Source: Tubiluchus corallicola (lineage: Eukaryota; Animalia; Priapulida). From it: a stretch of DNA of 64,000 bases. The DNA is taken from NCBI GenBank assembly GCA_030141605.1, contig JAQGDQ010000109.1, positions 1-64,000 of the forward strand, read 5' to 3'. Below are positions 1-64,000 of this stretch, piece by piece; position 1 is the stretch's first letter; the number at the start of each line of letters is the position of its first letter. The translations under genes were made by a program, and so were the position numbers. Below the pieces are notes generated by a model. That model did not search any database, had not been told where the DNA came from, and saw only the letters and a list, made by a program, of their open reading frames with translations.

Positions 1-95
1 TACTTCCTGACATGAACGCTCTCCTGCCACTCCCTGATGCCCCTGGCAATGGAGTCTTTCGAGTCGGTGCTACCCACAGAGGAGATAGACGATCG

Positions 96-266
96 TTGCA
101 ATAAATGATGAGATCTTGACGGTCTGCACCACTGGTGTTATTTACCAATACCATGGGGCATTCAGGTCATAGGACTATCTAATAATTGCAGTAAATGATG
201 AGATCTTGACGGTCTGCACCACTGGTGTTATTTACCAATACCATGGGGCATTCAGGTCATAGGACT
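96..266. repeat. 90-bp tandem duplication (2 copies)
   Basis: TTGCA(A/G)TAAATGATGAGATCTTGACGG...GGTCATAGGACT occurs at 96-176 and again at 186-266, nearly identical. Confidence 0.9.
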
Positions 267-484
267 CATTATTTAAATTGTTGCATTTTTTTCTGCTCTG
301 CTTCCGGCAAATGCAATTATCGCATTGCAAGCGGTCACGTGACCAGCACAAATCAATAACAATCCACAGGAAGTAATTTTGTTGTAAACTAGATGTAAAC
401 TTAAACTAGGCTTGACAGCTGACAGAATAGCAATTATTTCTGAAACGAAAGCATGTCGAACTGCCTAAAATTAAACGTCTGTAA

Positions 485-603
485 ATGGCTGTCCATGAAT
501 GGCTTCCCACCGCCATCTCTCATAATCGCTCACGTCATGTGATGTATCAAGGTCACTATCGACATACGTGTCCGACAAAATCTGCTCCCGTTCCTCCTGA
601 ACA
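485..603. repeat. 119-bp direct repeat, copy 1 (copy 2 at 1888-2006), flanking the zinc-finger array
   Basis: ATGGCTGTCCATGAATGGC...CCTCCTGAACA, about 5 mismatches between copies. Confidence 0.9.
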
Positions 604-844
604 CGGCGGACGCATCAGTTGACGCACCTCTTTAATTGACCTCAATGTACATACTCAACATTGTCATCAATCTCACCAAGTCTGTGATATTTGAGAGTCA
701 GCTGATTTTTTACTGCATTGCACATGATTCATAGAGCTGTTGAAGGAAAAAGACGAAATATGTCGTAATTGTGGCTTCCTAGACGTTTCCAACGTTGCAG
801 TGAGACACAGTAGGCAGAATATGTGAAATTTTTCAGGTTTTAGA

Positions 845-1655
845 ATGTTAATGAAACCCCACAAATGTGACTTATGTGACAAATCATTCTCTTGGCGAGG
901 TCATCTTTTCAGGCACATGAACACTCACACTGGAATGAAGCCCCACAAATGTGACTTATGTGACAAATCATTCTCTTGGCGAGGTCATCTTTTCAGGCAC
1001 ATGAACACTCACACTGGAATGAAACCCCACAAATGTGACTTATGTGACAAATCATTTTTTCAGCAAGGTCATCTTCTCAGGCACATGAACACCCATACTG
1101 GAATGAAGCCCCGCAAATGTGACTTATGTGACAAATCATTTTCTGTGCGATGTAATCTTCTGAGTCACATGAACACTCGTAGAATGAAACCCCACAAATA
1201 TGACTTATGTGACAAATCATTTGCTCAACGAGGTAGTCTTCTCAGTCACACGAACACCCATACTGGAATGAAACCTCACAAATGTGACTTATGTGACAAA
1301 TCATTTTCTCGGCGAGGTCATCTTTTCAGGCACATGAACACTCACACTGGAATGAACCCCGGCAAATGTGACTCATGTGTCAAATCATATTCTGGAATGA
1401 ACCCCCACAAATGTGACTTATGTGACAAATCATTTTCTGAGCGAGGCAGTCTTCTCAGTCACATGAACACTCATACTGGAATGAAACCCCCCAAATGTGA
1501 CTTATGTGACATCATTTGCTCAACGAGGTAGTCTTCTCAGTCATACGAACACCCATACTGGAATGAAACCTCACAAATGTGACTTATGTGACAAATCATT
1601 TGCTCGGCGAGGTCATCTTCTCAGTCACATGAACATTCATACTGCGGCATGCTGA
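845..1655 (+). pseudogene. C2H2 zinc-finger tandem array exon (about 10 fingers, several degenerate), frameshifted
   Basis: 84-bp repeats encode KPHKCDLCDKSFxxxxxLxxHMNTHTGM. AG acceptor-like sequence upstream (ttttcag/ttttag, about 830-843). A 2-nt deletion near 1511 (GAC-ATCATTT vs GACAAATCATTT) shifts the frame, and fingers continue to TGA at 1653-1655. One finger has C>Y, one lacks the second His, one is truncated. Confidence 0.8.
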
Positions 1656-1887
1656 CATGGTGAGATGAAAATTACTGTTACACGTTTGGGTTAATGGGTA
1701 ACAAAAAAGTTTCTTGTGTGAAACTACTCCAACTAGTCAGAGGAGGAGGAAGAGGGTGACTTGTCCTGACCGCCCTTTAGGAAACACGACTGGAGCACCT
1801 CTGACATTTCATTGTCTTACTGTAGGAGATTACAATAAGTAATTGTAGAGAAATAAGACATACCGAAAACATCTTAATCTGAAAACC

Positions 1888-2006
1888 ATGGCTGTCCATG
1901 AATGGCTTCACACCGCCATCTCTCGTAATCGCTCACGTCATGTGATGTATCAAGGTCACTATCGACATACGTGTCCAACAAAATGCGCTCCCGTTCCTCC
2001 TGAACA
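1888..2006. repeat. 119-bp direct repeat, copy 2
   Basis: Matches 485-603; minus strand reads VQEERERILLDTYVDSDLDTSHDVSDYERWRCEAIHGQP. Confidence 0.9.
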
Positions 2007-2110
2007 TTTTTAACCTGTTTTAGTTTACTGAATGAGCGCTCTGCAGCGGCTACAGCAGGTATTGTGAGAAGAATATGCATCTCTAGGTAGGGCAACTGAT
2101 TCAGATCCAC
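2007..2110 (-). mobile_element. hAT transposase C-terminal dimerisation-domain fragment
   Basis: Translation ILLTIPAVAAAERSFSKLKQVKN matches the hATC motif LLTIPxxxAxxERSFSxLKxxK. Confidence 0.75.
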
Positions 2111-2489
2111 ACGAATACTGGTCATGCCAACGTACAAAACTTAATATTTATGGGCCCGGGGACATCGTACCCCTCTTCTTGGGCATGACCCGAGAGAAGT
2201 ATTTGGATATGAAAATGACACAACTCGTTCGAGCAAAATAAGCTTAATGGTTAGCAAGGGAACCGTCAGTTCAAAAGAATAACAGTAAAATGAGTAAATC
2301 ACCAGCGATATTCTCAACCTTTTTCATAATCGTCTGGCATAATAGCTCAGGGAAACAGCAACTTTTCTTTTACACCTGTCACAGGTGCTTTTGTAATCAA
2401 GACACGTAATCAGAATATGGAAAGGGTACCTAGTTTAGGCTCCGTTGCAGACATTAGTTGTAGGCATCCATACGGCTTCGGCAGGCGCT

Positions 2490-3264
2490 GTAGTTCAACT
2501 GGATAGACCCAGAGTGTTCCTCCAGAACACGCCGGACATGCTCCTGCTCCTCTTCCCCCTCATCTGAACGAGACCGCCGCCTGGGACGGCCAGGCGACGG
2601 TAACCAGGGGTATCCAGGAAGAGCAAACCCATGCTCCTTCCTGAAACGAATGCCCTCCTGTCACTCCTCGATACCCCTGGCAACGGAGTCCTCCGAGTCA
2701 CTGCTACCCACGGAGGAGGTCGACGAACAATGAAGCTCCTCAGGGTGGAATGCCTGTGGGTAGCAGCCCGCCTCACAAACATCTGGTCCAACTGGAGCTC
2801 CATGCTCCTTCCTGAAACGAATGCCCTCCTGCCACTCCTCGATACCCCTGGCAACGGAGTCCTCCGAGTCGCTGCTACCCACGGAGGAGGTCGACGAACG
2901 ATGAAGCTCCTCAGGGTGGAACGCCTGTGGGTAGCAGCTGTAGTTCGACTGGATACGAGGTCTTCATATGTGGAAGACCCAGAGTGTTCCTCCAGAACAC
3001 GCCGGACATGCTCCTGCTCCTCTTCCTCCTCATCTGAACGAGACCGCCGCCTGGGACGGCCAGGCGACGGTAACCAGGGGTGTCCAGGAAGAGCAAACCC
3101 ATGCTCCTTCCTGAAACGAATGCCCTCCTGTCACTCCACGATACCCCTGGCAACGGAGTCCTCCGAGTCACTGCTACCCACGGAGGTCGACGATCGATGA
3201 AGCTCCTCTGGGTGGAATGCCTGTGGGTAGCAGGCTGCCTCACAAACATCTGGTGCAACTGGAG
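2490..3264 (-). pseudogene. Internally duplicated, decayed coding exon of unknown function (acidic/Ser-rich)
   Basis: GC-rich block after acceptor ttgttccag at 3265. Frame reads PVAPDVCEAACYPQAFHPEELHRSSTSVGSSDSEDSVARGIVE*QEGIRFRKEHG...RSDEEEEEQEHVRRVLEEH. The module recurs 3 times (TGG at 2832-2834, TGA at 2661-2663 and 3131-3133). A diverged fourth copy at 1-95 keeps this frame with mostly conservative changes. Confidence 0.5.
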
Positions 3265-4654
3265 CTGGAACAATGTGCTAAAAATAAAAAAGCAATAATT
3301 TAGTTTACACAAAAGTACTACACTGTATATACAAAATAGAATCTAATATCGGGTGGCACAGAAAAAATGCACCGAAGTTTTGATTACAATAATATCAAAA
3401 GCAAGTGCCCTACAAACACATGGCTGAAGTTTCTCTGTATTAGTCCTTCCATGTAAGCTTTTGCAGATTAAAAATTTAATTATCCAAACAATAATTATCC
3501 AAAGCTAATAATCAACTGAAAAAAAACAGCCAGGTTGATGTATAAAGTATGCAATGGATGGCAGCACAACATGGCATTATAATGCTTTAACTTTTGACTA
3601 TAAAAGTTTCAAGTTTTAGTTTTTTCGAATTATGGCCATAAAACTTTTGCAGATCAAACATCGAAACAATGTCAACTAGGCGCATACAAAAAACAGTTAC
3701 AGACAATGTATTAAGCCTTTAACAGGGGCAGCAAACTATTCATTTACTCATATATACGCAGCAGAATTATACCAGAGTCAACAGATCTTAAACATCTTGA
3801 CATAGAACATTTGAAACAACTTAAACGGAAAATGCAAGAAAATCGCACAGAGCCCTTTTGATGCAGAAGAGGAACAAAAAGCAGAAAGTATTGAGCTCTA
3901 GCTGGGACCAAATAGCCCTTTTTAGAACAGTCTTCAAAGAAACGCCTTCCTTTTTGATATACTTGTCGAATGTCCACACACTTGGCATTTGCCACACAAA
4001 ACACAATCTGTACTAAATGGTTCAATTAATTTGTTTATAGTATGAACTGTAAATATACAGTTTGCCAACTATACTTTTAGGCAGGCCTAATTCTGCCAAA
4101 TCCTTGTACAAATATACAGTTTGCCAACTATACTTTTAGGTAGGCCTAATTCCGCCAAACCCTTATATGTACAAATATATAGTTATCTTTCTTATTATGG
4201 TGTAATAGTTTACAAATTCTTAATAAGAACAATGGCATGAGTTTGGTAAATGTCTAATGATATCAGAAAACTTTATATCATTTTTAATAAGAAAAAATCA
4301 ACTTTTTCATTGGTCATAAATCAATTTAAAAACCTCTTCTATTCAATTTTAAATTCATCAGCACTTTTTGTTGCTAATAGATTTGAAATGATTTGTCGTC
4401 GTCATCATCGTCTTCTTCGTTGTCGTTGTCTAGGTGCTTTTACATTTCAAAACAGGGCATTTCTGTCAGGCCATTTTAAAATCTAACAATTTTCTATAGA
4501 GACGTCTTTGAAAAGAGTCAATTTCTTTCTGCTGTTTCACTGTAATACAGGTAAATCTTAAAGGTACCTAATAAAGAATCAGAATCTTGGAAAGGAGTAG
4601 GGATATGGCACTTGGACATATGGCAAAACTTGTACAAGGGGTAAGAGAGTTTAA

Positions 4655-5120
4655 GAGAAAACCGGACCCAATCTTAAACTGCAGGTCAGAACAATTTACT
4701 CCTTAAAATATTGAAAGAGAACATATTATTTTTTAAAGAATGACTTACGTCAAAGAATTATTACCACACAAACGCAATTTCGCATTGGCGTGGCTAGTTT
4801 TTCGCTGTGACATATTTCGCTATTCGTTAGTTAGATGATCACTAGCGCATGCACTTTGGAAACGCGTAGCATAAAAATAAGTGCTGTAGTTCTCGCTTCA
4901 GAGGTGTTCGTTTCTGACGTAGTACACACGTTCGACAGCCCATATCACAGCGGTAAATTTAAAATTTGAATTTTTACCTTAAAATTTATCAAGTTTTTAT
5001 ACATTACAGTAAATGTCATACAGTAGCACAGTACTTCAATGTTCGCTTTCGTAAACACGTTTAGCACGCTCATGGAATGTTTGTGCTATTGTCAAATTAT
5101 GTTCGTTTGTGACGTCGTCA
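4655..5120 (+). mobile_element. Dispersed non-autonomous repeat family A, copy 1
   Basis: Alignable by eye with 37037-37275 (same strand) and 19280-19725 (inverted), e.g. AAGAATTATTACCACACAAAC and TTCGCTGT(G/T)ACAT. Confidence 0.7.
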
Positions 5121-5881
5121 CTAGTTGGGCTCCCAGCCGTTAATTGTTTTTAACCTATTGTTTAATTATCAGAAACATCATTATAGGCGTCAAAATGTAT
5201 ACATTTTGACCGTACTTCAAAATGGGATAGGATATGAAAAGTCGTCTGGCTTTAAGTTTGAACAAGCGTCAATCTAGACCAGTTAGAACTGATTTCTCAT
5301 GAAGTAGCAGCGGTTCTAGACCCAGCCTGATACTCAGTGCGTAATCCTTAGTAATCAAATTGTACGCAACAATCCCTTAGCGGACGCTAACGACACTAAA
5401 CAAAGAAGTGCTTCTTTATGATGTGCTAATGGCAATTTAGCATACTGGTCTCACCTCTGTGAGTTTTCCCCTAGGGATGAAGAACTACTACGTATTTATC
5501 TGTGCGTAAATCAACAACGAAATTTCGCTGTCTTTGATCTTATCAGCTCTAGGCTTGACTCTAGGTGTTAAACAGGTTTCATATCACGTGAGCTGCAGTC
5601 TCATGCGGGTACACGCCTACGCTGACCGCAATTGTGGTATAAAGCCACATACCAAATACCAAAAAGAAGCAGCCAATGTGGTTTTTGTCCAATATTAGTT
5701 TCGCACTTTAACAACTGGACATTGTGTTGCAGCATTAATATAAAAAATTGAATATTTCAACTTACTTTTCAACTATTACACCATACTATAGTACACAAAA
5801 CTATTGTTAAGCTAATTCCAGCCTGTCAGAAGCTAGAATTTCTCCTAACGTTGGACAACCGAATCTCTTTTTCCACTAGAT

Positions 5882-6895
5882 GGCTAACAAAATGGAGTGA
5901 AAAAATCAGCATATGACGCTAACAAAATGGAGTGAAGAAATCAGCGTATGAGGCTAACAAAATGGAGTGAAGAAATCAGCGTATGAGGCTAACAAAATGG
6001 AGTGAAGAAATCAGCGTATGAGGTTAATAAAATGGAGTGAAGAAATTAGCGTATGCGGCTAACAAAATGGAGTGAAGAAATTAGCGTATGCGGCTAACAA
6101 AATGGAATGAAGAAATCAGCGTATGAGGCAAACAAAATGGAGTGAAAAAATTAGCGTATGAGGCTAACAAAATGGAGTGAAAAAATTAGCGTATGAGGCT
6201 AACAAAATGGAGTGAAGAAATCAGCGTATGAGGCTAACAAAATGGAGTGAAGAAATTAGCGTATGAGGCTAACAAAATGAAGTGAAGAAATCAGCGTATG
6301 AGGCTAACAAAATGGAGTGAAGAAATTAGCGTATGAGGCTAACAAAATGGAGTGAAGAAATCAGCGTACGAGGCTAACAAAATGGAGTGAAGAAATCAGC
6401 GTATGAGGCTAACAAAATGGAGTGAAAAAATCAGCATATGACGCTAACAAAATGGAGTGAAAAAATTAGCGTATGAGGCTAACAAAATGGAGTGAAGAAA
6501 TCAGCGTATGAGGCTAACAAAATGGAGTGAAGAAATTAGCGTATGAGGCTAACAAAATGAAGTGAAGAAATCAGCGTTTGAGGCTAACAAAATGGAGTGA
6601 AAAAATCAGCGTATGAGGCAAACAAAATGGAGTGAAGAAATTAGCGTATGAGGCTAACAAAATGGAGTGAAGAAATCAGCGTACGAGGCTAACAAAATGG
6701 AGTGAAGAAATCAGCGTATGAGGCAAACAAAATGGAGTGAAGAAATTAGCGTATGAGGCTAACAAAATGGAGTGAAGAAATCAGCGTACGAGGCTAACAA
6801 AATGGAGTGAAGAAATCAGCGTATGAGGCTAACAAAATGGAGTGAAGAAATCAGCGTATGAGGCTAACAAAATGGAGTGAAGAAATCAGCCTATG
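5882..6895. repeat. 35-bp minisatellite, about 29 copies
   Basis: Unit GGCTAACAAAATGGAGTGAAGAAATCAGCGTATGA, head to tail with no spacers. Confidence 0.97.
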
Positions 6896-9402
6896 CGTTT
6901 TCTTAAAATCTGTTGCAGGAAAATTGGAATTTATGCCCAAGAGTCAGAATAATTGCGTGCTTCTATATGATGTCTCAATATGTGACCTTGAATGTTCACT
7001 TTTACTCTTGCATATTCTTCGAATATCTACAATACCAATTAGAGCATATCTAACGTGTTCCGATTATCAGCAGAAACATATTCACGAAATAATATCCATT
7101 ATGCTCATTTTTCTCTCCCGAAAAAATCTTTTAATTTCTCGCTAAATTAAATCAACGCTTCCCACGTGGAAATTTTTCGCTTCATAGACAATTCCGTATG
7201 AAAACAGATTGTTTAATAGCAAATCAGCTCTAATCGCCCCATGGCAGCCTAGCCTACGCCACATTTACAACTCCTCGCACTATTTCAACACAAATTACGA
7301 TCATTTGGCTACATTGTGCATGCGGGAAGTCAAACATGAAATTGTGAACATCCAGGGCAACTCCATCAATATCTCCGGAAACCGCAGTAACGAATCAGGA
7401 ATAGAATTCTTCGAAAATACAGAAGTTCGTGAAAAATGTAGTAGAAAAATTCAGCAGAAACGAAACAGCTTCTACCTTTGCGTCCGTGTAAAGACATGCG
7501 TATTATTGCTTTTTTGTGTAAATGGCAACCATGACTGATAATACACAATAATATACACAATAACTTAAAAAACTTAAAAGGATATACATTTATAATTTTA
7601 GGAGAAAGTAATGTATTTTATAATTTTGTAGGAAAGCAGTGGTCAATGTTAATTTGGGAGAGAACTGCGGTTACATGTAATGATTAAAAAAATGCAATGA
7701 CTCAAAGCATGTGTATTAACCATTTGTGAACTAAAAGAAGATATTTGGAGCGTTTACTTCTATATAAGGACAGTTCTATCAGTAAAAGAGTATTTGTAAT
7801 TATTTAGTTTTGCAAATTTGTAAAAATTTTAACTAAAGAATTAAGATTAGGATTTTTAAAGCAGTTCTGTTCGCCAATCATGGACAACATAGTATGTTAA
7901 CACAATTTGAATTAATATGTAAAATGATTTTATCTTTATCCCTCTCTTGATCTACAACAGACACAATTAAATTACTAGTTTAAATTTTTTAAACTGCTTT
8001 TTAACAAAATTTATCGAGTATTGTAATACCTATATAGCTGTAAAGTGCAGCAAAATATTCAGATGGAAGACCTACGGCTTACCAGGCACTTGCCTGTGTG
8101 CAAATTTCTACCCAATAAAGTAGATATAGATAATAGTTATTAATGCAGTAATTTGAATTCAAACTGGCGCTTATCGGGGACAAAAAGGGAACTTACAAAG
8201 GTACTCAAAAAGCAATAGCTATAATGATGTTACAAATGCACTATCAATCAAGTTTTGATATGGCCTGGATTTGAACCAGGGACCTTCTGCTAACCTCGCT
8301 AATGCATATCCCAGTTGTCATTGCGGTCCACAATTCATACTTTATAGTTGGCCAACCAAATTCTGCGTTTCCAATGTTAGGTCGTTCACACGAGTGTGAT
8401 TCCAACTAATAATATTATTTCATTCCGACTTTTTCACGTTTCCTGTCTTTCAAATTTCGTACCAAATTTGCCATTAATATGGGTTTACACTCACTATGAA
8501 TAATAATTATCTTGACATTAAGGTTATAATAATTAACAATAGATATGATAGGTGCCCTGCGATACGCCTATTTTTGCTTCGCTCGGTAGACTATTATTCA
8601 AAATGCTGCATTGATCAAAGTCGAGTTTCAGAGAAGAATTTGGAATACCAATTGTCGTAATTTGAAAGTAATCTATCATAATGGAAACAGCAGACAAAGC
8701 AATGTCGCGACACAGACATGCAAAATGCATATGATATTATGGACGTCAACCTTGCGAGCGAAGTGCATATTGCATAAACATCAATGTTTAAGTAATGTTG
8801 CCTAATCACAATAATTATCTTTGATAATTTAACCAATTTTGACGGGACTTATCACTCAGACTAGTCTATTTGTCTAAGCAGATCAAAATTACTCTTATCC
8901 GATGATCGCATTGGTTCATAATTATTGGTGACTGCTCTAGTGATCAATAATGTTACTATTACCGGTCCAGCGACCTGCATTTTATCCCATTAGATTCGAT
9001 TACATTGGCCTGCGGGCTGTATGTACAATTTGGCTCGAGTCTTCATTATCAATTAAGTTTGTGTTACTACGCTGTACGTTAGTTGAGGGTTATCTAAGTT
9101 GCACAGTGTATGGTGTAACATTTGACTTCTCTGTTGTCTCCTGATTTATTCATTCAGTTAGTCATTCACTCACTTAATCTTTCAGTCGTTTGTTGTTTAA
9201 TTAATTTAACTGATTAATTGTTTCGCTCACCTATTCATTCATTCATTCGCTAATTCTTGACTTAATTAATTAACTAATTCATTTATTTACTTACTCAATC
9301 GTTTATTTATTCGATCGTCCATTCGTTCGTTCATTCATTCCTTCACTCACTCATTCACTCACACACTCACCCACAATACGGACATACTCACTCACAAATA
9401 CA

Positions 9403-9530
9403 CTCATTCATTCATTCATTCATTCATTCATTCATTCATTCATTCATTCATTCATTCATTCATTCATTCATTCATTCATTCATTCATTCAGTCATTCATT
9501 CATTCATCCATTCATTCATTCATTCCCTCC

Positions 9531-9607
<77 letters not shown>

Positions 9608-9650
9608 TCGTTCTTTTTTCTTTCTTTCTTTCTTGCTTGCTTTCTCTTCT
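9403..9650. repeat. Compound microsatellite (ATTC)n-(CTTT)n
   Basis: Directly visible. Confidence 0.95.
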
Positions 9651-10964
9651 TACCCATTCTAACTGTTCACCTGCCATTTCAAAAGATTATACGTAGGTAC
9701 ACGCATACCTTTCAGATAGGTACAACCAATCAGTGCACTTTCTATCAAGCTAACGGAACTGAATAACCTTTTCAGTTCAAGTGGCAAGTATATTGCAGTT
9801 ATTTAGTGTAATGCCTGAGATTAAACCGTTTGTCGGAACGTTTTAGACATTCAATACGAATTACTTTTTATTGTGAATTTCTTCACCGCGCTGGGTTGAA
9901 TACAGCTCGTTAATTAAAGCCTTGACGCGTCTTCAAGTGGTAATTAAAATGCTGCAAAGCTGTTCATTTGACCACAACATTACGGTTGCTTAATGTGGCA
10001 CGCAAATTGAGGCTGTCGCATCCGCTTTTAATGTTTTTTGAAATAACTGAGCGTTAGAAAGTGGATGAATGAATGGCAAGCTTCAAATAGCGTGCGTAGT
10101 CTGCGGATAACGTATGTTTACAAAATTTTCTGCATCCAAACACGAGATGTTATAGATTGCTGGCTTCCCAGACGATAAAAGCTTTGGCCTTTTAAATGGA
10201 CGATGGTCCAAGGTTCGTTTGTCAAATTAGAATCGAAAGTTTGCTTTTCTAAAGATTGTATTTGAAATAAATTACGCATTTAAATTCATACGTATTTTAA
10301 TATTTTACGTCATCTGTATTTAAATTATGGCATTGACTAAGAGAAATTCAAAACGTAATATAAAAAACAGACGTAAAGTCTCTCAGCTGAAACAGAAAAT
10401 TATTTGTTAATCCATTGGAATTTATTTTCTGAAGTCGAATATTAGATATATATATCGATATCAATCATACATGTTGCAGTGAACGAAAAGCCCTTCACTA
10501 ATTGACTCATGTTCCAAAGTCGTTTATTCTAAAGAGAAATAATAAAGAGAACATTAACAAGTAAGAAAGAGATAACCTGTTGGTCAAATGTGCTTTCATA
10601 GATTCATAAATCGAATTCACTAACTAAAATGGCCTGTTTGAATTAAATGAATTCACTTAATTTAATTATATAAATATAAACCTATATCGTTGGTTCTTCT
10701 CCTAAATATTTTCTAGCATCACCAAAGTGCTAATTTTGGCAATAACACCAGAAAGCGCTATTGTTAACAAACGAGATAACATTACTGTAAATACCGAAAT
10801 CGAAATACATCTCAACCTTTCAACTGCAACAGTGCATTAATTTTATAGTGAACGCTTAATTACAAAAAAATGGAAAATAATTGAACTTCAGAAACATTTA
10901 ATTTAAGCCTTTTTGGTCTTTTAAAGCCAGAATGACGATGATTTATCCGAAATGAAATGAATTA

Positions 10965-10989
10965 ATGATGATGATGACTGATGATGATG

Positions 10990-11042
<53 letters not shown>

Positions 11043-11290
11043 GATGATGATGATGATAATGATTGTCATGGTGATGATGATGATGGCGATACCGGCGGCG
11101 GTGATGGTGATGGTTCTGTTGCTATTGTGATAGTGGCGATGATGGTTGTGTTGTTGTGTTTTGGTGGTGATGATGGCGATGGTTGTGGTGGTGCTGGTGA
11201 TGATGATGGAGATGATACTGCTACTGTTTCTATTGATGATGATGATATTGGTGGTGTCGATGGTGATGGTATTGATGTTGATGATGTTAC
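10965..11290. repeat. (GAT)n/(GGT)n degenerate microsatellite
   Basis: Directly visible; produces a spurious poly-D ORF. Confidence 0.95.
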
Positions 11291-11922
11291 CGACAAGGAT
11301 AGTTTTTAATATATAAACGATTTAAGACTCGATTAAAAAACTGTCATTTATATAACGCCTTTTGTAACAGGCATTTATTCGAGAAAGTTCACTTCTTAGC
11401 TGTAATTAAATCCACCCTTGGCAACCTCCAGTCCGTGCAGTTTGCCCTTGAAATGATTTAATTAGACTCAAATAGCTGTTCAAAATTATAGGGTTATTGT
11501 GCTCAATGCTTTAGTAACCCAAAACTATTCTGTTAGATTAATGTACCATGTGCACTGGAAATGTGGAAACGTTTCTTCATTTTACAAATTATTTTATTGT
11601 AGAGATTTTACACGCTCATTTGTCTATAAAAAGGTTGCCATTCTCTCTTGAACGCTGGAACCAACTCTGGCCTCGAGACTACTAGAAGGGCAGGTGCGAA
11701 TTAGACGCAGTGCTTGGTTGGTCGCTGCAGTAACGCCACCACATTTGGTAAACCCATATGATTCTAAGTAAACGTAATTTTTTCGAGGATGTATAATATA
11801 GGGACACATTTGTCTTGTTAAACCAATAAAGTGCAGAGACGATAATCAATAAGTAACATTGTCTATGATTAAAACTACTACTGAGTCGAAACTACGCGTT
11901 TTGCCCGAGACATCATTTTTAC

Positions 11923-12172
11923 CATAAAAAACGTAATACCCTCTACAATCTGAATGAGTGTATGAAATATATTTTTATTTCAGAAGCTGTCACTCTAGCG
12001 GGCATCGTCAGCTGAAAATTACAGATGAAATTTTAAAACAGTGTATAACTGTTTACATACTGTTTTAAAATTTCATCTGTAATTTTCAGCTGATAAGGCA
12101 CGCTAGGGTGAAAGCTTCTCAAATAAAAATATATAATCATTGAGACCATAAAGGGTATTACGTTTTTTTATG
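11923..12172. mobile_element. About 250-bp imperfect palindrome (foldback/MITE-like)
   Basis: TCAGCTGAAAATTACAGATGAAATTTTAAAACAGT (12008-12042) is the exact reverse complement of 12059-12093. Outer arms CATAAAAAACGTAATACCCT and AGGGTATTACGTTTTTTTATG also pair. Confidence 0.75.
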
Positions 12173-13436
12173 TTACAGTTGAGTCGATTGACATAGCACG
12201 GTTTTCTTCACTTCTTCCACATCGTCTTAAAATACTCTTAACGTGCGTGATATGCAAGGCTTTTGTAAATCTCTACGCTTAAGCTCGCAGTTATTTTATT
12301 GATTCAAAGTTACCAATTAATCGATTTACATGCCAGGTTTTTAATTTCGAACCATAAATACTTCACGCTTTTGTGAGCAGACATTGAGCAAATGCATTAA
12401 GAGCAATCCTACCCACGGACTAATGTGCAAGCCAAAAGGAAAGTCTTCTTCTCATCTGTTATAAGTCGTACGTAACGGACAAGCTGCAACACTCCCATTT
12501 TCACGGCCGCAAATTTTTCTCTGGACGTAGCTTTGCTAATATCGAAATTTATGTCAAAGTCAATTTGCCGGCAAAATCAATCAAAATAGAGGCAGAAGTT
12601 TTAGGTGCATTTACTCTAATTGCTGTTAACTTTATAGGTACTGTGTTCATTTTGTATGTTCTGTTAACAGTATGTACGATCATTTTTACATTAATTCTGC
12701 TTCAGACTTACTGTAATTCAAACGCCACGGAAACAGCCAGAAAACTGAAGCTTTGGGGCGTCCTTATGTACAAAACTTTTGCTTTTCATATTTTATTTTC
12801 TTCTAAGGTATAAGCCTTTAATAAAACAATAATTCTTTCAAACAGTATGCATACAATCGTGCGGTAATTAAACTAGTTACAGTTAAAGGCTATACGGTTA
12901 TAAACAACTCTTCTAAAATCTTTTCGAAAATTTCGAAAGAGTTCTTAAGAACTTCGCAAAAAAGTTAAAATAAAAAAACGTCAGTATTGGTAAATGTAGG
13001 TCAAATTCGTATTTTTCCTTTCCTGTAATTTCTGCTTTTAAAGTGTAAAGCTGCAGGTCTCTGAGACACATAAAATTGCTAGTGGATTTGCAATGTTCAC
13101 GAACTGTGTAAAATATGACGACTCCGTGCCAAATTGGCACAACTGAGGCAGATTTTCCACTGATCCAGTAGAGATGACCTATAAGATGACGTTGTAATAT
13201 TTGACTTACAGAGGATAGGTCTTCTAATTAAGAGCATTGTTCGCCAGTTCGCATGTACTTATTAGCGTATTGCCATCATGCAGTATTTACGAAAAATAAT
13301 TAGCCTGTAGTTGAGTGCAATGATAGGTCAGCAAAATAATATCATGTAGCCGTCACCTTTAAGTAGTTTATACATGACGAACTGCACACAGTGAGAAGTA
13401 CACCTAAACGTGCTACTCAAAACGAGCTTGTTGCTA

Positions 13437-13541
<105 letters not shown>

Positions 13542-13899
13542 CCTTCTATTTCAGGCAAAATGTTCCATAATAACACATATAATTAATTAATTACAGATAA
13601 AATTGACATAATAATTAATACAAATAATTGCATATTCAATAAAATGGCCCTGAAAACGTGTAAATTTTTGAAAATTTGACAATAAAAGTTCATTCCAGAA
13701 TTTGAACATATTCAATTTATATAGCACATCAGAATTCACAATATTAATAACATACTTATTAGTGATGTGAGCACATCAGTATATGCAAATGTTCTACGCA
13801 AACTAACAAACTGTGCTAATCACTCATCGCAAGCAATTTAAAAAAACAATTATTTGATTAAATAATATCTTAAAATGTGAGTAAGTTGAATATGAAGCC

Positions 13900-14165
13900 A
13901 ACAAACCCTGTCACCTAGTTTGCTATTCTGAAATTGAGTTTTTTAGTTGCGCATTTTGAGTAAGTTGAGTGCCTCACTTTACTCGCTGAAGATGACACCC
14001 ACATGCCCTGTCACTGAGTTAGGCATTCTGAAATTGAGTTTTTTAGTTGCGCATTTTTGAGTAAGGTGAGTACCTCACTTTACTTGCTCAAGATGAAACA
14101 AACATACCCCGTCACCGAGTTAGCTTTTCTGAAAATGAGTTTTTTAGTTGCATTTTGAGTAAGTT
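13900..14165. repeat. About 100-bp tandem repeat, 2.6 copies
   Basis: CCC(T/C)GTCAC..AGTT...TTCTGAAA.TGAGTTTTTTAGTTGC recurs at 13906, 14006 and 14107. Confidence 0.9.
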
Positions 14166-14229
14166 TTAAAGATGCCAAATTCATCAAAATTATTATGTTT
14201 TGGTCGTTCATTAAGAATATAACACAGGA

Positions 14230-14690
14230 ATTCATCTTTAATCTCCATGCAACGTGCGAACGATATTGCTTACGTTACAGCTAATATTGAAAAAATGCAA
14301 GACGCAAAAAACACGATCAGCCACCGTTTAGAGAAATGTAATCTTAAAGTTAACAATACAATGACGAAGCAATACCATTTTCGGAGAGGAGGTAATGATT
14401 CGTGGAAAAGATGTAAATACTTTGGTAGCTTGTGAGACACCGAAGCCAAACACGAAGAAGGAAATTCTTGCATTGTCTGCTTATTCAGATCTCACAATGG
14501 TCTTGAAAACAATAGACTTACAAGGTCCAGATCCTTTCGACTTTGGCTAGTTTGGTTATACAATGCTGAGCTATTGGCAAAAAATGTTAAACAGCAGAAG
14601 GAAAATGACGCTTTTCAAAGACGTGTCTACAGAAAACTGTTAGCCATTAATTGGCTTAACAGAATAGGCCTATCCAATAATGATGTGGCG
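14230..14690 (+). mobile_element. Degenerate non-LTR retrotransposon RT/thumb relic (RTE-like)
   Basis: Fragments ANDIAYV (ADD-like), LKVNNTMTK, CKYFGSL, YNAEL and DAFQRRVYRKLLAINW in shifting frames. Confidence 0.6.
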
Positions 14691-16166
14691 AAGAAGAACC
14701 CTTATAATAAACAAATCCAGTAGAGGTGTCTCAGTCATATCGGGCGTGTACTTTCCCTTTAATAAAAATAGGATGACAGGTAAAACCGCCCAAAGTAGTT
14801 TTGCCGGTGCTACAATTTACTATCTAGATTCGGTGTTGTTTAACTATTGTAACCAAGCACAACTCAGTTATTTTCCTTGTCATTTTGTAAAGATTCTCTC
14901 GGATCTATTTTGCAGCAGAAATTTTGATAATGCTACATATCTGCTCTCTACCCAAACACAATATAATAAACAGGTTTAATATCGCTAATGCAACATAGCT
15001 TTTGCTACGGTCATGTCCTTTCTGGTTGATAATAACAGCCATGATGTGTTCCATCAAATTTTATACGACGATGAATTTTAAAAATATTCTGTCCTTTCGT
15101 ATGTCCTAATCGATAATTCAATTAAAGTGAAAGATATGATAGAATAATGTAATGGAAATATAGAAATTTTGCTTAATACTTTGCTTAAATACATTTTTGC
15201 CGAGGTGTCACAATGGCAGATGTTTTCATAGCTCTAATTCATGCATTTTTATTTTCATTTTCCTGCTGTAAGGAGAACCCTGCAACATGCGGCATCAGAA
15301 TAATTGACCTGCATATATAAAGCATATTAATAAAATTCTTTCGTTCACGTTTATAGTGTTCTGCCGTCGGGCTCTCGCCGCCAGGATAGTTGTGATAACC
15401 CTTGGACGGTTTGAACCAGAGCTATCGGTGGGCGAGAGGCCTCGATTCGAAAACCACATCCTACAACGACTGAACCAAACGACTGGGAGACATTTACCAG
15501 CTTTGAAAGAGAGACATTTGAAAATCCTGACAGACTTAGTAATTTTGCTAAATTAAGATGTTAATGTATGAAAGAATCTTTGTAATCGAAATGAACATAT
15601 AGCTGGCTAAATAAAAAACATAAAAAAAAGAAAATCTACGCTTGAGGATTCACCACTCCCACACACCGGCACCGAAACAGTTGGGAGACAAGTCCTGTCT
15701 CCCAACTGTTTACAATACAATTTTTTATTGTAGACTATATTTTACTATTGGGAGGGCGGGAGCAGGTTTGTCTTGTTTGGTGATCAAACCAATACCAGCA
15801 ACCACTGAACTCAAGGAAACAGGATACGGCACTTGTATTTATAGATTTTGCATAGGTGACATAGGTAAGTATTTAAATTTTAACCAATCAGAAAGCAGGA
15901 TTTGTGAATTTCATGCAGGTAAGATTATTACATTTTGATTTACATCGGGTGTTTTACTTTAAAGTGACTTTGAAATAAAATACTGGCCGCATATCTGTAC
16001 CCTTAAGTGGGTGAAAGTTTGAACGCAAAAACAGGGCGAAACTTCACCCCTCAACCATTATAGGTAATTTTTATGCTCATAGAGCATAATTAATTGTTAG
16101 GTAAAGCTGGCTGAACAGCTTCTGGTTTTGTCAGGTCAGGAAACGTATGTAAATGTACACACTACA

Positions 16167-16406
16167 ATAATGATAATGATAATGATAATGATAATGATAA
16201 TGATAATGATAATGATAATGATAATGATAATGATAATGATAATGATAATGATAATGATAATGATAATGATAATGATAATGATAATGATAATGATAATGAT
16301 AATGATAATGATAATGATAATGATAATGATAATGATAATGATAATGATAATGATAATGATAATGATAATGATAATGATAATGATAATGATAATGATAATG
16401 ATAATG

Positions 16407-16449
<43 letters not shown>

Positions 16450-16455
16450 TAATAA
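16167..16455. repeat. (ATAATG)n hexamer microsatellite ending in (ATA)n
   Basis: Directly visible. Confidence 0.97.
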
Positions 16456-19279
16456 ATTTTTGATGATAAGCATACAGACAAAATGTTTGCATGATGTTCA
16501 TCTTAATTTACTAAACTTATTCATCCATTCCCCATTGGAGTTTGCACCAGGAACTGAGAATGATTACAGCAGTACTGAGCCTTACAACATTTCTATAAGT
16601 TTTCGTTCCTCCTCTTATGCCCATTTTCTAAACATTTCCTGCAAATGTCGTGGCTGTCTTCAAACCATGCAAATCATGGCTGATGTCTGAAATAGTAAAC
16701 ACTCAACTCCATGGATGCTTGCTTAATTTAGTTCTTATACAATCTTAACAACAATCACAAGAGGGAACGTTAATTTAGTGTGACGTGAATGTAATAAGTT
16801 ATTTCATGTAAGAGCAAGTTCTATAGAAACACAAGATTGCCTTCAATAAACGCAGACTGCAAGCCTCAGCGAATCTAACCAAGCATCGTGTTAGCTTGGT
16901 GAGCTTTTATTGCTGCTCTGAAATGCTCAAAATTTCTGAACTGGCATACTGAATAGCGATTACGGTTTGTGCTTCACAAAGTATGAAGTTAAGCAATGCC
17001 AAACTGGTAAATGGATGGGTACCTTTCGAGAAAACTTCTGATTTCATCCGCCATGCTTCCAGTTATAAATTTCGTTTAAGCATACTTGTTGGACGGATGT
17101 ACGTGCATCCAAGTATAGTAAGACACATCAGCCAGGTCAGTGTCTCGTTTAGCCATGTTTAGCTAGCTGTTTTAGATAATAATGTAAATAACGACGTGCG
17201 CAAGTCAGTGTATAATTGTACTTAGTGCCATATTCGAAAGTCTGAAAAAAGGTTCTCTCTATCTATGTAAGTATCTGTCTGTCTATCTATTTCGACTTAG
17301 AGTTGTTCGACTGAAGCTAAATTTGAACCTAAAGCCTTTAAGCCTAACCTATTATCACTAAACCGCACAGGTTATTGTGATCAAGACAGGCCTTTATTCA
17401 ATCCTAACTGTTTGGCCTTTCATTCGTTCATTCGTCTATCAATTTTCTTTTTTCTGAATGGCGTTTAGGACAGACAGACAGACAGACAATAACATGGATT
17501 AACTGAAATTTTCGATAATTTCCGTAAATATTATCTAAAAAGGAAACACCAAAAAATAATAAAGAATTTGAAAGAGGCGTATTGTAAAAACGGCGATTTA
17601 CAAAGTTTTTAAAAAAAGATAGGCGAAGTTGTACGTGACGTGAGTCTAATAGTAACGTAAATTATGAGGTTCATTATTTCATCGTCTAGCCGTGAAATAA
17701 AAAACCCAGACAGGTAGCCTTACTAGCCTAATTAGTGTGAGAAGTGTATTGTAGAGGTGCGTGCTCAAAAGGGTGTACGTGAATTAAACGCAATCTGTTT
17801 TTAATGGAAACACTATTTTTCTGGTAATTACACCAGGTTGAAAAAATATTCGCTTTATTAATTTTTTTCAATAGCCCTTTGAAAAGCTGAAGAGTGGGTC
17901 CTAAACGAGGTGTGCGAGAGTCATGAGGAAAGATTTTTTTATTTATTGTTTCACACGGATCACTGTGACCATAAAATAAAATGCTTAAAAAATCTAAATG
18001 CATTTTCACAAGATTACGCTGGTAGCAGCTGTGTAAAAACGTAAAAACTAACTAGTCATGAAAACTGGCGATAACCAGTAACGTTACAGGAAAGGCTTGA
18101 AGATAAATAGCGGCTCAAACGTTTTGACTGTTCAGTGTTTTATTTTGTAGAGCCATTCTTGATAACCAGCTAGATTTCTGTCCCGCCATCTCAACCGTCA
18201 AACAGCCTTATGGCTGTTGGGTGTTGGATCCAAGCTTGTAGAGTGCTGGTCTGCGCAAAAAAAACTTAGAATCTAATGCAGCACCTCAGGTATAAGAATG
18301 CTAGCTCATTATTGAGGCTTTTTTATTATTTTTAGGAGTTATAAATATAGAAAAAGAACGCGCTACTAACAAAAATGATTTGTTTATTCTCTTAACTCTT
18401 TCTTATATTAAAATGAATTGCAAAAATATCAAGTATACATTTTCACAAGATTACTCTTGTGGCATCTGTGACAAAAGCCCAAAAACCAACTACGCATAAT
18501 TAGCGATCACCAGTAACGTTGCAAGAAAAACTTGCGCACTACTGAAAAAGTTGTACGTATTGAATTATAACTACCGATGACAAATTAAGCAATTTTAGTT
18601 GAACACATTTCAGTCAGAGTCTTCTGTCACGATGCTCATCGAAAGGTACCTTTCACTTCTTTAAATAGTTATGTGAACAATTATTTTCTCATATTTATGT
18701 TTTATGAGCAGAACGAAATGCTTTAAAAGTCTTAAATCGAGCAGTTTTTCAAAAACCTATATTACTATAACGATTTAAATGCGCCACGTTTGGTTTAAAA
18801 TGGCCAATTTTGTATGAATTAAAGGTGTATTCGTTCTCGGTCTATACGCTTAGATAATCGAGCAAACATGTAGTCCAAGCGAAACTGATCGTGAATTGAG
18901 AACTTATCGGATATGCGACCGTGGATTTTAATAGGCAAGCCGAGTTCAGGTTATCTAGCATTGCACAGCCACAGTTGTATGATTTGCAATTGTAAGCAAT
19001 CTAATATGCCACTGTCATCAGCGTCAGTGTCTGTGATTTGGATGCATTGCTGATGCTACACAGAAGAGAGAGTGACAAAGTTAGAATTCGAAAAGAATTG
19101 TTAATCCAACAGAATACACGCACACGCACGCACTTAATAAACAAATAAAAGGAAAACAGGATGATTTTTTATATCCTACTCCCTTTTGAATTACTGTAAA
19201 AGGTACATTTTAACTCATTTAATAATGCCCAAGTGTTTCTGATAATTAAATAGTAGGTTAAACACTTAATTAATGGCGA

Positions 19280-19725
19280 GCGAGCGCTGCCAGTGATGAC
19301 ATCACAACTGAACGTAACTTTCAACAGCACATACAATCCAAACGTATTTGCGAAAACGATGAAGTATAGTGCTACTGTACAACGTTCGGGGTAATACACA
19401 AAAACTCAGAAAATTTCAAGTCTTCCATTGTGCTCACTTATGAGCTTTCGACCATGTGTAATATGTCACAACCGAACACCTCTGAACTAAGAGGTACAGC
19501 CCTTGTTTCCGCGTTTCCGAGATGCAGGCACTCGTGGCCATCTAACTAGCAAATGGCAAAATACATGTAACAGCGAAGAACTAGTGACGCGAAGCGAAAT
19601 TATGTTTCTGTAGTAATAGCTCTTTCGCGTAAGACATTTTTGAAAAAAATAGCATGTTTCCTTTCAGTATTTTATAAATTATATTGTTTTGAACTAAAAT
19701 TTAAGATAGAGTCCGGTTTTTCTTT
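19280..19725 (-). mobile_element. Dispersed repeat family A, inverted copy
   Basis: Reverse complement aligns to 4655-5120 (AAACCGGAC..., TTCGCTGTTACAT, TTCAGAGGTGTTCG). Confidence 0.65.
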
Positions 19726-20848
19726 AACAAAGCAAAAAGAAAAATGGTCGTGCGTGGTGCGCGCGTGTCCCTCGCTTGTTCCTCGCCTGACCATTCTTCC
19801 CTCAAGACAATTATTCTTATAGTCAAAACCCAATTGCAGAAAAACAGCCAAATGTAACAATAAATTTCTTCAACTCTGAAAGAGTTTTTAAAAAGATAGC
19901 AATTAGCAACAGATTAAATTAATCCGCCTGTAACCCAGCTAGAAAACGCTGTAATTGCTTGCTATCTATATTAAGCAGGTTAAAATTTTTAGTGAGGAAT
20001 AAAACCAGAGAGCTATTTTATTCCGTCTTCAACGTTGCAGATATCAGTTTTTTTCTTAAGCACGTTTAAGACTAGCCCAATTTAATATATCGTCATTTCG
20101 TTAATGATTTTTTCAGTGACTGATTTTTAGTCGCTTATTTATTAAGGAACGAGCAGTCTGTAGAGCCATGTCCTAAGAACTTACGTTGTCTTTACTCTAT
20201 TTAGTCCATGGGATGGTCATGTCGCTAGCGTTGTCTGGGAGTAGCTCGACTAGACTTAGTTCTAGATTTGAGTCTCATAGCTTCGGAGTTCCATGCATCG
20301 CTAAGCAAAAAACCCAACAAATATTATTTTCTCCTTTGTACGTTATGTTTGTGATTATAAGTTTAATCACTAACGGCAAATAAATCTTGTTTTGACTTAG
20401 AAATTGGTGCTTTTGACAATAAAACTGCAGCAACGGGTACCATAAAACTTTTCTGTTTTCTCTGCTGTTACTTTACATGTCGTGTTAAAGCTGTGAATAG
20501 TTTTATAGCAATGAGCTTATACAGGTCTCATGACAATACCTTCTTCGTCTGTAAACTCAGTATTACGTCAGGCATCTATTTAGAGGTTCGTATGAGGGAT
20601 GTTGCCTCTGTTCTGCTGCGTTGTGCTGTTCTTACGTACTATATTGAATAAAAAACAGTGATCGTCAACTAGAAACCTACGAGTGTACAAAATGCTAGCC
20701 AAATTTTGAGCTGAGATATCTAGCAATAAAGATGTCCTTTTTTGCTTACTGATGCAAGCCGCTATTTTGTTGACTAATTTATTGCTTTGTTTTTGGATAC
20801 GTTTTTCTCACGTGTACAGACAACGTTCAGGTGAACAAAAATAAGAAT

Positions 20849-21132
20849 CTTTTCTCAAGTTACCTCACAACTAACGATGTCATTAATTAGTTCGATTATG
20901 ACTGTGATTGCAATTTTTCAGCATCTCTTTTCTTTCTCCAGTTCATTACCTGCAATGGTTAATAATCGTTAAAAATAAACGTCAGGTCTCGGGTTCAAGT
21001 CCCGAATAGTCAAAAACTTTCAGCATCTCCTTTCTTTCTCCAACTCATTATTCGCAATGGGTAATAATTGTTAAAAATAAACCGCAATAGTTTATAAACA
21101 CTCTGGCAGTCACAGTCATAATTTAACGAATT
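20849..21132. mobile_element. Short element with subterminal inverted repeats and a tRNA B-box-like core, nested in an older repeat
   Basis: Flanked by the 12-bp direct repeat AAAAATAAGAAT (20837-20848, 21133-21144). Inverted repeat ATTATGACTGTGA / TCACAGTCATAAT. GGTTCAAGTCCC inside. Relatives at about 60550-60900 and 63230-63275. Confidence 0.6.
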
Positions 21133-22944
21133 AAAAATAAGAATTGGTTACGATATTTTATCAAGTTTTCAGTTTTCTGCCCTATGTATGAACTGGGCTT
21201 AACCTTTTAGCGTGCGCGTCACGCCAGATAACTGACAAATAGGTCTAAGCGAATTTATTTCTTAAAGAATTAAAAGCGATTAGGACATATTGGTGTTTTT
21301 TTCGTTTTTTTACTTGTTTGAGAACCTATAATATCAGTAATAAAAATAATTTGTTGACGTAAAATAAGTCTTATTTTATTTTGACCCAAATTGAAAAGGC
21401 TAATAACATTTAGGCACATTTAGTAGAAGCTGCACAATTAAGACAAGCAAAAGACTTTTAAATGAAGAATGACTTTACTGCAGTTAATTTAACTCTGTTA
21501 AACGCTCTAATAAAGGGCTTCAGTTTCGAGGTAAGAAAGTCGCCTTGAGATTTCATTTCATCATTAGTCATTTAGTCATTTAAAACTAACCTTGAGGCGA
21601 GACTATTTATTTTAAGCATCTGCTGCTTCGTGAAAACAGACTGTATTATTCTCTCATAGTACGAAGACACTGTCAAAAAGACTCGAAAGGTGGGATATAA
21701 ATCAGTTAAAATCTGAATTCTTTTAAAATCAGACAGATTTTTGTAGTAAAACGTTTACAGTGGTTGCTTGCTATGATTACCATTGTAACGGTCTACAAAG
21801 TACCCAATGTGACATTGACACTGCTGGAACGCCCGCGCATTTTTGATCATTGGTGGGTGCCTGACAGTCACCCATCGACATGGTACATCATAAAGTAACA
21901 TGATGATGATGATAAGTTTTTATTAGCCTCTTTTTACAGGCAAAACTTTCTGTACAAATATTATACAGTTTTACATAGACAGAGTGAATTCTAACGTATT
22001 ACGAATTCAGTAATTAAATTTTATAATGGTGCGCATAACGTTAATTACGGTGATGTTAAACAATAAGTATTAAAGTGGGTGCTAAAATCAAGGTTATAAA
22101 TGAAGCAAGTTTCCTGTCTAGTGACATAAAAATACATTCAATTAATATACTAAATTATAAAATCTCTAGTGCAATATTTAAGACCAGAAAGAGTTATAGC
22201 CAATTATCTCGAAAACTACACAAATTTAAGACCTATTTTACTAAAATTTAGCAGCAAGATCTTAACATAGAAGGGTCTTTTACAAACAAGTTTGTGTTGA
22301 TATTTTAAATTTACATTTTGGTGGCATACACAAAATTTAAGTTGTCATTTCCTAATTCGTTTAGTAATACATAAAGTAACAGCAGAAGCGTTAGATAAGA
22401 GTGTTTTTATTTCAAGCACGTCTTACTGAACAAAGAAAAATTGTCTACAATGTATTTTATTTTGATCGTTTCTCATTGTTTTCGTGGCACCATGAAGGAA
22501 AACGTAAAACAAACTATTAATCTATGCAACATTTCTGCTAGAAGCTTTGAAAAACTTTAGTGCCTTAAGAAATTTTTAAAAACACCTTTAACATGTCGTA
22601 AAATTTAGGATAACACAAAAAATTTTGCTGTTTTTTTAAAGTAAAAAATCTTTTTAACTACTTACATGCAGCCTATATACAGCTAGAGTGCATAATATTG
22701 TATGCTGTCCTCAGCTTTCCTCTGGAAGATAATTGGATACTTCATGACGTGCAGTTTAATTAGAGGGAAATTGAATGTGGTCGCAAATCAACGAAGTTGA
22801 CTCTATCACCCATAATTTTAATTATATGCTGAAGTAAATAAACACACCCAGTGCATGCTATCAGCAGGAAATTTCACTCTTTTATCCAGTAGATTTTAAT
22901 TACACGCTAAAATTTCAGACAAAGTGGCATAATTTCCTCGGTTT

Positions 22945-23293
22945 TCTGGATTTCCTGGAGAGCTGGGGTGACAGATCTCTTTGTCTTCAGCTGTAGTGGA
23001 CGAGTCTTCACTTTGCGTGAAGTCGCTGCTTGAGAAATTATTTGCGTTACCTACCTATCTGTCTGTTCTAAAAAAAGTTTTCCACCAGATCAGCATTTTA
23101 TCATTAAGACGCATGATTTCTTGGATTATCTGGATTTCCTGGAGTGCTATTACGACAGATCTCTTTGTCTTCAGCTGTAGTGGACGAGTCTTCGCTTTGC
23201 CAGAAGCCGTTGCTTGAGAACCTATTTGGGCTACTTACCTACCTGTCTGTTCGAAAAAAACTTTCCATCAGATTGGTATTTTATCATTAAGAA
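22945..23293. repeat. About 184-bp tandem duplication
   Basis: TCTGGATTTCCTGGAG...GACAGATCTCTTTGTCTTCAGCTGTAGTGGACGAGTCTTC...TTTTATCATTAAGA occurs twice. Confidence 0.9.
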
Positions 23294-24368
23294 CGATTAC
23301 AGTAACAACAAAGTCAATCAATTTTGTAGGCTTAAAACGTTAACTCGTACGAACCAAAATCCCTTCTCCTTTTCATTAACAAAATTGCGCAAGATACTTA
23401 CCACATTTCTTTTTATTCCTGCACTATGATGAACGATACACCTAAAGACAACTTAATATTAGCTGAGTAATGACTCATTGCAAAGTGTACGTTCCACTAC
23501 TTGCACTAACACCTCGCGTATCTCACTTGGATTGATACAGACTTATCTTCTGCTGCTTCTTTAATGGCCAATGAAAAAAAGACGACCTTTTGTTCACTAA
23601 TCACAATTACTTACAATTAATTGCCACTAAAATGCTTTATAACAAAACCTTATCGGAAAAAAATCCGAAAAAACACAATTTTATTGCCGACGTTTATGTA
23701 GCTGACAAAAAAACGCTCAATGATAATTATTAACCTCAAAGAAAGAAGAAGACCTCAATCTTGGCTTCTCGTATCACGCGCTTGGGACAGAGAAAATAAT
23801 AGGTTATCAAGATAACACCTGTCAGAGCCTGCCACGAATAAATGATGTGTTTATAATGGTTAATTTCACCTTCAATACTGCAAGCACAAGAGATGTCTAG
23901 AGGTTAGTCTTACATTAGTCATGAGGAACCAAGATGATACAAAATGAAATTAGTATCCTGCCAACCTAAAGAAAATAAAATTATTATCATTATTATTTCT
24001 CACAAAAAGGAATGTACAGATAACAATACGTAACAAGTAATAAGAAATTGGCGTACAAAAAAGCAACTGCTTGCAATTAAAATGCTTCGATGTGTGCAGA
24101 AAGAAAATATTGTAAGACCACAATAGAGATGTCTTTTTTCTGCTTATCGATGCAAGCTGCCATTTTGCTTTCTAAGCACAGCTTTTTTGTTTGTCTTTGT
24201 TACATATGTATAAGTGACGTCTAGGTGATTATAGGAAACAAAAATAAAAATTACGAAATTCTATAATGTTTTCTATTTACTGCCGACGCTGTGAATTAGG
24301 CTTAACCTTTTAGCGAGTTCAGCAATCAAGTTAGGGTGTGCATAGAGAAGAGTAGGGCCAGAGGGACA

Positions 24369-24465
24369 AGTGGTCCTTTGTCTGGTGATCCGTTGTCCGG
24401 TAGACCTTTGACCGGTGGTCCTTTGACCTGTGGTCCTTTGTCCGGTGGTCCTTTGACCTACAGCC
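24369..24465. repeat. 15-bp tandem array, possibly a solo Mutator/foldback-type TIR end
   Basis: GTGGTCCTTTG(T/A)CC x6, ending ...CCTACAGCC. Confidence 0.6.
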
Positions 24466-25743
24466 AAATGTACATTGTTAAGTGCAAATTTGCTACTAAA
24501 TCCAAAAAGACAATGAAATGTGTTATAGCTTCAGAAAATTACTTTTCCTAGTTGTGATAAAATGTATGTAGACGGTTTGGAAGTAGAACAAGGTACGTAT
24601 ACAAATTGGATGTTTATATTGATAATTGCATAAAGAAAAGTAAAGCAGAGACTTTCTGCTTATACAGAATTGAAGCTGCTATGTGTTGCATGCTATGCTA
24701 AAATTCATTGTAAGAAAAACGTGTTCTGAGTGCTATTGTATTCTTCATTGAACAAACACGAATTAGTACAGCAAACAGGACAATTGCGAATGAAATAGAA
24801 TTTATTGATGTTTTGAACAAATTTTCAAGACATTGTATTATTATCAAGTGACTTGCTCAAAACATCAATAGATTTCTATTTTATCTGCAACTGGTGTGGT
24901 TTGTATTAATTTTTGTTGGTTCAAAAATTCTGTTATGAGGAAAATGATATTAAAGAAATGTTCTCAGTAGAGGACTCTCTGTGGTTCACCGACTTAATGT
25001 GACCAAAGCATTGGATATACGGCCTGTTTTGCATTGAAAATGTGGCGCAGTATAGTTCTTTGCATTATTTTCTAAATATCACTGGTTAGGTGAATGATTT
25101 CTCAGGAACAAATTCTGTAGCCATTGATTGCATTGACTAGCAACCAGAAACGTTTAGAGCAGACGTGAAGAAGGGCCAATAATAGCATCGGTTTATTATT
25201 TGAAACTGTGAAAGACTGCAAGGAAATATTAAATATTTCCTAAAAATAGACGGATTCATTTCAAATCTGTTAACTGCTAAAACCGATGCCAGACGCGGGA
25301 ATCAGTATTGTTTACTTGCTTATAGAACTAAAAGTACAAAAATCTCTTATTTCACTAGCAAACAGTGTTATAAGACAGGTGAAACCCATTAAATTTATTT
25401 TGCCACTAATTGCCAGTATTTGGGTTCATTTTTTGATAAAAGAGAAAACTTTGGTGGTTAAACGTACAAAATGTTGATCCTTCCTACTGTAGAATGACGA
25501 ATCCACAATATCAGTAAATAAAGAGCAATAAAGTTCTTATAAAACCTCAAAATGCCCGCACTTGTGTAATTTTATAAAAGCTTCTGCTAGCGAGCTGCAA
25601 ATCAAAACCGAAGATACTTGCTGTACTCTCGAGGTGTTGAAATGGCCATAATCAAGAGAAATTGATGACTCGGAGCTCCTGGCAAGGGCATCAAAATTCT
25701 CCACCACCACCAACACCATTGCCAGCAAAATTATACTATTGTT

Positions 25744-25960
<217 letters not shown>

Positions 25961-26127
25961 TTCGCTTTAAGAATTGAAGACAGACAATAAAAACGTTAGT
26001 TCATAAAAACACACTAGGCGTTTACATCAAAGGCGTTTAGTAAGGTAAACTAGGCCTTCAAAGGGAATTATAAGACACTTAAAGACAAACTGTGAACATG
26101 CAGTGTACTATCATAAAACTACGTGCA

Positions 26128-26360
<233 letters not shown>

Positions 26361-27829
26361 CGTACACCATATACGCGCACGTGCGCGTAAGTAAAAATGT
26401 AATAAAACTGCTGTATTTAGAAATAAGAACACACAGGGGGTTCGACCTGACGTGATTCTGCTACAAAACATCAAAACAGTAAACGTCTTGGTCATAGTGA
26501 AAATCATAAACTTTTGCTGCTGCAGTGCAATACGCAATGGCACTTACCAAACTGAAACAAGCGAGTTACCGGGTATACTTGTGAAAGCAGCTTACCAGCT
26601 TGTTAAGCAAACTTTTTACAAATGTTTGGTAAAAGTGGGTGCTAATCATAACCTTCACTATGTTTTACAATTAAGCAATATCTGTGTCGAGTGTGTTGCC
26701 TTTTGGCCGGCCTTGCTAGTTTGGTTGTTTTTATACTTGGTGGTTGATTAGTAGGTTATTTGGTTGATTAGTTGCTTGTTGGTAGGTTTGTTGGTTGGTT
26801 GATTGGTTGGCTGGTTGGTCGGCTGGTTGGTCGGTTGGTTGATCGGATCGCTATTTATGGCCAATTCGCTTGTTCGCCAGCTGACCTGATGTCTAATTAA
26901 TTGATTTATTAACTGGCTGTTGGTCAAGAGTTTGTCTTGCTGATAGCTTGCAAAATCGTGGTATCGACGTAACGTGCGGGTAATAATAATCGGTATCACC
27001 TTAGAAATAAGCATTTAGATACTTAAGGTGTTATCCCTGGACTATGTCTTAAAGGAAATTATTATTATTATTATAGTGGATGGAAGGATTGACCGACTAA
27101 TCAAGCAACTTTGCTACTAAGAACATGGTACATCTCAAGGAGCTACATTTGACGGGTGACAGTAGGGATACTAAAGACAGACAGGGCTCATAAGTGGCAG
27201 TAGCTCTTTTTGGTCCAGTTTATGCATTTCTTCACACTGACATTGCACGGTTACATACCTTGTATTATTACCTACTAACCTTCACAAGCACCCACGAAAA
27301 TGCAGAGAAATATGACGACGTTTATTATAGAAGTTCATCAAATATAACATTGTGGTTGTCCATTAAGGTTTCCTGCAGCTGCTAGATAGTAGCCAGTAGT
27401 TTAGGATCTTACCCGAAGATTAATAGACAGTTTCCTGGCATCATCATCATCATCATCATGCAGAAGTCAGCTTATTAGGCTTATACGATTCATGTAGCGT
27501 ATGCATGTTAATAACAATGTTAGGTTGGTTAGGTTGGAGGAGGAAGCAAGCAGGGTGTAATCTGTTGTAGTTAACGAGGACAAAGACGTACATCCATTAT
27601 TCAATATGAAGTGCGACATAAATTTAGTCAGCTTCAAGACGCTAAAAATGTTTCTGTGTCCAAGAAGCAATGTTGCTTTTATCTTTAAAACAAAAGTAAT
27701 AGGGCCTATTCATAGTAATAGGGCAAGATTCATTAAATAAGGCTTCTTCACCTCTCCATTGTCTGCCATTCCTTCCACTCCCGTCACGTCCTCTCTGATC
27801 TCCACCCCTATCCTCTCTTCTCCTGTCAT

Positions 27830-28052
27830 CTCTTCTCTTCTTTTCTCCTCTCCTCTCCTCTCCTCTCCTCTTCCCTTCCCTTCCCTTCCCTTCCCTTCCC
27901 TTCCCTTCCCTTCCCTTCCCTTCCCTTCCCTTCCCTTCCCTTCCCTTCCCTTCCCTTCCCTTCCCTTCTCTTCTCTTCTCTTCTCTTCTCTTCTCTTCTC
28001 TTCTCTTCTCTTCTCTTCTCTTCTCTTCTCTTCTCTTCTCCTCTCTCTTCTC
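27830..28052. repeat. Pentamer pyrimidine tract (CCCTT)n/(CTCTT)n
   Basis: Directly visible. Confidence 0.95.
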
Positions 28053-29570
28053 TGTTCCGCTTCTGTCCTCTCCTTCTCTCTTTTCATATATACTTCGTAT
28101 TTAGTGCATCATATGGCAAATAATGTCAGGAATGACCAAGCTTTAGGGATACCAAATTCAGAAACAGTAAATAGCATAAATTCCGTAAACGTGCGTTGTA
28201 AAGTTTGCTTTTCACGTAACTTTCTTGTGATGTTTTCTGAGCGCATTGAAAACCGGTTTAAACCAGAATCCGAACAGCAAACAAAAACTCTTGTTATCTC
28301 GACGCATAAATTTACCAGCCGCCTCTTTCACACGCGGTCCACAAAGCCTTTGAGGCTTCAACTTAAATGATCACTAATGTAACCGATGGACGAACATCAA
28401 TTTCAGCAAGCTGTAAATTTCTTTCGACAAAGGAAAGAATGAATTTTATTTAGAAAGCCATTGCCAAACAATTGCATGTTTTATGCTTTCATTATAACGT
28501 GCTTTTTGTGCACAATGTATAGAAATAATTTACAGAAAGAATGACTCGTAGATACATAATTTATTCATCGAAATGCTAAATAATTCGAAATGAGAAAAAA
28601 CTAAAAAAGAAGATTTGTGACATGACGGAGACACAAATTCTAAGCTGCGAATTTTAGGTAGAGTTTTATCACAAGCTGAAAACTCAGTTTTAGGATTCAG
28701 TTGTTTGACATCTTAACTGTCATAGCAGTCATATAAGATTAAAACAGCGCATAGGTCCCAAACCTTTTTCAGTGTACTCTACTTTTTTCCTTTTTTTGTA
28801 AAGGCGGAAAAAGGGTCAGTTTTTTTACACTTCCAATTCTTTAAACAGTAAATAAACTTAATACAACAGGTTCAGCCTACGCAGCTTAACGCATGCGCAG
28901 ATGATTACATCTTCTTACGGAAGACGGAAGTTTAATAGAAAGAGATACACACGGTGATGACTCTCTAGAGTTTTGAAGAAATTATTGTTTAATTTTCTTA
29001 TGGGGTACTAGAAAAAGTTCAGACAACAAGCATACCTGTACAGTTATCTGTACAGGTAACAACAAAGCACTAGAAAGTAACCTGTTCAGTTAGTAAGAAC
29101 GTCTAATCACAAATCAAATAGCTGTAAATACCCGATACTTTGTAATAGTCTTAATAGTAACTACAGTTACTACAAGAGTAAATAACTAGAGAAAAACTAG
29201 ACATTTTTTATTTTTTTAAACGTTACTAATGTTTGAAGAAACCGTTTAAAAGTTTGATTTTTGCCCTAGCCAATTTCAAGCTCGTAATTCCTGTTCCCTG
29301 TTTCGTCATTAATGTAAGTAAAATTGACAGGTATATTAAACGAGTTTTCTAATCAAGATGTCAGAATGAAAATCATGATTCAAATCCACGAAGGATTCAG
29401 TTTTTATTAATTGCTTAGCCTTTATTTTTATTAAATTTTAATAAATTGTAATAATAATCACCAATTAATCCATATCATAGAAAATGTGATAACAATTTTC
29501 TAACACATCTAGTTAAATAATTCACTAAACCCAGGAACTATTAATACTGTAAATACTCAAGCGATAACAA

Positions 29571-29669
29571 TGACGTCAGTCGTGGAGTCTCGTGTGTTTC
29601 GAAATCACGCTATTGTCATCGTTCTATTTTCCGTGCGCCACTGTAACAAAAATCTCAGCAATGACGTCA
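29571..29669. promoter_or_regulatory. Pair of perfect CRE palindromes
   Basis: TGACGTCA at 29571-29578 and 29662-29669, both preceded by CAA; a third at 31528-31535. Function is inferred only. Confidence 0.35.
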
Positions 29670-30317
29670 TAACTTTCTATCTTTACAGTTTATTATGGCG
29701 TCATCGTTTTATTTAGGGTTGGAAAACCACAAAGGACTTAATCAAAATTGTGTTAAGAGTGATTGTTGCAGTGAATCTCCCGTTTGGCCCTGATTTCCCA
29801 CTGCTTACACCTGCAGCTGTAAAGCATTTTTATGTGGGATCTAATACGTAACCTCAGAAGACTTAATTTGCTGAGACTTGAAACGAATGATAGTCGAAAC
29901 ACACAATAGCGTATTCAGCGGCGCAGGAAGGGGGTTGGTCGCCCTGGGCAGTATTTATTCCCAACGAAAATATGAAACACTGAACAACAAGATGTTTAAC
30001 TTTCTGACTTTTCAAATTGCGAAGTCCCTTACGCTCTCTTCAACATCAAATGATTCGGTATATTTTCTTTCAATAGAAAGAATCGTTAAGTTAGTGTAAG
30101 TTAATTATAATTATCTTAGATTATCTCCAGAGACGGTGACAAAAAATTAGGAAATTTTAAAATTATAACAAATAGCAACATTATGCAGTTTTCGATTCAA
30201 TGTCAACCGTCTACATAAAGTAAATATATAAAAAGAAACCAACTATATATTTGTAAGTAAGCATAGTTAGTTATAACCTAGTAAGTTCATTTTTGCAGTA
30301 AAGTAAAGAACAATAAA

Positions 30318-30706
30318 ATAAGCATTTCCACTGTTCCAGTGATTGTCGATGATCGCGAAAAGTCAAAAGTTAAGTGTACCAGACAACGCATTTGTGTACC
30401 CTTGACAACGCCTCGTAGCCCATTCTGTTGTAATAGTAATAGATTTAATATGTTTTAACAGCTAGCCAGAACCTTGCCTAGTTCATTTTCTTGTTCCCAA
30501 GCAAGATCCTGCTAGTAGATCACTCTATGCACAGACTAGTGCATAAGTAAAGTCCAGTTAAAACACTGAAGTTACTGAACTGATGCGGCAGACGGCTTGG
30601 CTTTACTCACACGTCAGGCTGTAGTTAAGACACGTTGCTGTGGTACACTTAACCTTTGGCCTGAAACAACTGCGCGTGCGCACAACGACACTGTGAAAAG
30701 GCTTAT
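30318..30706. mobile_element. MITE family B (inverted copy at about 37285-37598)
   Basis: Ends ATAAGCATTTCCACTGT / ACACTGTGAAAAGGCTTAT; internal inverted repeat AGTTAAGTGTACCA / TGGTACACTTAACC; the interior CTTGTTCCCAAGCAA...TACTGAACTGATGCGG is found inverted at 37.3-37.5 kb. Confidence 0.65.
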
Positions 30707-32237
30707 AATGAAAAGCTTTACAATTTGGCACAACGGTACCTGGAAGTCTTACACGTAGATTCAATAACTTATTTTTGCATTTTACAGACAGTAATGTTTG
30801 GCGAAACTAGTAAGAATGTTATAGTTATACATAGGCTAGTTGCAATAAATAAACTCTTGCCCGATGTTCACGTAATGGTATTACAAACCCATTTTGAATT
30901 AAATTTAACACTAAACTTGACAGGAAATGTGCAAAACTTATTCAGCCTGGATTTGAACTAGAGACTTTCTGCTTACAAGCCAGACACCTTAGATCAGTAG
31001 GTCACCGCATCCCAATGATCAAGACACCCCTAAGTTCATCCGTTATAGCTAGCCTACCAGAAGAACTTTGAACTGCTTTGATCACTGGGGATAAGGCGGC
31101 CTAATTTATTGTATGCAAGTTTGTGTCCATGTCACAAGATGTTCTACAATGTCGTTTGCATGGGATGGGAAACAGTGTCAAACGCTTTTTAAAATCTATA
31201 TGTATATATAGCATGTGCTATATTGCCATTGTCTGTAGCTAAACCAAAGTCATATAAACATTCAAGTAATTGAGTTGTAGTGGGTCGCTTAGATAAAAAG
31301 CCCTGTTGCTCGTTTGAGAATAAACCTTAACATTTTGAAAAGTGAAGCATAATATCAGCAACCCGCACTTCAATTAATTTACAGCTTACACATTTCCCTT
31401 CTTTTGAATAGGTATAGCTTCATCAAGTTTCCAAACATCAGGTAATGCGCCATCTATAAGCGACTTTTGAAAGATATAAGACAATGGAAGACATACATTA
31501 TTCATCTTTTTTTAAATATCGCTGGTATGACGTCAGGAGTATGGCTTCAGTTTACGTTTCGTTTTTTTAATTACAGCAGGCGAGAACTCATCAAATGACA
31601 AGCATTCATTATCTGGTACTTTACTTTCAATAGCAGGGCATATTCCAACAAATATGCTTGTTGTTGGAGGGATTCCAACAAAACGGGACTCAGAGCATTT
31701 ATTTAAAAAAATTAGCTTTATCATCTGTAATATCCGGCCAGTGTCATTTTTAAAGGGGATACCCTATTATCATTACATAGACCAAAAGGCTGTTGAGATC
31801 TCCTTTATTCAAAACTTTCTTTTCACGATGTTTACGCAGTTTTTTGTTACTTTTTTGAACTCTTCGTTTGCAGCGTCATGCTCAGTTTTTAGATTCTCCG
31901 AATCTTGTTTTCGGAGGGGTGATCAACTTTTTAATTGTTGCAATATGGTTTAAGAAAGCATTTGGTAGGTACGTAAGTTTCAATAGTAGTCATAACGCCG
32001 TTTATAAAAACGTTCCACATTTCATCCACATAGAACAGACCAGTTAAAACGTAATAATGCATTTGATAGAGCATTTGGTTTTGTTAATTGATTTTTTTTA
32101 AGTTTAAGAGGTAAAATTTAAGACGAGGCTTTATGCAATCAGTTTTTTGCAACGTGTTGGGCAATAAATTCTATGAATCTAAGATAATTATTATTAATTG
32201 ATGCGCTTCGACGGTTTGTGGAAAACGTGCTATTATC

Positions 32238-32478
32238 TGTTTCCATTTTCGTTTCCACTGTTGCATGTTTCCACTATTGTTTGTTTCCACCATTGTTTGC
32301 TTGCACTGTTGTTTGTTTCCACTATTGTTTGTTTCCACTATTGATTGTTTCCACTGTTGTTTGGTTCCACTATTGTATGTTTCCACTATTGTTTGTTTCT
32401 ACTATTGTCTGTTTCCACTATTGTTTGTTTCCACTGTTGTTTGTTTCCACTATTGATTGTTTCTACTTTTAGTTAGAC
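32238..32478. repeat. 16-bp tandem array, possibly a Mutator/foldback-type TIR end
   Basis: GTTTCCACTATTGTTT about 14 times, ending ...AGTTAGACC. Confidence 0.75.
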
Positions 32479-32811
32479 CAAATTAAAATACAACCGATGA
32501 ACAGGCGGTGAAAGAAAGAGTATAGAACAGTGATCGTGTGTGAGCAAGAGGCTGTACTCCCTGGCTTCGTTCTCGGTTTTCACCCAGTTTGCGTAGTATT
32601 CAATACACTATTTTGTGATAAAAGATGTTTTCAATAGACTGTCAACTAGTGTTGGTTAGATCCACGTTGAATGATTTGCACATCCATCAGGACAGATATA
32701 CTTACAAGCTGAATTGACCAGATGATTGCGATCGCATCTCTATGCAGATTTTTCTTGATTTTTCAAACAAACATTTCAATACGACAATCAATCAGGAATT
32801 TTTGCATCCGC

Positions 32812-32862
32812 TGCGGTCATGTGACCGCATCAGGAATCGTATCACGTGATTTTCACGTGACA
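32812..32862. promoter_or_regulatory. Cluster of palindromic E-boxes
   Basis: TGCGGTCATGTGACCGCA, ATCACGTGAT and TCACGTGAC within 50 bp; ATTGG about 65 bp downstream. Confidence 0.3.
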
Positions 32863-33483
32863 GTAAGAGGAGATGTTTAATCAGGTAACGCGCCGTCAAA
32901 TAAGTTCAAACTTCGAATTTCGAGTTGATTGGTGCAGTTAGCTTTTGAATATTTCACCTGTATTACTGTTATCACTGTTATTCACTACCCACAATACCTG
33001 GAACTCAAAGAGACCAACTCTTTTCGTATAAGTGAGCAGGATTTAGTTCCCCATGAATGTTTACGTTTATATAATTTTCATTGGAAGATGATGAGAAAAT
33101 AACCAAGTGGTCACGGTGTATTCTTAGCAATCGAAATTAAGCGGGTTCTGATACCACTTGGAAATTGGAAATTTGCTTTTGGCTGGTTTCAGGTCACAGC
33201 TGTATTGAATTATTAGGTACAGTGCACTGCCTGCAGTTGCAAAACCAGTAAATTTCTTTCTAAACCACCAAAATTTGTTTAAAATTTGTGATCACTTTAT
33301 CTACGCTGCATAAAAATTCTACAGATATACATACAATTTTTTGTTTCATCTGGCTGACTGACGTTAGTTGGCAATCTTTATACATTGTTTAGCAACCTAG
33401 GCAATGACGTAAATACTGACAAAGGCGACACTGACGACAATGATGAAGGTGACAACGTTGGTAACAATAACGAAAGTGGTGAA

Positions 33484-33526
33484 ATGATGATGATGATGAC
33501 GTCGGTGATGATGATGTTAGTGATGA

Positions 33527-33560
<34 letters not shown>

Positions 33561-33640
33561 GGTGGTGGTGATGATGATGGTGATGCTGATGATGATAGTG
33601 ATGAAGATGACGACGACGACGACGAAGACGGCGACGACGG
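33484..33640. repeat. (GAT)/(GGT)/(GAC) microsatellite
   Basis: Directly visible. Confidence 0.9.
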
Positions 33641-35419
33641 TAGTAAATCAGTTTAGTGACGATGAACCCATATTCTGGGAGACAAAAAAATGACCCGGTA
33701 CACTACGGGGCGAAAACTGAAATAATTCGTCTACAAGTTTAGTTCTAATACCTAATTTGCGTCTATATGCTGTTTGCGCAAAAGGTGACCATGTTCTTGG
33801 TCAATTAATGCAATAAGCTATGTAGCAGAGTAGAGGGCGTAGACTGAAATAAATCCGTCCCCAATGTTAGATTTAATGTCTATTTTACAGAAATCTGCTT
33901 CAGCTTATAGGCAGGTGATAGTAGCCCATCGTGTGATTAATCATATAATAACAGTTTATTGCTTTGCCGTCCAGGTAAATCAGAAGTCAGTTAAAAGTGG
34001 AAGCAACATTTTTGCTTGGGTGAGAAGCTGTCGCGCGCATTGCACTACAAGGTAAAATAAAACGGTAAATGGTCAGTACTTGCGGAGCAATGAAGCCAAA
34101 AATTTGGATATGAGTATATTAATACGAGGTAATAATAGACCAGTTCACTTCTAATAATAGTGTAATCGTTAGCAGTTTTCAAGCAGAGCCAGATTCTGGT
34201 TGGGTTCGAATTCTGATTGGGTCATAATTTTTCAAAGCCTTCCTCCTTCTAAATTCATTTGTTCATTACTTTTGTATTGGGACCCGGAGCCGTTTTTTCC
34301 GCGCTAAGGACCTTAATGGAAGCTTATTAGTTAATGTTGTTTTCTTTTCCATGGATAGATGGCTCTGACTGTCTGTGTGCTAAATAGCTTGAAAATTCAG
34401 ACTGTTTTAGCAATGCATGTTGATAGTTCATGTCAACAGAGCAGGTATCACAAGGGTGGGTTCGAATCGTGGTTAACACAGTTTTTCAGATCTTTTCTCC
34501 TTAATTTGACCACTGATTACACGGTTTTCTATTTACGCTATACAGATGTTTGTAATATTACATAAATTGTAAAATTTTAACCAATCTGTTTAAAAGTACA
34601 TTCACCCTTCTTACCACGTTCATCCACATTTCTAAGTTAATATTTTGTAAGCTAATATCTAAATCGAAGTGGTTTTGGTTTGTGGAATCGGTTTCGAGTT
34701 TCTGTCGCTATTTGTCATTAAAGGTTTCTGCATTTCATCAAATACTCGCTAGGAAAAAGCTTTGGATTAAAATGGATTGCCATCACGAGCTTAAGGAGAT
34801 TTGCCTCGTCTTTTTATGCAAATTCCGCGCATGGGATATTTGCTGGGATTCACCACGTCCTATAATTATGATGGCGCGTTTGTCTGTGTGCGAATTCGAC
34901 ATTTACAAATACAGAAATTGATTTTGGGTTGTCCTGGAAAAAAGTTTTCCCCAATTTTGTTAGTTTGTCGTCATGTATTGGATGTCACTATTGTGCTGAA
35001 AGTGTTAATAATAAAACTTCAACTAGTGTGTGCCGCACATTATGTACAATAACTTCTCCATTTGCAGGCGTGTATATTCATGTTATCAAAATTATGAATA
35101 CAAAATCAGTTAAAATCATTTTTCGTATAAAATGCTCACATAATTTAAAATACACCAAGTGCACATTTATTCAGAAATGTCTTTAAAAACTCTAACAGTT
35201 AATCTATTTCATTTTACATTAAATTTAAGTTACTTCATTTCACTTTAATCAGCTAAAATCATATTTCATATTTACATAATTTACATAATATTGCATTTGG
35301 TGCAAATGTTTCTAGCATAGTTTTTGTGATTATCTTGCCCAGGCAAAGTGTCTGTGCCTCATTAAGAGTTCTGCCTCGTTAAGGCATCCAGTTCCCGCCA
35401 AATCCACGAAAATCACCTA

Positions 35420-35610
35420 TATTATTATATAATGTCGACATTCCCGCCTCTATTTCTAGTTTTCGCCAAAAGTAATAGAAGATGGGAGTTTCTATTTATA
35501 CCATCAGATTGCCTTTTATTATTATATAATGTCGACATTCCCGTCTCTATTTCTAGTTTTTGTCAAAAGTAATAGAAGATGGGAGCTTCTATTTATACCA
35601 TCAGATTGCC
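35420..35610. repeat. 97-bp tandem duplication
   Basis: TATTATTATATAATGTCGACATTCCCG...ATACCATCAGATTGCC occurs twice. Confidence 0.92.
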
Positions 35611-36004
35611 CGTCACTTCATGAATCGATTGTATAACTTGTGCCACTCATATGCACTAGTTTGGTTTTAAAATCCATCAAATATTACCGACTGAAATGTA
35701 TAGACATCAATTCGCAAACCACGTGACCAACGGGAGAGTTAACATGAGGTTTTTGGCACTGGCAGACATTAATGAGTTCGATTGGAATTATGGGTCGAGG
35801 GACTCACTTAGCTTGTTATCTTTAGCGAGGTGGCGGAACCTTGCATTTTTGTAAAGTGGAGTTATCGTCGGCTTGTTGAATGCAAGTTCGCAGATCGAAA
35901 ATCTATCTTCGTGTTCGGTGCGGAATTTGTTCAAGTATAATGCAGTTTCTTGACGATCTACTGCGAATTAATGAACCATTAGGCTTTTTCAAAAGGCTAT
36001 CTCC

Positions 36005-36248
36005 CAACAACGACAACGATAACAGCAACAAAGACAACATCGACAACGACAACGACAACCACACCCACAATCACTGAAACTGCAACATCAGCAGCAATAG
36101 CGACAGCAGTAACAGTAGCAACAACAACAACGACAACGACAACGACAGTTACATCGGAAACGACAACGACAACGACAACGGCAACGGCAACAACAGTAAC
36201 AGCAGTAGCAGCGTCAGCAACAAAAAAACAACAACAACAACAACAACA
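36005..36248. repeat. Degenerate (CAA/CGA/CAG)n microsatellite
   Basis: Directly visible. Confidence 0.85.
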
Positions 36249-37036
36249 CTCAGATGAGTAGCGATTTGGGCCGACGTTTCGACCAAAAAGATAGATTTGC
36301 GTGATACCAGTTTGGGCGTTTTTCATACTTAAGAAGAAGAACGATTTAATTCCATCGTTCGTCTATCGTTTCTGTTTGATCCAAACAAAATTTATAGGAC
36401 TAGTTCATTTGAACTAGTTTCGTTGAAGTGATAAAGATGATCATCATGTACCTAAGATGTAGAGAACGCATATGAGCAATGCTTATATTATTTTATTCCA
36501 AAGTTTGAGAACGCTTTTAGGCAAGGGGTAACTGAAAAATGACGTTATATATTCAATTATCTTTTAAAAGATAATAAAACGTTCTGCCTTGCGGTAATCG
36601 TACATCACTAAGTTCATTTAGCTTAGCATTATTATATACACTACTATAAGCATACGAAAGAGCATGTGCACATGAACAAACGTATTCACAAAGTGAATGA
36701 AGCAGTCACGTATCCCTTGTGCATAAGGTAAGTCAATACGTTAAATTTAAACCCGTAGTATTTATGCTTATTATGATTATCTTACTACATGTAATAGACC
36801 CGATTTAAGCAACGAGAACGTACTCAAACTCAAAATTAAATGACACATCATGGAGACTAAAAAAACTGGTTGTTGCTTGCTGTTAACATTAAGTTACTTT
36901 ACTGCACTAGGGATAAGAATATTCAAAAGTCTATTAGTTTTACAAAGATTTCAGTTTCTCAAAATTTGATGCAAGAGGGTGGGATGAATCATTAAGTCTA
37001 TTAAAATATTTTTACATGTTCGCCTAGCTTTAAAGC

Positions 37037-37598
37037 AAAGCCGGACCCTATCTGAACCTGTAGCACAAAACAATCTACTCTTTAAATTATTAAGGAAAAC
37101 ATACTGTTTTTTTTTCAAAAATGACTAACGTAAAAGAATTATTACCACACAAACACAATTTCACTAGTTCTTCGCTGTTACATGCATTTCGCCATTCGCT
37201 GGTTAGACGGGCACTAGCGCCTGCATTTCGGAAACGCATTGCACAAAAACAGGTACTGTACCTGTCAGTTTAGATGAGGAGTTTTAACTATAACCGCCAT
37301 GTGACATGTGTGTAAAGCGAAACCGTCTACCGCATCAGTTCAGTAACATCAGTGGCTTTACGTGGACTTTACTTAGTTATGCATTAGTCTGTGGGTAGAA
37401 TGATTTACTAGCAGGATTTTGCTTGGGAACAAGAAAAAATGAACTAGGCAAGATTCTAGCTAGCTGCTAAAACTGTTACTGTTACAATAGCATGTGATGC
37501 AATACCTAATCAAATGTACACAAATATGGCGTCTGGTTCACTTAACCTTTGACTTTTACACGATCATCATCAATCGCTGAAACTGTGAAAGGCTTATT
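37037..37598. mobile_element. Family A copy abutting an inverted family B copy
   Basis: 37037-37275 matches 4655-4900; 37285-37598 is the reverse complement of 30318-30630. Confidence 0.65.
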
Positions 37599-39191
37599 GC
37601 ATTGAGCTATATTTAGTACTACTACATTACTATATTAATATATGCATTGAGGTATATTTAGTACTACTACGTTATTATATTACTATATGCATTGAGCTAT
37701 ATTCAGTATGAACTGAACTTCTAGCTGTTTCAACTGGATTTTGCACTCTAGTAATGTCCACAGAACGTCAAAAGCCTTGTTGATACGATTAACATCTATA
37801 GGCTAAGAACAAACAAAGCAGGACAACTACACAGCTATTTGGGCTGCCCGACTATGTACATAACGGTAATCATCACGAAACTAAACTTAGGAAGCCAATA
37901 TGCGAAACTGACGTTACCTAAAGGCAGCCATTGATACATAAGATACACAGACGCCTGAACGAGAAATGAACTGACTTTGATTTACGCAGTTATTTCTTTA
38001 TAAGTAATATTAAATCAGAGTATAGGATGCAGGGATTCAAAGAAAGCGACTCTGATTTGAATGTTAAAACTGCGTTTTCCAAAATAAACGCATTTTATAG
38101 GTAGGCCTATGTTCGCGTCGAAGAAGCCTCAAAGTTTGTGAATTAAACTGAGGTTAATATGAAAACAATGAGGTATACCGTCCAATAAAGGCTCTGTTTC
38201 ATAAACTATTGTTAAAAAAACAAAATTTGTTCTTTTGTTCTTATTGTTGACAGTTATGTTATCATAATTATGAACAATAACAACGCATTGTTAGAAACAA
38301 TGTTTTAGCTTTGTTATAGAATAGTTTCTCAGCAAAATAAAATTTAAATTCAATAAAATGAGTAACACATTTAGGCTACGAAATGATTGTTTGATTAAAA
38401 CTTTTACCTCGTAATACAATTTGATATGACATTTAGGCCTGGTTGCGAACTCAAGAAGTAGCAGTCTTTTTTTAAGTAACACGTAACAATAAAAACGAGT
38501 AGCAGATTCTTAAAATGTGTAATAGTTGGATAGTGATTTGGACTGTAAAAATATTAGTTATTTTGTATGTCAAAAATTTGTCTGGTAATCTTGAGTTTTT
38601 ATACAATGACTGCCTCCGAAGCATACCTGTATTAAACGTATTGTTTCGGAGGATCGTTTCTCATAAAATAAAATTCCTATTATTAGTGGAAAATAGGATG
38701 GAAAACAGATGGGAGACAAATTGGATTGCAAATTGCAAAGACGATTTTTTATTATGATGATGATAGCTTTACTTAAGAGCAAAGCCCTCAGTGTAACTTT
38801 GGCTTCAGTATTACCATTGCTTCTGATTTATTTTGCAATAACGTCTGTTATTCTGAATGGGCCGGTCATCAACGGAACGCCAGCAGAACATCATTTTAAA
38901 GTCGGCAGTTACGCAATTTTGAGCAAACATCAAAGCAAATTTGACGTTACGACAATGGTGGCTAAGTACGTCGCAAAATTCAATTTCTAATCAATGCGTT
39001 TTATGTCTCGTATGCATGTTCCCATTTAGAAAATATCCTCTGTACTGAAATTATCCACAAAGTAAGCAACAGGCAATAATAAGCTAAAAATTTCTGTGGC
39101 TAGAAGGCAAAATAGCGAGAGGTGAATTTGCTTTGTTTCGTATTGTTTACATTGAAAATTATACTTGAGTCAGCAAACGTGTATTGATACA

Positions 39192-40198
39192 GAATGTAGG
39201 TAAAAATGGCACAGGAAAAATGGCACGGTAAAAATGGCACAGGGAAAAATGGCACGGTAAGAGGCACAAGAAAAATGCCACGGTAAAAGGCAAAAGAAAA
39301 GATGGCACGGTAAAAGGCACAAAAAATGGCACAGGGAAAAATGGCACGTTAGTAATGTATGTGCTTCGGATATAATAAAATGGGGTGTAATTATTTTAGT
39401 TATTTTACCTCTGCCAAGGAAGTTATGCTTCAAAACATTTTGTTTGTGTGTTTGGTTGGTTGTTTTTTGTCTGTTATTACAATAAACCTATTACGCAAAA
39501 ACTGTCTAACAAATTTCCAAGAAACTTTGTGAAGAAAGGTGGGTATAGAGTGCCAAAATGGAAATCTTTTCGCCGGTTCTTTTTTTCGCAAAACTTGACC
39601 GAACACCACGTACAAAAAAGTTCGTTAAGCACTTCATACAGGTCTCAGAGTGAGTATTTATTATATCCACTAGGACAAACAACTACGAGTTACTTTGAGG
39701 TTCCGTTTCCAGAAAATCTCGCTTGTTAAACTGTGTAACGCTGTCTATATACTTTGTTTATTAATGTATATAGCCCTATAAGGTGACTTGGTACGTATAT
39801 ATTTGTCAGTCTATTACCAAAATTAATGGTGAAAAAGGTAAATAAACGCTATATGGAACATTCGTGCATTACTGATTATGAATCCATTTAATGAACAAAT
39901 ATTTTGTGAGTCTTTTGCTGGTCTATATAACACCAATTTTTTTAATCAAAATAGTCAGACCAAAAAGATTAGCATTGTTCGGCTTTGGCAGAGATCTGCT
40001 TTCTACAGAGCGCATTCCTACTGAGCTTTTTATTATAAAAATCATTTACATCAAAATAACATATAAGCCATTTTCCAGTGCCATTTTTACCTACTTTTCC
40101 ATTTGTGCCATTTTTAATGTGCCATTTTCTCCTGTGCCATTTTTACCGTGCCATTTTTTCCTGTGCCATTTTTTCCTGTGCCATTTTTACTTCGCACC
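39192..40198. mobile_element. Non-autonomous Mutator-like (MULE/foldback) element, about 1 kb
   Basis: Perfect 9-bp TSD ATTGATACA (39183-39191, 40199-40207); G...C termini; TIRs built of tandem AAAAATGGCAC (left) and GTGCCATTTTT (right). Confidence 0.85.
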
Positions 40199-40751
40199 AT
40201 TGATACAGTATGTGTCCGCAACAACACAAATTTGCAAGAGGTTTCTGACTAAAAGTGTGGATGGTTAATATTCGTGTATAAAATTTATGTGTTGTTGAAT
40301 TTTGTGTGAAATTACATGTGGCATATTCATTTATTTAGACTGCAAAATCGTTTTTATTTTGTGCTAGACCAACTAGATGTATTATCAACTTAATAAGGTC
40401 CTATATATATATATTGTCCGGAGAAAATTGGCTTTTCCCTAGCATTGCCTCCGGTTTTAGAAAAAGCCCGTTTATTCGCTCACTCTGTCCGTCCTTCCTC
40501 ACTTTTCCACTCCAAAATATTTTCCCATTATCCACTTCCAATCGATTAATTAGGATGTTCTTTGATTTTATCACAACGATTAACTAGGATGGCCTGGGTT
40601 CAAAACTAAAAAATTGTAGCAGTTAGTTAATTAACAAATTTCTTAACTTAAACAGACTGAATAAAAAGCAGAAGTGCATGATACCGAAATGCTTGTAAAG
40701 CCGCTTTTAATTTCAAATTGATTTAAATAACACGTTCCCACTGTCTGCCTC

Positions 40752-41132
40752 CAGAGCCAGGTTGATCTTTTGGGGCCTCTGGGCAGATGAAATTATGAGG
40801 CTCGCCTCAGACGGAGTCACCGTCTAACTCGCCCGCGCCTGTTTTGAACATTTTTTACTCGTGATATATTTAGCGACATTTACACAGCTTGCTGTAACTT
40901 ATTGGAATTTTTTTGAATAAACCAGAATAGCTATCTCTTGTTTGTCAATAAAACGATTCTTTAAGAAATACCACTATTTCACTAATTATTATAAACCAAA
41001 TTAGGACGTATTTCAACACGTCCGCAGTGAAAAAAACATATTTTTACCAAATTTTACCAAAGCTCGAAGGCACCCAAGCTTTAGGGGTCCTAGGCTGCAG
41101 TCTGTACTAGTTTGAAAGATAATCCGGCCCTG
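40752..41132. mobile_element. hAT-type MITE, copy 1
   Basis: Termini CAGAGCCAGGTT / TAATCCGGCCCTG; 8-bp TSD TCTGCCTC/TCTGCCTG; homologous to 54342-54694. Confidence 0.8.
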
Positions 41133-42301
41133 TCTGCCTGATCACTTGTCTCATAACTACGCGAAAGCTCGCTATACTGCATATTGTATATAATATATCA
41201 AGTACGATCAGTTTGTGAAAGCTGGAAGTGATTTAATTCAAATTTAAAGATTCAAGATTGTTTATTTCAATCTTGTTTCAAGCGCCCCACACTTAATGCT
41301 AGAGTGACCTAGAAAATTAAACTAGAAACAAAGCTAGAACTGAATTATTTCCTGTCACTGTGAACGTCTTGAAATTGCATTTTTGACGATGAATAAGAAA
41401 GAATATACAAAAATTCTCGAAGGCATTGATGCTGGACGGGTATTATGCTTGAACGTTTTACCGAAAAAGCAAAAATCTACAGAAAAGCTGCGTTCATCAG
41501 CTGGAAGAGTAGAATTAAATCACTCTCATTAATGTTAAGCAATTTAGTTCAAATGAATGATTAAGAAGAGTAGAAGTGCATGCTACCAAAAATTTTTGTA
41601 GATCCTCATTCATTTGACGGCATTCGGGCAATTCTGGTTCGTTTTAGTTTGTGTTTATCTTTGCACACCCTGGCGGTTTTCAGATTTTAAATAATGTACT
41701 TAGATTTTTCATTATGTGTTTTGCTGCCAAAGTTTTATCTATACCAGTTTCATAGTAGCGTTTCGTTTTAGAGAGTAGATAACAAGGTTCTTCAGTTCAT
41801 GAGTATTTAAAAAGTGAAACACGTTGATAGTAAACTTGTCTTGTTCGTTGAACAAAGTCAGAGTTTTATTTTTGTCAAACAGCGCTAGAAAAATTCTTTT
41901 AGATCCCAACCCAAAATGACCTCCAGACTTGTAAAAAGTCCAGTAGCCCTTTACACCTAGTAGCTGAAACTCCGTCTCCAGCACTATTTGAAAAAATAAA
42001 ACTCCGGTTTGAAGCAACAATTTCTCTATGCCAATGTGTATAACATTTCAAATACCGCTGAACTGAGCAGATGAAGGGTTTTATCTGCTCTACGAAAACG
42101 AATAATGCTGATTACACCACTATAACGAGGCAAAAGGAAAACATTTTGATTGTTACAACATTTGACAAAAGGGCAAGCCTACAATAATTATTTAAAATCT
42201 AAATTATCCACATAATATTGTTAGCAATTGTTTTTCTTCACTAGATGTATTTTTTTTATTTTAATATCTCAAGACTGTTTATCTTTGTTTCAGTTTATAA
42301 G

Positions 42302-43108
42302 ATGAGTTTAAGTTCGTCGAGACAGTCTACCACAACTCAAAGCGCCCTTGTAGTTCTTCTTTTTCTTCTACACACATCATCTTTCGTCAACACGGAAAGT
42401 GCCGCGCAGCCTAAGCGAGGGCCTAATGACTTGAACAGATTCGCGTTTGGCTTGGGCAAGCGAGCCCGTGGTCCCACAGACTTGAACGCGTTTGCATTCG
42501 GCCTTGGAAAGCGAGGAAACGATAAGTATAATTTTCCTGATTTGGAAGAACAAGAAAAGAGAGCCAGAGGAAGGGAGGATACAAATCGTTGGGCGTTCGG
42601 ACTTGGTCGCAAACGCGGACCCACCGATTACAGGGCATTCAGTTTCGGTCTCGGAAAACGGGAAGAAATCCCAACAGATCTGAATAGGTTTAGCTTTGGT
42701 CTTGGCAAACGAGAAGAGATACCAACAGATTTGAACAGATTTAGCTTTGGTCTTGGCAAACGTGAGGAGATACCAACAGATCTGAACAGGTTTAGCTTTG
42801 GTCTTGGCAAACGTGAAGAGATACCAACAGATCTGAACAGGTTTAGCTTTGGTCTTGGCAAACGTGAAGAGATACCAACAGATCTGAACAGGTTTAGCTT
42901 TGGTCTTGGCAAACGTGACGACATACCAACAGATCTGAACAGATTTAGCTTTGGTCTTGGCAAACGTGAAGAAATACCAACAGATCTGAACAGATTTAGC
43001 TTTGGTCTAGGCAAACGTGTACCTTTAGAATTTGAAGAAAAGAAGAGGCGGCAAAAGGGAGCATCAGATTTAAATAGCTTCAATTTTGGTTTGGGGAGAA
43101 GGAAGTAA
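42302..43108 (+). CDS. AstA: Allatostatin-A/buccalin-type (FGLamide) neuropeptide precursor, 268 aa
   Basis: Acceptor tttgtttcag ends at 42293, so the ATG at 42302 is preferred over 42245. Hydrophobic signal segment ALVVLLFLL. Twelve peptides end F/W-x-F-G-L followed by G-KR, G-RKR or G-RRK (amidation plus convertase sites). Stop at 43106-43108. Confidence 0.92.
   Translation: MSLSSSRQSTTTQSALVVLLFLLHTSSFVNTESAAQPKRGPNDLNRFAFGLGKRARGPTDLNAFAFGLGKRGNDKYNFPDLEEQEKRARGREDTNRWAFGLGRKRGPTDYRAFSFGLGKREEIPTDLNRFSFGLGKREEIPTDLNRFSFGLGKREEIPTDLNRFSFGLGKREEIPTDLNRFSFGLGKREEIPTDLNRFSFGLGKRDDIPTDLNRFSFGLGKREEIPTDLNRFSFGLGKRVPLEFEEKKRRQKGASDLNSFNFGLGRRK
42662..43018 (+). repeat. Coding 51-bp tandem repeat, 7 copies
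   Basis: Six EEIPTDLNRFSFGLGKR and one DDIPTDLNRFSFGLGKR; differences are mostly synonymous. Confidence 0.97.
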
Positions 43109-45411
43109 ACTTTCTCAGAGTGGTAAGTCTTGCGCAACTACAATTTTCTACGGATGTTTAACTTTCCATTGTCATTTTTCCTAAATAAATAATTAAATGT
43201 CATTATAGCCATCACATTTTACGTTGTCACCGAAGAAATGCCATCATTGTCATCATCAAAATCTTCGTCAACAGCTTGTCATTTCATTATTATCATTAGC
43301 AGCTTATCGAATTTCATTATTATCATTAGCATTGTTTATTAAAATTACACCTTACCTTTATCATAGTGACTATCGTCTTCGTCGTCGTCGTCGTCGTCAT
43401 CATCATCATCATCATCATTATTGTCATCGTATTCATTACCATTATCGTCATATTCGTCAATCATCATCATTATCGGCACTGTTATCACATGTTACCACCA
43501 TCACTATCACCATCATCATCATCATCGTCGTCGTCATCAACATCATCATCTCCATCGAATTGACCATCTTGTGCTTCTACTACCTCTATGTGTAAAACAT
43601 TGACCTCTCTTGCCATTAACAATAACCCTAAAAGTTTAAAATTGTAGTCCATTCTGTAGGTAACTTTAACATTTAGAATTTGAGCAAAGATCCCAAGATC
43701 TACTCTACAAAGTGCCCTTTTCTCAAATTATCGACAACTGGACTGCTTGCCCTTTAACCGGATCAATCCTACGCAATTTGCTTGCACTTTCTCCCTGATG
43801 TTAAGGCAACGAAGGAAAGCCTTTAGTAGCAATGATTTTTCATAAAAAGGGTAATAATCAATTTAAGTGAAACCATAATGTCGCTTTCACCGATGCGTTA
43901 GTTTTAAGTGATTGCGGTTATCTGATGGAAATGGGCCACTTTGACATATGCTGCATTGGCTTCCCAATAACTTTCGGCAAAAAGTGACAGCGCGTAGGAA
44001 ATGCGCTGAAATAGAAACATTAGTTACAAATTTGAATGAAAGAGGCCGCATCAAATTCGTAGAACGATTTCAATGACCAAAACAAAAACAGCAAACGGTC
44101 AATCCTTAGCCGACCAAGCGGTTTTTATATTAGGATAAAAGACCAAGCCGGGCAATAAATTACCCCATGAAAATTTTGTTTTTGCTAACTGTAAAGATTC
44201 TATAGACTGAGCAACTGCAATTCGTGTGCTCCTGGTAGTACAAAACCAAGTTCTACGGCAAGTTGGCTTAGGTATAGGAGGACACCAATGACAAAAACAG
44301 CTTTATGCGAAGCTTGTCAAGTCTTGTGAAAATTATTCTAATAGGTTAATGATGTTCACTGTTTAATTCTGAGACATCCACTTCGTCTCAGTTGTCAAGA
44401 TTATCATAAGGTGCTGCCAGAAAGAAAAATACTGCTATGTGAACTCCACAATTTAGCCTGCATAAAAGACCAAGAGGGATAATAAGCTATCAAACACCAA
44501 GTAGTATCTGGCACTCGTGCTTTGTAAAAAGCATGAATAATAGTTTTCAACAAGACCAAGGTAACGTTGCATAACTAATTAAAAAACATTTAACTACTAC
44601 TCGTTTGAACATTTTACATTGTGTACATAAATATAAAAATGGTGAGCAAACATTGCTGAGGGCAAGTTTTTACTACACTCTGGTCGGCTAAGAGAGCACT
44701 GAAACATAAGACAGTAAACCGGTTTGTAACACATCAACCACTAAACCAAGCTAGTTAATGGAAAAACGATGACGCTGAAAAATTGTAAAACAACCAGTAC
44801 ACGAACCTAGAACCTTCTGCTTACAAAGCAGAGCTACTGGCCCATCGTTACAAAGAAGTCGGTCTGAATTCCCATCCTAGTAGTACACAATGAATCAGAA
44901 CGACTTATAAAATATTTGAAACATTTCAAGCACCAGCTGTTCGTCCTAGAGTTTAAAAATTTTTAGAGCTCTGCTTAGATACACTTAAGAGTTAACAGTG
45001 ATGCACTAATTTCTCGATAAGCTTTAGCAGTAGGCCTAAAGTCAGCTAGGTTACTGGTGATGTATAGCTGATGTGCAAAAACTCTTCTGATATATAATAC
45101 TTCTGAGCCCTGTAGGTAATAAGTTATAGTCATCGTCATCATTGTCATTAGTTTCATGATGATGATGATGATGATCATCATCATCATCGTCATCATTGTC
45201 ATCATCATCGCCATTGTTGTCATTTTCACACTCTACACATTGACGACGCATCTTGATAATCTTTAACTTAGTAGACAGTAGGCCTATTGTGATAAAAAAG
45301 ACCTTATCCAGCACATGAATTTAACATAACTTTAACCACGGATTACCAATTTCCATATTACCACGTAATTTCCACATACAGATTATTGTAATGCACCGGA
45401 ATTAGAGCAGT

Positions 45412-45604
<193 letters not shown>

Positions 45605-45614
45605 CTGGAGAACT

Positions 45615-48050
45615 ACATCAGATCCCGGTGTCATACCAAGAGACCTGAAAAAATGGAGTTTGAAAAAAACAGAGAAATAATGGAATGCTTTTATAGAAGT
45701 GAACCAAAAAAGAAAGGCTACAGAAAACGAATGCAGCAGATGTGGAAAGAAAAGGATAAGAGGGACGTATATCTGAGCAAAAATTAGCAGACCAAGTAAG
45801 AGTTACCAGAAGCAAGAGATTATTCCGCGAATTAGATCAGGACTAAAGTAACAGTCCATAAAATCGATAGTCATGATGATGTGGACGCATCGAAGCAAAT
45901 GTGGGGCAAATGCCAGATGTCAATACAACAGACCACCATCTACAAAGAGTAATTCTTGACGAACAGACCAACAGTTGAAAATTAAGCTTTTAAAAAGTAT
46001 GAGTGTAGAATGATAAGATGATGAGTGAACGAGTCAACTTACCAACATTAATGTCTGTAAATTATAAACAATTAGGACAAGTTACCACAAGAATTGACAG
46101 AATCTACACTGGTAAATTGGAATACATAAGCTTGCCCATGCTGCTGCTGCTTATTATAGCTATGCAGGAGCTTGGAATAAAGCTTCTTAATACAGATAGA
46201 CAGCGCAGTATGCCGCGTTGGAAATTTCGTCTGATTAAGAAGGTTGAAATGCTAAGGTTTAAGTAAGATAGAAGAACTCAAAAGTGGGTATTTGAAGAAA
46301 TGGAAAATGCATTACTGAAGGTGTTATGGAAGAATTTAAACAGCAGATAGTAGCTACTGCGAAGAAAATTAGAAGGTATCAAGATCGAATAGACCAATAT
46401 AGACAAAATGACGGCTGTTTAATAATGATACGGCAAAGGCATTGAAATAAATCTTAAGAGATGAAATTCAGATGGAGAAACAGAGATAGTGGAAAAATTT
46501 TGGATAAATATTTGAGAACAAGAAAAGATGCACAACATAAATGCTACTTGGCTAGAACAAAATGGAGAAATTACAAATGAGCAAAAGGATATAGTTACAA
46601 AAGAGAAATTGACATTTCAGCTAAAAAACGAAAACCTGGAAAACAGCAGGACCAGATAAAATAAGAGGATACTGGGGGACTATACTGTATAGCATTCATG
46701 ATAGAGTGGTTGCACAGTTACAACATACTGTGGAACGAAGGCCCTGCTGAATGGCTTACAGAAGGTCGTACTTCCCTAATTCAAAATACAAGAATAAAGG
46801 TACAATACCATCCAATTACCGGCCCATCACTTGTTTGAGTACTTCTTACTGGAATCATTTCATCTATCCAAGGTATCTATACCAATCTTGTAAAAAGTAA
46901 TTCTTACCATACGAACAGAAAGGATGTAGAAAAGACAGCAGAGTGACAAAAGATCAATTACTGATTAATAAAATGATCATGTGTGACAGTAAATTTAGGA
47001 AGAAAAACCTTGAGACAGTGTAGATATACTATAAGAAGGCATACGATTCAGTGCCTCATAGCTACGTACTGAAAACTGCCAGTTATATAAAATTAGTGAA
47101 AACATTACACTTTTCTCAAAAGCTCAATGACATTGTGGAGAACTGCACTGGTGTGGTAATAGTAATATGGGTAGTGTCAACATCAAGCGAGGAATTTTCC
47201 AAGCAGACTCACTATTCAGCCTAACGACTCAGTCAACAATAAACCATTTACTTTATATGGATGTTCTAAAATTATTAGGCGAATCAGAACTGAAGATTAA
47301 AAGTCTCACACATACAGTGAGGATATACAAATGGAATTCGGGACTGAGAAGTGCGCTAGTTTTTCACTAAAGAGGGGTCACTTGGCTGCAAGTGAAGGGA
47401 TAGTGTTATCACATGACCAAGTCACTGTGCCGATAACAGGCAGTGAAATTTACAAATATCTTGATGTGTTAGAATGTGAGGATATCCGCCATTGTGGCAA
47501 TGAAAGACAAAACTGTGACTGAGCATAAAAGCAGATGTCGAAAGATACTTAAGTTACATTTGAATGCAAAAAAATCAGGCAGATGCTATAAATCTATGTT
47601 GTGTTGTTGTGCTGATGAGATACTTTGGGGGATCATAAATCAGAATTAGCTCCTAGAACTAGATAGGAAGACACGTAATATACGTATCCAGCACATCATC
47701 CTAAGGCAGATGTAGACAGATTGTGCCACGTAATGTAGGCGGAAGAGGTCTGATAAGTGTTTATGATGCTCTACAGATGGAGCCACTTAATCTAAATGAG
47801 TATGTCAACAACAAGAGACAGCCTTTCCTAGAATGTGTCCCTGAAGCCAAACTTACAAAAGGTAATGAAACCAGCAAGGAATGTAAAGAAAGGCACCTGA
47901 GAGAACGGATAGATGAATAGAGAGGAAGGACCTTATGGTGCTGAATACTGAGTCATTATTGATTGCGGTGCAGAGTCAAGCATTGGCGACAAAAAACACA
48001 CAGACTAGAATGTAATTTTTCTGGGTCCATTATGTAGACTCTGTTGCCAG
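45615..48050 (+). mobile_element. Heavily degenerate R4/Dong-like non-LTR retrotransposon
   Basis: Ordered motifs across frames: [130 protein letters not shown]. Many stops and frameshifts. Confidence 0.85.
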
Positions 48051-48186
<136 letters not shown>

Positions 48187-49069
48187 ATAATTGGTTATTT
48201 AGCCGAATGTACAGATTCATTCCACATATAAGAATAAGGACTATTCTAATCCTTACATCTATCTACAAATCAGCATAGTATGTAATCCATACGTTTGGAT
48301 AAACAATTCCTACAAACGGATTAGTAATCAGTACGCATGCGTGTATCTAATTTAATAGTAGTAATTTATTCAAATGCATTATTAAGTTGTCATTATATTA
48401 TTATCGCAACGTTACTTTTCGATGGATCTCGGACTATTAAGTTGTGTGTACTGACCTCCAGTCCCTATTATTAACATTTACAGTCATAAACCTATAGAAA
48501 TTTCAGCCATATTCAATTCGGTGGTTTTTGCTTCCAGAACTTATAGGGACTACCAACCTGTCATATTATATTAAAATGTGAATTATCAGAAGTGGAGATC
48601 AGACGCCTTTCTGTAATTCTTCTATCAAATCTGTCTGTCAAAGCCAAAGCAGGAGATTTTCAATTCAGAGTAGGCGAGGAAAGGAGGCACACTCAGCAAT
48701 CAATTCTTCTCGGTTCAGTGGCCTTGAAGCCTTTGAAAGCTAGTGCTCCTTTCTATTTGTATCAGTTAATGTATTAAATTAGTTATGTCTAATAAGGCTT
48801 TTAGCGTGTCTGAAATCCCGCTTGTTATGAATTTCTTTATCAAAACGGACATTAACAAACCGTTTTAAGGCAATACAACTCATTCTCAGTTGTTCGTCGA
48901 CTGAATGTCATACCCAAAGACTGAAGTTAAATGATATGAACGATCACGATGATATGCACGATCAAGTCACAGAATTTTCTTTGTGATACAAACAAGTGAG
49001 ATCTAGCACCAATGGAAAGTTTTACCGAGATCGAAGAGCCAGCAGAGTTCGGTGTCTCTCTTGAATGTG

Positions 49070-49630
49070 AGTAAAAACTGCACGGTAACAAATGACACAA
49101 ATGGAAAAGTACAAGAAAATGAAACAGGAAAGAAATTCTAGCTTGGAAAACTGCGTAACGCTGTCTATAACCATTGCTTATTAATGTGTATAACTTTATA
49201 AACGGATTTGGCATGTGAATTCATATATTTGTCAGTTATTACCATTGCCGAAATTAATGCTTAAAGAAAGGTAGATAAACACTATGTGAAACTTTCGTGA
49301 ATTATTTTACTTTTGATTCCATTTAATGAACAAAATATTTTGTGAGTCTTTTGCTGATCTATATAATACCAATACAGGCACATTTTTGTATGTTTGCTTG
49401 TTTATCTTTGTTTTACGTTTTTTAATCAAACAACGAGTAAGTTTGAGACTGTTTGGCTTTGGCAGGGATTTGCTTCCTATTGAGCGCATTGTAGTTTTAT
49501 TCTAGAAATTAATTGCATCAAAATAACAAATGCCATTTTTTCGTACTTTTCCTTTCATGCCATTTTTCCGGTGCCATTTTACCTACTTTTCCATTTATAC
49601 CGTTTTTCCTGTGCCGTTTTTACCGCGCAA
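49070..49630. mobile_element. Older, diverged copy of the MULE-like element at 39192-40198
   Basis: AACTGCGTAACGCTGTCTATA, CCATTTAATGAACAAA.TATTTTGTGAGTCTTTTGCTG and GTGCCATTTT repeats align with 39710-40190. Confidence 0.75.
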
Positions 49631-49747
49631 AGTTTCTTTTCCCTGATGTAAATATTCAATTCGAGAACCCATTAAAACATTGACATCTAAAAGACGAGGA
49701 GCTTTGTTATAAATTTTATGTAACATTTTCCTAAGTTATTGTTTCAG

Positions 49748-50330
49748 ATTGCAAGAAGAGAAAATAACGAATGAATAGACAACTCGTTTTGTCAGCAATG
49801 GCTTTATACCATCCTTAAGCAGCAGCAACATCAGCAAACAGGAGGCGTTGATGCTGAGGCAACAACCGGAACAACAAGCGCAACAAATGTTTCCCGTTAC
49901 AGAGGGCAAACAGACTCATAATTATAATTATCATTTTGCATCATGGCGCAAGACTGCAGAGGATTCAGTGCCAATTATAAATGCGCATTATTTTAGTTAC
50001 AGTACTATTAGTTATAAGCAATGTTGGCAACTTTTTGAAATGCCTTCAATTGTTCACTAAAATATTGTTTCTTAACACGAATCACCCAAAAGAAACTGAG
50101 TTCTGAGCAAGTTTAAACTTGCTGAAACGTATCTTATGATAATAGTTAGCAATCTTACACGTTTGAACTCGCAATGTCTTTCCCAATTAATGAATGAATT
50201 TGTGTTAATCAATTATTATATCGAGGTAACAATTCTTTTCTATGTTTGCTACGATGTCCAACTGCAATAATTTCTGTGTTGTATTAAACCGGCATCTGTA
50301 GTAAGTCTATAATAAAGTTTATAGAACCTG
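49748..50330 (+). other. Candidate non-coding 3' UTR exon of the AstA-type gene
   Basis: Acceptor ctaagttattgtttcag ends at 49747, followed by non-repetitive sequence and AATAAA at 50311. It would pair with the GTAAGT donor at 43123. Inferred only. Confidence 0.3.
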
Positions 50331-51293
50331 TTGGATATTTAAGATAGTCCATTTACATCACATTGCTATGTGGTACGGTTAGAGGATCTGTTCTATAAAA
50401 CTGAATATAATTTCCAATTGCTATGTAAAGGAAAAAATATTTATTCAGATTCATAATAACGTTTAGCTAGAACGGATTTTCAAAACCACTAGTAATGGTC
50501 ATATTTTGATGAAGTAATTTTATTGCATTACTACTTTCTCGAAAAGCATTAGAAAAGACTCACAAAATGTCAGTGCATTGGTATTTATGAAGTTATGAGA
50601 TGTTTAATGTAAAAGTATTTTACATGTTTATACTTCCGTTTACTTCTCAGACTGTTATTATAATTGTCAGATTGCAGGCTAACAGTGAAATTCAGAGTAG
50701 GCTACAAGCTGCATCTTACATTATTGGCGCCACTTTGTAATACCTGTCTGCAAATGAATCCTTTGCAGCCATCTTTTCCTGCGCAAATTAACGATTCGTG
50801 AGTGACATGTGAAATACTGAATATTTTATTCATTACTTGTAATTTATACGTTAATTTATAAGTAAACTATTATATTTGGAAATGCGCGATATTTGTTTAC
50901 TGTGTCAATTATTGTTTTAAAGACGTCGGGCTAGTAAAAATGCTTCATTTATTTTTTAATCATTCTGACACAGTTTAACTGCACATTTATAATATCTAAA
51001 TGAAGGAGACAATCGTGTCAGGCGAAACTAAAAATACAAGAAATAAAATAGTTATAATTATTTTATTTATGCATGTTGTGTATTTTATATACAAATGTAT
51101 GTCATTGTTTTTTCTACTGGAGAAATGTTGAAATATCAAACAATAGATTTGTTTTGAAATAGTATTGTAACGTGGGCGAAATACCATTTATTTTCGACCC
51201 CCTGTACATTGTGATGGACTCGTCCGTTCGAAGTCATTGCATAGTGGCGTTGAATACCAGGTATAAAACCGTCACTATGGAATCGCCTTGTCG

Positions 51294-51295
<2 letters not shown>

Positions 51296-51383
<88 letters not shown>
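51296..51383. repeat. (TAA)n microsatellite
   Basis: Directly visible. Confidence 0.97.
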
Positions 51384-51385
<2 letters not shown>

Positions 51386-51496
51386 CAGCAACAACAACAA
51401 TATTTATTTAATGTCGGCTTTTGGATTAACAGAAGCTCAAAGAATTTTTTCGCCGACTGTAAATATCGAATCTACACCTACATAACCGAAACTATT

Positions 51497-51634
51497 ATTT
51501 CTCCACTTTTACCCTAAATGCCACTCGCCAGGTAGGGCAGCAGCGGGTACCATTTTTTAATGTACCCGGCCGCTGTATCGAACTCACGACCAGACAGAAA
51601 GCGTACGTGTTACCACTCTGGTCTATAAGACGGT
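51497..51634 (-). mobile_element. tRNA-derived SINE fragment (MetaSINE-like central domain)
   Basis: Minus strand has A-box-like AGAGTGGTA and B-box GTTCGATAC, then AAAAATGGTACCCGCTGCTGCCCTACCTGGCG...GCATTTAGGG, recalled as resembling the Meta domain. Confidence 0.5.
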
Positions 51635-53343
51635 TCAGTGAGTTGACGGGCAAGCGCGTATGCCACCTCAGCACCTGTTCCCGTAGGGACAACCAGAATC
51701 GAGCACAATGGCTTAGATGTCTGGCGAGTTACTTAAATTTAATACATTTATTAATGATTTATTTATTTATTAATACATTATTTATTAACACATTTATTTA
51801 TTAATGCATTAGCACCATCCGATCAACATTACCGTATAAAAAGCATCATTCATGTGAAAACTTAACTCTGGTTCACTTAGGAGAAAGTTCATTGAAGAGA
51901 AACGCGTTTTTAACTCGTTCGATACTGACTGAGGTTCAGGTTGTATCCTGAACTTTAACTAGAAATCATTGTAATGTGAACGTGATGTGTTTCCAGCCGT
52001 TTCAAACAATAACAGAGGAATGATTCTAACAGTGGAAAGATAAAATGATTTTTCCAAATTTAGGGTCGCTCTCATGTGTTAAATTGTTGACCCGGTTTTT
52101 CATTTTGAACGCCATTGCCGTTTATTTCAGAAGCTGTTTACTTATGATCCAAAATGGCTGCGTCATATTTACTTTTCTTGTACTCCATCTTCAATCGGAG
52201 AAATTTTCCGAGACGCTGAAGTGTTTAATAAAAAAACAGCCAGTTTAAATTATCAACTTCGTGGTGCAGTTTTTAGTTAGTTACGTAGGGGTTTAATTTT
52301 ATAAAAGCTAACGAGTCTATTGTTAAAGAGGTTGTTTTAAGAAGAAATACTTATAGAGTTGTTCCACAAACACTACCAGTTTCAATTATCTAGCTGAAGT
52401 CTTGAGCCCACCGTTTTTATTGCGCAACAGCAAAAGGTCAGTAAGTAGATTATTTGATGTAACCCACTTTTTACCATGTAACAGGCATCATATAATCCAT
52501 ACTGAATTCTTCTAGTTAGACAGCATGGACGAAGTTGTGAATTCGAACCCATTTAACGTTTTTTCTTTTTGTACAGCATTTGGTACTTAGATAGCCGGTA
52601 CACAAATGTGTTTTTACATTTTACACCAATCTGAGAAGCCTTTCTCGGGAGAGGGGAAGTAGAGAGTATGAAGCTTGCACAGATAAATTGTAAACTATTT
52701 AAACGCTTACTAAGATTCTGTATATAGCATGTAGCAGAATCTTATTGGAAATTAGCCGTTTACTCTTTTTTTGTCTCTCCGCTACGGCAGTGAATTGCAA
52801 CTCCAAAACGATGGTACCTAGAGTCAACAAACTCGCTATTTAGACACCTGGGGAAAGGGGTCAGGCAATGGTATAGTACAGTAACCTATAAACTCAGGTG
52901 TCAAGGGTCATTTTATTTGAATCTTGTTTCTCTAACAAAACCCGTTTTTTTATTTTTTACACATTAACCGAAATGAGTGATCAATATTCTAAATTTATCA
53001 AATAATAATGGCATAGGTCTACTAATTTTATAATAGGCTAATCCTACTTTATCATTAAATGATTACATATGCACGCATGTCTATACCAATAATTTAATAA
53101 TAGGCTGTGTTTTTTTATTATCAAGTTGAACATGTCTATCTATGACGACAAACCCTCGCGTGCAAGAGGATAAACCTTTCACGCTATCATGCGTAAATGT
53201 TTCATCGAGGCACTTTCCTGTTGAATATTGAAAAATTCGCCAGTTGCATTTTCCTTGCAATAATCTCTGTTGCTCATTCATATAGTGATGATACCCTGCA
53301 GTTTTTGTGAACATTCACGGTGTTGTTAAGCGACTGGCTTTGC

Positions 53344-53410
53344 TGACGTGATTGACGTCAAATATAAATCAACATTTTTTTGTGAAAGTGGTGGCGTTCA
53401 AGTTGTTTTC
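53344..53410 (+). promoter_or_regulatory. Candidate CRE + TATA core promoter
   Basis: TGACGTG (53344), TGACGTCA (53353-53360), TATAAA (53363-53368), Inr-like TTCAAGTT about 30 bp downstream. No gene identified downstream. Confidence 0.3.
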
Positions 53411-53639
53411 AATCTGTATCATGAGCAAGAATAAGTTATAAGAAATAAAAATAAGCACTCATCTCAAGTTGGCCTTACACAGAATACCACTTTAAAAAAT
53501 CTAGAAGAATTATTTCGAGATTTATTTTGTTGAATTTGATTGAGCTGAAATCAACAACTAGGAAAAGTTGAGCATTCCTCAACAAGCAATAGCCTATGGA
53601 AGAGGACAATGACTGGTAAAAAAGTTTTGCAGTGTCCTG

Positions 53640-54330
53640 TTTTCACTCTTGTTTTCTCTCTTCGTTTGTTTTTTTGTTATTTGTTTTTACCTTTCTTTCC
53701 ATCTTTCTTTCTCTGAACTTTTCCCTCATTCTTTCTTGCTGTTTTCTTGTTTTTTATTTTCTTCACTTATCTTATTCTTTCTTTCTTTCTTACTTTCTTT
53801 TTATTTATTTCTTTTTTGCTGTTGTTTCCTTCTTTTTTCATTCCTCCTTATTACTTCCTTACTCCTTCCCTCCATCCTTCCTTCTTTGCTTGCTTCCTTC
53901 ATTCCTCACTTTTCGCTTCTTCATTCTTTTCTTCTCTTTCCTACCTTTGTTGACCTCTCGTCTTTTTTGCCTCCCTTTATCTCTTTCTTTCCTCTTTCTG
54001 CTTGTCTTTTGTCCCACTTTCTTTTACTCTCATTCTTTCTTTAAAAAAACGTTTGAAATTTTAAAAAAGAAGCCACTCGTATTTACACAAGTTTTCCATA
54101 TTAGTGTCTCTATGGCCAAATTGAGAGGCAAAAGTGTCTTCCCTCCTTTTTGTTTTTCCTATTTTCTATCTTCTGTTGCTTTCTTTCTTGCTTATTTTTT
54201 TCCTTCATTTCTTCTTGCCTTTTACTTTTCTTTTCTATGTTTACGCTACCACCTTCGCTTTTTCTTTTTCCTTCTCTGCCAGTTTTTGTGTCTGGAACTC
54301 CATCTTCCATTACTTTCTCCTTTCTCATAA
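53640..54330. repeat. Low-complexity pyrimidine-rich tract
   Basis: T/C-rich degenerate repeats that give F/S/L-rich spurious ORFs. Confidence 0.85.
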
Positions 54331-54341
54331 GTGCATAGGAG

Positions 54342-54694
54342 CATGGCCAGATTACGACCGTTGAGGCTCATATGTCAATGAAATTGTGGGCCCCCCTCAG
54401 ATGGGGCCACCCTCTAAAGAGCCTGCGCCAAGTCATACATTTTTGCTCTTTATATAGTTTAGCGACATTTACGTAGCTTGAAGTAAACCTATTGCAAATT
54501 CTTTAAATTAACTAGAATAGGTAGCTTTTGTTTGTATATAAAAATATTCTTTAAGAAATACTGCTATTTTACTATTTATTACAAACAAAATTAGCACATA
54601 TTTCAACACAGCTATAGTGAAAAAACAGATTTTTGCCAAATGTTACCAAGGCTTCGGTCTAGCCTATATTAGCCTGTAGGATAATACAGCCCTG
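54342..54694. mobile_element. hAT-type MITE, copy 2
   Basis: Termini CATGGCCAGATTA / TAATACAGCCCTG; 8-bp TSD CATAGGAG/CGTAGGAG; interior matches 40752-41132. Confidence 0.8.
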
Positions 54695-57600
54695 CGTAGG
54701 AGCATCTAAAAATGTAGAAAAACGTGGATGCACAACTTTGTTTGAAAACAATTCTGCGGTGATAGTTAACAAAATATAAGCGACCATTGAAAACACCAGC
54801 TTTTTTGCTCTCAGTGGCTGTAAATTTCGAGCGACAAACATTTAAAAAAGAAACAAACTTGCATTTACGTAAGTTTTTCATATTAGTGTCCGTGTGACCA
54901 AACTGAGCGGCAAGTGTCTTTGATGTTAAAACTCAGCTCTCAAATTTGTAATTAAAGTCAGATTATGCGCACTAAACGTACAGACTTATCGAGCAAATTC
55001 CATTTTAAACATTTCCACATTACTTGCATGAATGCTTGCGGTGGATTTGAAATAAAATTGTGCAAACAACATGAGCAAGCAATAAACATTTTACGCTTGC
55101 GTAATTATTATCATAAAGACATCCAGACGCACAGAAAGAAGAAAAGATCCGACACGGAATAAAGTGACTGTTCTCTTCATCAGAAAAATTATGACAAATA
55201 AGGTTAGCGGGCCGTGAGAGATAAAAACCCGTGAAGTAAGAAAGCAAGAAGATATAATAGAATCATATCTAGGCTATTACTTTTACACACTAAACGGTAG
55301 TTATTTTAATTAAAAACTAAAACATTTTGGTATTGTATTTTAATTAAATTACAATTAGGTATTTCAAATTGTAAATATGCTTAGACGCGTGTTATTGTAC
55401 TTGCCCTTGTAAACTTTTTCCTTGTTTTTATTAGCTTTTTTGTTGAAATTTTAGTCGGTGACGATAGTTCCTGGGTGAACAAATCATTTATGTACCTCAA
55501 AATCGACCTTAAATAAATAAATTACTTATTTACTTAATAACAAACTTTACTAATTCCAAATTTCCTATTTCCTGTTCAGACAATTATTTTGTACTGAGAT
55601 ACACGGATGCTCTGTTATTTTCCTCTTGTCAAACATTCCCCACCAAAAATCTCGTGTACCTAAAGGTAATTATACCAAATTTAGATCGTTCTATCGGAAA
55701 ATACAAGGACTCTGATTAATTAAAACAGGACTTATATACGTCCTACAACTTTGCTTTGCTCTACTGGCACAAGACAACTCGACCAAGTACATTTCATTGC
55801 ATGCACATGCCCTGATAATGTGCTTTAATGACACGGCGGCAAAATAAGTCAATATCTATTTACATGTATTGAAAAACAAAGGCACAAGTAAGAAAGTCGC
55901 TAAAGGTGCGAACTGGATTATGGAGCTCCACGATGCGTCCTCTGTCTTCACAGTGTAAACAGACTAAGAGAGACTGTGAAGAAAGTTGAGAATTTAAACC
56001 TACATATGGATGAGAAGCCAAGATCCAAAACACTTTAAAACAATTCTCATAGTATCTTTTTGGTTACTGTTTTGGCAAACAAGGTTGCTGTCTATGGATA
56101 TTTCATTTGAAAAATTAAGTAATGTAAATAAATAATACTAATGTAATGGTGAACAGCGCGGAGCCTATTTGGGACATGAAAAATTCACAAAAGCACCCAA
56201 CAGAGGGCGACACTGAATAGCAGCACAGGAGACTTTCGCAATCCGTGAAAATGCTGGTAAACTGTTCTGTTCTAGTTCTTAGTGAAATAAATAGATAACA
56301 AGATATCTATGTATAGATAAATATTAATATTATTATAATAACAATGTTAATATTAATATTTATCAATATTAATGGTTGTAACCAACATCTTTGAAATCTG
56401 AAATCACATAAAATAATTACATCGATTGGTAACAGAACTCAGCAAGTAGTCAATCGATTTAATATTGCAACAGTTTACATTTTGCTATGTCTATGTGGAT
56501 ATCAAAGGCTATTAAAATTTATTTGGCAAAGTAATAGTGTTTTACCTTCAACACTGTTTTAGTAAACACAGATAGAATTGGGGAGGGGGGAGATGTTGAA
56601 GCAATCAGCATGGGATGGGTGGCATTTCAGATCATTTTACCGCTAGCAGACAATTAGAAAATTTAAGTATACATCTGTTGTTATGACTTGTATTGCTCAA
56701 CATGGAATTGAAAAGACACAAAAGAAAAACAATAGCACAAACAACAGAAAATCCGTGTTTATTTCGTTATACTAACGAACAAGTATTTATTTTATTACAA
56801 GAACAACTAATAACAAGCCGTAGATCAAAAAATTGGTTACAGGGCTGATGCAAAATTAGTTGCTAGGTGTTTTATAGCCGCTTTTGATCCATCTGTAATT
56901 TTACATAAAATATAAGAATGGTGATCAAAACAAGTTGATATGAGGGCGTACTGCACACAGTTTATTTTAAAAATAACTGAAATTGTAGGTTTTTTTAGAA
57001 CTGGTGTGCGCAATATTGCTTTTGTGGAAACTTTTATCAGTTTCTTTAAATGGCCGAATTTTTATTTCAAAACTTTCGTAGAACATAACTTCAAATGCTG
57101 TTGCGTTCTACGGTTCTACTAACATTACTCCTAGCACTGTTTACTGTGTTAACAATTACATGTAAATCGTTTAGGAGATCATCACCTTGAATTTCGAAAA
57201 TGTTGAAATCCACACCTTCCCCCATAAACATCTTAATTTGCTTTGCTTATTGATAACAGCAAGGTGCTTACTTTCCCTGTAAAAATTGCTTTTCCCAGTT
57301 CCAAATGTGTTTCAAATGTTTACTTCCAGATTAACTAGGTTAAATTTAAAATATATAGTTGCATTTACAACGGAAAAATTTGAAATTTTGTTAGAATTTA
57401 CGATTTGCAAGAACTGCAGGAAACGCATCAGTCTCCAAGGCAACTGGGACCTTGATGTGGGACTGAGATCCACTAATTGGAACTGACTGAGCTTTGCTTT
57501 CTCATGGACCATTTTGAACGCTACTACTGTTGCAACTTTTAACGACTTCGTATTCAAAGTGTAGTAATTTAATTCCAGCAACAAGAGAACAAACAGGTTT

Positions 57601-58667
57601 AAGATCGACTAGAACGAAAGAAAAATATTTTGAAGAAAATTGTAGAACTGATAGATATTATACGTCACCTTTACAATAGTTAATTAAATTATTGAAAAGC
57701 AAATGTCACAGAAAATCAAATAAAATGTTTCGGAAAATTTAGATTTTTTAATGGTTGCCATGCATAACTCGTGTTTTGTTTTTGGTATGTGATTGTTTTT
57801 TAAAAATGTATTTTTACATAAGATGTGTTCATTTATAAATGTGAAAAATTTATAAATTATAAAATCTAAATGTGGAAAATTTATATTGTTTAGCAAAATA
57901 CTATGGCCATTAAATTTTATTTATTTTCTTACCATTTGTGTAAACACAGTCATTCAGTTTTGTTAACTGTAATGTGTTTGTTTTAATAAACTTACTTAGT
58001 TAGTTAGTTACTTACTTACTTAGTTAGTTACTCACGTAATTACTCACTCACTCACTCACTCACTCACTCACTCACTCACTCACTCACTCACTCACTCACT
58101 CACTTATTTACTTTGTTATTTATTTACTAATGACTTAAATGACGACTGGACACCTAAAACTGATAACAAACAATGTCTTCTCAGTACGGTTGTAATTGCT
58201 TTCAAGAAATATGGCAAAAATATGAGAAAATGCTGAGGAATTAGCAAACAATTAATTAATTGAACTGTGAGATTTTTTGTCAGTTTATTTGGCAGCCAGA
58301 CATAAAATAGCAAATTAGTTTAGTTTAGTATTTATTTCTTGAAAGTGAATTTACAATACAGACAACGTCTGATAGAAGTATTTTCATGTGCTAAGTGCAA
58401 GGTGCTAATAAAGAATAATGGGCATTACAACTAAACTACCATTTCGTTAGATCAAATAAGAGGCTCAAATATAATTTGAAGAAAATGCATTAAGCATGCA
58501 TATATGAGCAATTTACATGTTAATTCGTAAAAGCAATATTTAAATAACAAGAGTATAATAACATACCAGAAAATAGCAAATAGATAAATAACCAATTATG
58601 CCCATTAAAGAAAGAGCAGCATAACCCTCTCCTCCTACCCTCTTGTAAGATATCTAGGTAAGCATTT

Positions 58668-58810
58668 TCAAGCTCCAATTAAAGAACCACTAAAAGTGCT
58701 CTGAAGAGAGGAGTGGAAGTTTCCTTTCTGATATCTGACGTAAACTTCGTCTCCCTTTTTCAGATTAAGTACGACGGAGTTCGCCAAGTGATGATAGCGA
58801 GTGTCATATC
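58668..58810 (-). CDS. Ig-C1q protein, last exon: C1q domain C-terminal part
   Basis: aag|GA TAT gives GYDTRYHHLANSVVLNLKKGDEVYVRYQKGNFHSSLQSTFSGSLIGA*. LxLxxGDxVxV and TFSGxLI are gC1q hallmarks. Confidence 0.88.
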
Positions 58811-59154
58811 CTTTAACACAACAAAAATATTATTTTAATAAATGTACTATGTATAGTATAAATATTTATATTTATAGTGTATATATTTATACTATAAATG
58901 TATAGTCAACCAAAAAACAAATAAACAACAAATTAAAGCAAATAAAAATAAAAACAAAATAAAATCGTTACTTATGATGGACAGTGATTCTAAAAAATAT
59001 TTTAAAAACTGAAATTATCCCGAACTCAGTTTACTGGCAAAGTGATGTCGGTTCGTTCCCATTTACCAATAAGTCTGCAAGAGAAATAAACGTATAATAC
59101 TAAGGCCTATTATGGTTTTTACTCCACCTAAATAAACCCTTTGAAAACGCTTAC

Positions 59155-59286
59155 CCGAAACTCTCATATATACGACGCCCTTATCGTTGTGATTAATAGC
59201 AGCTGACGAATAAGAATATGTGTTGTATTCCATATATAGATGCGTTTCGAAGAAGTATGTTCCAGTTATAGGTGCTGTAAATACTC
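59155..59286 (-). CDS. Ig-C1q protein exon: C1q domain middle part
   Basis: ttttag|...|gtaagc, 132 nt, phase 1-1. GVFTAPITGTYFFETHLYMEYNTYSYSSAAINHNDKGVVYMRVS contains the GxFTAPxxGxYxF motif. Confidence 0.9.
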
Positions 59287-59666
59287 CTAAAATGCATAAA
59301 AAACTAAATTGGCGAGTGCGTACAACATTATCACTATTATAGATGCAGGCCTAAGTTCAGTCATGATATTCTTGACATCTACGTCCTGATATTAAATTAA
59401 GACTTGATTACAAGGGGCCTTTTGGAGCGGTGGTCATGGCCCCCGAAATGGGAAGCCAGACATTTCATCGTAGCTCAGTCTAATCTGATTTCTTGGTTTA
59501 ACAAGTAAAAATCTCGTGTTTGTTACATCATTTTTGGTACTGAAACGATAAGATTGTAAACAAAGAACCTTTCCTTATCCTATACAAAAATGGTTCAGTG
59601 CGTTAACAGCAACTAATGTCAGAGTTTAAGAAACCTCCAATTTAACGCAGTGGTAAAGCAACGTAC

Positions 59667-59768
59667 CTGTATCGTTGTTATATGCATTCCCATAGTTAAA
59701 AACGATGTTTCTAAATCTGAATTTGCTGTAATCATTGTAGTAATGCCTATTAGCAGAAAAGGCCAATC
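59667..59768 (-). CDS. Ig-C1q protein exon: C1q domain N-terminal part
   Basis: tttcag|...|gtacgt, 102 nt, phase 1-1. GLAFSANRHYYNDYSKFRFRNIVFNYGNAYNNDT has AFSA and FxxxxxNxGxxYxxxTG. Confidence 0.88.
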
Positions 59769-60105
59769 CTGAAATTACGATGTTAATTCGGTTACAGAAT
59801 GAGTAAGAAGCAATAAAATTAGGCATATACTTATAAAGCATATGCTCAGTCATACTCCAGCAATGGAAATAATCATTTCTTTGTTTCAAAATTACATGGA
59901 TATATTTCAGACTTTCTCATGAAATGGGAGAACTAAATATTATAAATTTAAGTATTCTCAGCTATATGCAAGGGTACATATGATAATAGTACAATGGCCC
60001 TTCAAAAAAGTCAAAAATATGTAAAATGACAAATGGGTTATCAGAAGTGGTTACCAGACTGCTTTGTTCGGCGTTTGAAGATGCCAATGCAAAGTTGCAG
60101 GAAAC

Positions 60106-60161
60106 ATGATGATGATGACGTCGACGACGACGACGACGATGATGATAATGATGATGATGAA

Positions 60162-60242
<81 letters not shown>

Positions 60243-60305
60243 GATGATGATGATGATAATGATGATGATAATGATTCTGATGACTATGACAAAGATGATG
60301 ATAAT
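60106..60305. repeat. (GAT)n microsatellite, intronic
   Basis: Directly visible. Confidence 0.95.
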
Positions 60306-60549
60306 GTGTTGGTATATGCCGTGCACAGTCATTCTAGTTTCCACATTGTTCATGAAAACGTGGAATATGATGCTATGTCTCATGTCCTGCAAGTGGACGA
60401 TGGGCTCGTAAATTCCAGCAAAGTGTCACTGCGCAAATTGCTTTTTTAACTGTAGTTGTACGACTAAAGGTAAAGATGTGCCCGGTCCGTTTTTTTAGAA
60501 AAACCAATTGCGTAAAATAAATCAGTCAACATAGACGATAGTATCAACA

Positions 60550-60900
60550 CTTTTCTCAAATTAGCTGGCAACTAATCGATTAATTAATTAGATTGACTGT
60601 GATTGGCAGAATGTTCATAAACCATTACAGTTTTTCTAAGTATTATTACCCATTGCAGGTAATGAGTTGGAGAAAGAACGGTTGGAGGAAGAATGATAAA
60701 TTGTGGCCTAGTCGAGATCTAATTGTGTGCTATGAGGAGCAAATATCAGTTTGCAAAACACGGGAATACTGATCCCAGGTCTCAGGTTCCAATCCCGACT
60801 AGTCCGCAGTTATGCAGCGTCTCCTTTCTTTCTCCAACTCATTACTCATGTAATCGTTTATAAACATTCTGTCAAACATAGTCATAATGTAATTATTTGA
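60550..60900. mobile_element. Inverted-repeat element related to 20849-21132
   Basis: GTAATGAGTTGGAGAAAG / TTCTCCAACTCATTAC and CAGAATGTTCATAAAC / GTTTATAAACATTCTG arms; internal GGTTCCAATCCC. Confidence 0.6.
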
Positions 60901-61009
60901 CAAACGGTAGTAATTTTTGCTTTATAAAAAATCAGTAAGTGGTTTGTTACAAATCTTCTTGTCGACTGGAGCTTAATTGTAATAAAGTTTAACAGTCTAC
61001 ATTACCTAC

Positions 61010-61270
61010 CATTAACTGAAATTTTCATTTTATTTGAGCTGTGCAAACCAAAGACATTCTCTGCTTGACATTCGTACTCTCCGCCATCTCTGTATTTTAC
61101 TTTTGATCTCGTAAGAACAGATCCAATGTCAGGCAGGACACTTCCGTCTAGTTTCCAGGTGTAAGTTACTTCTGGATTGGCATCAGATTCGCATTTTAAT
61201 TCCAACGTTGATTTCAAAATCATTTCTGAACTTCCGCTAGCAATACTCAAATCTGCATTTAGTGGCGGAT
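61010..61270 (-). CDS. Ig-C1q protein exon: Ig domain 3 (I/C2-set)
   Basis: ttccag|...|gtaggt, 261 nt, phase 1-1. YPP...LELKCESDANPEVTYTWKLDG...DGGEYECQAENVFG. Confidence 0.92.
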
Positions 61271-62037
61271 CTGGAAAATTTATGATAAGTTAGTTGGGCA
61301 GGCTTTTTGTAAAACTCTGTATTAATGTCACTGTCTTGGCCAGTCGTAATATTAATGGAACAGTCAGCTTTGCAAATTACTGACGGATAATTAATATATG
61401 CAGACAAAGTACATTTTAATAGCTGTGCATTTGCTAGTGCACTATTTTATCCAGAAAAGAAAACATTGCATTTTATAGCTATTTTCTGTCCACCTTCTCC
61501 TATTTTAAACGTTTCTATAAGTGGACATTTTTAAATTCATCCAGTTTTACTTTATTTCAGACGTAACAAAGCGTCCAGTTACACGCTGTAATTGTTACGC
61601 GAGGGTTAGATTACTCATTTCCTTGGCAAAACACATTGTGATACAGGCGGTTTGTGTTTTTGTCCAACGAACATATGTTATTAGTAATAAAATTCAAGAA
61701 ATGTTATTTAAGTTCTGTATCGTGATTGGCTATGGCGCATGTTTTAGCCTCAATTAAATTAGTTAATCATAAAATAATCATAATGTAACTGAGCTTTTAA
61801 AAACCTTACTGGTGTATGTGTAGCCTTCTGTTATACTTGGGGATTTGAAAGTAAAAGCTTAAATATAAAAAGCACGTAATTAAAAAAAACTATCATTTTT
61901 GATGAATTAAAACACTAGCCATTTAACTAATTACTCTGCTGTTTTAATGATGGAATAATAAGGACGATTCAACAATGAGAAAGCCACTGAACTTGCATGT
62001 GCGCGTTTGCGAGTGCAAGAGTTTTTAGACTACTTAC

Positions 62038-62232
62038 AAAGAACGTTCAAACGAATATTGGGAGTAGGAATTGGAAACGAGTCAACCACTACACGACAAG
62101 ATATTATCTTTGCATTGTCACCATTTTTTCCTGAACTAAACGCATGATTTAGAGTGCTCACTGATGTACTCAGTTTAGTTGAGCTGTTGATAAAATCTTC
62201 TTGCTTTGAAGAAGAGGAAATGTCTTCTTCAC
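62038..62232 (-). CDS. Ig-C1q protein exon: Ig domain 2, second half
   Basis: ttttag|...|gtaagt, 195 nt, phase 1-1. STSVSTLNH...DNAKIISCRV...IRLNVL. Confidence 0.88.
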
Positions 62233-62643
62233 CTAAAAGACGCAAAAAAGCAACATAATATTACTGATATTGACATCAGATTGTCAGTTTTTTTTGTAAA
62301 CTTGAAATGAGTTCCTGACAAGGCTACTTTTAAAGTTCGGTTAAACCCTGACACTCTTGTACAAAGGTCAAAACGCCTAAGTAGAGTACAGCTGTTAGTT
62401 CTGAATTTCAATCATTGATCCATAAAAACATTTAATCTTTAAGCTTGTTATGCGTTTACGGTTTGATCTTACCTATGATTTAATTTAATCATATTTGTTT
62501 TATTTTCCATTAAAAGCTTTCAATTTTGCGGATATTAAGGTCATTATTCATGATCAGAATTTTCAAAGATTGTTGCTGTTTTTATACACAAACATCGTAA
62601 ATAATTGCAAGAATGTTGAACAACGGTATCACAAAGTACTTAC

Positions 62644-62787
62644 TCATATACCATTTAACTTCAGCAGCTGGATGTACGTCAGCAACAATACATTTGAATG
62701 TTTCATCTAATTCGTTGGCTAAGACAGTAACATCATTTGTAAGTATTTTTTCGTCGTTTAAGAACATCTCCACTTCCTGTGGCTGCA
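62644..62787 (-). CDS. Ig-C1q protein exon: Ig domain 2, first half
   Basis: aacag|...|gtaagt, 144 nt, phase 1-1. VQPQEV...TFKCIVADVHPAAEVKWYM matches the CD80-like C2 pattern CxxxxxxPxxxxxW. Confidence 0.88.
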
Positions 62788-63416
62788 CTGTTACACAAAA
62801 AAGTAATCTACAGTAATGGCGTTGACATTCCTTTGAAATGGCTTATAAAATATGATTATAGCAAATCCAAATGCGATTAATCAAAATAAAACAAACATAA
62901 AAAACGCCGATAATGTAACTGTGGAGGCAGCCTCAAGGCTCAAACAATTCGAATGAAAATAATTGCTCAACCAAATGCGAGACAAAATAAACAGTAAAAT
63001 CAGAAAATGGATTAATCAAGGACAAATCCGGTTGGTAACTTTTCGGTTTTGGCTGCTAATTTCCTACCTTGCACCTCAAAACAGGATGCAGCCAGGTGAG
63101 TAAGTTCTAATCAAATCACCTTTTACATGAAAGAGCAAACATCTAGAAATTAAATTCATTACGTATGATTTCTTGTCTCCTTTGCCTTGTAGTTTTTCAC
63201 GCCACACCTTTGTGATCTCTTTGTCTTTCGTTTATAGACATTCTGGCAATCACAGTCATAATCTAATTAATTAATATATACTTCTAGTGACTCTACGAAG
63301 TGTTTAAAATTTTTGGTCTCCTGTTGCACATAAATTTGCGAAAATTTGCACATAGGCGAAAAAAATACAATTTATCAGTATTTTTTACTTTGTTTAATGT
63401 GTAACTGTATTGTATA

Positions 63417-63545
63417 TGTCAGTCAGTCAGTCAGTCAGTCAGTCAGTCAGTCAGTCAGTCAGTCAGTCAGTCAGTCAGTCAGTCAGTCAGTCAGTCAGTC
63501 AGTCAGTCAGTCAGTCAGTCAGTCAGTCAGTCAGTCAGTCAGTCA

Positions 63546-63588
<43 letters not shown>

Positions 63589-63645
63589 AGTCAGTCAGTC
63601 AGTTTGTCTGTCCGTCCGTCTATCTCTCTGTCTGTCTGTCTGTCT
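63417..63645. repeat. (GTCA)n microsatellite grading to (GTCT)n, intronic
   Basis: Directly visible. Confidence 0.97.
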
Positions 63646-63691
63646 GTTGTACATCTATAGGTATGTCTGTCCGCCTATAATAACATTTTAC

Positions 63692-64000
63692 CTATTACTG
63701 TCAGTTTTGCTGGATCAGACTCCTGCTCAATATCAGGAGCTTCAAAAAGTCGACACACGTAGGTGCCGTCATCTTCCAAGACACTGACATCATCAATTCG
63801 AATGCTGTGCAGTCCATGTATTATTGGGTTGTTGTACATATAAGAAATTCTTCCTGTGATACTAAGAAGATTTCCATCTTTCAGCCACGTAACGTTATAA
63901 TTGACAATAGACACGAGTTTCATGTTGATTCTGCATTCAAGTTCTGCTGTTGATCCCTGCATGACTACAGTACTAGAAGGCTGCATGTCAAAATATTCAC
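63692..64000 (-). CDS. Ig-C1q protein exon: Ig domain 1 (V/I-set), 5' partial
   Basis: EYFDMQPSSTVVMQGSTAELECRI...VTWLKDG...DDGTYVC...AKLTVI, donor G|gtaaaa in phase 1. The frame is open to the window edge; the signal peptide lies outside the window. Confidence 0.9.

What the first reader, a model, noticed from the sequence alone, without database searches (positions are those of the whole stretch)
42302..43108. FGLamide precursor whose peptides align with the galanin core: possible AstA-galanin/kisspeptin bridge
Seen: predicted products are GPNDLNRFAFGLa, ARGPTDLNAFAFGLa, ARGREDTNRWAFGLa, GPTDYRAFSFGLa, EEIPTDLNRFSFGLa (x6), DDIPTDLNRFSFGLa and pQKGASDLNSFNFGLa. Established: Y/F-x-F-G-L-amide defines allatostatin-A, and AstA receptors are related to galanin/spexin and kisspeptin receptors although the ligands look dissimilar. 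Galanin begins GWTLNSAGYLLG and zebrafish Kiss1-10 is YNLNSFGLRY. Ten of the 12 peptides have L-N-x-x-x-F-x-L-G, the same spacing as galanin L-N-S-A-G-Y-L-L-G, and GPTDLNAFAFGLG also echoes G-x-T. The last peptide has LNSF, like kisspeptin. Inference: this precursor may retain an ancestral ligand form and define an undescribed signalling system in this lineage. Short-motif convergence cannot be excluded.
Basis: partly seen in the sequence, partly recalled or inferred. Interest (0 to 1): 0.85.

Follow-up and report, generated by a model that had tools for sequence, protein, structure and literature searches.

The report
Allatostatin-A precursor with ancestral-looking peptides
This gene encodes twelve predicted short nerve-signal peptides of the known allatostatin-A family, likely in a priapulid worm; their front halves match the nematode and mollusc members of that family better than they match vertebrate galanin, so it is most likely a new but ordinary family member rather than a new signalling system.

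Summary
The ORF and all 12 predicted peptides are real. It passes Pfam's allatostatin cut-off (49 bits vs 33.5), with no galanin, spexin or kisspeptin hit. A likely-RNA run of a relative shows splicing at both ends of the coding exon and purifying selection on the peptides.

The galanin argument is weak. Seven of the ten 'LN' copies are 51-nt tandem duplicates. LN is labile: in the relative, L becomes M and N becomes H. The same DLNRFSFGL occurs in a moth AstA. None of the five galanin/spexin-conserved residues is identical in the mature peptides.

The invariant upstream residue is Asp at -9 (12 of 12). In the amide-anchored register it matches molluscan buccalins and C. elegans NLP-1, the proven ligand of the nematode AstA/galanin receptor. 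Galanin L-N-S and kisspeptin N-S-F fall in that same register, so a deep ancestral motif is not excluded (about 20%).

If the animal is a priapulid (earlier scan notes; not confirmed by me), this is a canonical FGLamide outside Panarthropoda. The scan had not noted this gene before.

The parts
42294..43122 (+). Coding exon, from the acceptor tttcag| to the donor |gtaagt
   Evidence: Sequence. Contigs of likely-RNA run X6 start at 42292 with a loose 5' end and leave at 43122 with a loose 3' end.
42302..43108 (+). Prepro-allatostatin-A/buccalin-type ORF, 268 aa
   Evidence: (PF05953, 49 bits, cut-off 33.5)
42302..42412 (+). Predicted signal peptide and N-terminal pro-region (aa 1-37; hydrophobic core about aa 14-23)
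   Evidence: Hydropathy scan; inference
42428..42457 (+). Peptide 1 core DLNRFAFGL plus amide-donor Gly; L at -8 is M in relative X6
42479..42508 (+). Peptide 2 core DLNAFAFGL plus Gly; best match to C. elegans NLP-1-1; N at -7 is H and A at -4 is S in X6
42578..42607 (+). Peptide 3 core DTNRWAFGL plus Gly (no L at -8)
42626..42655 (+). Peptide 4 core DYRAFSFGL plus Gly (no LN); best match to buccalin A
42662..43018 (+). Seven 51-nt tandem units, peptides 5-11 ([ED][ED]IPTDLNRFSFGL-G-KR)
   Evidence: 0-6 synonymous codon differences between units; only unit 6 has 2 E>D changes
43067..43096 (+). Peptide 12 core DLNSFNFGL plus Gly (predicted pQ-blocked N-terminus); LNSF is in amide register with teleost Kiss1
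43123..49747 (+). Intron of 6,625 nt starting 14 nt after the stop codon
   Evidence: GT donor; acceptor located
49748..49777 (+). Start of the 3' (likely untranslated) exon; its end was not determined
   Evidence: 24 of 30 letters match the X6 loose end, directly after ttgtttcag; 0 of 200 shuffled patterns reached 24

Best explanation
This is a spliced gene for an allatostatin-A/buccalin-family precursor that is predicted to be secreted, cut at its KR/RK sites and amidated into 12 peptides ending in F-x-F-G-L-amide, which likely activate this animal's AstA (galanin-type) G-protein-coupled receptor and would damp gut movement and feeding as in other protostomes. Shown: the ORF, the repeats, the cleavage and amidation signals, the Pfam family and the codon-level constraint. 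Shown only in a relative's likely-RNA run: splicing at both ends of the coding exon. Inferred: secretion, processing, the receptor and the physiology. The N-terminal D-x-N-x-F half likely keeps an old protostome feature (Asp at -9 and an aromatic at -5, as in buccalins and nematode NLP-1) joined to the arthropod-type FGL-amide end. The Leu at -8 that makes it look like galanin is likely a lineage feature multiplied by tandem duplication.
For: Pfam Allatostatin at 49 bits vs a 33.5 cut-off, with no galanin, spexin or KiSS family at E<=1. Of the 120 listed of 221 homologues, 114 carry PF05953 and every functionally named one is an AstA, helicostatin or buccalin. 11 of 12 peptides meet Y/F-x-F-G-L-amide, the defining motif (PMC12509031, PMC9263205). 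Relative X6, 40 listed differences in 37 codons: peptide cores 13 synonymous vs 3 non-synonymous, cleavage sites 4 vs 0, signal/pro-region 4 vs 5, other spacers 4 vs 4. The 3 core changes fall at -8, -7 and -4, none at D-9, F-5 or FGLG. D at -9, counted by hand: Lottia buccalins 9 of 10, Mytilus buccalin-1 9 of 9, Pristionchus 2 of 2; Aplysia buccalin A-C 3 of 3; NLP-1-1 to -3 3 of 3, which also have N-7, A-6 and F-5. All 7 distinct window peptides score best against NLP-1-1 at offset 0 from the amide, shuffle p 0.0025-0.031. NLP-1 activates NPR-9, the nematode AstA/galanin-receptor orthologue (PMC11462694). The Aplysia receptor needs amidation and FGL, with the N-terminal MD proposed to add potency; human galanin did not activate it.
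Against: No receptor could be examined, because no genome is held. The priapulid assignment comes from other agents' notes; my own lineage tests were uninformative. The NLP-1 comparison was chosen after I saw the match, four references were tried, and the seven peptides are not independent. D at -9 is in only 56 of 515 distinct long arthropod-type peptides, 8 of 21 Platynereis peptides (17 of 21 D or N, with the aromatic one place nearer the end), 1 of 7 C. elegans nlp-5/6 entries and 0 of 4 Mytilus 'buccalin-2' entries (the last since reassigned). In the N-terminal-half test the galanin register also puts 4 of 7 window peptides in the top 1% of the AstA panel. X6 is only guessed to be RNA, and 12 further differences were not shown.
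Confidence: 0.85

Rival explanations
1. The precursor is still an AstA, but its peptides also keep the bilaterian ancestral ligand form. One 10-residue register counted from the amide Gly ([D/N/T]-[L/W/A]-N-[S/A/R]-F-x-hydrophobic-x-hydrophobic) would be homologous across AstA, NLP-1, kisspeptin and galanin 2-12. This can be true together with the best explanation.
For: With the amide donor aligned to galanin Gly12, galanin L4-N5-S6, teleost Kiss1 N-L-N-S-F, human Kiss10 N-W-N-S-F, NLP-1 D-A-N-A-F and window peptide 12 D-L-N-S-F all fall in the same columns without gaps. Peptide 12 ranks in the top 0.1-0.6% of 928 panel peptides for the galanin, amide-anchored kisspeptin and NLP-1 registers. 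Asn5 is central to galanin binding at GALR2. Echinoderm and chordate kisspeptins align from the amide and share core Asn residues. The receptors and gene neighbourhoods are homologous.
Against: N at -7 is in 0 of 19 Lottia and Mytilus buccalin-1 peptides, 0 of 21 Platynereis and 0 of 2 Pristionchus peptides (hand count). Spexin has P-Q at these places (listing). L and N change in a close relative. LN occurs in 10 of 212 other precursors, and the orthologous moth peptide reads MH 18, LH 10, LN 3, MN 1. The whole-peptide galanin shuffle test gives p 0.036-0.86. Galanin binds a shallow pocket as a helix and needs Trp2.
Confidence: 0.2
2. The peptides are ligands of a kisspeptin-type or GALR-like receptor retained in this lineage, and so define a separate, undescribed system.
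For: The main repeat has 5 identities with human Kiss10 when FGL is aligned to FGL (shuffle p 0.06). Human kisspeptin activates the Aplysia buccalin receptor, so the pockets are similar. Orphan KISSR-like and GALR-like receptors exist in lophotrochozoans.
Against: The multi-copy FGLamide layout and the Pfam score point to AstA. A 2022 review states that KISSR and GALR were lost in Ecdysozoa (priapulids are not mentioned there). The C-terminal L-x-F-amide of kisspeptins and the galanin consensus residues are missing. AstA-type peptides did not activate the Aplysia KISSR-like receptor.
Confidence: 0.07

Closest known systems
Arthropod allatostatin-A (FGLamide) precursors, Pfam PF05953; e.g. Plodia interpunctella XP_053616604.1 and spider AstAs
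   Same: Predicted signal peptide, many KR-flanked Y/F-x-F-G-L-G copies, score above the Pfam cut-off. The Plodia precursor holds the identical 9-mer DLNRFSFGL. Stegodyphus peptides end in N-R-F-A-F-G-L.
   Different: All 6 distinct cores have D at -9; only one other of 212 precursors (75 aa, 3 peptides) does. No close relative is in the protein collections. The animal is likely outside Panarthropoda.
C. elegans NLP-1 / NPR-9 (PMC11462694)
   Same: D-x-N-[A/R/S]-F at -9 to -5 from the amide; NPR-9 is the AstA/galanin-receptor orthologue
   Different: NLP-1 ends in R-M-S-F-amide, not x-F-G-L-amide
Molluscan buccalins / Aplysia Buc/AstA-R (PMC12509031, PMC8514136)
   Same: D at -9, aromatic at -5, G-L-amide end in Aplysia buccalins A and B, many copies
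   Different: Buccalins lack N at -7 and F at -3
Vertebrate galanin, GALP and spexin
   Same: L-N (L-N-S in peptide 12) at galanin 4-6, an aromatic at position 9, Leu at 11; homologous receptors
   Different: No W2, T3 or L10; the Gly12 equivalent is the amide donor; galanin is a longer peptide that binds through its N-terminal part; spexin lacks LN
Kisspeptins (Kiss1-10)
   Same: Either FGL (two residues off the amide register; published, PMC4489612) or N-S-F in amide register (peptide 12)
   Different: No L-R-F/Y-amide end; the two alignments exclude each other

Membership tests
Allatostatin-A/buccalin | C-terminal Y/F-x-F-G-L/I-amide peptides | tested here: met
   11 of 12 strict matches, 1 with W at -5
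Allatostatin-A/buccalin | Multi-copy prepropeptide with basic cleavage sites and Gly amide donors | tested here: met
   cleavage codons 4 synonymous, 0 non-synonymous
Allatostatin-A/buccalin | Pfam PF05953 above the gathering score | tested here: met
   49 bits vs 33.5
Allatostatin-A/buccalin | Signal peptide | tested here: inconclusive
   Hydrophobic core by hydropathy only; no dedicated predictor available
Allatostatin-A/buccalin | Activates an AstA-clade receptor | not testable with these tools
   No genome held; needs a cell assay
Allatostatin-A/buccalin | Conserved synteny (KCNJ, PPFIA, GOLT, GYS, CTSD, CMAS neighbours; PMC4489612) | tested here: inconclusive
   In the 37 window ORFs scanned against Pfam, only zinc-finger, Ig and weak transposon hits besides the precursor; 64 kb is too short for this test
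Galanin/spexin | Trp2, Thr3, Tyr9, Leu10 and Gly12 conserved | tested here: not met
Galanin/spexin | Pfam or solved-structure sequence match | tested here: not met
   No galanin-family hit; 0 PDB chains at E<=10. Short peptides give these tests little power.
Kisspeptin | C-terminal Leu-x-Phe/Tyr-amide | tested here: not met
   Peptides end F-G-L-amide; kisspeptin motif
Kisspeptin | Core Asn (N-S/N-T) | tested here: inconclusive
   N at -7 in 11 of 12, N-S only in peptide 12; N at -7 is also in 76 of 515 ordinary AstA-type peptides

The most novel reading that the evidence does not exclude
An early-branching ecdysozoan keeps the missing-link ligand of the AstA/galanin/kisspeptin superfamily. 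Its D-L-N-S/R-F-x-F-G-L-amide peptides put arthropod AstA, buccalin, nematode NLP-1, kisspeptin-10 and galanin 2-12 into one ungapped register anchored on the amide Gly. The published FGL-to-FGL match between AstA and kisspeptin would then be two residues out of register, and the homologous pharmacophore would be N(-7)-x-F(-5).
Probability: 0.2. Interest if true: 0.62.

Novelty: new member of a known kind. Interest (0 to 1): 0.33.

Why it matters
As an AstA from a likely priapulid, it would extend canonical FGLamides beyond Panarthropoda, where a 2022 review says they stop (PMC9263205). It would also join arthropod AstA (FGL-amide end) to nematode NLP-1 and buccalins (D-x-x-x-F start) in one molecule, giving an ancestral ecdysozoan form that can be tested. 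If the N(-7) register proved homologous to galanin and kisspeptin, it would address the open question of how dissimilar ligands go with homologous receptors. Present evidence leaves that at about one in five.

Tried and rejected

Lineage from the Ig exons: one weak fish hit among 61 candidates and generic Ig clusters; both uninformative. The Atlas search with the precursor had a low recognition score and returned assorted neuropeptide precursors, so I treated it as a lead only.

No close orthologue turned up among proteins of 147-469 aa, 30-146 aa, the 50% representatives or metagenome contigs (245 pattern hits, none confirmed). Proteins over 469 aa were not searched with the word index. PDB sequence search gave 0 hits.

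No RNA holder was listed by the run search. X6 came in only by species label and aligned at 80%. X4 and X5 gave only partial cover of the ORF and were not used.

The upstream exon was not found in the window: best match 18 of 28, within chance. Exact-style searches for both loose ends with up to 3 mismatches found nothing.

Read-through into the 3' exon is rejected: an in-frame TGA forms at the splice junction five codons after the TAA (read). The overlapping minus-strand ORFs are shadows of the repeat. The 'G-x-T' echo is rejected as out of register.

One search crashed in its last step, which was rerun. In one search the N-terminal trimming left one extra basic residue or cut one residue on some peptides; positions -10 to -1 are unaffected.

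Mirabeau and Joly 2013 and Jekely 2013 were not held, so I cannot say whether they already align galanin with AstA/buccalin this way. No structure or complex prediction was run: no receptor sequence was at hand and the peptides are too short.

Full report
OBSERVATION. The stretch 42302-43108 (+) is an intact 268-codon ORF in a 35% GC, microsatellite-rich animal window. Counting back from the amidated Leu (-1), the columns are: L 12, G 12, F 12 (-1 to -3); S 8, A 3, N 1 (-4); F 11, W 1 (-5); R 9, A 2, S 1 (-6); N 11 (-7); L 10 (-8); D 12 (-9), each of 12. Peptides 5-11 are seven 51-nt tandem units that differ by 0-6 synonymous codons. 'Ten of twelve' therefore reduces to four of six distinct cores.

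GENE STRUCTURE AND SELECTION. No genome is held. The run search listed three runs of one sample that hold the DNA, one run of another study, and two runs added by species label. One of the latter, X6 (RNA by the tool's guess), has a contig that starts at the acceptor at 42292-42293 and covers 42292-42824 with 55 differences, and a second contig that leaves the window at the GT donor after 43122. The second contig's loose end matches 49748 onward at 24 of 30 letters, directly after ttgtttcag; none of 200 shuffled patterns reached 24. So the gene has a 5' exon (not located), one coding exon, a 6.6-kb intron 14 nt after the stop, and a 3' exon. Of the 40 differences listed (12 more were not shown), codons changed as follows: peptide cores 13 synonymous and 3 non-synonymous, cleavage sites 4 and 0, signal/pro-region 4 and 5, other spacers 4 and 4. 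The three core changes are L>M at -8 (peptide 1), and N>H at -7 and A>S at -4 (peptide 2).

FAMILY. Pfam Allatostatin scores 49 bits against a 33.5 cut-off, and no galanin, spexin or kisspeptin model appears at E<=1. The listed homologues are AstA-type precursors with no close relative (120 of 221 listed; 145, some of them unrelated repeat proteins; 43 short ones). Earlier agents' notes on other pieces of this genome call it likely priapulid. My own attempts to place it with Ig exons failed, so the lineage is borrowed, not shown.

THE GALANIN CLAIM, FOR. LN at -8/-7 is rare among AstA-type peptides: 6 of 815 distinct 9-mers and 10 of 212 precursors (that panel includes three near-duplicates of one cluster). 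On positions -10 to -5, four of the seven distinct window peptides rank in the top 1% of 928 panel peptides for the galanin register. Asn5 is central to GALR2 binding (PMC9371267, passages).

THE GALANIN CLAIM, AGAINST. The residues shared by galanin, GALP and spexin are Trp2, Thr3, Tyr9, Leu10 and Gly12 (PMC4764904 and PMC9371267, passages; PMC5207463, passages). Spexin has P-Q where galanin has L-N (abstract listing). Trp2-to-Ala abolishes galanin binding. Against shuffled galanin 1-13, the main repeat has p=0.16, peptide 12 p=0.036 and the others 0.14-0.86. The identical DLNRFSFGL is in the Plodia interpunctella AstA, where the orthologous moth-type peptide reads MH 18, LH 10, LN 3 and MN 1 times. 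These are the same L/M and N/H swaps seen in X6. Galanin did not activate the Aplysia or Anopheles receptors; human kisspeptin activated the Aplysia one, and sea bass kisspeptins did not activate the Anopheles ones.

A BETTER BRIDGE. The invariant upstream residue is Asp at -9. By hand count it is in 9 of 10 Lottia, 9 of 9 Mytilus buccalin-1 and 2 of 2 Pristionchus peptides (PMC9263205 supplement 1), and in 3 of 3 Aplysia buccalins listed (PMC12509031 Table S1). C. elegans NLP-1-1 to -3 carry D-x-N-A-F at -9 to -5 and activate NPR-9, the AstA/galanin-receptor orthologue (PMC11462694, passages). All seven distinct window peptides align best to NLP-1-1 with no offset from the amide (shuffle p 0.0025-0.031); six of seven have p<0.16 in that register for buccalin A too, five of them below 0.05. 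Caveats: the comparison was post hoc, four references were tried, and the peptides are related. D at -9 is in only 56 of 515 distinct long arthropod-type peptides, 8 of 21 Platynereis peptides, 1 of 7 nlp-5/6 entries and 0 of 4 Mytilus buccalin-2 entries. N at -7 is absent from all Lottia, Mytilus buccalin-1, Platynereis and Pristionchus entries.

The two likenesses it noted share one register. With the amide donor set on galanin Gly12, galanin L-N-S, teleost Kiss1 N-L-N-S-F, NLP-1 D-A-N-A-F and peptide 12 D-L-N-S-F stack without gaps. The published AstA-kisspeptin alignment instead pairs FGL with FGL and notes a shared Asn (PMC4489612 section 22). That alignment is two residues off the amide register used within the kisspeptin family (PMC9400282, passages). 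Both alignments score the same for window peptides (17 each for the main repeat and peptide 12), which shows how easily 10-residue peptides align by chance. I put a true deep homology of N(-7) at about 20%.

MECHANISM. Shown: ORF, processing signals, family and constraint; splicing in a relative's likely-RNA run. Inferred from the family: secretion, convertase cleavage, amidation, activation of an AstA-clade GPCR through the amidated FGL end with the N-terminal Asp adding potency (as proposed for buccalin 'MD'), and inhibition of gut motility and feeding (PMC9263205, passages).

PRIOR ART. Ten literature searches were run. In the passages I read from their hits I met no priapulid AstA sequence and no amide-anchored alignment like this one; most hits were seen only as listings. 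PMC9263205 says canonical Y/FXFGLamides are unknown outside panarthropods. The NP-HMMer preprint (parts 1-2 of 3 read) reports AstA in rotifers and 25 neuropeptide families in Priapulus caudatus; its table, figures and supplement were not visible, so a priapulid AstA may already be listed there. Mirabeau and Joly 2013 and Jekely 2013 were not held. Also seen as passages only: PMC6188537, PMC8514136, 10.1101/265579, PMC5818035, PMC11004728; sections 18 and 24 of PMC12509031 were read whole. Supplements searched for Priapulus without a hit: 12 of 20 files of PMC9400282 and 13 of 13 of PMC12509031.

VERDICT. A real, selected and likely expressed AstA/buccalin-type precursor; a new member of a known family. 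It has modest evolutionary value as a likely non-panarthropod FGLamide that joins the arthropod and nematode/mollusc forms. The galanin bridge is unproven and partly contradicted. Interest 0.33.

Noticed in passing
window 43043-43122 (+), run X6 record 2: A second contig joins the same upstream-exon end to about 43048, skipping the ATG, the signal region and 11 of 12 peptides. In one frame it would run into peptide 12 only. It could be a short splice form at a purine-rich AG, or an assembly or template-switch artefact.
   Followed up: partly
It may be a relic of a longer C-terminus.
   Followed up: partly
window 827-1531 (+): C2H2 zinc-finger array ORF, about 8 fingers, with further finger-like copies nearby
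   Followed up: no
window 61005-61289, 62585-62842, 63678-63998 (-): Exons of an immunoglobulin-domain protein (I-set, C2-set, Ig) running off the window end; no close relative found
   Followed up: partly
window 1877-2140 (-), 31192-31763 (-), 46296-47917 (+): Decayed mobile-element-like fragments: a weak hAT dimerisation hit (E 0.018) and, by eye only, retrotransposon-like pieces without Pfam support
   Followed up: no
run X6 versus window 42292-42824: About 10% nucleotide difference although the run has the same species label as the best DNA holder; possibly a cryptic species or a labelling difference
   Followed up: no
   Followed up: no
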